Source: Heptranchias perlo
Lineage: Eukaryota
Direction of reading: 5' to 3'
DNA length: 64,000 bases
Assembly: GCF_035084215.1 (NCBI RefSeq)
Contig: NC_090339.1
Coordinates: forward strand, 34,906,001-34,970,000
Shown: positions 1 through 64,000 of the stretch, piece by piece
Layout of the letters: each line of letters starts with the position of its first letter
How positions within the stretch are numbered: position 1 is the stretch's first letter
Made by a program: the position numbers and the translations under genes
The notes under the pieces: generated by a model
Seen by the model: the letters and a program-made list of their open reading frames with translations, nothing else
What the model was told of the DNA's origin: nothing
The model's database searches: none

Positions 1-479
1 TTTACTGACATTGTGTGAAAACATGTCTTCGCTGGTGGCAGAAGCTCTTTATGTATGGGCTCATTTATTTCTATTACGTGCAACAGAAATCAGTTTTGCT
101 TTTGTCACACACATTTCATTTTATCTATAGTTACCATTAGGAAGTATTATACTGTACTTGCAAAATAAAAGCAGGTGGGATAACATTAACTACTATAGAT
201 GCTGTGACTTGATGAATATTAATGAGGGAGTATGTGGAAAACATGAGGGGGTGTTGCAGCAGGATTGGTTCTCAAATTATATTGCATCTTATTAATTTAT
301 TGCATCCTCTCAGTTCACTTCAGTCCTAATTATAATCTGTGGGTTTAAAATGAAACAATGCAGTAATGAAGCTGTAGGACACGAAGAATTTTGCATTTTA
401 CATCAATCACAATCAGATTAAACTCACTCCCTGGATGCAGTTATTGGTCACTTGGATGCAACAGACACAAAGGAACATT

Positions 480-640
480 GTGTTACACACCATGCTGCAA
501 AACACAGCCAAGGAACATTACATGCTGCACTGCAACACGTAGCCAAGGAGCACCACACAATGTGCAACACACAGCCAAGGAACACTGCACTGCCACACAT
601 AGCAGGGATAGCAACATTCAGCTAAGGAACATTACAGACT
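480..640. repeat. Degenerate tandem repeat (~35-bp unit, core cacagccaaggaaca)
   Basis: agccaagga(ac) recurs about 4 times at regular spacing. Confidence 0.6.
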
Positions 641-856
641 AGCAGAGTAGCAGTTGGACAAAGCAATCCTGCAGAATGCCAGTCAGATGAGACAATTCTG
701 CAATTTTTGCAGCTCTTCTCTTAAATTATGCACTGCCCAAGTTAAGTGTATGCGTGGAACAAGAAAAGAACATTCAACACAGTACAAATTCCTAGTACAA
801 ATCAGGGACTCCACTCCAAGCATTTAATTTTTTGAAAGTTTGGTATAAATACCATG

Positions 857-1338
857 GGGGTAGAGTTTCCACTTTGGCTGCAATCAAGAAATCGCGCTCA
901 AAATTGCACTGGTTAAGGTACAGTTTCTGCTAAAATTTACTTGCATAATCACAAATGTAAAATCTTCCATGAACCAGTGCAATCGGGCAACGTAATAGAA
1001 TATAATCATTTCTTTTTTCTCCTTTCCATTAAAAAATATTCCTTGATGTATTTAAGAGTGGTACACTGGTGCAGTTTTATTAATACAGTTAGCCTTCCCA
1101 AACCAGCACAATCGGCGGAATCTAGCAATTTTGACCTGGGGGTATGGCCAGTTTTGTGGGCGGGGCCAGATCTGACGAATTCAATCTTAAATCAGTGTAA
1201 AAGATCGCAGAAAACACGAACGCAAATGGTTTTGGGCGTAACTCACTTCTAAAATTCCACTATCTTTTGCGCTGTTTCGGCCCATTTCGCCTGGACTGTG
1301 TTGATATTACTGCCATAAACAAATGGAAACTCTACCCC
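857..1338. mobile_element. MITE / non-autonomous DNA transposon with 15-bp perfect TIRs
   Basis: ggggtagagtttcca (857-871) and tggaaactctacccc (1324-1338); interior is homologous to the element at 31404-32129 in the opposite orientation. Confidence 0.8.
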
Positions 1339-1944
1339 TATGTGATCCTCAAAGATAATCAAGCAAAATTCTGGAATATCCATCCATCATCACATGTCTT
1401 CTTTGGCTAAGCAAGGCAGCAGCAATGCGAGCAGAATTATTGGGAGAAATTGTGACCTAACACACACCTGGGTAAACAAGCAATAAATCGGTAAATAGCC
1501 TATTGAATCCGAGAGGGTTGGCAATTCTATATCTACATAGCTGTAACTCAGTTAATTTGACCATACAAACTCATCTTTTACAATGCTGCTGTGAAATGTG
1601 AGTATTGTGTAAATCAAAGTTGCTCATTTTCCAACTTTTCAGCAGGGAGAGGGTAACAAAGTTAAGATGAAATCTGCTTGGTACCCTAGACTGTTCATTT
1701 AAAAAGAATGAGCAGTACACAATCCATGAACGGCCGATCTTACATAATGTAGAGGATAATGAGCCCACAGACTTTTCTTTCAGTTATTTCGCTTACCTAT
1801 TGCAGAACTTGCAGGCTGCACTTCTGAACACAGGTGAATAGGATTTTCCTTATGGCTAGCTGGTCCCGCTCCGTCCGCTGCATTAACTTCGCCAGAATTG
1901 CAGCTGGACCGGACTTCCGACGCAGTTATGGCGATGGAGCAGCA

Positions 1945-4507
1945 GGACTTCAGAACATTCTGGTGGGAGAGGGTGAACAGCCAGAGGTCGTGGTCCATAT
2001 TGGGACCAATGACATAGGTAGAAAGGGGGATGAGGTCCTGCAGGCAGATTTTAAGGAGTTAGGAAAGAGATTCACAAGCAGGACCTCAAGGGTAGTAATC
2101 TCAGGATTACTCACAGTGCCATGTGCTAGTGAGTATAAAAATAGGAGGATAGAGCAGATGAATGCGTGGCTGGAGAGACGGTGCAGGAGGGAGGGCTTTA
2201 GATTCGTGGGGCATTGTAATCAGTTCTGGAGAAGGTGGGACCTGTACAGGCCAGACAGATTGCACCTCAATGGAGCTGGGACCAATGTCCTCACGGAGAG
2301 GTTTGCTAGTGCTGTGGGGGGAGAAGGGGGGATTTAAATTAATTTGGTAGGGGGATGGGCACCAGGATATAGCATTAGAAAGGAGAAAAAAGGGGCACAA
2401 AGGATTGGGAGAGGCAGATAGCACTAGAGTAAGAAATAGTCTGGTAGTAGATGGGACCAGACTAAAAGAGAGTACATGAAAGTCTAAGATAGGTTTACAG
2501 TGCATGTGTGTAAATGCACGAACCGTGTTAAAGAAGGTTGGTGAGCTGCAGTTGCAATTAGCCACATGGGAATATGATATTGTGGCGATAACGGAGACCT
2601 GGCTCAAAAAAGGGCAGGATTGGGTACTAAATATTCCTGGATACAAGGTGTTCAGGAAAGATAGAGAAGGGAAGAAAGGAGGGATGGTTGGTGGTGGCAG
2701 TATTGATTAAGGAGAATATTGCAATGCTGGAAAGAGAGGATGTCCTGGAGGGGCCAAGGACAGAATCTATTTGGTTAGAGTTAAGAAACAATAGGGGTGC
2801 CATTACACTACTGGGTGTATTCTATAGGCCACCAACTAGTGGGAAGGAGATAGAGGTGCAAATTTGCAGGGAAATTACAGACAGTTGCAAAAGCCATAGA
2901 GTAGTGATAACGGGGGACTTCAACTATCCAAATATAGACTGAGATAATAATAATACAAGGGACAAAGAAGGGGAGGAATTTTTGAAATGTGTTGAGGAGA
3001 ACTTTCCAGCCTAATGAAGAAAGAGGCATTGCTGGACTTGATTCTGGGGAATAAGGTGGACCAAGTGGAGCAAGTGTCAGTGGGGGAACATTTAGAGAAC
3101 AGCGATCATAGTATCATAAGGTTTAGAATAGCTATGGAAAAGAACATGGACCACTCTAAAGTAAAAATACTCAACTGGAGGAGGGCCAATTTCAGTGGGA
3201 TAAGAACAGATCTGGCCTGGGTAAATTGGAATCAAGATTGGCAGGCAAAACAGTAATTGAACAATGGGTGGCCTTTAAGGAGGAGATGGTTCAGGTACAG
3301 TCCAGGTACATTCCCATGAGGGAGAAAGGTAGGGCAGTTAAAGCCAGAGCTCCCTGGGTGAGAAAAGAGATAGAGAGTAAGATGAAGCAGAAAAAAGGGG
3401 CATAGATGTCAGGTTGATAACACAAGTGAGAACCAGGCTGAATATAGAAAGTTCAGAGGGGAAGTGAAAAAAGAAATAAGAGGGGCAAAGAGAGAGTACG
3501 AGAATAGATTGGCAGCCAACATAAAAGGGAATCCAAAAGTCTTCTATAGGCATGTAAACAGTAAATGGGTAGTAAGAGGAGGGGTGGGGCCGATCAGGGA
3601 CCAAAAAGAAGATCTAAGGTTTGTCATGGAGGCAGAGGGCATGGTTGAGGTACTAAATGAGTACTTTGCATCTGTCTTTACCAAGGAAGAAGATGCTGCC
3701 ACAGTCTCAGCAAAGGAAGATGTGGTTGAGATACTGGATGGGCTAAAAATTGATAAAGAGGAGGTACAGAAAAGGCTAGCTGTACATAAAGTAGATAAGT
3801 CACCCGGTCCGGATGGGATGCATCCTAGGTTGCTGAGGGAATTAAGGATGGAAATTGCGGAGGTACTGGCCGTAATCTTCTAAACATCCTTAGATACGTG
3901 GGTGGTGCCAGAGGACTGGAGAATTACAAATGTTACACCCTTGTTCAAAAAAGGGTGTAAGGATAAACCCACAGCTACAGACCAGTCAGTTTAATCAAAG
4001 TGGTGGGGAAACTTTTAGAAATGATAGTCCGGGACAGAATTAGCAGTCACTTAAACAAGTGTGGATTGATTAGGGAAAGACAGCATAGATTTGTTAAAGG
4101 CAAATCGTGTTTAACTGACTTGAAAGAGTTTTTTAATGAGTTAACAGAGAGGGTCGATGAGGGCCAATGCGGTTGATGTGGTGTATATGGACTTTCAAAA
4201 GGCATTTTATAAAGTGCCGCATAATAGGCTTGTCATCAAGACTGAAGCCCATGGAATAAAAGGGACAGCAGCAGCATGGATACAAAATTGGGTAAGTAAC
4301 AGGAAGCAGAGAGTAGTGGTGAACGGTTGTTTTTTGGACTGGAGGAAGGTGTACAGTGGTGTTCCCCATGGGTCAGTAGTAGGACCACTGCTTTTATTGA
4401 TATATATTTATGACTTGGACTTGGGTGTACAGGGCACAATTTCCAAATTTGCAGATAATACAAAACTTAGAAGTTTAGTGATAGGCTTCAAGAGGATATA
4501 GACAGGA
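1945..4507 (+). mobile_element. CR1 LINE internal fragment, disrupted: ORF1 SGNH esterase, ORF2 APE endonuclease and RT
   Basis: VVVHIGTNDIG (esterase); VAITETW, YRPP, GDFNYP, SDH (APE); KSPGPDG, YMDFQKAF, GVPHGSVVGP, KFADN (RT); many stops and frameshifts. Confidence 0.93.
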
Positions 4508-4742
4508 AGTGGTTAGAAGCCTAAGAGAGCTGCATACGGAGTCTCAAGCATCAAGGAGGTAGGTTCCAGGTATGATGGTGAGGGCGTGAAGCGGGAAAAA
4601 TTGCAACTTTTATGCAAGCAGCTCTCGCGTGAGATATATTCAGGGACGAAGGCGCCAACTGCGGATGCTTCTTCCAGATTGCTAGCAACAGTGCCTGAGC
4701 AATCAGTCTTCCATTCTGGAGACTCCTGGATAATCCAGGTGA

Positions 4743-5410
4743 AACATAGAAAATAGGAACAGGAGAAGGTCATTCGGCCCTTCAAGCCTTCTCCGCCATT
4801 CAATATGATCATGGCTGATCCTCTATCTCAATACCATATTCCCGGTCTCTCCCCATACCCCTTGATGCCTTTTGTGTCTAGAAATCTATCTAGCTCCTTC
4901 TTAAATACATTCAGTGACTTGGCATCCACAGCCTTCTGTGGTAGAGAATTCCACAGGTTCACCACTAACTGGGTGAAGAAATTTCTCCTCATCTCAGTCC
5001 TAAATGTCCTACCCTATATCCTGAGACTGTGACCCCTTGTTCTGGACCCCCCCAGCCAGGGGAAACATCCTCCCTGCATCCAGTCTGTCTAGCCCTGTCA
5101 GAATTTTATATGTTTCAATGAGATCCCCTCTCATTCTTCTAAACTTGAATGAATACAGGCCGAGTCGACCCAATCTCTCCTCATACGACAATTCCCAGGA
5201 ATCAGTCTGGTGAACCTTCGCTGCACTCCTTCTATGGCAAGTATATCCTTTCTTAGTTAAGGAGACCAAAACTGCACACAATACTCCAGATGTGGTCTCA
5301 CCAAGGCCCTGTATAATTGCTCCTGTACTCAAATCCTCTTGCAATGAAGGCCAACATACCATTTGCCTTCCTAACTGCTTGCTGCACCTGCATAACTGCT
5401 TACTGCACCT
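4743..5410 (-). mobile_element. CR1 LINE 3' fragment, apparently nested in a small MITE (..ctggagactcctggataatccagg | ggttggcaacccta)
   Basis: YEERLGRLGLYSFKFRRMRGDLIETYKIL; ttctatgttt tail at 4743; same subfamily as 45730-46220. Confidence 0.88.
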
Positions 5411-6449
5411 GCACCTGGGTTGGCAACCCTAAGCACAACTGTCAGTGAAATACACCTCTGTCCCTTTGGAGGTTGTGGCAACAATATCTCAGGAAAACCC
5501 TATGAAAAGCAGTGTTGGTATGCTGCATGCTGCACAACATTACTTCCTTGGCCACCTGCTCTGATAAATACGTAGCTGCCAGAGTGTTCTAGGCATCTGA
5601 AGCAAAGGCCTGCTCAATCAGCAACCTGACCAGTCTGTGGACCTCATTGTACCACGCCCCAGTCCTAGTGCACAAGTTGGGTGCGTTGCAACTCAAAGCC
5701 CTATGATTCTATATCTTCCAGCAGCCAGCTGTCGAGCTGCTCTTTACCTTGAAAGAGCTCCAAAATGTTGAATTGGCACAGGATGAATGAATCAAGTGAA
5801 AGTGATGTGTCATGGAAAAATTAACCAAGAATCACTGCACAGTAGTGAGTAATATTGGAGAAAAACTTTGCAGAATGTAAGAAAGATCATCACCGTTGAA
5901 GTGTATTTCTATAATGGTTGGAAATAAGTAGAATGGGATTTAAAAAAAAATCTACTACTATGAACAAATTTGATTGTTAAATCACACTTTGTAGTATGAT
6001 CTTAAACTTGAGCACCAGGATCAGCTAGAATATCAGCTGCAATACTGCATTGTACTGTATCAGCTGTCTTTGGCTATAGTTACAACTAATACAGTATATT
6101 CCTGTTACATACATGCCAACGTAGAAAACTAGCAAAAGCTGAACAACAGCTTCAAAACAGAAGCTGCCATAGCTCCCAAAAAGCAGACAACTCATGAACA
6201 ACCCTAGCATGTGAAAAAAGGACATTAAATGGGTTTTGTACCTTAAGCAGTCGGTATACCCAACATTCCTTTATTTGTACTGGAGGTGAAAAAAAAGTAC
6301 ACGAAAGCCTGAGGGGGAAATCCAAATGCTGAAAGCATAAAATTGGTAGTACATTTCGAGGGAGAAACATTCGGGTGCATGTTATCCTGGAAAATTTAAA
6401 GTTTTTACATTAAAAATGATGCATTCTGGTTCATTTTAAGCACTTTTAT

Positions 6450-9400
6450 AATTCATAGTTAATAGACTACTTATTCCTGATCCAATCCCTGAATCACAAA
6501 CTGTAACATTGGTCAATTCTCCAATTACACTCCAGGTCATCTCAGCTAGCCTATCCTCCACCTTTGACACTAGTGCTTTAACTGTGCCCTCCTTCACCAT
6601 CTGGAGATCCTATCCTACAAGCACAGCTCACCTTCTGCATAGCTGAGAATCAGGGACCCTGCATTTCCCCCACTGTAATGTGGGAGACCACCATGGTGGT
6701 CCTAAGCGGCCAAATCATCACCTCATTTCCGTCAAGGTTGCAGACTCACAGAAACCTGGAGCAACAGATAAAATAGTTAGAATTTCAACAAAGGAGGCAT
6801 TGAATGGAGAGCACTAAAAGAGCTCTTAAACAGGCCTAGAAAATAAAGGAGACTAAACTAGCCTCCTATCAGTAGGTGCTGAAACGCTCCTCTAGTGCAC
6901 CATAGCCAAATAGTATGAACAGGGAAACAAGCGGGAGAAGCTCTTTACATACACCCTTTTGCAACAAACACAAGTAGAACTGTTGCATCGATTATGCTCT
7001 GACCCCACTAAGAACAGTAGCGAGCCTGCAAACTAGTACACTTTGCACTACTCCTCCAAGTTCCAGGCAACACGGGATCCAAGGTGAGGTAGCCAAATGG
7101 ATACAAAATTGGATTGACGGCAGAAGACAGAGGGTGGTTGTAGAGGGTTGTTTTTCAAACTGGAGGCCTGTGACCAGCGGTGTGCCTCAGGGATCGGTGC
7201 TGGGTCCACTGTTATTTGTTATTTATATTAATGATTTGGATGAGAATTTAGGAGGCATGGTTAGTAAGTTTGCAGATGACACCAAGATTGGTGGCATTGT
7301 GGACAGTGAAGAAGGTTATCTAGGATTGCAACAGGATCTTGATAAATTGGGCCAGTGGGCCGATGAATGGCAGATGGAGTTTAATTTAGATAAATGTGAG
7401 GTGATGCATTTTGGTAGATCGAATCGGGCCAGGACCTACTCCGTTAATGGTAGGGCGTTGGGGAGAGTTATAGAACAAAGAGATCTAGGAGTACAGGTTC
7501 ATAGCTCCTTGAAAGTGGAGTCACAGGTGGATAGGGTGGTGAAGAAGGCATTCAGCATGCTTGGTTTCATTGGTCAGAACATTGAATACAGGAGTTGGGA
7601 TGTCTTGTTGAAGTTGTACAAGACATTAGTAAGGCCACACTTGGAATACTGTGTACAGTTCTGGTCACCCTATTATAGAAAGGATATTATTAAACTAGAA
7701 AGAGTGCAGAAAAGATTTACTAGGATGCTACCGGGACTTGATGGTTTGACTTATAGGGAGAGGTTGGATAGACTGAGACTTTTTTCCCTGGAGAGTAGGA
7801 GGTTTAGGGGTGATCTTATAGAAGTCTATAAAATAATGAGGGGCATAGATAAGGTCGATAGTCAAAATCTTTTCCCAAAGGTAGGGGAGCCTATAACGAG
7901 GGGGTATAGATTTAAGGTGAGAGGGGAGAGATACAAAAGGGTCCAGAGGGGCAATTTTTTCACTCAAAGGGTGGTGAGTGCCTGGAACGAGCTGCCAGAG
8001 GCAGTAGTAGAGGCGGGTACAATTTTGTCTTTTAAAAAGTATTTGGACAGTTACATGGGTAAGATGGGTATAGAGGGATATGGGCCAAGTGCAGGCAATT
8101 GGGACTAGCTTACTGGTATAAACTGGGCGACATGGACATGTTGGGCCGAAGGGCCTGTTTCCATGTTGTAAACTTCTATGATTCTATGATTCTAACTGTG
8201 AAGACCTATGTACAGGATCAGATAACAAAAGTCTTTCACTTCTTCCAAAATCCAGGCATGGTTATATACAGAACAAAGTGTGTTTATTAATAAACAAAAA
8301 TGCTAAGGGTTTTCTCTCTTTCTATTTATTTCTCTTCTCAGAATCTTCTGGGTCTTGCCATATATACCAAAGATCCCCCATCAGGAGTTGGGGGGGGTGG
8401 GGGTCACAATTATACCTTCCTTCATCTAGACCTATCATGATTTTACACATCTCAATGAGGAAAGGTATAATACCTATCCAACATCATTCTCTCCCAAGAA
8501 AGAGCAGTTGTTTGATATCCTAATCTCAGCCAGCAAGTTCCAGCTGGCAATAAAAAGGGCAACCCAGTACCTTACAGCTAACCTGATGAATTTTACAAAG
8601 CCCCGTTTCCAGGGCTCACCACCATCTGTTGGAACTTCTCCACCAAGTACTGGAGACAAACATCTTGTCAGGCACTTTTAATGCAGTCACAATCATATTA
8701 ATACATAAAAAAGGAAAAGAGGCCTGCCAGTAGTTCATACTGATCCACAACCCTGCTTAATGCTGACTATAAAATTCTGATCAAAATCCTGGCCTCAAGA
8801 CTAGATGCAGTTAACTCCTGGCTGTTCCACGTACAAGTAACAGACTTAATCCCACTTCTTGTGGGATAATCCGAGGTGCTATTCAATGTGATGCACCACT
8901 GTAATAGCTCCAACACATGTGCCCTGGTGTGCTGGACTCACAAAAGATATTTCACTGGGTGGAGTTGTAGTTCCTCCTCAAGACACTTGAGAAAATGACT
9001 TTGTGACTCACTTAGGAGATAGATTAAAATCCTATATTTGCACCCCAAATTCACAGTATACAGTAATTGCCTCTGGTCCCCCGAATTCTCCCTCCATCGA
9101 GGAACCGTACATGAATGTCCCCTATCTCTCTTCTCCTGAGCCCTGGCTATCGAACCCCAGGCAACATGCATCAGAGTAATCCCTAGAGTACAGACTGAAG
9201 GAACTGAGCATGAAGTATCCTTATATCCAATGATGTACTACTATAACTAATCCAAACACCTCAATCACCAGCATCTTTCAAAGCATCAGAGACTTTGGGC
9301 AATTTTCATAGACTAAGTTTAATTAGTATATATGCTGCCCAAACTGGATGGAATATCTGCCATATCACTCCTGGCTAGGGTAAACACAATAAAAACTAAC

Positions 9401-10960
9401 ATGTGCCCCTGCATCCTTTACATATTCCAGATGTTCTCTGTCAAGGTCTCAACCCAACAATTCCATGACCTGGACAGTTGCATCTCCAAGTCCCTCAGGA
9501 TGAGTAAGAGACCTTGAATATGTCACAAACATCTTCAGGTTCCAAAACAAAAAGAGTGTAATTGACCTCCCAAACTTCAGTCAATATCATAGGGCAGGCT
9601 AGATCCAAGGGACTATTGCTGGAAATGAGACTGGGGACTTGCTAAAAACCAGTCTGCATAGCTTACCCTTCACCGACCTTCAAAAGAGACAGACAGGATT
9701 TAGAAGTATCCCAATTGCTGTCCTAGCCCCCTCAGCCTGGTGAGACATCTGCATCTCCCTGAAGATCCATCTGGGTCCATCAGCCCTAATCCGGAGCAAT
9801 GTGAAGGTTCCAAGAGGCCTCACATCAAGTGAATTAAAGTCTGGCATAGTCACTAGACTAGGCCAACTCATCAACATAGGCAGATCAAAGCTTCCCATCA
9901 TTTAACTGATAAATTTCACGTCTCCCAGCACGACCAATAGTACTACCCCTAGATCTCAGCAATGCTTTGCTGACTTCAGCAAGAGCCAACTCCAGTGGAA
10001 CTCTTCCTCTACTCCCCAACAGACCCCTGTAGCCACATCTTCATCCTGTACATATGTCCACATCTCTAGTAACAGACAGCACAGGAGATTTGCAGGTGGC
10101 TTGGGAATGAGACCCAGGATGCCTGAGGAGGTATAGACGAGATATAGTGAGCCACTACCTGTAGCAAGTCAAGAGAGGCAACTCAGAATCTAGAAACTGC
10201 ACCCAAAACAAACTCCAGAAATTTATCCCCTTCATACCAGATGACTTTTGGAGGGGCTGTAGCCAGAACAGCATCTTCCCACATTTATTCTGGTCATGTC
10301 GCTGTATTCAACCACTTTGGATGGCAGTATGGGAGAATATAAAAGGCCATAACTGGCCTTGTAATTCTGGACTACCCACTGAAGGGTGGGGTCCCCACAA
10401 CTAGCACAGGTCTTGCTGTATACTTTATTTTGGTACAGATGTTAACCCTTTTAAAGCAGCACAGATAAAGTGTACGAAGAATAGAGTACAGAAGAAATAA
10501 ATCCATAGGAAATAACTGCTAGGCACAGTGTAGTGTATAGGAGCAATGGATTATGTCTGCAACCAGGCTAAATATGTCACTTCTTTGCATTCCCAAAAGT
10601 GTACATTCATATATATGATTTGATTACATGCATCTGCAAGAAGGTCCATCCCCTCTCCGTGGTAGAGTGAAGCTCTGCCAACAACAAACACGTGGCTGAA
10701 GCACATGCAGTATATAACAATTAAAGCAAGGGATATTTCGTCTCCACCTGGAGAAATGTCAAGCAGTCAAGGGTCTATGCTTGGAGGCCCACTCAACCGA
10801 AACTCTCCCTTCAGCACAGCAACCCATCCAATGACAGGGAAAGACAACAACCCCAACAAACATGACTACCAGTAGGCGAAGCCCTTCTTCTCTGTGACCT
10901 AACTGATTCCCAAGCTATACCAAGAAACCTGAATATATCAATATACTTCTCTCATAAACA
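6450..10960 (+). mobile_element. Highly degraded L1/Tx1-clade LINE ORF2 relic, interrupted by a CR1 at 7070-8192; boundaries approximate
   Basis: Hand-read motifs in the expected order: WETT..VL.GQII (~6680), YEQGNK (~6915), LLNADYKILIKILASRL (~8755), HRGT..ECPLS..ALAIEP (~9095), SLLARVNTIK (~9365), WRGC......HLFWSC zinc knuckle (~10250). Confidence 0.7.
7070..8192 (+). mobile_element. CR1 LINE, 5'-truncated; open 324-aa RT C-terminus and (attctatg)n tail
   Basis: SGVPQGSVLGP, KFADDTK, RPHLEYCVQFW, RGDLIEVYK; ends ttctatgattctatgattct. Confidence 0.95.
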
Positions 10961-11173
10961 CCGTGTAATCAAAACATATATATGAATATACACTTTTGGG
11001 AATGCAAAGAAGTGACATTTAGCCTGGTTGCAGACATAATCCATAGCTCCTATACACTACACTGTACCTAGCAGTTATTTCCTGTGGATTTATTTCTTCT
11101 GTACTCTATTCTTTGTACACTTTATCTGTGCTGCTTTAAAAGGGTTAACATCTGTACCAAAATAAAGTATACA
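10417..11173. repeat. Inverted repeat with ~210-bp arms (10417-10628 and 10964-11173) and a ~335-bp spacer
   Basis: tgtatactttattttggtacagatg... pairs with ...catctgtaccaaaataaagtataca; only a few mismatches by eye. Confidence 0.92.
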
Positions 11174-11398
11174 AGAATTTCTGAAAACTTGGTAAAAGGC
11201 GTGGAGGGAATTAAATCCATTGGAGTTGACAGTACAGGGTGTTAGCAAGCTTTACTTCATCACCAGTGTGCAGATTATTTACCACTTAAGATGTACCTAC
11301 TATACAGGATAATGGCAGATAGATCTGAAGAAGGAAACTTTATCCTTGCGGTGGCACATAGACCCCGTTGATCCTATCTTCAGCCCCACAATAAGAGA

Positions 11399-11417
11399 GT
11401 GTGTGTGTGTGTGTGTG
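11399..11417. repeat. (GT)n microsatellite
   Basis: gtgtgtgtgtgtgtgtgtg. Confidence 0.9.
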
Positions 11418-12035
11418 CAACAATCAGCAGGAAACCCACCTGCATGTGTATTTCCTATTAAATATTGGTGACTATCAGATTGAAATATACAGTTCTGATT
11501 AATGGTGTCCACCCAAAACATTAAGATGTCTTTTCTCTTTTCAGATGCAGAGAAACTTGCTGTGTATTTCCACTGTGTTCTGTTTTTATTTGAAATATAT
11601 ACAAGTGCTTGCCACCAATATTCTGCAAACATGGGCACAGCTGACTGCAACAATGCAACTTTCATTTCCTTAAGTGCCAATTTGAACACACATCTGAAGT
11701 TGGGATTGCTAAGACTGACAGAGAACAGGATTCTGGCCAGGCCTGAGAGGAATGGGGTTGTTTAAACATAGTACATTATCAAGACTGGAATTCTACTAAA
11801 ATTTCAAGAACAAAAATCACAGGAACCAGTCACTGGTAATTCTGCTACCTTGGCATGATTCCCCTATTTGCTGTAAGGTATTAAGCCATCATTGACACCA
11901 GTACCTTTGTGGTTTAAGAGTTCCTCCAAGTAAAATATGTTGAAAAATCATTTCGAACATTTTCTGCTCACAGGGCACTCTAAACACAAATATTAAACCC
12001 TCTAATGGTATGGCAATACTGATACGCTTCTTTGT

Positions 12036-12115
12036 GTGTTAGCTTGGCTCAGTTCGTAGCACTCTTGCTTCAGAGTCAGAAATTTGTGGATTTGAGTCCC
12101 ATATCAGGACTTCGG
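12036..12115 (+). mobile_element. tRNA-derived SINE head (Deu/SacSINE-like fragment)
   Basis: gtgttagcttggctcagttcgtagcactcttgc...gatttgagtccca shows A-box/B-box-like motifs; resembles the head of the copy at 47016-47357. Confidence 0.6.
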
Positions 12116-13125
12116 CATGTAGGGGTAAATTGCACATGCAGCCAGTGAATATTGGAAAAGCACAGATACATTAAAAAATCACAGGCACGCACTGAAATCA
12201 ACAAATGGAAAATTATGGGCAGCACAACAGCAATCTTCTCATATGTGCTGGCTGTGTGCAAGGCCCCAATGGTGGTGCAGGGCCTTGCAAAATTTACCCT
12301 ATATAAGCTTGGGAAGTACTGAGGGACTGTGTATTGTTGGAAGTTCTGATAGTCTCTCTTCACAATTTACGATTTTAAATCGTATAATCTCTAATCATTC
12401 TTCTGGAATTCTACAATGCATCAATGTGGTTTGAAAGTAGGGTGCCTGAAATTCCACACAATATTACAAATGTGGACTTTCAAGTTCTACAGGATTAAAT
12501 CAACAAGTTTCAACTTATAATTGCAGTTCCTCAAGTTGCGTTGCAATGCTAACACTTAAGTGTCAGAAATGGATGCTGAACAGTACAGTTGTATAGAATT
12601 TAAATGCATGACAGACAGGGTCAGTGAGAAAGTTGTGCTAACTAGGCGTGATTGATATGTAGTTTTTGCGCTTTGCTGCTTTCTGTACAGTGTGCCGTCC
12701 CAAATGCTGAGGGACCTGCAGCCTGCTCCATAACCAGGAAGTACTTTCCTAAAGGTGTAAATTAACAGATCTCTGATAGTAGCTGTCTTTCACCTTTACT
12801 ACATTTCTAAGTACCGTGCAACTTATTACTAATCTGAAGAATATCCCAGTACTCACTCAGCCCCTTGGTGTTGAATGTCTTGAGCCATAATAGCTCCGGT
12901 TTTCAGCACACACCCTGAACTCCTTGATTGCAACCTTTGTAATACAACTGGTTGTTGCATAATCAGTCACTCCACCTAGAGGCGGAATGCAATCCAATCC
13001 TACAGCACAGTGATTAGAAAACCCAAATACACTGACTCAGAGAGATAAAGATATTCAAATACAACAGCAGAGACAGAGAGGTTAGGATACTGAAATGCAT
13101 CAGCACAGAGACAGAAGGAGTTCAG

Positions 13126-16100
13126 GGGTTGATTTTAACTACCTCCGGTGAATATGAATAGGGCTGTAGCACTCCGAAAATTGTGGTTCTACACTTACTG
13201 CCCTGCTCCCACTCCGCTCGCCACCATTTTGCCTTCATGAGGAAAGCCCAGGTACCCTCCTGAGGCAGGGGAGAGCCTCAGTAAAGTATTTAAATCAGGG
13301 TCTTGTAATGTTAATAGAACCCCAATGCCATTTTCAAAGTAGTGCACAGGGTTGGACTCATCAAGTACAGGCAGGAAACGGCATTTGGAAATGCTATTTA
13401 AAAGGGCACTCACCTGCAAGTACTCAGATCATTGGAATCTGTTGGCAGTTGGATGAGGTTTCTGCACTTCTGCTTTAAAACCTTCAGGAAGCTCAGGGAG
13501 GGACTGCACAGTGTTCAACATGGGAGTCATCGAGCTACTCCACTCTGGTTGGAGGAAGAGTAGCAGAAACAGCAGCAGAGGTCAGAGAACCTCAAGCCGC
13601 TGCACTTGGAGCAATGGGGAGGCCACAAAGGGGGAGGACTGCTTGCAGGTGTCCTTACCCTGCCCATAGGGTCTATAGGGCCAGACTTACCTACCTCCAG
13701 TTTTCAGTGGAGCAGTGCATCAGGAGGCTGCGCTTCTCCAGAGAGGCTGTCAGAGATCTGTGTAGCCTCTTACAGCAAGTCTTACAACCCACTAACCCAG
13801 CGGCCATGCATTGCCTGTCACAAATGCATCTGTCCATGACAGTATTAGTAGGAGTGACCACCGCACAATCCTTGTGGAGACAAAGTCCCGTCTTCGCACT
13901 GAGGACACCATCCAACATGTTGTGTGGCATTACCACCGTGCTAAATGGGATAGATTCAGAACAGATCTAGCAGCTCAAAAATGGGCATCCATGAGGCGCT
14001 GTGGGACATCAGCAGCAGCAGAATTGTATTCCAGCACAATCTGTAACCTCATGGCCCGGCATATTCCTCACTCTACCATTACCAACAAGCCAGGGGATCA
14101 ACCCTGGTTCAATGAGGAGTGTAGAAGAGCATGCCAGGAGCAGCACCAGGCATACCTAAAAATGAGGTGCCAACCTGGTGAAGCTACAACTCAGGACTAC
14201 ATGCATGCTAAACAGCGGAAGCAACATGCTATAGACAGAGCTAAGCGATTCCACAACCAACGGATCAGATCAAAGCTCTGCAGTCCTGCCACATCCAGTC
14301 GTGAATGGTGGTGGACAATTAAACAACTAACGGGAGGAGGAGGCGCTGCAAACATCCCCATCCTCAATGATGGCGGAGTCCAGCAAGTGAGTGCAAAAGA
14401 CAAGGCTGAAGCATTTGCAACCATCTTCAGCCAGAAGTGCCAAGTAGATGATCCATCTCGGCCTCCTCCCGATATCCCCACCATCACAGAAGCCAGTCTT
14501 CAGCCAATTCGATTCACTCCACGTGATATCAAGAAACAGCTGAGTGCACTGGACACAGCAAAGGCTATGGGCCCCGACAACATCCCAGCTGTAGTGCTGA
14601 AGACTTGTGCTCCAGAACTAGCTGCGCCTCTAGCCAAGCTGTTCCAGTACAGCTACAACACTGGCATCTACCCGACAATGTGGAAAATTGCTCAGGTACG
14701 TCCTATCCACAAAAAGCAGGGCAAATCCAATCCGGCCAATTACCGCCCCATCAGTCTACTCTCAATCATCAGCAAAGTGATGGAAGGTGTCGTCGACAGT
14801 GCTATCAAGCGGCATTTACTCACCGATGCTCAGTTTGGGTTCCGCCAGGACCACTCGGCGCCAGACCTCATTACAGCCTTGGTCCGAACATGGGCAAAAG
14901 AGCTGAAATCCAGAGGTGAGGTGAGAGTGACTGCCCTTGACATCAAGGCAGCATTTGACAGAGTGTGGCACCAAGGAGCCCTAGTAAAATTAAAGTCATT
15001 GGGAATCAGGGGGAAAACTCTCTAGTGGCTGGAGTCATACTTAGCACAAAGGAAGATGGTAGTGGTTGTTGGAGGCCAATCATCTCAGCCCCAGGGCATT
15101 GCTGCAGGAGTTCCGCAGGGCAGTGTCTTAGGCCCAAACATCTTCAGCTGCTTCATCAATGACCTCCCCTCCATCATAAGGTCAGAAATGGGGATGTTTG
15201 CTGATGCTTGCACAGTGTTCAGTTCCATTCGCAACCCCTCAGATAATGAAGCAGTCCGAGCCCGCATGCAGTAAGACCTGGACAACATCCAGGCTTGGGC
15301 TCATAAGTGGCAAGTAACATTCGCGCCAGACAAGTGCCAGGCAATGACCATCTCCAACAAGAGAGGGTCTAACCACCTCCCCTTGACATTCATCGCCGAA
15401 TCCCCCACCATTAACATCCTGGGGGTCACCATTGACCAGAAACTTAACTGGACCAGACACATAAATACTGTGGCTACAAGAGCAGGTCAGAGGCTGGGTA
15501 TTCTGCGGCGAGTGACTCACCTCCTGACTCCCCAAAGCCTTTCCACCATCTACAAGGCACGAGTCAGGAGTGTGATGGAATACTCTCCACTTGCCTGGAT
15601 GAGTACAGCTCCAACAACACTCAAGAAGCTTGACACCATCCAGGACAAAGCAGCCCACTTGATTGGCACCCCATCCACCACCCTAAACATTCACTCCCTT
15701 CGCCACCGGCGCACCGTGGCTGCAGTGTGTACCATCCACAGGATGCACTGCAGCAACTCACCATGGCTTCTTCGACAGCACCTCCCAAACCCGCGACCTC
15801 TACCACCTAGAAGGACAAGAACAGCAGGCACATGGGAACAACACCATCTGCATGTTCCCCTCCAAGTCACACACCATCCCGACTTGGAAATATATCGCCG
15901 TTCCATCATCGTCGCTGGGTCAAAATCCTGGAACCCCCTTCCTAACAGCACTGTGGGAGAACCTTCACCACACGGACTGCAGCGGTTCAAGAAGGCGGCT
16001 CACCACCACCTTCTTAAGGGCAATTAGGGATGGGCAATAAATGCTGGCCTCGCCAGCGACGCCCACATCCCATGAACGAATAAAAAAAAACCTACGGTCC

Positions 16101-17561
16101 GCAAATTTTTTTATTGCCTCGGGACTTCCAGACTGCAACAGGTGACATCAGTCATATTAGTCAGTCTGCAATCCATGTCTGCATTAAGCAGGCCACTGAC
16201 ACCCTTTTTGTCAAGGCCAACAAATTTATAATGTTCACCACGGACACCAGCAGCTAGCAGGAAAGGGCTGTATGTTTTACTGCCATTACAGTCTTCCCCA
16301 AGTTCAGGCCCTGATTGACTGCACCCATCAGGGCACCTCCCAGTGAGCCATCCGTCTTCATGAACAGGAAAGGCTCCCACTCTCTTAATGTTGAGCTGGT
16401 GACTCATCACCACCAGCACATCATATAGGTCTATGATGCAATCCTGACAGCTGTTATGATGCTTACATACTGCACCAGTCCTCCATCCCCCACACTCTTT
16501 GACCCTGCTCAGCAAGTCAAATGCTGGCTGTTTGGGGACAGGGGTTATCCTCTTTATATTGCTTATCATGCCTCTATGAAACCCATGCTCGTTGGCTGAA
16601 AGAAATTTGAACCTGAGCCATGGGACCACTACAGCCATCATTGAGCAGACAATCCGAGTTCTCAGACAATGCTTTCACTGCCTGGACAGCTCTGGAGACT
16701 TTCTGAAGTGTAGCCCACAGAGAATGTCCCTGATTGTGGTCCTTTGCTGCATTCTGTACATCGGGGACAGCAAATGGTGCCTGCGCAGCAAGAAGAACTT
16801 CCACCATCTGATGAGGGAGACCTCAATGACAGTGAAGATGCAGCAGGAGTGGCAGAGTGACAGCACCAAACTGCAACCAGAGCTCTTTGACAACAGTTGA
16901 TCAACCAAAGCTTCAGGTGCTCTACTCCTTCGTCCCACCCCCACATTAACATTTAACATCTCCACGAGTTCTTCCACCCTCCGATAAAGTACTTTCAACC
17001 TCTGATCAACATTAATATACATGAAATTGCAGGCTCAGTCACCACTACAGAACCACACTGCAGGTGATTTACAATAAACTGACATTTTAATGGCTGACAC
17101 ATCTGCCAACAATATTTTCACCCATGTGTTAGCCCGGAGTGCTTTTCTTAAGTGGTTTTGTGGTTAATCTCGTGCTCCTACAAGGTACTCTCCCAGTAGC
17201 TTCAGCATGGGTGATGGAAGGCTGCTGATGCTTAAATGAGGGTCCTGAGGCACTTGTGGTCAGCAACCTATAGGTGCTCGGGCCCAAAAAGGCCCGGCTG
17301 CAGTCTGTCCCAGCAGGGTTTCTGGCATCTTGGAAGGTATTGGTTGAGGGGGTGGTGAGTGAGTAGATGTGTTGTCATCCTGTGGTCCACTTCCATGGGT
17401 CCGTGGCTCATCACATTCCCCTGAGTGTAGGAGATCTGTTATGTGATTGAAGCCCCTATCAATGGGTTCTCTTGAAGGCAGTGGAAATGACATCGGGTGG
17501 GCGGCAGACTTACCCCATCCACTGCCTGCCCAAAAGTCACTGAAAGTTAAAATCTACTCCC
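13126..17561 (+). mobile_element. PIF/Harbinger DNA transposon with a degraded transposase, split by a LINE
   Basis: TIRs ggggttgattttaact / agttaaaatctactcc, possible CAG TSD. N-terminal PYPAHRVYRARL..SVEQCIRRLR at ~13650. C-terminal SHGTTTAIIEQTI..CFHCLDSSG..CCIL at ~16600. The same ~38-bp minisatellite lies on both flanks. Confidence 0.8.
13812..16090 (+). mobile_element. CR1/Jockey-group (Zenon-like) LINE, 5'-truncated, with poly(A) tail
   Basis: SDH (APE end), KAMGPDNI, YRPISLL, ALDIKAAFDRVWH, GVPQGSVLGP, MFADA; ends aataaaaaaaaa; same family as 61698-64000. Confidence 0.9.
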
Positions 17562-18800
17562 CAGCTGTTGAAATGCACTGACACAGAGATAGCAGGAGAT
17601 CGGGATATGGAAATATATCAGCACAGAGACAGGAGATCAAAATACTGAAATACATTACCCCAGAGACAGAGGGAGATCAGGATATGGAAATACACGAGCA
17701 CAGAGTTTGGAGCAGCATCAAAGCGAGAGAATACACAGCACTCTGGCAGCTGCTCGTACTTTCCAAATGCACAAGCATGATCGCATTTTAACTGTTTATT
17801 GCTGCAATATGGTCCATTACATTTGCCAAGCAACATGCCAATACAAGGTACCTGCATGCTGTATATTTGCAGACTCACATAAGGTGGGCTAAGCACTTGG
17901 ATGGCACACGTCTTCTCTCATTCCTTTTTTCAACATATGTCTTTTTCATCTGCTTCCATTAGAAGATCACAGTTAAAAGGAGGCGGCATATGCTAATTGG
18001 AAGGAAGGGCCGCCCAAACTACCACCCATGACTACTTATGAGGGGAAGGCCCTGAAGAATCTGGGTGTAAAGCCAACCAAGGGAGTAGGAGGAGAGAAGG
18101 GTGGAGATGTCCCCTTGTCCACAGCTAGAATCATCTCTTGTTTCTCATTCTTTATCTCCTCATTCACTCGCTGACATAGGCATTCCTTGTAGCACTATAA
18201 TGTCTTACCATGTTTCATTGCCATCATTCTAAAATATGTTTTTTGTTCTGCTCCTCCAGTTGTCCAAGAGCAGGAGGTGGCATACTCCAATGTTCTGATT
18301 CAACCTAGCATTAATCACAGCCTGAAGCATCTGTGGATAGCTGCCTAAGAAATGTTACGAATATCCCCTGATGCAGCTGGAATGAGTCCAGGGCAAAGAA
18401 ATTAAGCGTGGTGGTGACCTTAAAAGTCACTGGCAGTGTAATGGGTATGACAGAACCTCCTCAAATCTGACCATTACAACAAGCCATTTACACCCGACGA
18501 AGAAGGCAGGACTTCTTGATTGAAAATATATTAAACCACAAAAAAAAACCCTGGATCAGCAAAAGGTAAGTGAAATAATAACTGAAGTTTCTTAAATAAC
18601 TTCCTATAAGGTAATTTCAACGTTTTAAGTAACTTTTCCTCCACAGTAGATTTGTGATCACATTTACAATGGAATGACAATCATATCCAGCTTTGCGATA
18701 TCAAAGGTGATCAGGTATGGAGTCTGGGGTCCCCATGGAAATACATTTATTACCGTTATGCCCCATCTCCAACTGTACAGGCTTGACTTTAATAAGGCTT

Positions 18801-20005
18801 TAACAACAACAAAACTTTGGATTTATAGAGCACCTTTATGTCCCAAGGCGCACAGGAGCATTATCAAACAAAATTTGACATCGGGCCACATAAGGAGATA
18901 TTAGGACAGGTGAGCTTGGTCAAAGAGCGTTTTAAGGAGCATCTTAAAGGAGGAAAGAGAGGTAGAGAGGCAGAGAGGATTAGGAAGGGAATTCTAGAGC
19001 TTAGAGCCTAACAGTTGAAGGCACAGCCGTCAACGGTGGAGCGATTAAAATCAGGGATGCGCAAGAGGCAAGAATTGAAGGAGTGCAGAGATCTTGGAGG
19101 GATATGAAAACAAGGATGAGAATTTTAAAATCAAGACATTCCTGATCCGGGAGCCAATGTAGGTCAGCGAGCACAAGGGTGATAGGTGAACGGGACTTGG
19201 TGCGAGTTAGGATATGGGCAGGCAGCAGAGTTTTGGATGAGCTCAAGTTTATGGAGGGTGGAAGACGGGAGGCCGGCCAGGAGAACAATGGAACAGTCAA
19301 GTCTAGAGGTAACAAAGGCATGGATGAGGGTTTCAACAGCAGATGAGCTGAGGCAGAGGCGGAGACAGGCGATGTAACGGAGGTGGAAATAGGCAGTCTT
19401 GGTGATGGAGTGGATGCGTGGTCGGATGCTCATCTCAGGGTCAAATAGGACGCCAAGGTTGCGAATGGTCTGGTTCAGCCTCAGACAGTGGCCAGGGAGA
19501 GGGATGGAGTTGGTGGCTAGGGAATGGAGTTTGTGGCAGGGACTGAAGACAATGGCGTCAGTCTTCCCAATTCTTAGTTGGAGAAAATTTTTACTCATGT
19601 TGGACAAGCAGTGTGACTGTGGAGGGGTTGAAGGGGGTGGTGGTGAGGTAGTGCTCAGAGTTATCAGCGTACACATGAAACCTGACGTGTTTTCGGATGA
19701 TGTCACCGAGGGGCAGCATGTAGATGAGAAATAGGAGGGGGCCAAGGACAGATCCTTGGGAAACTCCAGAGGTGAGGGTGCAGGAGCGGGAAGATAAGCC
19801 ATTGCAGATGATTCTCTGGCTACTACTGGATAGATAAGAATTGAACCAGATGAGCGCAGTCCCACCCAGCTGGACGACGGAGGAGAGGTGTGGGAGGAGG
19901 ATGGTGTGGTCAACTGTGTCAAAGGCTGCGGACAGGTTGAGAAGGATGAGGAGGGATAGTTTACCACGGTCACGTTCACATAGGATGTCATGTGACTTTG
20001 ATGAG
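18801..20005 (-). mobile_element. L2 LINE 3' fragment
   Basis: LSAAFDTVDH, GVSQGSVLGPLLFLIYMLPLG, YADN, ETLIHAFVTSRLD, LADLHWLP; (ttg)n tail at 18801. Confidence 0.9.
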
Positions 20006-20768
20006 GCTCGTGCTGTGGCAGTGACAAACATGCACAAATTGGCTTTTTTCAGAACTTTTTGTTAATGTTAATCCAGTTTTGTACAATAGGAAAACTTAGG
20101 GCAACACAGACTGATATAAAAGCTGTCAAACGTAAAAAGGGGTCAGGGAGGATGCCTGAGTCAGACTGGAACAACGAGTGTTCCACATATCCTACAAAGA
20201 CAGGATTAGAAATGTCAGTTTGGAAGAAGTACTGCCTGTCTCTTTCATCAATGACAAATAGTCCAATTCTATTTGCAATCCATCTGTTTTTATTCGTGTC
20301 TATTTTTTCACCAAAAGTTAGCTTGTTGCAGGAATTTTATCCCCATATATTGCTGCATTGAGACTGAAATCCCTGCTTTTACTGATCAATGGTCTCTGAG
20401 GCAACCTGCTGGTCATTTTGTTCCATGCTAATGTTCCATGTGCAGGTACTCTGTTTCCTCTGATTTAGCCAAGTTCCTATCCACTTCAGTAGTTGCCCCC
20501 ATTCCATGTCTTTCAATCTTGTGAGCCAATCTTCTCTAAATATATAACTTTCACTTAGTTCCTCTTGTCCATCAAGTCCCTTATTTCTTCAAAGCAATAG
20601 ACAATAGATTTTTTTCACATATGACCTCTCTTCCATCATGAGATCAGCCAAGCAATCAGAACCAATAATTTCCTTTGTGCTAAGGAAAACTTATATCCTA
20701 CATGTAAATTTTTTAAATCCCAAGGCTACAGCCCAGGCTTCTGTTATAATGTATCAGCAGGAACTGAC

Positions 20769-20919
20769 CTTGTGAAGTCTTCGTCTCCCATCACATGCCG
20801 AGGGACTGGAGAGTATCGCCCTGAAGTAATCGCCGGCAGCGGATATGTGGGTTTGTTCTCAACTCCAGCCATGTAACCCATACCAGAGTTTACATGATTA
20901 TCAGACAGGGCTGAAAATG
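20769..20919 (-). CDS. DLG3: DLG3 coding exon, 151 nt, PDZ2-PDZ3 linker (TFSALSDNHVNSGMGYMAGVENKPTYPLPAITSGRYSPVPRHVMGDEDFTR)
   Basis: gttgcag|CA TTT TCA...TTC ACA AG|gtcagt; phase 1-2, open frame; conserved RYSP.PRH...EDFTR motif. Confidence 0.93.
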
Positions 20920-21696
20920 CTGCAACACAAAGATAAATGCAATGAGTTAGTAAGGAGCAACAGTTCTAATCCAAATGTTACATGTTAGCCAGATTAGATA
21001 TGACATTTTCTAAGCTGCCCAATACTACGGTATGTTGAAGCATCAACATGCTGTTTCTTGAGAACTGGGAAATGGTCTCGCCCTGTCATCTCCACACATA
21101 AACTTACTGATGTCTAGCAGAAGGCAGACATTTCTTCCCAGAGTGAGAATTACCCAGGTTCCAGACTGACCATAGTGAGGGTGTCAGGCTGTGGAATATG
21201 TCAGACCAAAGAGTGGGCCAGGCCACAATGTGGTCTAGGCCAGGGAGTAAATCAGGCAGAAGTATGACAAGTGAGGAGCACATCAGAATGAGAAATAGGT
21301 CAGGTCAGGGAGTGCAACAGGCTGTAGTCTGTGTCTGGTTTGTGAGAACAAGGAGTGCATTATACTGTGTTGTGGGCCAGGCTGCAGAAATGTCAAGGTG
21401 GGTAATGGATCAGGCTGTGAAAAGTCTCATGGTAGTGACAACAGGGCTGATAACAGATAATGGTCCTGATTTTAATTTTGGGCTAGATTTGGGCAGGTGG
21501 GCAGCAGTGAGAGTTAGATACTCACCCACTGCTCCAAAAATGAGGCCCAATGTATTTTAACTCCCGAGCCTCATTTAATTCCCACTGGTCAACTTCCCAT
21601 CAATGTTGGAAAATTGTGCGGCCCGGAGTGCGCCCGCCGAGACCGGGTAAGTGGTGGGATTGGCTGCCGGGGCCGTTAGCAATCAAGAGTGAGAAC

Positions 21697-21878
21697 TCAG
21701 CTTCATTTTTCTCTTCCATAACCCAGGGGTGATGAGGGTTGCTGTAGTGCCCATACCGTGCAACAGCTGAGAATAGCTAACTGAGCACAAACTTCTAATC
21801 AAACTTGGAACTTTCCAGGTCTGTAAGGCTCAGTTTCACAATGGGCATAAAATTAGCCAACTGAGTCATTGGGGAGCT
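21697..21878 (-). mobile_element. UCON3-like ancient tRNA-derived SINE fragment
   Basis: Minus strand ...actgagccttacagacctggaaag...tgtgctcagttagct..ctcagc; same family as 41985-42272; family name from recall. Confidence 0.55.
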
Positions 21879-21975
21879 CCAAACGCAGACTATCTAGTGC
21901 CAGTTTTTATCCCTCGCAACAATATTGTCAGTGAGCGAGGTAATGCTGTACAATTGACACGCTGTAAATACTTAC

Positions 21976-22120
21976 TGCTTGCATAGTCAGGAGGTGCGTA
22001 TACTTCATTGAGATGACTGCCACCAGGTTTAGCAACTTTCAAATAAACCATATCCGAGGTGTTCTTGAGAGCAGCCACAGCTTCTTCGTGCCGTACGTCC
22101 TGCAGGCTGATGTTATTGAC
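21976..22120 (-). CDS. DLG3: DLG3 coding exon, 145 nt, end of PDZ2 ([48 protein letters not shown])
   Basis: ggacag|GTC AAT...GCA AGC A|gtaagt; inside ORF 21890..22189. Confidence 0.95.
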
Positions 22121-22642
22121 CTGTCCAGCACAAAGAGCGAGGCTTTCACCTTTACACCATCCATACAAGCACCTCCACAGTATTACCATTCATGCATTCT
22201 CATTTGAATTCTACAATTTTAGATAAAATGTACAAGAGTGTGACTAGAGAACAGACATACAGACAGGTCCACAAGCCATGAACATATCCCTGTTTAAGAT
22301 GGAATAGCTGTTTTTCAGTCTTGCTGCAGTCATGGACTCCTACATCACTATATCATTCAGTCAGTGAGTTGTGAAAGGAAGTACTATTGTATGGAGCTTG
22401 TCTCCTGAACATTTAATGAGATGCTAAAACCCAGCTCTGCAATTGAATGTGGGTTCACCCCGTGACTGGACGCTTCTTCATCCCTGCAATTGGATGCAAG
22501 TTTACCCCTATGACTTCCCACATGATCAAGTACTGATCTTAGCCATTCTACCATGATGGCGGCTGGGCAAAGGCTCACATAGAGAAGAGAAGGAAAAAAC
22601 GTAGACTACTTAGCTCAGGCTGGTCTTGTGCAACTCATAGTA

Positions 22643-22822
22643 GGATACAGCAGCGTAGTGGTTATGGTACCAGTAAAAGTGACCATGAAGTTGTTGGATT
22701 GTCGGACAAACCCAATTGGTTCACCAATGTCCTTCAGGGAAGGAAATCTGATGTGCTTATCTGATCTGGCCTATATGTGACTCCCGTCCCACACCAGTGT
22801 AGTTGGCTCTTATCTGCCCTCC
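22643..22822 (+). mobile_element. SINE-like fragment sharing sequence with the 5' region of the Zenon-like LINE
   Basis: tctggcctatatgtgactcc also occurs, reverse-complemented, at ~63966-63985. Confidence 0.6.
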
Positions 22823-24064
22823 ATAGATGCTGCCTGAGCTGCTGAATGTTTCCAGCATTTTCTGTTTTTATTTGTAAATTAAAAATGTATCATTTCCCTG
22901 GATAAAGGCAAGGATTGACTGATTGTATTGCGCACTGTGTTATTTTCTGTTCAGATGGAATCAGGTCCACGTTATTGTATCATTGTTAGTAAAATAGGCC
23001 TAGACCCCAAATGTGGGCCCCACTTCTGGTATGTTTTTGTCTTCTTGGGACTGGCTTCCAAAGATCCACCAAGTCTCAGAGAGATTACAGATGTGTCCAT
23101 ATTAGTCAGTACATTTGTTGAGATTTTAGTCCTGAAGCTTTTGCACTACTCTGAATTGACACAGTTGCCCCGACTTTCCTCAGGACTTGGGCGGGTGGAG
23201 CCCTAATGTAAAAGTGGCAGGAGTAGAGTAGTGGAGGCGGGAAAATCAGACAGGACTTATAAATGTGTCCTAAAGATGCAACTCTGGCATTCCCGCTGGG
23301 CGCCAGGGGAAAATTCCATCCATCCATTAATGGCTGCCTCTTTTGCCCCTAGCGACCAGGATGCTGGTGAGATACTAGCATCTAGATCCATGGATCGGCA
23401 GGGGTTCCAGGCCTGGATCATGGTCTGGAAGACTCCAGAATAGCTATGAGTATTTTTTTTAAAAATTGGCCCTCTTATAAATGGGTTTGATTAGTTGCAG
23501 TCCTTTACCATGTAAATGGGGCTCATCGTTGGCATCCCCATGCAGCTATGCAGTGCTGCATCTTCATCTTTCCACCCCTCCACCCACCCACCCCCCCTGC
23601 TTGAGGGCACCCGAGATGTGCCCTTATCAATACAAGCACCGATTATTATTTAAATAACATGAACATCCTGACCCTGGATACTTCGGCTGGGCTGGCAGTA
23701 TAAGTCATCAGTGGATAGCAATTCCTGCTCTGCCGCAGTTATGATGGCAGAACGGGATACCAGATTTTCAGTTCCCGTATCTAAAGATGTGATTCTATAC
23801 ATTGATAAGACACAGATTCACAAAATACAAACTGGTGAGGTTTGGATTTTCAACAAACTTTGAACAAAGAACTTAAGTAAACCAAAATCTTAATGCCATC
23901 TGGTCCAGCTTGTTGATTAAATGTATACTTAAGCGCTGGTCATTCCTGTGAATTTGCTTTTTTGGTGTGCAATTTACTATAAAAATATATTTCAGTTTCA
24001 CATTCAGAAAGATCAAGGTAGTGATCAAACATATTGAAGTGTATAAATATGAAACAGCGCTTAC

Positions 24065-24201
24065 AGCAAGCAGCCTATCCCCTGTCTGTAGCCTGCCATC
24101 TTTCTGGGCTGCTCCTCCTTCAATGATTTTGGTGATATAGATGCTGTTATCTCCAGGAATGTGCTGATTCCCAATTCCTCCAGCAATACTGAACCCTAGA
24201 C
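24065..24201 (-). CDS. DLG3: DLG3 coding exon, 137 nt, PDZ2 ([46 protein letters not shown])
   Basis: ctcttag|GT CTA GGG...CTT GCT|gtaagc; inside ORF 23873..24226. Confidence 0.96.
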
Positions 24202-24235
24202 CTAAGAGATAGAGTATGAAAAACAACGTTATTTA

Positions 24236-24560
24236 CTGTAATAAAATCAGAAAATGCTGGAAACACTCAGCATCTGTGGGGAGAGAAACAGAGTTAATGT
24301 TTCAGGTCATCGACCTTTCATCAGAAATGAAAGATGTTACAGATTAACAGTTTTTAAGCAAGTACAGATACAGGGTAAAAGGAGGTGGGAGGGAGGGTGG
24401 GGGGAGAGGGGCAAAGAAAGAATAAAGGGGAAGGTCTGTGATATGGTGGAGGGCAGGAGTGATTAAATGACAAAAGGGATGATGGTGCAAGGCAAAAGGG
24501 GGTGATAATGGGTCAAGTAAAGAAACAAAAGATGGGACCAGGTGAGTTTGTAAATGGTTG
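24236..24560 (-). mobile_element. Penelope-derived short repeat carrying a degenerate hammerhead motif
   Basis: Minus strand ctgatgaaaggtcgatgacctgaaacattaactctgtttctc...cagatgctgagtgtttccagcattttctg; the related 3' end also occurs at ~22824-22875 (+). Confidence 0.6.
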
Positions 24561-24774
24561 CAGCAGAATAGCAGACAGGGAGGAAAGCATGGAAAATCTG
24601 GCAAAGAGGAGAAGACTCCTGTGGCGGAATCTGGCGGAGAAAGGTAGGTAGACCCCTGGGGTGTGGACCACCCTGCCGGCCGTGTACCGATATGGGATCC
24701 CCACCCCAAGCACCAGCCCACGCCTCCTCCACTCCCAGTGACTCTGGTGCAGATATCCTCCATTAGAGTTTTGA

Positions 24775-26002
24775 GGGCCGATTTTAACCCCACCCCCACC
24801 CCCACCCGATGAGAACAGTGTGGGCGGCGTGGGTTAAAGTCGCGTCTATGCCCGCTCCGCATACTTCCCGCACCTTTCCTTCCCCCCACCATTTTAACCG
24901 ATCTGCTTCTGGCTGCGTGTTTGGGACCCGCCCCAGGCAAGCAGGGTCCAAACTGAAAGGTCAAAGTCGCACTCCAATTATATCATACCCATCCCCACTG
25001 CATTTTAACTCGAATTTGGAGAACATCCGCCCACTTTCGGATCCGCCAGCAAAACCTAGTGGGATTGGTGTCTGAGAACCCCATAAGCAGTATAAAATGT
25101 GGCTCTCAGCTGCAGCTCACTGAATCACAGGATCTTTTGCTGTCTGGATTGCCAGGAGTGTTTCTAGCTTCCAGATCACAATTTATACACTTTTGGTGGC
25201 CAGCAACGCTTTAGTCAGGTTTCCCTACTTATTATAGGAGTCGTTCTTCTGGATGGAGCAAGACTCGGAGGAGGAGCAACAGCAGCCTCTGCAACAACCA
25301 CAGCCAGTACCTGGCCTCTCAGAATACATCAGGTGAGGGGAAGCTGCACGCAGGCGGCCATACCCAGCACACTGGGTCTACAGGCCAAGACTCACCTTAC
25401 TGGACCTAACTAAGAAGCAGTGCAGGAGGAGGCTGCATTTCTCCAGGCAGGCTGTCGCAGACTTCTGCAACCTCCTGCAACTGGACCTGCTGCTTGCTGG
25501 ATCAGGATGGCTTGCCATGTCAGTGGCACAAAGTCACAAAGTCACCACAGTGCCAAAGTCACCACATCCCTGAATTTTTACACCATTGGCTCCTTTAAGT
25601 CTGCAACAGCCACATCTCCCGGGCTGCAGTCACAGCTGCATAAGCAGGTGACCGATGCACTATTTGCCAGGGCTGAGCAATGCATCAGCTTCCCAAGTGA
25701 TCTCAGCAGTCAACTGGAGAGAGCTTGTGACTGGCTTCCTTCACAAACAGGACGTGATTGACTGTACACATGTGGCCATCAGGGAACCGGAACACAGGCT
25801 CGCAACATTCATCACCAGAAAAGGATTCCACTCTTATCAATGTAGTGGCTGATTACAGGAACAACATCATGCAGGTCTGTGCACGGAAGCTGCCATGATT
25901 TATCATTTAAATGAGGCCTGAAGCCGGATTTGGTTCGGGCCTCACGCTGGCACAAACGGAACAGCCGCTTCACTGACTTCATGGAGGTTGAATTTCTTGG
26001 CC
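24775..26002 (+). mobile_element. PIF/Harbinger deletion derivative with transposase remnant
   Basis: Left end gggccgattttaacc; TGA on both flanks; RPYPAHWVYRPRLT (~25355), KQVTDALFARA, IDCTHVAI..FITRKGFHS. Confidence 0.7.
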
Positions 26003-28280
26003 TGAGTCTGGGAATACCCAAGCATTGTTTTCATTACTGAGGCTGGGAATATCCAGGCACTGTGAATTACTGAGGCTGGAAATACCCACACAGTGTGTCA
26101 CTGTAACTGGGAATGCCAGGCAGTGTGTTACTGAGACTGGGAATGCCAGGCAGCATGTTACTGAGACTGGGAATGCCAGGCAGCATGTTACTGAGACTGG
26201 GAATGCCAGGCACTGTGTTACTGAGACTGGGGATGCCAGGCAGTGTGTTACTGAGACTGGGGATACCCATACAGTGTGTTACTGAGACTGGGGATACCCA
26301 CACAGTGTGTTACTGAGACTGGGGATACCCACACAGTGTGTTACTGAGACTGAGAATGCCAGGCAGTGTGTTACTGAGACTGGGGATACCCACACAGTGT
26401 GTTACTGAGACTGAGAATGCCAGACAGTGTGATACTGAGACTGGAGATGCCCAAGCATTGTGTTACTGAGACTGGGGATGCCAGACAGTGTGATACTGAG
26501 ACTGGGAATGCCAGGCAGTGTGTTACTGTAACTGGGAATGCCAGGCAGTGTGTTACTGAGACTGGGCATGCCAAGCAGTATGTTACTGAGACTGGGAATG
26601 CCAGGCAGCATGTTACTGAGACTGGGAATGCCAGGCAGTGTGTTACTGAGACTGGGAATGCCAGGCAGTGTGTTACTGAGACTGGGAATGCCAGGCAGTG
26701 TGTTACTGAGACTGGGGATACCCACACATTGTGTTACTGAGACTGAGAATGCAAGGCAGTGCCTTACTGAGACTGGAGATGCCCAAGCATTGTGTTACTG
26801 AGACTGGGGATGCCAGCAGCGTTTTACTGAGACTGGGAATGCCAGGCAGTGTGTTACTAAGAATGGGAATGTCCAGGCACTGTGCATTACCGAGGCTGGG
26901 AATGCCAGGCAGTGTGCTACTGAGACTGGGAATGCCCAAGTAGTGTGCTACTGAGACTGGGAATGCCCAAGTAGTGTGCTACTGAGACTGGGAATGCCAG
27001 GCAGCATGTTACTGAGACTAGGAATGCCCAAGTAGTGTGCTACTGAGACTGGGAATGCCAGGCAGTGTGTTACTGAGACTGGGAATGCCAGGCAGTGTGT
27101 TACTGAGACTGGGGATGCCAGGCAGCATGTTACTGAGACTAGGAATGCCAGGCAGTGTGTTACTGAGACTGGGAATGCCAGGCAGTGTGTTACTGAGACT
27201 GGGGATACCCACACAGTGTGTTACTGAGACTGAGAATGCCAGGCAGTGCCTTACTGAGACTGAAGATGCCCAAGCAGTGTGTTACTGAGACTGGGAATGC
27301 CAGGCAGTGTGTTACTGAGACTGAGGATGCCAGGCAGTGTGTTACTGAGACTGGGGATGCCAGGCAGTGTGTTACTGAGACTGGGAATACCCACACAGTG
27401 TGTTACTGAGACTGGGACTGCCAGCAGCATTTTACTGAGACTGGGAATGCCAGGCAGTGTGTTACTGAGAATGGGAATGTCCAGGCAGTGTGTTACTGAG
27501 ACTGGGAATGCCCAAGTAGTGTGTTACTGAGGCTGGGAATGCCAGGCAGTGTGTGACTGAGACTGGGAATGTCCAGGCACTGTGCATTACTGAGACTGGG
27601 AATGCCAGGCAGTGTGTTACTGAGTCTGGGAATGCCAGGCAGTGTGTTACTGAGGCTGGGAATGCCAGGCAGTGTGTTACTGTGACTGGGAATGCCAGGC
27701 AGTGTGTTACTGAGACTGGGAATGCCCAAGCAGTGTGTTACTGAGACTGGGAATGCCCAAGCAGTGTATTACTGAGACTGGGAATGCCAGGCAGTGTGTT
27801 ACTAAGACTGGGAATGCCCAAATACTGTGTTACTGAGACTGGGAATGCCCAAGCATTGTGTAACTGAGATTGGTAATGCCCAAGCAGTGTGTTACTGAGA
27901 CTGGGAATGCCAGGCAATGTATTTCTGAGACTGGGAATGCCCAGGCAGTGTGTTACTGAGTTTGGGAATGTCCAAGGAGTGTGTTACTGAGGTTGGGAAT
28001 GTCCAAGCAGTGTGTTATTGAGGTTGGGAATGTCCAAGCAGTGTGTTACTGAGGTTGGGAATGTCCAAGCAGTGTGTTATTGAGGTTGGGAATGTCCAAG
28101 CAGTGTGTTACTGAGGTTGGGAATGTCCAAGCAGTGTGTTATTGAGGTTGGGAATGTCCAAGTAGTGTGTTACTGAGACTGGGTAAGTGCAGGTGCTGTT
28201 ACTGATGCTGAGAATGTTTGTATTACTAAGGCTAGGAAAGCCCAGGTGCTGTTTGTGTTACTGAGGCCAGGAATGCAGAG
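26003..28280. repeat. Minisatellite, 30/31-bp unit ctgagactgggaatgccaggcagtgtgtta, roughly 70-75 copies
   Basis: Head-to-tail repetition; explains the cluster of repetitive ORFs (CVTETGNARQ, VLLRLGMPGS). Confidence 0.97.
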
Positions 28281-28572
28281 GCGCTGTTTGTGTTGTGTAT
28301 CCAGAAGCCGTTGCTAATATCCATGTTTTGGAAAGAAACACATACTGTAATGTCACTGCTTTGACTTTGGAAGAAGAGTTACCACTGGTGCTTTTCATGA
28401 GTTGTTACTACATCTCTCCAGGGGAACCAGGTTAAAATAACAAGGAAATCAAGAATTATGTTCCGGGGCTGGATGGGCAGTTAGTTCTACCTTTCTCTTG
28501 TTCCTTTACATGTGTTGCAACACCATTGATCATGTCAGCACTTCCAGGTGAACTCAGCCATTAGAAAGTTAC

Positions 28573-28742
28573 CTTTGGGTCCTTTTAAAAGATTCACTTC
28601 TAATATAGCCTCTGCAGCAGGCTGTCTTCTACGGACTAACAGTCGAACAACAGGTCCCGCCTCCTTCAGCGCCTCCACTGCTTTACTGTGAACGACTTCT
28701 GAAACATCCACATCATTGACTCGCAGCACACAGTCATTGACC
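28573..28742 (-). CDS. DLG3: DLG3 coding exon, 170 nt, end of PDZ1 and start of PDZ2 ([56 protein letters not shown])
   Basis: ttttcag|G GTC AAT...CCC AAA G|gtaact; visible inside ORF 28535..28816; phase 2-1 fits both neighbours. Confidence 0.96.
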
Positions 28743-30124
28743 CTGAAAACACCAACAATGATTAAGGGTGAGATTTCCAGGAGCAGAAAGAGTGAACATT
28801 TCCTAAAAGTGGACATGCTTCACCCCATCCCTAAACAGAAAGACCTGATTCTGAAATTATTCACCAGTAATGCAAATGTTACAGGGTGTAAAGGGTGATA
28901 CAAAAGGTGAGGCTGGGATGACGAAAATGTTACAGGTTAAAGCAAGAAGCAGCAGCAGATGTGGTGATCATGGGATTGGGCTTCTCAGAGGCTGTGGTAA
29001 GTTGTGAAACCTTAGTTTGTACTTTCATATTGTTCATGACAGGAACATTGGAATATGGGTACATTCTCCTATTTGTGCACTCCCACCATGCAGCCTCAGC
29101 TTCCAGCAGTGGATATGGGGAAATCACATGTGCACAGCCCACAATTTTCTTAGCATAATGGAAAGAAAATTATTGGCTGTGGTTGCACAATTTCCCAATA
29201 TGCACTCCTGCAGGGTGAGGCTCTGCGTCGGGAAAGCACAATCGGATAATTCACCCTTTAGGAACAGAAGTAGGTAATTCGGCTTATCAAGCCTGATCCA
29301 CCGTTTTGTTCGCCATGGCAGTTCTTTCTTTTTAATTCCAACTTCCTGCTTTTTCTTCAAAAGGAGAAATTCAGTAATTTCAGAGAATCGGGACTATAGT
29401 GTGGCAATCCTATCTCTGACTGCACTCCCATCTAGCAAGTCTCAGCGCTGGCTGTGTAGGATTGCTGAATAAACTCTCATATCCCTTAATATCTTTACTT
29501 CCCAAGGAAGTATCTATCTGCCTTTTAAATACTTCAATTGACTTTACATCTACGACCTTCTGGGGCACATTCTCACAGCCTTTGTGAATTTTTTTAGCTC
29601 AAATTTTAAGATTATGTCTCCTTGTTCCTACTAAAGGAAAGAATCAGTCCCATTCTACCTTATCAATTCCCATTATTACTTTAAACATGATCAGATGATC
29701 CTTTAACCTTTTCATCTCTAGGGAATGTAACCCAAGTTTACCCAGTCTCTTGTCATAGCTAATCCCATTATCTCAGGCCTTATTCTCTAAGGTCAATATA
29801 TTTCCCTAAAATGTGCACACAAAATTAAACACAACATTCCAAACCAAGTATGACCAGTGTTGTGTGCAGTAGCACTTCCTTTTTTTATGTTTTAGCGATG
29901 TTGATGAAAGGAAAAAACAAAGCTGGCTGATCCCACCTGTGTAGCCTTTTGGCCCCAATGTTGTGCCTGGACAATGATTATGGTAAAAAGAACCAACTGG
30001 TTGTGAACTGTTAGTGTAGCTATGTTGGGATTTTCACCTGCTGAAGGAGCAGCTTCCCAAAGTATTACCAATGGCTTCAGACCCATAATAATCAAACTCA
30101 ATTAAAATTACAGACAACCAGGTA

Positions 30125-30347
30125 AATTCAATACAAGCTACATTCCCAGCAGAGAGCATTGGTCCATGCGAGTGTGTATTGGAGAATCAGCTGCAGAGGT
30201 CAGTGCGTCTAATTCCTGATTTTCCAGTACTAGATTTCAATGACCAGAAAATTAGGAGTGTTGCAAATCTGGCATTCTGACCTCTGTGCTCTATTCTCTA
30301 ATCCACCCTCCTGTTGAGTGAGACCATGCTGTGGAAATTACTTGAAC
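30125..30347. mobile_element. Degenerate palindromic MITE
   Basis: Nested inverted pairs ttggagaat/attctctaa, cagaggtcag/ctgacctctg, tcctgattttc/gaaaattagga. Confidence 0.55.
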
Positions 30348-31403
30348 GTCTATAGTTTTACTTGAGAGCTTTCTTTTCTGCAATAGATGCTGGGATAACG
30401 TTGCATAGCTTATCCTAAACTTCCCTGCCCCCTTCCAGTGAGAGAAAGCAAGAAGAAATACTCACAAATTCCACAGGTTGTGAAAAGAGAAAGGGAAGTA
30501 CAGAAAACAATAAAACAATCTGTGAGAGAATATATTAATGCTCTTGACTGTCCCTTGCAGCCCACGTGACAGATGCAGCTGACTGCTTCTCACTATCTTT
30601 ATGCTTCTGGTGTAAGTCAATACTTCAGGCACATGGTTTGTGATGGCAGATATCCAATGTTATCAGCTTTGGACAAAGAGATATAGGAACATCACACCAC
30701 ACGATAACCTGGGTCTGCATAATCAGGAGTTCCGTAATCTGAGGCTCTGTAACATGCTTCTGCAGTTCTATTGAAGTATGGGGCCTCCACATTGCTGCTG
30801 TGCAAAATTGACCTTGGTATTGGCCTGAAGGGCTAAAGAGCTCCAAGCACTAAACTCTGGGTCATGAGGACAGGAAGCAGAGGTTTCCTCTCTTTCAAGA
30901 GGTCACTGTATCCTCTCTTTATTTAGCACTTGACAGGTTGCACAAAGGAAAAAACCTTCCACTGTGTGACCTTAAAAAGGGAAAACAATTAATCAAAATT
31001 TAAAGGGTTTGGAGACAAGAGATCCCAGCATCTTGGCGATACAAAGAACTGTACAGAATTTCTGAGGCCCTTGGAGCTAACTCGTACCATATTTATTAGC
31101 AGTAGCACACATGTAGTACATGGCACAGATTCATACTTTCCACAGTGCACTTTTGATGTCATTGCCTTGGTGTGCATTCACATGCATCTACCAATTGATG
31201 CAACACATAAATGAGATGATAATACATGCTAATAGTTCATGCAATGCAACAAAGGGGCAGAAGTCAGATTGCTCACAATACAAGGCTGAGACAAGTGTCC
31301 AGTAGTAATAGGATATCAAGGAGAGCATGGCTCACTTCAACAATTCAGAATGGGAATATTTTCTGGCTCACATGCTCAAAATTGAAGAGTGATAATTAAA
31401 GAG

Positions 31404-32129
31404 GGGGTAGAGTTTCCGCTAGATTGCGCTGGTTTTATCAGCGCAATCTGGCTGAATCAGCGCAAAAGATCGAGGAATTTCAGTGTACACTGGGTGTAAA
31501 TTACATCTAGCGTAATTCAAGTTTCTGCGATCTTTTGCGCTGGTTCAAAAATCATTGCGCTGAAGCCAGCTCTGCCCACAAAACTGGCCACGTACCCCGA
31601 TCGAAATAACAAAGATGGTGAGTTTCCGCCGATTGCGCCTGTTTGAGGAGTGTTTTAAAATTAAGCTTGTTTTTTAGGCGCCCAGGCACTAGTAGGCATG
31701 GTTCAAGATATGAAAAAATATTTAAATTATTAAGGAACTGACTAGTGTACACAAATGAAAGTAGTAAATGGTTCAGTATAGTTTTTTTATGTCATGTTCA
31801 GTGATTTAAAATCAGTTTACTCACAGATGGAGGACAAGTCACTCTTATTAAAAATGCTTAATTTTTGTGATCATCCCATTTTCAGCTGTATTAATAAAAC
31901 TGCACCAGGTTACTACTCTTAAATACATCTCTTAAATAAATCAATAAATATTTTTATTGCAAAGAAAAAAAAACAATTATGCTCTGTTAAGCTGCCGGAC
32001 TGCGCTGGTTCATGAAAGATTTTACATTGACGATTATGCATAAGTATTTTAGTGGAAATTTGAAATGTAACCCAACTGGCGCAATTCGCACCCAATTGCT
32101 TGATTGCGCCCAAAGCGGAAACTCTACCC
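31404..32129. mobile_element. MITE with 16-bp perfect TIRs, same family as 857-1338
   Basis: gggtagagtttccgct (31405-31420) and agcggaaactctaccc (32114-32129); GAG on both flanks as a possible TSD. Confidence 0.82.
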
Positions 32130-32586
32130 GAGTGATTATCTGACAACAAGAGGCCCCAATGCAGCATGAGCTCTACCTGGAGTTGTAGTGCATACTGAAG
32201 GAGGGAGAACCCATGTGGAGGAAAGAAGAAGCCATTCCAATGGAGGAATTGTCAAAATTGAACGAGAGGGATGATCTCCAACATGACTAATGCAGGAATT
32301 AGCATCCTTCTGTGTTCTGGCAGATTGAGGGATTTGACTGCCCCGTCACTTCAGCTGGGTCATCAACAGCACACCAGTGAACATCACAACTAAGCCCTGT
32401 CATATTCAGCATCCAGCTCCAACCACCACTACCAGCCAACCTGCTTACTAAGAGCACAGAGGGTGCAGCACAGAAAGCTGGTCACCAGTAGTGAAAGCAT
32501 CTCTCAATGCAGGAACACATGCAATGTCTTATTGTACAATAGCTCTTATTGAACAATGTATTTTCTGTAAGTTTCTAGTTAGTTAC

Positions 32587-32711
32587 CCAAGTCGTCCATC
32601 CATAGCAGCGGCCCCACCAGGGATAATTTTGGTTATAAAAATCCCAGGATCATCTGGAACATGAGGATTGTCGATTCCTCCAGCAATGCTAAACCCCAGG
32701 CCTGAGTTACC
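32587..32711 (-). CDS. DLG3: DLG3 coding exon, 125 nt, PDZ1 ([42 protein letters not shown])
   Basis: ccttacag|GGT AAC TCA...CGA CTT GG|gtaact. Contains the GLGF loop; PDDPG and AAAMDGRLG are diagnostic of DLG3 among DLG1-4. Confidence 0.96.
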
Positions 32712-32819
32712 CTGTAAGGACAGAATTCATCAATTGTTGATTCAACCAAAACTTTAGGAAACAATTATCTTGCAACAGACCAAATCGCTTAGTTAAAATT
32801 AAACTCAGGTCTTAGTTAC

Positions 32820-33070
32820 TATAGACAACTGATGCTCAGGCTTCAATTACTGCCATCACATTGAGGCCTAGGGCTTGCTATATATGCAGTAAGACTCAGC
32901 CCTCAGCTATTGCAAATTAGCAGAGGCCTACGCTTGCTACACAAAAACTGAGGCTCGGCCTTAGAATGAATTTGCTGAAATTTCGGCCTACCTTTAGATA
33001 CACTGAGGCCCAGACCTTGATTACTACAGAAAGACTGAGACCCATGCCCTGTTTATTGTAGAATCACTCA
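32820..33070. repeat. Degenerate ~37-bp tandem repeat (core actgaggcc..g.ctt)
   Basis: Recurrent tgaggcc/ctgagacc cores at regular spacing. Confidence 0.5.
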
Positions 33071-34789
33071 AACACCCACACTTAGACACAGATATCTTCA
33101 CTAATCTAGAAACACCAGTATTCACACATAGACACCCGCACTGAGCCACAAACACTCATATTCACAGGCACTCGCATTCAAAGAGTTACAGACTATCGCA
33201 CACATGGCCGCAAAAAAATTCTCACACTTACAAATAATAATTTCTCTGATGGCATGTGCTTAATTCTGTAATCTTGAATTAGAGATATATGGGACCATGG
33301 AACATGATTTAATTGGAATCAACTCTGGGAAAGTCAGCTGATATATATTAAAAAATCACAATTGTTCTAAATTCTCTTTATTATCCTCAGTGGTTAGAAA
33401 TACAAATGAGAGAGTTTTGGCAGTCTGTATTGAGCTAAAAAAGTGTAATTCTGTAACCTGTTATTATTTTTATGCTGCTCCCAAACTTGTATGCCCTGTC
33501 ATTGTTCTCTGTAGCAGTCAGTGATAGGGGTGCCTGAGCAAGTTTCTGCTAAGCACTAGCTTGTTGATATAATATTGAAGCTGTTACACAAAGAAACAGC
33601 ACTGACATCAAAGAATTGCAGGTTGAAACAAACTTGAAGGATCAATACAACTGCAACCTTTGAGCCAGTGACCATATTGAAACCTGTCACATAGCTTATA
33701 TATGGGCTGGCTTTGAGAAGCTTAATTTTGACTCAAGGATTGCCATGTAGCAGGTTCAAGACCTTTTTCATATACAATGCAGCAGTGGGACTGCATAATA
33801 ATGAATTGTCCTTTTATAAATTCTTCTGGTGCAGCCTCAGAAATTGTGCATTAATTTTCTGTAAAAATGAACTCTTGTTCTTCCATACCTGCAGACTTTG
33901 CTGGTTTGTAGAGTACCTCCACAATATTCAATGTTGGACATTTTTCAAAGCGCCCATTGTGACGGAAGCTAAGCTCCATCATGCTGCAAATTATGAAACT
34001 GCGGTGTTATATGTTTTATCTTTTATAATTTTAATTATATACTAGTGGCTCTCCACTCGTGTTGCTCACAGTGAGTTAGAGGATTTGCTATTTGATTACA
34101 ATAGGGGTATTTATGCCATGTAGGGGAGAGCGTCTGACCAAATAAGATACATTTTTCTCATAGAGTGCCCACTTGACAGGTACAGTGCACCTGAGATGTG
34201 CTGCGCCTGTGTGGAAGAAAGTACACTGGCTATTTGCATGACCTAGGGAACTCCTAGTGCAGGCCTATCCCTTAGCTGGGTCTTGTGCCTAAAAAAGGAA
34301 ATCTAAGTGCAGCTGCAGAACTCTCAGGCTTGAAGGCTGTGCATCGGGCCTACAAGGGCCTTTTGGCTGATGATGGAAATCAGCAGCCAGAAGGCTCAAG
34401 TGCCTCAAATCATCCTAAAATTTACGTGCTCGTTCAGCCTGCCTCCAGTACCCCTGTGACTCTCTCGTTGACAGGGCTCCAGGGGCTAGCCATAGTGCCA
34501 AATATCCCTGCAATGGGGTGCCTAGCAAGTAGAGCCAAAGGAAAATGAGACCTCTCCCGCCTCATTAAAATACCAACACTGGGCTTGCACCTGTTGCATA
34601 CTGTGGGGGAGCCCCAAGAAATCCTGGAAAGACACATTGGTGGCGTAGACCTGATGGAATAGGTCTCACCCCTTTTTTCCTCTGTTCTGTGCCTGAGGAA
34701 AGTCTATTCTGGCACTTGGCGGAAGTATGGAGGGGGAACCTGAGGTTTGGCAGAACTGAAGGGTGGAATATGGGGTTTGGCTCAACTGA

Positions 34790-34882
34790 ATCATAGAATA
34801 GAATCATTGAATCGTTACAGCACAGAAGGAGGCCATTCAGCCCATTGAGCCTGTGCTGGCTCTTTGTAAGAGCAATCCAGCA
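34790..34882 (-). mobile_element. CR1 3'-end remnant
   Basis: atcatagaat tail followed by cagcacagaaggaggccattcagccc; same family as 53641-53900. Confidence 0.75.
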
Positions 34883-35399
34883 AACCAAAAACTGATTTTT
34901 TTCTTTTTTTAAATTTGGATTGGGAAAGAGACTCTGGTTCCGAATTTCCTCGAGGGTTTCATGGGACAGTTTCCAGAACCCATCAGAAAACTGTTGGGAC
35001 CCGGTTACCCTGGGTCCCCACCCACTCTGGGAATTCCCGGTTGGCCTCATAATGCCAGTGAAATCAAGGGGTGAAGTCTCCTAACGGCCATTGGACTCAT
35101 TTTCCCAGCACAGAACGGACCTGGTGTAACACTGGAGGCCCGTACACCAAGGGAGACGAGGTGTAATAGCCTCCAAAAGGGTGCAAGTGGTCCCCACCAG
35201 AGGAGGAGGGTGGTATCCAAGCCAGAGAAGTGGCCTGGACTCCAAAGAAGAGGTACGGCTTTTTAACGAAAATAATTTGAATCAGCCCCTCTCGTGAAGT
35301 CATAGTAATGGGACTGGATGGATGACGATCCCTGCCAGAAGTCCCACCAGTTCTGCTGAGGCAAGGCTGCGAGTGGGGCTCACAATGACATTTGCCAAT

Positions 35400-36150
35400 G
35401 AGAAAGATTGATTGACGTTAGCAAAATTACAAATCAACACCAGAAGACCTCAGGACTCACATTTTTTTCTTTCTTCAGTCATTACAGCCAGACATCCACT
35501 GATGGGAGCGGCAAGATGCATCTTTGAAATTTCATACCCCCTAGTGGGCAGATGCCTGGGGAGCATTGTAAATGGTACGGGTGCCTTAAATATTTTGTCC
35601 CAGTGCTCCTTTTTATAATGTTTGGGGAACGTTCATTTCCCAGGTGGTATGGAGAGGAGAAGTGAGCAGCAACCTGTTAATTCAGATCTCTGCCACCTTT
35701 ACATTGTTCCAGGATTTTTGGAGCTTCCACCAAAGGGATGGACTGCCTGTGCCTGGAAGAGATATAGGCAAAATGTTCCCAAGGAAGTAAGTGTAAGGAG
35801 ACATTTCCAGTCTTCCCATCTTACTTTCCTCTCCCTGTGACCAGGGCATCCATTTTCAGAGACCACCAGATCAGAGACACAGGGGGCCGTCAGCAAGGAA
35901 AGGGAGACTGGAAAGGCAAGTAATACCTCCTCCTTCTGGAGGCCAGGTCTGTGCTGGGGCTGCCACTGGACCAAGCAAATGACCTATTTCATCAAATTTG
36001 GATGCTTTGAGGTGCAGCATTGAGCTAGTCCAGAAATTGGGAAAAGGGGGGCGAGAAGTACTGAGGCCATGGTCTCTCAGCACGGTGTTTTTCCACCAAT
36101 CAGAAAGGTCAGGGGTGTACAGTGAGCATCTCATACAATTTTCAGTATAT
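35400..36150 (-). pseudogene. Possible very old Harbinger transposase remnant
   Basis: DWWKNTVLRD....FDEIGHLLGP resembles Harbinger transposase N-termini; the rest is barely readable. Confidence 0.35.
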
Positions 36151-38870
36151 TTCCCAGCAGTATTGGGTAGAGTGTTATTTCTGAGACACATAATTGCCAG
36201 TAACTTCACACATAAAGTTACTGGCAATTATGTCTATATTTCTCAGGGGTCTATTTTCTCCTGCTTTTTTCCCAGGGTATGCCTATTTCCTAGTGCAAAG
36301 CAGAGGAAAAAGAGGTGGAAATCTGTTACACCAAGTCATTGCTGGCTTTGACTTCACTTGCATTTGCAGGGCATCCCCAGATCATGGGTGGGGTGGTCCT
36401 GCCTCAAACAGGCAGCCAAATGTAAATGTGCATCATAATGAAATCCACGTCATTTTCTGGGTCTCTGCCCGGCGGTGGCCCAAATGCTGAGTAGCCCACT
36501 GAACAGGAGCCTCAGGCTTTGTGCCCAGCCAGCTCAGATGGGAACATCTGAGAAGGTGCTGCCAGAAAACCCCTCACACTTCCAAGCAGGTAACCGCTGC
36601 TTTTTCAGGGCCAGCAAGATGGATGAGCAATGCTGGAGGCCTTCTGGCTGACGTTGTTGGACAGCCACTAGAAGGCCCACAAGCTGGTGGCCATTACCTG
36701 ACAGGCATGCAGCAGTGATCCACTTTCCACCCCCCAATCCAAGGGGTATATTGGGGGTGTTGGAACCCTGCTAATGACATTAACCCGGATATACAGATGG
36801 GTTAAGGTCCTTTCGGGCAGCGCACACTATTGGTGTGTTATATACTCAATGTACTTGCAGATTAAGGAGGGGTGGGAAAGAGGAAAATTAGCCGTGATCA
36901 GTTCTGGCTCATGGGAGGTGCATGGCTATGGAAACTGCCTTTTGCAGTGAGGTTTAATAAAGAGTGTTGAGTAAAGAGCCCAAAATGTAACACCTGTGAC
37001 TAGCAGCAATTCTCCCGCTTAGGCTATCAGTTAAAACTGCAGTCGGGGCCTGATGATATCATCGGACCTCGATCTGCATACTTAAGGAAGGACCCCGCCA
37101 ACTTCAGGCAGGTGTTCTTGCCGCCTGCTCAGGTCAGTAGGTTAAAACTCCAGACAACATAATGTCAGCGGGCAAGTCACCCAACCAATTTTAACTGCTT
37201 GCCCGCCCGGATTCCGTCAGGCGGGTAGGGTTAAAATCATGCTTTTAATCTTCCACAACAGGGGCTGCAGTGATTGCTCTGGGGGAGGATCTATGAGGTT
37301 TCTCTGAGGATCGTGGGGAACTGACAACTTACCTAAAATGAGGTTCAAATTATTTAAAATACTTTACATTTGTTTTACATTTAGAACATTCAAACCTTAT
37401 TAATGGAAACCTCACTGACATAAGAAGATAATAAAGACTGGAATGAGAAAAGATCTTTCAGGCCATAGTGTCTGCTCTTCTTCAATTTATGCACAACTAC
37501 CTCAATCATGGACTCTTTATTCCCAAAGTCTCTATAATCTCTTCCTAATCACATATGAATCATACAGATCATTTAGTATTTCTATAATCCTCATTCCCTT
37601 TCTTGACAGGTATTGAATCCATTTCTTTTTAAAGGTATAAACTGACCTAGAACTAACTACTTTTTCTAGGAGTCTTTTCCGTATATCCACTGTTCTCTAA
37701 TTCTAATCTTGCTTGAGGCATGTGAAATTTCTGATTGTGTCCTCAAGTTCAGTGCTCATTGTTCAGGGTAAGTAGCCTGCTTCTCTCTACCTTATCTACA
37801 ATTTTCATTATTTTAAAGATCTGTATCATTAAAGTGGCAAAATATAGTATAATCGTGAAAGTTGCAATACACTTTATTTGAATGAGACAATTACAATGTC
37901 TTATTTAACTTATTGTGTCTGAATTTAAAGGACTACATGCTTTATTTAGTAATGCTGTAATGATCACTCCTAGACCTTATCAAATTTGGGAAAGGAAGGC
38001 ATGATTCCGGAACTAAAACGATGAGTCCACTAATAATGGGAAAATACTGTGGGTAAAATTTAACATTGAATCGTGAAGAACAAAATCATTGTAAATATAT
38101 ACAGGGAGCCATGCTGTGAGGGAGAGTGCAGAAATTCAACAATAAACATAAAGATGTTTATGTCTCTGCCTCTCCAATCTGCAGCACTTGTTATTTTGAG
38201 CATCTAATAATTAAGGGCCCTTTCGAAGATGAAACTTTCTCTTCTTGGAAATAATCCATTAATCTCTCCAGGTGAGTGATTCCAGATGCAAAGGCTTTTG
38301 GCCAATTTTAAAAGATAACAGTGTGAATCCTCCTGCAGGGTCTGTTTCATTTTTCATTGACAGGACTGTAAATCTGCAGCATTTACCCAAAGGTGAGGAC
38401 ACTCTCTGAATACTAACACCAGTGGGAGGGGTCCAGATTTCAGTTACTTGGTGCTAAAGTCTGACATTTAAGAATGCAACAATAGATCTAGTCTCCACTT
38501 TGGGACCACGGTGAAGAGAGACTAGAGGGTTTGCTTCCCTTCTCAAAAATCAATAGGTCGGCAAGTGAATGCACGCAGTTACATTGATTATATCTGAGGG
38601 TCAATAATATGCTCCTATCTATCAATAAAGGCACACATTAATGGTCACTATATCCTAAAGATTACATGCTTTCATTTACTGGAGAACTAATAATGAACAA
38701 GGCAGATATGGAGCCAAAATAGATGGTGGATCATGTATCTGAGCAGAGCTCTTCACCAGACAGTATCACCCTTCATAAATCCCATTAATTATAATACTAT
38801 TGCTCCAGGGTGATTTTCTAATACAGGGGTATACATTATTCAAACGATCAGTCAGCAGGCTACTGAAACT

Positions 38871-39229
38871 GGGGGATTGTTTTAACCTGGAACGGGTTTC
38901 AGGCGGGCAGGGGTGAGGCGACTACGAAACGCACATGCTGGCCTAAATTTCAGGCTCTTGGTATTTTAACTCCCGAGCCTCATTTAAATGCCGCCAGTCT
39001 ACTTCCGCACAGAATGATCATGAAGAGGACATAGAGCGACTGTCGGCAGCCGCCTGTCAGCTTCCAGGTAAGTGGTGGTGGATGGTGCTTTATGTAGGCA
39101 CCTCTTCCACCTGGAAAACCCTGCAGGTTAAAATTGGAAATGACCCAGGATCTGAGTGGGTAAGTAAACTCATTTTTTAACTGCCCACCCGCCTGGTTTC
39201 TGCCGGGCAGATAGGGTTAAAAACACCCC
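38871..39229. mobile_element. Harbinger-type MITE
   Basis: gggggattgttttaacc / ggttaaaaacacccc; the internal tattttaactcccgagcctcatttaa is shared with ~21553. Confidence 0.65.
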
Positions 39230-39320
39230 GTATGGAGAAAATACTACTGTAATCATTCCAGTTGGAGGAAGCACAATCACTATTACACAATTACATGGAG
39301 AGACAAACTGCACTACTCAC

Positions 39321-39371
39321 ACGCTCCAGGATTATCTCCTCATATTTGTACATTCCATCACTTCCATTAGC
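39321..39371 (-). CDS. DLG3: DLG3 coding exon, 51 nt (ANGSDGMYKYEEIILER), start of PDZ1
   Basis: tttcctag|GCT AAT GGA AGT GAT GGA ATG TAC AAA TAT GAG GAG ATA ATC CTG GAG CGT|gtgagt; matches DLG3 VNGSDGMFKYEEIVLER. Confidence 0.93.
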
Positions 39372-39953
39372 CTAGGAAATAAATGAATATGTAAGGTTCA
39401 TTGTTTCAAACATTTGATGAGTCACATTCCTGAACTGCTGACAGTTTTTTGTATCCAATAATTTCATGTTTGTTAAAAAGATGCAATACATGGTGAAAGA
39501 GAGGGTACTTTTAAGATTAATTTCCTCCCCCGTTGAAAAGCACAGTTAAAAAGTCTGAATCCTTTCAGAAAGGAGATACTTTTCATCCTGTCCACTTGAT
39601 AGAGACGTGTCATATCAGAATTCAAGCACTGTGCACTGCTGAACCTTTCAGTTATATTTGTACACTGGAAATAGAATTCAAGAGGGGGAAGGGTGCCTGT
39701 CCACATGAGGTGATCTTATAAGGACGAGAAGCACATTATCAAAATCTCTGTTTTTACTGAATTTCTGAGGAGGGTAGAGCCAGAATTCTGTATTGAACAG
39801 AGGAACAGATTGGCACTCATTCAACATCAGCAAGTAATTGATCTGAAAGAATGGAGATCAGTTTTCTCATCATTCCTGGACCACAATCTGGAATGCAGAC
39901 TGATTCCTTAACTTAGTACTTTTATAGTTACACACACAGCAAACAGACATTTA

Positions 39954-41962
39954 GGGCCCGATATTAGGAGCGTGGCAGGTTGGCAGCGGGGGGTCGACTG
40001 GGCGCGTGGGTTAAATCGGGGTGCTCTGCACACGATTGCAGCTTGATTGAAGCCACTTACCTTTGCTTCCGGGTTTCCCGCTGGTAAGCTGCGCAGTGGG
40101 CGGACTGCGCATACGCAGCATAGGCTGTCAGCTGGAGGAGCCCTATTTAAAGGGGCAGTCCTCCACTGACTCATGCTGCAGAAAATAGGCAAAATTACAG
40201 CATGGAGCAGCCCAGGGGGAAGGCTGCTCCCAGGTTTAATGATGCCTTATTCCAGGTATCATTGGATGGGGTGAGGAAGAGGGGGAGGACAGAGATCTTC
40301 CCCCCGGCGGGCGGGAGGAAGCGGCCTGCCTCTGCCGCCAAGAAGGCCTGGCTCGAGGTGGCAGAGGAGGTCACCAGCACCACCAACATATCACGCACCT
40401 GCATTAAGTGCAGGAGGCGCTTCAATGACCTAAGTAGGTCAGCCGAAGTGAGTACACTTACTCATTCCCCTACACTCCGTCTGCCACATCACCGCCCCCA
40501 CCCCACATCTCCTTCTGCACTACCAACACAACTCTATCACGTCACTCCTCACACCCATTCAAAGCTCATCCTCATCTTACCTGCACTTACTCAACTCGCC
40601 AGTACTCATCCCACCACTACCACTCAACCCAATCCTCATACAATCTCATGGCTCTATCTCATACTCACCCTCTCATGCATCTCTTTCATGGTCAGCCTCA
40701 CTCAACCTGCCACTATCTGTGCTGCAGCCACAGGGCATGCATCACATATGTGCAGTAGGAAGCGTAAGGCAAACGTGTCATGAGCATGAAGGGGATGCAC
40801 AAGGGTGTTCGAGGGTTTGTCATGGTTTTTACTTATATTTAATTTCTGATCAACTCACATTACATATTATATTGTCACCACTACTGCCACGTCTTTGCGA
40901 ATCTTGTCTGGTTTGTGCAATAATGCCCTTTCCTGAGGATCACAATGAAGACCTACAACTGATGCCACCCATTGTGTCACTGCAGAGTGGGTGTAGGTGT
41001 ATTTGCAGGGCTCTTTTGTGCAGATGACTGAGAGATGTCGGCGATGTCCCCGGTGGCACCCTGGAAGGATGTGAAGGAGAAGTTGTTGAGGCCAGTGGTG
41101 ACTTTGACAGCGACAGGTAAGATGATGACGTTCAGGCCAGCCGGGAGCATCTCGGCATGAAGGAGGATGCAAGATGTCCACGACTACATGTCGAGTGACT
41201 CTGAGCCTCCGTGTGCACTGCTGCTCAGAGAGGTCCAGGAAGCTGAGCCTCGGTCTGTAGACCCTGTGGCGAGGGTAGTGCCTTCTGCGATGCATCTCTC
41301 TCTGCCGTTGCCCTCCCTCCTGCTGTGCAGGTGGATGTATCACAGCACTGTGTTGTGGAGCTCCACGTGTCAGAGGTGGACGGCGAGACTGGTGATGCTG
41401 TTCGTCCTGCGAGGAGGTCATGATTGCAGCTACGGCGGCCCCCATCTGGAAGACGTACGTTTGAGGGGGTCCGCAAGGTAGGTAAATGTGTCTGCACACC
41501 GGGGTAATTGTGCAAGTTGATGAATTTTATTGTTAGGAGGAGGGTGGTGGAGGCCAAACTTTGTCCAAAGTGACAGAGTGGCCTCCTGCAATGAGTGAGG
41601 GTCTGCCCCCCTCACCTGTCAAATGGACCTTTGCAGCTGCCACAGGCTGATGGCTGCAAAACGTCCATTTCAACTGGGAGTGTTTCCCCCAGTACGGGAA
41701 ACAGTCCCAGTTGTTTGGAAAATCCCACCCCTCCTAAAATATCAGGTCAATCAGGTCTGTAAACGACCTGAAGTACCTGGTTAATTACTTCAAGTGGCAT
41801 CGAGTCCCACATGTGGGGGCTGCGAGCGCATGTCAGCACGTCACTGGGGAACCCGGAAGTGGGCGGATTGGAGCCAGGCTCCGGACCCGCCCCGGGAATC
41901 CCCGATTTTCGCAGCCCCCCCCGCCACGAACGCACCCACTCGGGGGTGCGAAAATCGAGCCC
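39954..41962. mobile_element. PIF/Harbinger internal-deletion element (2009 bp): Myb/SANT gene 5' part (+) and transposase 5' part (-), convergent
   Basis: TTA TSD at 39951-53 and 41963-65; TIR gggcccgatatt / aaaatcgagccc; AAPRF..AWLEVAEEV..CRRRFNDL at 40202; RRHYPRHRVYRPRLSFLDLSEQQCTRRLR on the minus strand. Confidence 0.92.
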
Positions 41963-41984
41963 TTAAAATCAGATTTTCTGTTTT

Positions 41985-42272
41985 GGTGGGTCAGCGAGCA
42001 AAGGGTGTGGTACTGAGCCGCTGAGCCGTACAGACCAGGAGAATCTCAGGTTTGAATACTAGTCTGTGATGAGTTAGCCACCTCAATATCACTGGGTTCA
42101 GGAGAGAAATACATCACTCAGGGTGCACATTCCTGATTGTTATCCTGCTGGAAAGTGTGCATTTGTGGAAATTGGGGAAGGGCAGAATTAGGTTCAGCTT
42201 TCAACACCCCCATGGTCAAGAAGTTAGCCAATAGCCACTGTCTGGAGATGAAGAATGGGCACTTGGCTGGGA
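41985..42272 (+). mobile_element. UCON3-like ancient SINE
   Basis: actgagccg..tacagaccagga..gtctgtgatgagttagc..cctgctggaaagtgtg..atgaagaatgggcacttgg; family name from recall. Confidence 0.6.
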
Positions 42273-42639
42273 CACTAGAGGCTGGTCCTCCGCCTCCCCC
42301 CCCCACCCCAGTTGTCCAGTTCAGAAGAGAGGAAAAGGGATATATGAGGTGAAAACTCTAAAGATTCTTTCTTCCAGTGAGCTGAATAAAAATAGAAACA
42401 AATTCCAATGATCCTTTTGAATAGGAATTCTACAGCTTTAAACATTCAGTGTTCTGCTTTCCACAGATCTCTAGATTTCTCATGACAAACATTCATTCCA
42501 CCAATGTGCAGTGACAGAACTATTCTCCGTGGTTTGCTATGTACAGGTGAGGTGAAACAAACAGTTCCCTACATCATATCAATATTGAAACCCCTCCTAC
42601 ATCAAGTTAACACGGAACCCATCACATTAAATTAGTACA

Positions 42640-43590
42640 AAGGCAGCCCAGCGACTCAATGTGGAGTCTCACCAAATTACTTCAATAATGTCACAGACGC
42701 TTTTCCCTTAACATCCTAAAACGTAACAACATAGGAAAATATTGAACAAGGCCATTTTGGAGCACAAGACCCATTTCCTTTCAAAGACTAACCATAATCT
42801 TTATCTATCTACTCCAACATGGATGCCACCCTATTCATTTAATCTCCTATGGGATATTTTTGTAAATTGTCTTCTTGATCCCCACAGTAAATCCAGTAAA
42901 ACTCCTGACTTTCTGATTAATATTACATTTTGCATTATACATCAATGACCAACTGAACTTACATTTCTATTGTCCTAACATCTCAGTAACCATGACATTC
43001 CATGAAACATTTGATCACCACTATCTGTATATATTCTTGCAACCTTAATCCTGTTCATAGCCGAGTATTAATCCAGCATTTTTTAAAGGTGTTAATTAGC
43101 ATGGCAGTAACTGCTTTAGCTAGGAATGTGTTCAAATATCAATTATTTTATATGGGGGTGGGGGAGGGGATTTCCTTCTAATCTCAAATGTTACCCGAGG
43201 TTTATTAATTTTATCCTTGTGTCCTCTAGTTCTGAAAATCCCCTCCAGCCACATTATCTAATGACCTTCAGCATTATAAAACTTGTATCTGGTCCTCTAA
43301 TTGATCGAGTTTTCTTCTTTAATTAAATTGTGTAAATCTGCCTTCATTACTTAGAGGCCCAAGTTTTCTTCGATTTGTCTTCAGTGCATCTTTCGAAGGT
43401 AGCATGTTTAAAACTGAATGCAATATTCCAAATATGGCCTCACCAATGACCTTTACAAGGTTACAATAACTTTTCTTATAAAAAATGCCCGTGAGATAAG
43501 TCCCAATATGTGATTAGCCTTGTTCGTAATAGTTTGGATTTGACTAATCAGCCTCAAATCTTTTTCATTCTTTGATAATGGACATCAGTT
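42640..43590 (-). mobile_element. Old degraded CR1 fragments
   Basis: Residual APE-like (VMVTEM) and RT 3' sequence (aactgaatgcaatattcca..ggcctcacc). Confidence 0.45.
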
Positions 43591-43597
43591 CATTCTG

Positions 43598-46500
43598 GGC
43601 TGGATTTTCTTCCGTGGTGGATTCACCATTGGAAGTGCAAGAGGACAACATTTCTCCCAGCTGTTGTGACTTGACATTGACCCCATCTAATTTGCCTAGG
43701 TCGGGTTAATTGTAATATTGAAGGCAAGCTCCCAACACGATTTGCGCCATCTATTTGGGGAAGGGGGGAAATCCAGTACTATTGCAGCAGCTTAAAGGGC
43801 AGACCAGCAACAATCTAGGAGCAAGAAACTGGACTAGCCAAAAGGTAAGGAAGCAGGGCCCAGAGCTCCCAAGTTGTCTGATTCCTCCATAGAAGTTTAA
43901 TTGTCCAAAATAAGGCAAAGGAAAAAGCAGATATTTAGCAAGGAGGCCAACCAAAGGCATGGTGCAGGCCCACACAGGAAGAAGTTGACCATATCAGTGA
44001 GTGCTATCTACAGCACTTATATTACAGTGCTACAGCAACCCCCACTAGCTACTCAGTGCAGGAACAAGTTCAATGACCTCCAAAGGTTAACCAAGGCACA
44101 AGGAGACAGCCACGTCTTGCAACAATGCAATGTAATAAACATGTTTTACATTTCCATTCACCTTGCCTTCCCTGTGATGAACACCATCTATATCTTACCT
44201 GAAATGTTCACAAGGTACTTCGACAATCTTCACAGCCCTTTCCTTCCCCTGAAAATATCCCTTTGTTCATAACCTAGCAATGAATAACTCACAAGGTATG
44301 TATTTATTTATTTCCTGTACCTGTTATCATCCACATTAAGGAGTACTTTCTCAAACCTGGGTTGCATTTCATAAGATAGCAAGCAGAGGATATTTACACT
44401 CTCTACTTTCATCATAAAGGCAAAAATGTCCCAGAATCAACAAAAGAGAACTGCCATAGAAGGTGGAACCCCCAGCCTCTGACCTCTCACCCCTTACAAG
44501 GAGGAAGTCCTGGAAGTGTTGGGCAGGTAGAATGGAGAGACAGTGGGAGAGAGGTAAGTAGGAGGGGAGATGCCAGCTGCAGGTTGGACAGGAAATTCAT
44601 CTCATGTCTGCTTAGTTCCTGTTGCTCAACTGAATTCAGTCACCACAATACATTGTGAAAGCTTCAGCTCAAAACTTGTTCTGAAAGAGTTAAGACATTC
44701 TGCACCTTACCTCTTCTTTTTCTGTCCTCCTAGGTGTGCTGCATCAACACGCTAAGAGCATCAAGAGGAACCTGGCCTCTTCTTCATCACCTTTCTAGTA
44801 CATCTTCAACCACTCTCTCTGTCCCAAGCACCAGCTCTGAGACACCCACTTGGGTGGGGAGGTGGGGGGTATGTAGAGAGCCTGAACGTAATGCATAGGG
44901 TGATGTCCTGAGCAAGAGGGGCCAAGAGGAGCTAGGGGTCGAAGCTGAGGAGGCATTTGCTGCTGGCTTGAGAGTCAGGAGATGTCAAGCTTGGCTGAAG
45001 AGATTCCTTTGCCAGATTACAGGTCTGGCATCTAAAAGGATGTGTGTAGAGCATCAAACTTATATTGACTCGGAATGTGCTGCAGATAGTGACTCAGTTT
45101 GAGGAGTTCACTAACTGCATCTGCAGTACCATGATGAATGTGTTTGCAGCTATACAGTCAATCCTGGAGTGCATGGTACCTGCAAAACAATCTGCAGCTG
45201 AGGCCCCTCCACCAGAGGAACTAAGGCCAACTAAGTAGCATTTGGCATTGCAGCTGTGACTGCTGCCATAGATATCTTAGGCACCAGATTGGAGAGGGCT
45301 ATGTCTCAGGGCTGCTCTGATCTGATTGGTACCATTTGGTTTACTTTCCCTTCCTGTGGATCAGTCTTCAAAGAGAGACAGAGCTAAGTGACCTAACAGT
45401 GGCCTGCAGATGTCTCACAGCTGGCAAAGGGTTCTCCTGTGTCATTCTCAAATGGGGCCCTGGATGCCTGCTGACCCTGCTGGTCTTGTTCACCTTCCTT
45501 TTTCCTTTCCAGAACTTTGATCAGGAGTCTGTTGTGAATTGCAAAATTGTGTAGAATGCAACAAACTACAATAAGGCCCCCTGGCTGGTCTCGATGGGTT
45601 CACTCCCTCAGACCTTACAGGATACCAATGGTCTGCTCTATTACATTCCGGTGGCATTATGAGTCTCATTGTATCAATACTCAGCAGGGTCCTCAGAATC
45701 TGAACAAAAGTCATCAGTCATTGATCACGAAGGTTTACCAGACTGATTCCTGGGATGGCAGGACTGACGTATGAGGAGAGATTGGGTCGAATAGGCTTAT
45801 ATTCACTAGAGTTTAGAAGAATGAGAGGTGATCTCATCGAAACATATAAAATTCTAACAGGACTAGATAGACTAGATGCAGGGAAGATGTTCCTGATGGC
45901 TGGGGAGTCCAGAACTAGGGGGGGTCACAGTCTCAGGATACGGGGTATTCCATTTAGAACCGAGATGAGGAGAAATTTCTTCACTCAGAGGGTGGTGAAC
46001 CTGTGGAATTCTCTACCATAGAAGGCAGTGGAGGCCAAGTCATTAGATGTATTCAAGAAGGAGATAGATATATTTCTTAATGCTAAAGGGATAAAGGGAT
46101 ATGGGGAATAAACGGGAACAGGGTACTGAGTTAGACGATCAGCCATGATCATTTTGAATGGCGGAGCAAGCCCGAAGGGCCGAATGGCCTACTCTTGCTC
46201 CTATTTTCTATGTTTCTATGATCAGCCATCTAGAAATCTGCTTTTCACGCGATCATGGCAGCTTCTTTGATAGTGAGCAATCACATGTACCATGAGGTGG
46301 TTCTGATCGCATACCAACTGTAGGTTCATAGAGTGAAACCCCTTCCTGTTAAGAAAGTTCATAGCGTTCTTCAAAGGGGCACATACTGCAGCTTGCACCT
46401 GGGAAAATCCAGCCTCTCGATATAAATTTGACAGCCCTCTCACAGTGATACGCCAGATCCACAGGAAAGGTGATTGTCACATATGTCCCCTGACGCAGCC

Positions 46501-46780
46501 TGAAAGGAGCCAGTGGCGTTGTGAATTTGGCTGACACTAGAAATGCGGTGCTGGGTTCCAGGTCCAAGGCAAACAGTTGGCACAACTCCTGTTTGGCTCA
46601 AGAGGGAAGTGCATCCTTCTTAAGCAATATAGATTGTATGATACAACTACCTTGGTCTGTAAATAAAGAGTCGTGGATACTTGTAGGTAATTCTATGGTG
46701 CTTGATCAGTCTGGCCTCCCAACGTCCCCATCTTCCTCTTCTTGTAAAAGGTAACGAGAATCCATAAGGGAGATACTATT
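43598..46780. mobile_element. Old PIF/Harbinger element (Myb/SANT remnant on +, transposase remnant on -) with a CR1 inserted
   Basis: RAPKLSDSS..QCRNKFNDL at ~43860-44095; FLNRKGFHSMNLQLVCD on the minus strand at ~46330; right boundary approximate. Confidence 0.6.
45730..46220 (+). mobile_element. CR1 LINE 3' fragment
   Basis: GLTYEERLGRIGLYSLEFRRMRGDLIETYKIL; ttctatgtttctatg tail. Confidence 0.92.
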
Positions 46781-47015
46781 GTCTCCTGTGGTAAATGCCT
46801 AAAGGTGAAAAAAATGAAGGAGGGGGATAGTGGAGTTCAAGAAGCAGCCAGAGATGGACAGAAGAATTTAAATAAAATTTACAAGTGTGCAGAATTCTAA
46901 CAATAAAATTCAGTGCAGATAAGTTCAAAATCTTACACAGTGAAAAAATAGGGGGCCGTTCTTGATGAATGGTGTTGAATCGGGAAGAGACTTAGAGAGA
47001 TCTGGCAAAAACGGA

Positions 47016-47357
47016 AGAACTTACATTTCTATGGCACCTTTCACATCCAGAAAACATTCCAAAGTGCTTCATAGCCAATTAAGTCATTTTGAAGTGTAGT
47101 CACTGTTATAATGTAGGCAAATGCACCAGCCAGTTTCGAATAGTGACATGAGATCTTCTATGTTCACCTGAGCAGGCAGATGGAGCCTCAGTTTAACATC
47201 TCATCTGAAAAGATGACACCTGCGCCAGTGTAGCATTCACTCAGTACTTCATTGAAGTCCCTGACTAGATTAGGTACTCAGGTCTCTGGAGTGGGGCTTG
47301 ATCCCACAGCCTCCTACGTCCGATGCATGAATACTACCACTGCACCAAGGCTAACAC
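47016..47357 (-). mobile_element. Deu-domain SINE (SacSINE/AmnSINE-like)
   Basis: Minus strand has a tRNA-like head, the Deu-like core gatgttaaactgaggctccatctgcctgctcaggtgaacat, and an L2-type 3' tail. Confidence 0.7.
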
Positions 47358-47369
47358 TGGGCAGAGCAT

Positions 47370-47840
47370 CAATCAATAAAGTAAACAAAATGCTGAGCTA
47401 TAATCAATCAATATTGTATAACTTGGAGGCCGTCATGCTGAAGTTATATAGTGCTTTGCTCAGGTAGCCCCTTGAATATTGTGTTCAATTCAATTCTGGT
47501 TACTGAAGCACAAAGGAAATATTTAAGTCCTGGAAGCAGTGCAGAGAAGGGTTACAAGACTGATCTCTAGTGCCAAGGATGAGTTGTGAGAAAAACTCTA
47601 ACTTTTCAGCCTCGAAGGAGGTGAACAAGGTGGGATTTTACAGAGGTCTATAAGATATTAGGTGGAATACAAAAGGTTAATCATGAGCACTATTTCACGT
47701 TAAGCCAAGACTGTAGAGTAAGGGCACATAGGAATAAATCGGTAAAAGGCAAGGCTTAGATTGATGTGAGGAAACACTTCTTCACACAAAGAGTGATTAA
47801 CATCTGGAATTATTATCTGGGTAAGAGAGTAAAGACAAAA
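47370..47840 (+). mobile_element. Degraded CR1 3' fragment
   Basis: MLKLYSAL..LEYCVQF, EAVQRRVTRLI, RKHFFTQRVINIWN. Confidence 0.65.
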
Positions 47841-48633
47841 GACCCGATCTTAAGCCCCCGCGCCAGATGGAAACATTGTACTCATCCGATCCTCGATGAC
47901 TTTGCACCATTTTAACAGGTGCATTTTGGGCAGCATGTGAGGCCCTCACCACAGGCAGGCAAGGGCCTCGCTGAAATGCAAAAGTCAGGTCTTATGATAT
48001 AATTCAGACCCTGGCGAGATTTTAACGTGCAATTCACCCAGTGTCAGCCTCACCAGGGAAACCAGGCATCACGCAGGACTCAGCCCAGAAGAGAACTGGG
48101 AAGGTAAGTACAGTTAATTTTTTAGGGTTTCCTGAAAACCCCATAAATCCACAGGATCTGATGGTATGTTATGAAGACAGCACTTCCTGGAAACAGCTCT
48201 ACGGCAAGAAACTGGAGAGATGTTGGTGTCCACAATACACTAATCAACTTACTAAGTAGGTATGATTGTGTGGTTCTCGCTGCAGGTCAGCTATTGTTGT
48301 CACATGGTGCCCGAACTGCACAGTACTTGCTCGGTCAGTGAACCGCTGAGATTTATTCTTGTCACCCTTGCTGTTGTTCTCAGTGGATAGATTACAATCT
48401 ACCACAGATGCTTTGGGGTATGAATTTGCCTAGGGCGGTGGCACAAAATGTAGTGATATCATTTTCATTGTCGACGACTGAAAGGGGTAAAACTTCACCT
48501 TGGGTGATAGGGCAAAATAGGTGCCAGGCGCATTGTAGTCAGTTTTATTTCATTGTGGAAAAGAAAACTGGGTGGAATGCAAAACAGGCTACCAATTCGC
48601 TGGCATCTCTGTGTACTTCACCTGGAGCATCAG

Positions 48634-51600
48634 GCATGATTTTAGCAGGGAGGCAGGAAGTCCGTGGGTGGGTAAATAATCGCGTGGGAAACCTAGAAGT
48701 AATTTGAACACTTTGGATTGTGCGATCGCAACTCAATTGAAGGCACTTAATTTTACTTCCGGGTTTCACATCTCCAAGCTGCGCAGCAGGCATACTGCGC
48801 ACCCGCAGGAGGTGACCTGAACTCCACTATTTAAAGGGCCAATGCAAAAATGGATTTTGAAGGAGAAAAGAGGAAAAAGCGAAATGGAAGGACAAAGTGC
48901 AAAGGCAGCACCCAGGTTCTCAGACGCATCCCTTGAGATACTACTGGCTGCTGTGAGAAGCAGCAGGGAGGTGTTATACCCAGGTGACAGGATGAAGAAA
49001 CCCGCTTCTGCCACAAGGAAGGCATGGCTGGAGGTGGCAACACAGGTCAGCAGCAGGAGCACAGTGCCCAGGTCTTGGTTGCAGTGCAGGAAGCATTTTA
49101 ATGACCTAACCAGGTCAGGAAAAGTGAGTACAGTTGCTGATTCACCCATATCCTGTGTTGTGCAACACCCTCCATCCCCCTCACTCTGTGTTGGCTCGCC
49201 TACCCCATCACATCACTCCTCAAACTCACTTAAATCTCAGCATCAACCATCCTTCACTTTCTATGCACTTCCTCAACTCCCCATTTATGCACCCACCACT
49301 GCCAATCACCCCAATCTTGATGCAATGTGATGTATCTGTCTGATAGTCACCTTCTGATGAATCTGTTTCATTGCCAGCCTTACCCATAGCAATGCATTCA
49401 GAGGGTGAAAACGTCACCTTTAGTCACTCACAGGTCTATTCTTTCTCCCCTTATAGGAGAAGAGAGCGCAAGACATAAGGGAGAGGACCAGAACTGGAGG
49501 TGGTCCACCACATATTATGGAGCTGACAGATGTGGAGGAGGAGGCCATGGAAATAAGTGGGACAGTTGTCTGCCTATCCATCGCAGATGGAGAGACTTGG
49601 AACCCGCAGATGGCTGGTGACAGAACTTAAACATCTTTCACACACATGATGAATTGATTTTATTAATGAGTGAACTGTGCCAGTATGGTCATTGGAATGA
49701 TTGTCATTTTTCTGATGAATAATTCATATCGCTTACTGTTGAATTCCAGGGCCCTCACATCTTCAAGAACAATCAGGGGAAATGGAAGATATTGATTGCT
49801 CAGAAGACCTCATTCCTTCTGAAGGTGCTATGTCACATGACATAGAGCAATGCACCAGTGCAGATACTTGCACTTCGGTGGGTCCTGCTAGACAGTTAGT
49901 TGGGTTGTCACCTGGTGATTCACCACTCACCAGTGTGCACGAGCAGACACTGATGGAAGGGGCAGCAGTGGGGGGACGTACTCCTCTCCAAGCTCTGCTC
50001 AGCTGAACACAGATGCTGAACCCTGGGGGCCATCGTTGAGAAGGAGAATGATAGAGGTACAGCTACAGTGGCAAGGAAGGAGGGGTCCAACTCCATTGCT
50101 AGTGGATTGCTGTCGCAGGTAAGTGCGAGAACGTCTGCAATGGATAGAGCGGCAGCCTCCATTGAGCTTCAAGCATGGCTCTCAAATTAGTCTATCCAGG
50201 TCATGATAATGGCCGTGCAGACTCTGAATGCCAACATGTCTGCCGCCTTAAACAGGATGAGAGATACCTTATCCATGGCCTTAAAACGCAGCACATCTGC
50301 TCACCAACCTGCTGGCCAGCAGGGTGGTAGGAGTGATGTTGTGCTGGCCTGGGAGAGGGATGATGACGAAAGGCGACATGGAAGTGGGGACTCTACTCAA
50401 AGCGCTCCCACGTCTCACCAGTTGCCCTCCCCTCAACCAGTACCCGCAATGCTGCCTCCTTTTCCGATGGCCGAGTCCACCCCTGCACAGGTGCAGGTGG
50501 AGCAGTTTTTGGTGGGGCCCTCGCGAGCTCCAAAACCCAGAGATTTTAGGCCGAGAACATCTCAGCAGTCAGGGCAGGGACCTGAGCTACCTGCTGCCAC
50601 CTCTGCTGAAACCACAGGGGATGCACCAAGTGGAAGCGGCAGAAAGCGAAAGGTTAAGCAATTGTAGTTCACCAAGGTATGCACAGGGGTGTTTGACGAA
50701 ATGTCATGTTGTTCATTTTTATATTTATTTGTTATGCCACTTTAGAATTTAATCAATATCACCTCCACCACATCTTGGCCATTATTGCGTCCCATCTGTG
50801 AAATCACCCTTTCATTTGCTTCACCATGAATGCTAAGGCATTATGCCACGCAATGGGCGTATGTGCAATGAGTGTATGCGTGGTTGAAAGACTGTTTTGT
50901 GCAAAGGGAGGGGGGGTATGGGTTGTGGCAGTGGTGGTGGTTGGTCCAGACGGCCTGAGTAGTTCACTATCTTCAGTTTGTAGATTTCATTATGAGAACC
51001 TGTTAGATATGAGTGAATCCCTGGCATCACGAGTAGCTATGTGCGCCACTGCTCTGGGGATGGGTTCCCCATTTTCATTTTCCTCCGTCTCATGATCCTC
51101 CTCCTTGTCCTCCTCATCCTCTTATTCAATGTTGGTGCCAGCAGACGATGTTTGATGAGTGCATTCGAGCTCCTCCACCTGTAACCCTCTCTGCTGAGTG
51201 ATGTTGTGCAGGATGCAGCTCACGACTATTATTCTGCACACCCTCGCTAGTGAGCACTGAAAGGTTCCCCAGATCTATCGAGGCACCTGAAACACATCTT
51301 CAACATGCCTATGGCTTGCTCAATGACACACCCGGTGGTGATGTGGCTCTGGTTGTACCGCTGCTGTACCTCATTGGTGGGGTTTCTCACAGATGTCATG
51401 AGCCATGTTTGCGGGGCGTATCCCTTGTCTCCAAGGAGCCAGCTCTTAAGTTTGTCTCCTGTCTAGAAGAGGTCTGGAATGTTCGACTCGTGCAAAATGA
51501 ATGAATCATGACAGCTGCCAGGGAATCTGGTACACACCTGCAGAAATCTCTTCCGGTGGTCGCACACCAGCTGTGCATTGATGGAGTGATAGCCTTTTCG

Positions 51601-52760
51601 GTTTATGAACAGTTGTAGCTCATGTGGAGGTCCTCGGATGCTATGTGTATGCAATCAATTGTGCCCTGCATCCGTGGGAAGTCATCCAGAGAGCTGAAAT
51701 CCACTGCAGACTCATTCTAGCTGATATCAACACAGGGGAAGTTGATGTAGTCGAATGCCCTGGCAAACAAACCATCCGTCACCTGTCGTATACACTTATG
51801 TGCAGACAACTGACACATCCTGGAGATGTCACCGGTGGTGCCCCAGAAGGATCCAGAGGCAAAGAGATTGATGGCAGTAGTGATTTTAACTGTGATGGGC
51901 AATGCGTGGCCACCAGGTCCAGCTGGGAGCAGCTCTTCCTGAAGGAGGCTGCAGATGTCTGCGACCACCTGCTGACTCAATCTCAGCCTGTGTAGGCATT
52001 GCTCCTCAGAGGGGTTCAGGAAGCTCAGCCTCTGCCTGCATATCCTCTCACGTGGGTAGTGCCTCCTGTAACATTGGCAGGAGTTGGTCCTCTCTCTGTT
52101 CTTCTCCATGTCCTTGTCGCTCACCTCTGTCTTGTGCACCTGCAACTCTCAGAACTATACGACGTGCGTGCTGCAGATAGTGATGTGCCTCCCCCTCAGA
52201 TGTGCTGTGGAATACATCCATTACTTCCCCCCCATCCTGATGTTGTCAGCTTGAGGAACTCTAAAATGTTGGTAAATTTGTGTGAACACAAGAATTCTCA
52301 GTCTCAACAAAGAAATCGTAGTCTAAAGACAAAGAACTCCCAGCCAAACGTTTGTCTGAGAGAACTGAGTGCCCAGCTGCAATACCTCACCTTTTATTGA
52401 AACGAGTCAATCACAGATTAAAAGGGCCAAATAAGCTTCATCTGCATCTCACCTCCGTTTCAATGGCGTGTTTCAGAAGTCATGGGTGATACGTTCAGGA
52501 GAAGTTAAATCCGTTTCTGTTGCAGAATCCACAAAAAGTTAAGTACCTCAAGTGTTTAAACTACCCACATTGCCCCTTTAACAATCGGCCCGCTGGCTTC
52601 AAGTGGTGATGTGACTTCTGGGTTTCTGTTGTGCTCGCTCATCCTAATGCCCCTGGGTTAAACCCGGAAGTGGGTTCATTGGAGCCGGATGCGGTCCCGC
52701 TGAAGAAATCAACTATCTACCCACTCCCAGCCCACCCGTTCTTGGTGGTTAGATGACCCC
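48634..52760. mobile_element. Near-complete PIF/Harbinger transposon: spliced Myb/SANT gene (+, 48884-50667) and disrupted DDE transposase (-, ~52245-50960)
   Basis: AAPRFSD..AWLEVA..QCRKHFNDL|gtgagt; exon 2 EKRA..RERTRTGGG. Transposase motifs RRHYP..LSFLNPSEEQCLHRLR, FINRKGYHSINAQLVCD, FPGSCHDSFI. CAG on both flanks; TIRs degenerate. Confidence 0.88.
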
Positions 52761-53395
52761 CAGTGTGTCCAGTTCCAATCACCAAGACATAAGGGAGACG
52801 TTCAAGTGCTGGAGGCGGTACAGAGAAAAGCGACGAGACTAATACTTAGGGAGCAATTTTAACCTAACCCACCCATCGTAAAATTGACAGGATCGGGTGC
52901 AATGCTGGTTTTACAGCTCACCCGAATTCACTCTCCGTTGAAGTCAATAGAGAGTAATATTGGGCAGGGTGTAAAATGGGCGATCCACCCAATGCCGCAG
53001 GTTTCCTGCCCGGTGAGTTAGGTTAAAATTGACTTAGTGTTACAGTACTGAGTTATAAGGAAAGACAGAGAGTCTTGAGCTTTACTGCTTTGAAGGAGGT
53101 GATTGAGAGGTGATCTTATTGGGTTATATAAGATAATAAATGGTATAGAAAAGGTAGATCCAGAACACTATTCCAAATTAAACTGTGACAGAGGACAAAG
53201 GTCACAGGTTCAAACTAGTAAAATGCAAATTTATGTGAGGAAATTATTCTTCACACAAAGAGTGGCAAATACATGGAATGGTTAGGATTATAGAGGTAAA
53301 ACACTGGAATCATTTAAGAAACAACTGGATGCTGTGCTAGGGGTCCAGTTCTGGATGGTTGAGCTAACATGGACTGAATGGCTGTCCTTATTTAA
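52761..53395 (+). mobile_element. Degraded CR1 3' fragment containing a fold-back MITE (~52849-53033)
   Basis: CVQF..LEAVQRKATRLI and RGDLIGLYKII..FFTQRVANTWN; MITE TIRs caattttaacctaac / gttaggttaaaattg with cttag on both flanks. Confidence 0.75.
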
Positions 53396-53640
53396 ATCTA
53401 ACTTGTAGCCCTGTGAATGATTCAACGCTGACCTTGTTCCCCTTTCTCCTGTTGTCAGCCTGGTTTGTGATCTCCATTCACATAATAAAAAGCAGAATAG
53501 ACAGACATTTTCCCAGTGTTCCTATATACACAAAAGCATTAATGTATCCAAAATTCTCAACCGTACTGGACCTGTCAATGAGGAGATTCATCATTGGCCT
53601 CTCTCTCACACATCTGTGAACTGCTTCATTAAATCATTTT

Positions 53641-53900
53641 TCATAGAATCATAGAATGGTTACAGCACACAAGGAGGCCATTCAGCCCGTTGAGCCCGTG
53701 CCGGCTCTCTGCAATCCAGCTAGTCCCACTTCCCCGCCCTTTCCCTGTAGCCCTGCAAATTCTTTGCCTTCAAGTACTTATCCAATTCCCTTTTGAAAGC
53801 CATGACTGAATCTGCCTCCACCACCCTTTCAGGCAGTGCATTCCAGATCATAACCACTCGCTGCATAAAAAAGTTTTTTCTCATGTGCCTTTGGTTCTTT
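53641..53900 (-). mobile_element. CR1 3' fragment
   Basis: RKNFFMQRVVMIWNALPE; (attctatg)n tail. Confidence 0.85.
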
Positions 53901-54726
53901 TTAGTTGTAAAATGGCACAAACTCAAATATCAGCTAACCCTAGAACGATATTGAACGTGTGCACAATTTGCAGAGCCTGACAAGGTCAAAACCAGTTGAT
54001 CTGAATCTTTACTCTGATGGCTTAATTATTGCCACAAAATTTATACCCAGACAAATAGACTCCATTAGTGCTCCTTACTCTTAATGGATTCTAGAGCTTG
54101 TTCCTCTGAACATCAGAGCAGTTATTCAGGGTCTGCTGCTCACAGTATTAGAAATATCAAAGATATGGTATTTAACAAAGAACAGCACTATGGTTCAACA
54201 GTAAATGCACAGCTACTGATCCAAATGCTTCAGTTACCAATATGAAACTGCTGGTCACTATTATAAGGAGGCCTTGTCCACCAGCAGATATATTCATCTA
54301 ATTTTAACATAATTCAGTGGTTGGACAAGGGGTCAAGGAACAGAGCCGTATATAGCCACTTCAGAGAAGTTAGGAAACAACCAGTGACAGTGACCATGAG
54401 ACAAAGCCACCACCTCAACTGTCCTAGGAGTAGTCACCACCCACCCAAAGGGTAATCCCTCTCACCCAGCTCAAGAAATAATTACCCACCTTGCATCATT
54501 AGCCCACCCTTCACCGAGCTCAAAAGGTATTCATCCATCTTCCAAGAGTGCGACAAACACTACCCTGCCCATGAAATCATCACGAAGATGATCTGTTGGT
54601 CCCTCCATGAGCACAATGTGAAGAACGTGTCTGAGCTGGGCCCCACACTATCGCCTTGCGCAGCTGCCCCATTACCATCTCCTTCACAGTGAATTATAAA
54701 CAGCAAAACAATGTAAAAGTACTTAC

Positions 54727-54780
54727 ATAAGGTCCAGCATCCAGAGAATCAGCGTTCACAATAATGGGAGGAGGATTTGC
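54727..54780 (-). CDS. DLG3: DLG3 coding exon, 54 nt, phase 0-0 (ANPPPIIVNADSLDAGPY), N-terminal PEST-like region
   Basis: Minus strand reads ttcttacag|GCA AAT CCT...CCT TAT|gtaagt. The peptide matches the ANPPP..VN.DSL motif of DLG-family proteins and is in frame with the next exon. Too short for the ORF track. Confidence 0.9.
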
Positions 54781-55129
54781 CTGTAAGAATACAAATCACA
54801 ACATTTTTACTGATTTCAGCTCTACAGTAAATGACTGTCAGTACATAGAACTCTAATCAGTCACCTAAATAAGTAACCACATTGGTATAGTGTTTGGTGC
54901 TGAAGTGTGGAGCCAATGAGACACCAACCTAACCACTGTCACTTTCAAGCACCTACAAGCAATCAGCTGCAGAGAAGTGCCGGGAAACATCTGGCAGCAG
55001 ACATCCAGCTCCAACTTTTATGTAGGCATGATGCATGGCACCAACAAAAATTTTGAATCAATAACTTTTTAAGCATGATGTTGCCATCCTATGCACGAGA
55101 AACAGCGATAAACTTTATATTATTACACT

Positions 55130-55330
55130 AGGTGGTGCGGTGGGTTAGATATTGACCTTTCACCTCTTGGAACATCAAACTAAGCCCAGACTGATGGGAT
55201 GAAAGTCTCCTCTGTCTGCTGGCAGTAAAGGCCCAATATGAAGTGCGTTTGAGCAGTCTCAATCCTGTTCCTATTGGGCATGAAGCCACAGCACAAAACT
55301 ATTCATAATTTGGCACTAGACTGTCAATTT
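55130..55330 (+). mobile_element. LF-SINE-related element
   Basis: Ordered blocks cctttcacctct, gtctcaatcctgttcctattgg, ccacagcacaaaac, tttggcacta match my recalled LF-SINE consensus. Confidence 0.6.
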
Positions 55331-55715
55331 CATTCAAATAGACCATAAGAATGATTGGTGCAGAAAATGGAAAAATGTCACAATGGTACAACAGCAGATG
55401 CTTTTGTGAAGTTGGAGTTTGGGCATATTGTTGGGAAAGAGTCGAGTGAGCTTCACCATTCAATTAACCTGTGCTATAACTGACCTGGAAGTGCTTGATA
55501 CTAGCACACAGAAACCAAAATGTTGTTCTTATTTTTGATAAGTCCTGCTTTATTTTTAATGGATATTTTATTGTTACTTCCTATAGCCTTTTATTACTTT
55601 TTGTATTCTTACACTTAAGAAAACCCTGCCAGATTGTGAAAGCTCTGCACCCTGTCCAACTGATGCCTCCTTTCCACAGGGGCAATGATTAAGGTTTATA
55701 CCCTTGCAAACATAG

Positions 55716-56253
55716 AGATTGATTTTTACTCCCAGGCCTAGCAAGCGGCCTGCTTGTCCGGGAGCAGTAGCAGGGAGGGTTCAGCTGATTTTAACGGCTG
55801 GACCTCATTAACATGCCATTTGCCAACTTCCAGACCAAAACGGCTGAGAAGTCAATGGGAATCGGCTGCCCGGCCATAAAAATCGGGCAGCTCGGAGGCC
55901 TTTGCTGGGAACCTGCAGGAATGGTCCCCGGCTGCAAGGTAAGCAGATCAGGGGTACTCGGTAGGGGAATCACGGCTGGGGGAAGGGGGATGTCTAGGAC
56001 AGGGGAGGCCCAAGGTTTCCTTGTGGGACCCGGAGGACCACTCCTGGACTGGCTGGGAAGCCACCATTGCTCCCCCACTCAGGCCTCAGGTAAAAACAGC
56101 AGACCCCGATGAAGTCATCATTGCCCCCTGAAATTTTAAATTGCAGTCGACCAGATCAGGGTGGGAATGGAGTGGGTAAGTCCCATGCTCCATTTTAACT
56201 GCCCCACTCACCCTGCTTGGTTTCCACCAGACAGGGGGAGTTAAAATTGATCC
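55716..56253. mobile_element. Harbinger-type MITE
   Basis: gattgatttttactccc / gggagttaaaattgatc inverted ends. Confidence 0.55.
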
Positions 56254-56994
56254 CACAGTGTCTGACAATTGTTTGATACATGTGTGCATTGCAGTCTACA
56301 GTGATGTGGCAAATGTTCCCTTTGGTGGCTTGGACAGATCCGGTACAATGAAAGGTTCATGCTGTGGTAACCTTCACTTCTGTGGGAAGATCCATCTCTG
56401 TTCCAGATGTTGCCTTCAGGGAGTGTTTGTTACTGACATTGGGATCAAGAAGTGGAAAGAAACTCACCTTTCTTTCCAATGCGTGACAGAGATGACTTTT
56501 TGTATATTACACAATTCATTACACCTTTCTCCTGCATTTTAAGGCTATTCACTGGCTTTAAAACCGAATAGTTGCCTTTTTGTGAAAGTAGTTTGAAAAC
56601 AAACTTGTTGTTCTCCCATTTCTAGCATTTTGTGTTCTGTTATTTAAGAAGTGGAAATGTTCCATTCCCAAGCACAGATATCTCTCACTTTGATGAGAAA
56701 AATATCACACAAAAATATAGGTTGAATTCTAAAAAAGGACTCATCACACTGCACACAATTCCCAGCTGAGAAGACATGTGTGTGACCTAATGCATTACCT
56801 CTGTCAGTGTCTCTCTGTAAAGCTTCCTATGGAGGGTGAGAAAACAGTCATGGCAACTTTAACATTGAAATTCTTCATTCCCCACCAGGTTTAACTTAAC
56901 ATTTCCCTTTACAGCTCTGATCTAGAATGCACCATGTGAGATATCATGGTTATAATCTTGGGTCTTTCTAATGCCCTGCATACATGGTGGAGCA

Positions 56995-57415
56995 ATAGTA
57001 TCCTGCATTATCACGCTTATTAACTGTACCTTTATAATATCCTGTCACACCTGTTAACAGCCCATGAACTGCCCTGTCGCTCTTGTTAACAATCAGTTTT
57101 TAACAATCTGCATTATCACATTCATTAAAAAACAATCTATAATATCCTGCACAGTCACACTTGTTAATAACAGTTTTCAAATAGCCTGTACTATCACATT
57201 CATTAACAATAACTTTCTAACATCTTGCACCAGCACATTCAGTAATAACAGTTTTTTAAATAACCTGTACTATGAACACTCATTAATAGCTTTCTAATGT
57301 CCTTTGTCACATCCGTTAACCAGAGCTTTCTGCTATCCTGCTCTGTCACACTTGTTATCAATAGCTTTCTGATGTCCTGCAATGTCACATCTATTAACAA
57401 TAGTTTTCTAGTGCA
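56995..57415. repeat. Degenerate ~39-bp tandem repeat (tcctgcattatcacacttgttaacaatagttttctaa), about 10 copies
   Basis: Periodic tcaca..gttaa(c/t)aa motifs. Confidence 0.8.
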
Positions 57416-57669
57416 ACCCATCCAATTTCTTCTGCTTAGGAAGGGAGCCGGGATGGGTTTATTGGACCTAATGACTTTTCCTGATCTTAGAAATTTGTCT
57501 GTTCTTATGATACAATTTGCAAAATAAATGATGCACTTTTAGTTAACTGTCTTTTATTGACAGAAGTCTAACATTTTTGCTCACAGCTCCAAACCATTTA
57601 CAACAAGAACCTGTCCCAAAGGAAGGAGCTAAAGTAAGATATACTGGTGAAAATTATGAAATGCGTCTG

Positions 57670-58022
57670 TGGCACTAATCTTTGTCCTTATCTATAAATC
57701 CCTCCATGACCTTGCTCTAACCTATCTCTGCAATTTGCTTCAGTTCTATATCCCCTTCCAAATGCTCTGTTCTTCTGGCTTTGGTCAACTGTGTATCCCT
57801 CCTCCCTTTGCCCTATCATTGGTTCCAAAGCATTCAGCTTCCTCAGTTGTACTCTTTGGATCTCCCTCCATAAACCTCTCCACCTTTACGGACCTATCTC
57901 TTTGACCAAACTTTAGGCCCCCCTCCTAATCTCTCGCCTTCAGTCTAGCGTCTGTTCTTCTTACATGTATGTTACTACATTCTCTGACATTAAAGGTGCT
58001 ATATAAATGCAAGTTGTGGTTA
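57670..58022 (+). mobile_element. L2 3'-end remnant
   Basis: LIYKSLHDLALTYLCNLLQ; ends ttaaaggtgctatataaatgcaagttgt. Confidence 0.7.
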
Positions 58023-58745
58023 GTATTATTATTAAAAGACTGGTATAGTATGGGCTCCAGGATCTGAGATCTTGCTCCTAGTATCCTCAACAAAGTTTCT
58101 CAGCAGAGATAAGAGGAAGTAGGTAGGATTCAAAAACAGAGTGTAAAACATTGAATTAAAAAATGAAACTACAGCAGAAATATACACAGTTAACATTTCT
58201 GACAATATCAAGCTTTAACACCAGCAGTGATTTCTGTAGCCTTCAGCTCTGGCTATTGAGCAATGAGTACATTTATATCTGGGGCCTACTCTTCAGATAC
58301 GTTCACTACAGAACTGCAGCTGATAAGGCGGACTGCTTTACAATGTAGTGGTAATTGCTTGGGGAGTGTGGGTAAGAACATTCCAAACCTCAGAGCTTAC
58401 TGCATCACAAATGCAAATTCACATCATTTTTTGACGGTCACAGGGTCATGTAATTATAGCTTCCGCTTCTCTTTCCAGACTCTCCTGTCATTATATGCTT
58501 TTAAAAAGACAGCTAGAACCTCCCACATCTAACCTTACCTGATGTGGGATGCCAACAGAATGAATTTATTCCGAAGCACTTCAGTTACTTAACCCATTTG
58601 GCACTGAATTCTATTTGCATTCCATAGCTAATGTTCTCCCCATACTGTACTTGTCATGTACAAAGAAGTAGGAATGATTGAAGTCTATAGAATATAAAAG
58701 GTTCTACCACAAGACCAAGTTATAGTCCAACGATTTTATTTGAAA

Positions 58746-58784
58746 TCTACAAGCTTTCGGAGGCTTCCTCCTTCCTCAGGTAAA
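58746..58784 (-). ncRNA. Minimal type I hammerhead ribozyme motif, sense to DLG3
   Basis: UUUAC-CUGAGGA-A-GGAGG-AAG-CCUCC-GAAA-GCUU-GUAGA: CUGANGA and GAAA core, 5-bp stem II, palindromic AAGCUU stem III, closing stem I. Confidence 0.75.
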
Positions 58785-58792
58785 TTTCCACA

Positions 58793-58831
58793 TTCACCTG
58801 AGGAAGGAGGAAGCCTCTGAAAGCTTGTGAA
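58793..58831 (+). ncRNA. Minimal type I hammerhead ribozyme motif
   Basis: UUCAC-CUGAGGA-A-GGAGG-AAG-CCUCU-GAAA-GCUU-GUGAA; perfect 5-bp stem I, one G-U pair in stem II. Confidence 0.72.
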
Positions 58832-60468
58832 TTTCAAATAAAATTGCTGGACTACAACTTGGTGTTGTAAAATTGTTTACAACAGGTAAATGTCAGGAAC
58901 TCCTCGAAGCCTACGCATTTATAAATCGCATAACAATACATGGTGATTACAGACAGCCTTTGCAACTGCCCGTTGCCAAGGCAATCACCGTGTTCAGACA
59001 GAGAGGTGTTACCTACAGAACCCCCGAATATACATTCAACAAAAAAAACAAACAGGAAACAAAAACAGAGAGAGGCAGAAACATCCGGAAGGCAGAGAAA
59101 GCCAGCAAATGACCAGTTATATTAAAAACAGATGGCTTTTGTTCGCTGGTGGGCTTACGTGTAGTGTGACATGAACCCAAGATCCCGGTTGAGGCCGTCC
59201 TCATGGGTGCGGAACTTAGCTATCAATTTCTGCTCGACGATTTTGCGTTGTCGTGTGTCTTGAAGGCCGCCTTGGAGTACGCTTACCCGAAGGTCGGTGG
59301 CTGAATGTCCCTGACTGCTGAAGTGTTCCCCGACTGGGAGGGAATCCTCCTGTCTGGCGATTGTTGCGCGGTGTCCGTTCATCCGTTGTCACAGTGTCTG
59401 CATGGTCTCGCCAATGTACCATGCTCTGGGGCATCCTTTCCTGCAACGTATGAGGTAGACAACGTTGGCCGAGTCACAGGAGTATGAACCATGCACCTGG
59501 TGGGTGGTGTCCTCTCGTGTGATGGTGGTATCTGTGTCGATGATCTGGCATGTCTTGCAGAGGTTACCGTGGCAGGGTTGTGTGGTGTCGTGGACGCATG
59601 TTCTCCGCAGCCTTGTTCTCCGCAGCCTTCAACATGTCATCAATGACGATGAAGACCTCGCTATGGCCATCCCCACACCTCCACTACTCGCCTTTAAACA
59701 GCCATCCAACCTCAAACAGACTATCGTTCGCAGCAAATTACCCAGCTTTCAGGAGAACAGCGTCCACGACAGAACACAACCCTGCCACGGTAACCTCTGC
59801 AAGACATGCCAGATCATCGACACAGATACCATCATCACATGAGAGGACACCACCCACCAGGTGCATGGTTCATACTCCTGTGACTCGGCCAACGTTGTCT
59901 ACCTCATACGTTGCAGGAAAGGATGCCCCAGAGCATGGTACATTGGCGAGACCATGCAGACACTGCGACAACGGATGAACGGACACCGTGCAACAATCGC
60001 AGACAGGAGGGTTCCCTCCCAGTCGGGAAATACTTCAGCAGTCAGGGACATTCAGCCACCGACCTTCGGGTAAGCGTACTCCAAGGCGGCCTTCGAGACA
60101 CATGACAACGCAAAATCGTCGAGCAGAAATTGATAGCCAAGTTCCGCACCCATGAGGACGGCCTCAACCGGGATCTTGGGTTCATGTCACGCTACACGTA
60201 AGCCCACCAGCGAACAAAAGCTATCTGTTTTTAATATAACTGGTCATTTGCTGGCTTTCTCTGCCTTCCGGATGTTTCTGCCTCTCTCTCTGTTTTTTTT
60301 TTCCTGTTTGTTTTTTTTGTTGAATGTATATTCGGGGGTTCTGTAGGTAACACCTCTCTGTCTGAACACGGTGATTGCCTTGGCAACGGGCAGTTGCAAA
60401 GACTGTCTGTAATCACCATGTATTGTTCTGTGATTTATAAATGCGTAGGCTTCGAGGAGTTCCTGACA

Positions 60469-60507
60469 TTTACCTGAGGAAGGAGGAAGCCTCCGAAAGC
60501 TTGTAGA
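60469..60507 (+). ncRNA. Minimal type I hammerhead ribozyme motif in the Penelope pLTR
   Basis: UUUAC-CUGAGGA-A-GGAGG-AAG-CCUCC-GAAA-GCUU-GUAGA. Confidence 0.75.
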
Positions 60508-61038
60508 TTTCAAATAAAATCGTTGGACTATAATTTGGTGTTGTAAAATTGTTTACAATTGTCAACCCCAGTCCATCACCGGCATCTCGATATCATGGCT
60601 ACCACAAGACCACAGCAAATATCTAGTGCAAAAAAATGAAGTTCTAATTCCTCTCTGCAATTTAAAGCTTTAATAATGGGAATGTCCAGGTTTTACAAAT
60701 CAAGGAGACTTCTGCCCATATTAACACCTGGTACAGGAGGCTTTGAGGCACAGACCATCCCTGTGGGAGGTCTTCCATGGATCTTATTGAGTATCCACAA
60801 CATGCAGGTTGCAAATAATATTTCATTACTGAGAAAAAAAATCACCCTTTTTAAACAAAAACGACACAATTATTAGAATTAAGTTCACCCAGTCACTAGG
60901 TTCTGTTGTATGTTCTGACCTGAGTAACTAGTGGAGAGAAGCTGGAGTCAGATAGGGACACAGAGGCAGGGAGGTACAGGTGAGTGAGAAAAGAAGCTAC
61001 AATTGAAGAGAACAGCAAGTGAAAGAGAGAGAAAGGTG

Positions 61039-61213
61039 TAATTTTGATTTTGAGTGATAGTGTAAAACGGGTGATAGCAAATAGTCAGCCTGTTCCAAAT
61101 CTCTCCTGATTTTTATTTCCATTGACGTCAATGGAAATAAAAATCAGGAGAGATGTAAAGCAGGCTACCGATTCGGTATCTCCCCGTTTTACACTATCGC
61201 ATAGTCAAAATTA
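61039..61213. mobile_element. Fold-back MITE with a perfect 56-bp central palindrome
   Basis: taattttga/tcaaaatta ends; gatagtgtaaaacggg/cccgttttacactatc; 61099-61154 is a perfect palindrome. Confidence 0.85.
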
Positions 61214-61697
61214 ACGAGAGAAAGAGAAAGCAGGATAAGAAAGAGGCGAAGTCAGACTTGGAGAGATATTTGTAGGATAGAGTGGAGAAAGGCACATGTG
61301 AGAGGGTAATGGAGGTCAATATAAAGATGTCCTGAAACAGAAAACCAATGAGGAAGAGGAGATAAGAGGAGCTGGAGTTTGAAAGCTTGACACCTGCTGG
61401 TGAATGTGAGCAGGAGCTGGGACTGCACTGTGCACACCATAGGCATCAGAAGCAAAAAAGACGCTATTGGAGCAACTTGTTTGAATACTTGTAAGATTGT
61501 AGTTCTACTGTTATAGGGAGTTGTGGTACTCCTCGCTAATAATAATACAAGAAGCTTGTAAACATTAGATAAGGCGATGGAGAAACAAAAGACCCTGATG
61601 GCAGTATGAAAGCAATGTTAAATAACAATTCCAATCCCTACCCAGGATCCTGCCGATTGTGAGAGTGAAAAAAGAAATCTGGGGATCACAATAAACA

Positions 61698-64000
61698 TTT
61701 TTTTTTATTCGTTCATGGGATGTGGGCGTCGCTGGCGAGGCTGGCATTTGTTGCCCATCCCTAATTGCCCTTGAGAAGGTGGTGGTGAGCCGCCTTCTTG
61801 AACCACTGCAGTCTGTGTGGTGAAGGTTCTCCCACAGTGCTGTTAGGAAGGGAGTTCCAGGATTTTGACCCAGCAGCAATGAAGGAACGGCGATATATTT
61901 CCAAGTCGGGATGGTGTGTGATTTGGAGGGGAACGTGCAGGTGGTGTTGTTCCCATGTACCTGCTGCTCTTGTCCTTCTAGGTGGTAGAGGTCGCGGGTT
62001 TGGGAGGTGCTGTCGAAGAAGCCTTGGCGAGTTGCTGCAGTGCATCCTGTGGATGGTACACACTGCAGCCACGTTGCGCCGGTGGTGAAGTGAGTGAATG
62101 TTTAGGGTGGTGGATGGGGTGCCAATCAAGCGGGCTGCTTTGTCCTGGATGGTGTCGAGCTTCTTGAGTGTTGTTGGAGCTGCACTCATCCAGGCAAGTG
62201 GAGAGTATTCCATCACACTCCTGACTTGTGCCTTGTAGATGGTGGAAAGGCTTTGGGGAGTCAGGAGGTTGGTCACTCGCCGCAGAATACACAGCCTCTG
62301 GCCTGCTCTTGTGGCCACAGTGATTATATGGCTGGTCCAGTTAAGTTTCTGGTCAATGGTGACCCCCATGTTGATGGTGGGGGTCACCATTGGCCGCCTT
62401 CTTGAACCACTGCAGTCTGTGTGGTGAAGGTTCTCCCACAGTGCTGTTAGGAAGGGAGTTCCAGGATTTTGACCCAGCAGCAATGAAGGAACGGCGATAT
62501 ATTTCCAAGTCGGGATGGTGTGTGTACTGGAACAGCTTGGCTAGAGGCGCGGCTAGTTCTGGAGAACATGTCTTCAGCACTACAGCCGGGATGTTTTCGG
62601 GGCCCATAGCCTTTGCTGTATCCAGTGCACTCAGCCGTTTCTTGATATCACGTGGAGTGAATCGAATTGGCTGAAGACTGGCTTCTGTGATGGTGGGGAT
62701 ATCGGGAGGAGGCCGAGATGGATCATCCACTCGGCACTTCTGGCTGAAGATGGTTGTAAACGCTTCAGCCTTGTCTTTTGCACTCACGTGCTGGACTCCG
62801 CCCTTGTTGAGGATGGGGATGTTTACAGAGCCTCCTCCTCCCGTTAGTTGTTTAATTGTCCACCACCATTCACGACTGGATGTGGCAGGACTGCAGAGCT
62901 TTGATCTGATCCGTTGGTTGTGGAATCGCTTAGCTCTGTCTATAGCATGTTGCTTCCGCTGTTTAGCACACATGTAGTCCTGAGTTGTAGCTTCACCAGG
63001 TTGGCACCCGGTGCTGCTCCTCATTGAACTAGGGTTGATCCCCTGGCTTGTTGGTAATGGTAGAGTGAGGAATATGCCAGGCCATGAGGTTACAGATTGT
63101 GCTGGAATACAATTCTGCTGCTGCTGCTGATGGCCCACAGTGCCTCATGGATGACCAGTTTTGAGCTGCTAGATCTGTTCTGAATCTATCCCATTTATCA
63201 CAGTGGTAGTGCCACACAACACATTGGATGGTGTCCTCAGTGCGAAGACGGGATTTTGTCTCCACAAGGACTGTGCAGTGGTCACTCCTACCAATACTGT
63301 CATGGACAGATGCATCTGCGACAGGTAGATTGGTGAGGACGAGATCAAGTAGTTTTTTCCCTCGTGTTAGTTCGCTCACCACCTGCCGCAGGCCCAGTCT
63401 AGCAGCTATGTCCTTCAGGACTCGGCCAGTAGTGCTACCGAGCCACTCTTGGTGATGGACATTGAAGTCCCCCCACCCAGAGTACATTCTGTGTCCTTGC
63501 TACCCTAACTGCTTCCTCCAAGTGGTGTTCAACATGGAGGAGGACTGATTCATCAGCTGAGGGAGGGCGGTTGGTGGTAATCAGCAGGAGGTTTCCTTGC
63601 CCATGTTTGGACCTGATGCTATTAGATTTCATGGGGTCCAGAGTCAATGTTGAGGACTCCCAGGGCCATTCCCTCCTAACTGTATATCACTGTACCACCA
63701 CCTCTGGTGGGTCTGTCTTGCCGGTGGGACAGGACATACCCAGGGCTGGTGATGGAAGAGTCTGGGATGACTCGTCTGTGGGACAGCTCTCCCAATTTTG
63801 GCACAAGTCCCCAGATGTTAGTGAGGAGGACTTTGCAGGGTCGACTGGGCTTGGTTTGCCTTTATCATGTCCGGTTTTATTCTTATTGTGACTTTTTTTA
63901 AGTGAGATTTTACAACTGAGTGGTTTGCTAGGCCATTTCAGAATCAACCACACTGCTGTGGGTCTGGAGTCACATATAGGCCAGACCGGGTAAGGACAGC
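61698..64000 (-). mobile_element. Zenon-like LINE, rearranged (RT core deleted); may extend past the window end
   Basis: GDFNVHH, LDLVLTN, SDH, KAMGPENI; poly(A) seen as a T-run at ~61698; homologous to 13812-16090. Confidence 0.9.

What the first reader, a model, noticed from the sequence alone, without database searches (positions are those of the whole stretch)
58715..58862. Back-to-back sense and antisense hammerhead ribozymes that mask each other in a DLG3 intron
Seen: hammerhead motifs at 58746-58784 (-) and 58793-58831 (+) form the arms of a ~70-bp inverted repeat with a short loop, and a third copy lies at 60469-60507 (+). Stem I differs in a pairing-compatible way (UUUAC/GUAGA versus UUCAC/GUGAA), which supports the fold. 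Known: Penelope-like elements carry minimal type I hammerheads with palindromic stem III that cleave mainly as dimers. Inference: DLG3 pre-mRNA carries one sense ribozyme preceded by its own antisense copy, which should sequester it and may make the insertion tolerable. A plus-strand transcript has two tandem copies 1.7 kb apart that could release a linear or circular RNA.
Basis: partly seen in the sequence, partly recalled or inferred. Interest (0 to 1): 0.7.

Follow-up and report, generated by a model that had tools for sequence, protein, structure and literature searches.

The report
Nested Penelope insertions make mirrored ribozymes
The back-to-back ribozyme motifs in this DLG3 intron are real, but they belong to two nested insertions of a very common Penelope-type jumping gene that leaves the same mirror-image pair at thousands of other sites, so the predicted masking is likely a by-product of how the element copies the start of its own RNA rather than a safeguard for the host gene.

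Summary
Observation confirmed: three minimal type I hammerhead motifs, a 77-bp inverted repeat, and a position in an intron of DLG3 (minus strand). They belong to a 1,881-bp Penelope-like (likely Neptune) insertion with inverted arms, a tail and a 14-bp target duplication, absent from two relatives' contigs. A 94-97-bp copy from a sister subfamily later landed inside the inverted arm and made the adjacent pair. Masking is predicted by folding, but nothing points to selection for it. Such pairs are the family's default: at least 2,788 genome-wide and 30 of 90 sampled insertions. A perfect antisense copy was present before the nested insert arrived. An unmasked sense copy sits in an upstream intron of the same gene. 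A lone minimal hammerhead is not expected to cleave anyway. The informative result is family-wide: short arms end sharply 30-31 nt below a TATA box in two subfamilies with different TATA-to-ribozyme spacing, not at the cleavage site. They are likely run-off cDNAs of the uncut mRNA start, primed on both target strands. The scan has noted this mechanism before on other DNA, including this genome. No cleavage or RNA-end data were available.

The parts
58704..58717 (+). Left target-site duplication of the host insertion (14 bp; its last 4 nt also fit the element end)
   Evidence: Identical to 60599-60612; one copy at the empty site in relatives
58718..58788 (-). 3' piece of the inverted (tail-less) arm of the host insertion; starts at cleavage +33 to +42, shorter than the usual +54 to +61
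   Evidence: 96% to 60465-60544; usual start in 45 of 56 inverted arms
58746..58784 (-). Hammerhead 1, sense to DLG3; predicted cut between 58751 and 58750
   Evidence: identical to hammerhead 3
58777..58785 (+). Left target duplication of the nested insert (9 bp exact; 11 of 12 if read to 58788)
   Evidence: Repeated at 58883-58891/58894; the two minus-arm pieces overlap by 12 nt in the family sequence
58786..58882 (+). Nested 94-97-bp insert from a sister subfamily: hammerhead plus pLTR end up to the short reverse-transcription start; 5' end at TATA position 28-30 of its subfamily, a likely run-off cDNA
   Evidence: 91% to the host copy but 97-99% to dispersed copies; subfamily template
58793..58831 (+). 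Hammerhead 2, antisense to DLG3; G-U at 10.1-11.1; predicted cut 58826/58827
   Evidence: G-U at this pair in 5 of 130 sampled copies
58883..59606 (-). Rest of the inverted arm: pLTR with TATA box at 58923-58918 (DLG3-sense; predicted start ~58893), 3' UTR, broken GIY-YIG coding part
   Evidence: 96.7% to 59752-60476; 92% to an intact unit
59599..60598 (+). Tail-bearing arm: 5'-truncated 3' end of the ORF (linker CX4CX2C motif, GIY-YIG remnant with a stop at 59840 and a later frameshift), 3' UTR, pLTR
   Evidence: 92% to intact unit L156; GIY-YIG E=3.6e-4, just under the Pfam cut-off
60436..60441 (+). TATA box of the pLTR; position 31 counted from it is 60466 (predicted start)
60469..60507 (+). 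Hammerhead 3, antisense to DLG3; predicted cut 60502/60503
60559..60598 (+). Tail (~40 nt) between the two reverse-transcription start sites; in intact units the ORF's ATG lies at its end
   Evidence: tail concept from PMC11167929, PMC8557442
60599..60612 (+). Right target-site duplication of the host insertion
54727..54780 (-). Nearest downstream DLG3 coding exon (context)
   Evidence: tblastn with DLG3 proteins

Best explanation
The pair is made of two nested insertions of one abundant Penelope-like family in a DLG3 intron, and its mirror-image layout is likely a by-product of the element's copying mechanism rather than a selected masking device. Shown: the host insertion has a tail-less inverted arm and a tail-bearing arm between 14-bp target duplications; a 94-97-bp sister-subfamily piece with its own 9-12-bp duplication splits the inverted arm just 5' of its hammerhead; short arms across the family stop 30-31 nt below a TATA box. 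Inferred mechanism: the pLTR holds a Pol II promoter, so the mRNA begins 5-17 nt before the hammerhead. The enzyme nicks both target strands about 12 bp apart and primes at two sites about 55-60 and 95 nt past the cleavage site. Priming at the downstream pLTR gave the long host arms; priming at the 5'-proximal pLTR runs off the RNA start after 95-140 nt, which gave the nested insert and, when it happens on both strands, the common 200-250-bp head-to-head pairs. The template is mostly uncut, since the whole ribozyme is copied. In DLG3 pre-mRNA the element is predicted to fold into a long hairpin that inactivates hammerhead 1, which as a lone minimal motif would likely be inactive anyway; the locus is probably neutral intronic DNA.
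For: Family size: 34,890 exact tail matches, 41,835 exact core matches, 2,788 exact back-to-back pairs with 5-35 nt spacers (lower bound). Tail-selected sample: 56 of 90 have an inverted arm, 42 of 90 have the core on both arms, 30 of 90 are short pairs joined within 45 nt; target duplications 12-13 bp in 31 of 38. 5' ends: 45 of 90 tail arms and 32 of 56 inverted arms fall at -50 to -27 from the cleavage site, only 4 of 90 and 4 of 56 within 8 nt of it. TATA test with subfamilies defined by stem II letters only: TATA at -68/-69 (A) or -75 (B); 39 of 47 short A arms and 62 of 66 short B arms end at TATA position 30 or later, with modes at 31 and 30-31; the distributions differ in ribozyme coordinates (Mann-Whitney p=2e-4; ends at -48..-45 in 3 of 47 versus 18 of 66, p=0.006). 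The same junction occurs in either orientation to the tail (L170 versus L176 and L246), which fits formation anew at each site. Intact 902-aa RT plus GIY-YIG units with pLTR-ORF-pLTR layout exist. Empty site in two relatives: 54 letters where the window has 1,949, a difference of 1,895 = 1,881 + 14. Unmasked sense copy in an upstream DLG3 intron. Literature: inverted pLTR and tail (PMC8557442, PMC3846280); both strands cleaved and extended, two RT starts, uncut RNA the main substrate (PMC11167929).
Against: The start site is inferred from TATA spacing only; no RNA 5'-end data. The second window of the subfamily test (-40..-37) was not significant (18 of 47 versus 15 of 66, p=0.09), 12 of 113 short arms run past position 30, and 3 A-class arms carry B-type upstream sequence. 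Samples are the first matches along one contig, not random. PMC3846280 reads head-to-head palindromes as self-priming on an antisense template instead. The nested insert's duplication is 9 bp exact or 11 of 12, not a clean 12. Orientation bias in introns genome-wide was not tested, so weak selection for masked copies is not excluded.
Confidence: 0.8

Rival explanations
1. One reading: the sense ribozyme would cut DLG3 pre-mRNA, and the insertion survived because an adjacent antisense copy masks it.
For: Folding predicts full sequestration (-124 kcal/mol hairpin; stem II probability about 0), and the antisense arm is transcribed first on the DLG3 strand. Three of the four family insertions seen in 200 kb upstream are inverted pairs. 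Tandem retrozymes are reported as depleted from introns in Xenopus (passages).
Against: Pairs are the default product. The distal perfect antisense copy predates the adjacent one. An unmasked intact sense copy lies in the same gene (L132). Monomers were inactive in PMC4209133 and protein was needed for cleavage in PMC11167929. No second sense copy of this family lies on the DLG3 strand within the window.
Confidence: 0.08
2. Same nested structure, but short arms end before the hammerhead because reverse transcriptase stalls or switches template at the ribozyme fold, or by self-priming on an antisense RNA, not because the RNA starts there.
For: Ends cluster within about 20 nt of stem I; junctions hold snap-back, palindromic fill-ins; PMC3846280 proposes self-priming on an antisense template.
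Against: The upper edge moves by 6-7 nt with the TATA box between subfamilies while the ribozyme is fixed; solo arms without any palindrome end at the same edge (e.g. L165, L222, L264, L278); the ends lie beyond the structure, after it has been copied.
Confidence: 0.1
3. The plus strand is a two-ribozyme cassette that excises a 1.7-kb linear or circular RNA, retrozyme-like.
For: Two plus-strand motifs 1,676 nt apart; dimer cleavage and circles are proposed for PLEs (PMC4209133).
Against: The two copies come from different insertions and subfamilies; hammerhead 2 is predicted to be sequestered on the plus strand too (-116.7 kcal/mol) and has a G-U at 10.1-11.1; the span between them is a 725-bp hairpin, not a repeat unit; the only plus-strand TATA seen in the element (60436) lies downstream of hammerhead 2.
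Confidence: 0.02

Closest known systems
Endonuclease-positive Penelope-like element insertions with inverted pLTR and tail (PMC8557442, passages; PMC3846280, passages)
   Same: Inverted 5'-truncated copy next to a direct copy, 30-40-bp tail on one end, short target duplication, palindromic junctions, TATA and Inr-like motifs in the pLTR, secondary insertion into other PLE copies
   Different: Here a second, very short copy splits the inverted arm; those passages do not describe arms ending at a fixed distance from the TATA box, and PMC3846280 favours self-priming on antisense RNA
Minimal type I hammerheads of metazoan PLEs (Cervera and de la Pena 2014, PMC4209133; abstract, results, discussion read)
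   Same: Core CUGANGA / GAAA / UH, extra nucleotide after A9, G10.1-C11.1, 5-bp stem I, palindromic 15.2-16.2; dual motifs on opposite strands 100-700 bp apart already reported
   Different: Stem II is 5 bp rather than 7-8; the pair here is 18 nt apart; H17 is U; activity untested
Poseidon element of the green anole, PAc (Frangieh et al. 2024, PMC11167929; main text read)
   Same: Two reverse-transcription starts bracket the tail just downstream of the hammerhead; both DNA strands extended; uncut RNA is the main template
   Different: In PAc the ORF starts inside the hammerhead; here the ATG lies at the end of the tail and the linker has a Neptune-type Cys motif; PAc work did not map genomic 5' ends to a start site in the text read
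Non-LTR retrozymes (10.64898/2026.07.22.740005; abstract, introduction, part of methods, passages)
   Same: Short, non-coding, pLTR-derived, type I hammerhead
   Different: Retrozymes are head-to-tail arrays; this is head-to-head with a nested insert and seems to be built anew at each site

Membership tests
EN+ Penelope-like element | Single ORF with RT and C-terminal GIY-YIG endonuclease | tested here: met
   Family units of 902 aa with RVT_1 E=3e-10; window remnant GIY-YIG E=3.6e-4, 21.2 bits against a cut-off of 22.6; Pfam did not list GIY-YIG for the full protein; window copy is 92% to the unit and is truncated and broken
EN+ Penelope-like element | pLTRs in partial tandem and/or inverted 5' copy | tested here: met
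   Inverted arms in the window; pLTR-ORF-pLTR in L156, L157
EN+ Penelope-like element | 30-40-bp tail on one end | tested here: met
   60559-60598 on one arm only; inverted arms start at +54..+61 in 45 of 56
EN+ Penelope-like element | Hammerhead in the pLTR | tested here: met
Neptune clade | CX2-5CxxC motif in the RT-EN linker (PMC8557442) | tested here: met
   CX4CX2C in the family ORF and the window remnant; Nematis shares a linker motif
Neptune clade | RT phylogeny groups with Neptune references | not tested
   No named reference sequences were fetched
Minimal type I PLE hammerhead | Conserved core with variation limited to N7 | tested here: met
   In 130 ungapped copies core positions are 123-130 of 130 invariant, N7 is G 90 / C 38; the search itself allowed at most 5 changes
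Minimal type I PLE hammerhead | Stems I and II kept by pair-preserving changes | tested here: met
   Stem II pairs 1-4 kept in 129-130 of 130; pair 5 in 112 (G-C 77, A-U 20, G-U 15, A-C 18); stem I pairs in 101-123 of 130, including truncated copies; copies are related, so counts are not independent events
Minimal type I PLE hammerhead | G10.1-C11.1 pair and extra base after A9 | tested here: met
   Met in hammerheads 1 and 3; hammerhead 2 has G-U
Minimal type I PLE hammerhead | Palindromic stem III allowing a dimer | tested here: met
   AGCU palindrome; the cofold model swapped stems I and II but did not itself form the stem III duplex
Minimal type I PLE hammerhead | Self-cleavage as a dimer or with protein | not testable with these tools
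   Needs an assay; no raw RNA reads were offered
Rfam hammerhead families | Score at or above the gathering threshold | tested here: not met
   0 matches in the window; not repeated at E-value thresholds
Non-LTR retrozyme | At least two consecutive head-to-tail units each with a hammerhead | tested here: not met
   Copies are head-to-head or separated by a 725-bp inverted repeat

The most novel reading that the evidence does not exclude
The tens of thousands of short arms of this family, the nested insert here among them, are run-off cDNAs of the capped 5' end of the element's mRNA, primed at the 5'-proximal pLTR on one or both target strands. The genome thus records the element's start site to the base, shows that the hammerhead is uncut at integration, and explains Penelope inverted ends by twin priming rather than self-priming.
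Probability: 0.65. Interest if true: 0.55.

Novelty: new member of a known kind. Interest (0 to 1): 0.38.

Why it matters
For DLG3 the locus is probably neutral: a lineage-specific transposon remnant that is predicted to form a long hairpin in the pre-mRNA. It matters as a caution, because sense-antisense ribozyme pairs in such genomes arise by default and are not evidence of regulation. The family-wide result bears on two open questions, how Penelope-like elements make their inverted ends and what their hammerheads do: it predicts an exact RNA start for each subfamily and an uncut template, both testable by cap mapping and by an in vitro insertion assay. I found no such account in the held papers, but most subscription papers are not held, and the scan has recorded the same reading on other DNA.

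Tried and rejected
Rfam scan: no match. Run search: no RNA holder listed and only contigs, so starts, ends and cleavage could not be examined; X1 did not cover the unique right flank; neither is evidence on expression. A peak of 5' ends at the cleavage site was sought and not found (4 of 90 tail arms within 8 nt, against 7 of 90 in the 52 nt downstream). Treating 58709-58868 as one ordinary mini-palindrome was rejected: its arms belong to different subfamilies, and the minus arm continues beyond the insert with a 12-nt overlap. A remobilised mini-element family was disfavoured: spacers differ widely among the 50 pairs listed (one junction recurs 8 times) and that junction faces both ways. The automatic target-duplication finder gave false calls in repeats; only the 38 elements that begin with an inverted arm were used for lengths. 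In one search long arms were cut at the reference edge and inverted arms beyond 1.3 kb could be missed. Lunse et al. 2016 (PMC5785218) is not held; I saw it only as cited in PMC6765202. A paper search for hammerheads in sharks gave nothing relevant. Look-up of earlier findings by sequence gave none. Supplements of the papers were not read; those of PMC11167929 (Fig. S2) and PMC4209133 may bear on 5' ends and on similar motifs.

Full report
Observation. A paired-stem scan finds these three in the window and none in 300 shuffles. The inverted repeat is 77 nt at 90% with a 6-nt loop. Rfam has no match at gathering scores. DLG3 is on the minus strand: the best 120 homologues of the PDZ2 exon are nearly all named DLG3 where named, coding exons map at 54727-54780, 39312-39368, 32586-32711, 28571-28741, 24050-24202, 21968-22120 and 20768-20911, and the SAP102-type first exon lies at window-equivalent 111.0-111.3 kb. 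An L27 exon further upstream on the same strand (C15:35,243,985-35,244,116) implies a longer isoform. The site is therefore intronic, 3.9 kb above the nearest downstream exon.

Anatomy. The pair is part of a 1,881-bp insertion, 58718-60598, between 14-bp duplications. Its tail-bearing plus arm (59599-60598) is 92% identical to the 3' kilobase of an intact unit. Such units encode 902 aa with RT, a CX4CX2C linker and a GIY-YIG region in a pLTR-ORF-pLTR layout, so the family is an endonuclease-positive Penelope-like element, likely Neptune by the linker (PMC8557442, passages; no tree was built). The minus arm copies 59752-60544 at about 96.5% but is split: 58883-59606 and 58709-58788 overlap by 12 nt in family coordinates. 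Between them lies a 94-97-bp plus-strand piece that is 91% identical to the host copy and 97-99% to dispersed copies, flanked by a 9-bp exact (11 of 12) duplication. It is a second insertion, from a sister subfamily, into the first. Contigs of two related organisms of one study (X21, X22) have 54 letters where the window has 1,949, a difference of exactly the element plus one duplication; the record is matched across the two calls by length and depth. A loose end in X18 also reads past the duplication without element sequence. The insertion is thus lineage-specific.

How common is the layout. The family has 34,890 exact matches to a 26-nt tail motif and 41,835 to a 26-nt core motif. A strict pattern finds 2,788 back-to-back pairs with 5-35-nt spacers. 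Among the 29 other loci returned for the insert, 14 are such pairs (a biased set). In 90 elements picked by tail alone (from the first 100 matches on contig C1), 56 have an inverted arm, 42 have the core on both arms and 30 are short pairs joined within 45 nt; 34 of 76 core-bearing tail arms show no inverted core within the 1.3 kb examined, though long elements may have one further out. Inverted pLTRs with a one-sided tail, palindromic junctions and dual hammerheads on opposite strands are in print (PMC8557442 and PMC3846280, passages; PMC4209133, results).

Is it a ribozyme. Across 130 ungapped copies the core is nearly invariant except N7, and recurrent changes in stems I and II mostly keep pairing; related copies are not independent events. 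All features listed for minimal PLE hammerheads in PMC4209133 are present in copies 1 and 3; copy 2 has G-U at 10.1-11.1. That paper saw no cleavage of a single motif and low cleavage of dimers, and PMC11167929 saw cleavage only with the element's protein. Activity here is untested.

Masking. Folding of the DLG3 strand gives a -124 kcal/mol hairpin in which stem II of hammerhead 1 has a probability near 0, against 0.996 when the antisense arm is left out; the whole element is predicted 91% paired. Masking is thus predicted. Four points argue against a selected role. It is the default product of insertion. The perfect distal antisense copy came with the first insertion and pairs more strongly (-121.5 against -105.4 kcal/mol). 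Of four family insertions seen in the 200 kb upstream, one (L132) is a solo arm with an intact core in DLG3-sense orientation inside the inferred L27 isoform, while three are inverted pairs. And a lone minimal motif is not expected to cut. A genome-wide orientation test needs an annotation and was not run, so weak selection is not excluded. The plus-strand excision idea fails on anatomy: separate insertions, hammerhead 2 predicted sequestered (-116.7 kcal/mol), and no upstream plus-strand TATA in the element.

Why pairs meet at the ribozyme. Arm 5' ends pile up just upstream of it: 45 of 90 tail arms and 32 of 56 inverted arms at -50 to -27 from the predicted cut, and 4 of 90 and 4 of 56 within 8 nt of the cut. 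A TATA box lies 65-76 nt upstream of the cut depending on subfamily. I took two subfamilies defined by stem II letters and the sequence downstream (4,032 and 7,566 matches genome-wide; 91 and 95 arms recovered from the first matches on C1). Of these 44 and 29 extend through the TATA box. Of the short ones, 39 of 47 and 62 of 66 end at TATA position 30 or later, with modes at 31 and 30-31, that is at -38/-39 in one and -45/-46 in the other (Mann-Whitney p=2e-4; -48..-45: 3 of 47 versus 18 of 66, p=0.006; -40..-37: 18 of 47 versus 15 of 66, p=0.09). The edge follows the TATA box, not the ribozyme. TATA-to-start spacing of about 30 nt is recalled textbook knowledge. The nested insert's 5' end matches its subfamily at TATA position 28-30. 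With the published two-site, two-strand priming and uncut template (PMC11167929), the simplest model is run-off copying of the mRNA start, on one strand (solo arms such as the nested insert and L132) or both (pairs). The start site itself is inferred, not shown; no raw RNA reads were offered.

Comparison and verdict. The locus is a new member of a known kind. The run-off reading was noted as a lead and tested; the later look-up showed that the scan had reached the same reading on other DNA, twice in this genome. Those notes are unchecked and are not counted as support. Paper searches found no printed account of it within the held library. Interest 0.38: the masking claim is ordinary, while the family-wide start-site result makes the Penelope mechanism testable.

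Noticed in passing
window 58923-58893 (-): The inverted arm keeps its TATA box in DLG3-sense orientation, with a predicted start near 58893, about 4 kb above the exon at 54780; it could act as a weak intronic promoter. Untested.
   Followed up: no
window 60469-60490 and 58793-58815, read on the minus strand: The antisense hammerhead reads as a pyrimidine run ending in CAG followed at once by GTAAAT or GTGAAT, resembling a joined 3'/5' splice site (consensus recalled, not scored). If anything is hidden by the hairpin in DLG3 pre-mRNA it could be these cryptic sites; upstream AGs and the missing +5 G weaken them.
   Followed up: no
window 58883-59606 / 59752-60476: A ~725-bp, 96.7% inverted repeat is predicted to form long double-stranded RNA in the DLG3 pre-mRNA, a likely editing substrate.
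   Followed up: partly
window 24291-24329 (-): A degenerate minimal hammerhead of another family, sense to DLG3 and about 90 nt above the PDZ2 exon; stem II 4/4, stem I 3/5, stem III palindrome broken.
   Followed up: partly
L126 3969-4196, L128 6227-7082, L132 1992-2080, L134 8265-8506: Four more insertions of the family upstream in the DLG3 locus: three inverted pairs and one solo sense arm; L126 has a junction of repeated short fill-ins.
   Followed up: yes
C15:35,243,985-35,244,116 (-) and L135 8234-8410 (-): An L27 exon and a likely further exon show an L27-type long DLG3 isoform in this genome.
   Followed up: partly
L156 2372-5077, L157, L160: Intact or near-intact family ORFs in tandem units point to recent activity.
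   Followed up: partly
window 61038-61210: An unrelated high-copy palindromic repeat (63-nt arms) also abundant in relatives.
   Followed up: no
window 56995-57410: Degenerate 39-nt tandem repeat.
   Followed up: no
window 59599-59628: A 15-nt tandem duplication at the inversion junction of the host insertion.
   Followed up: no
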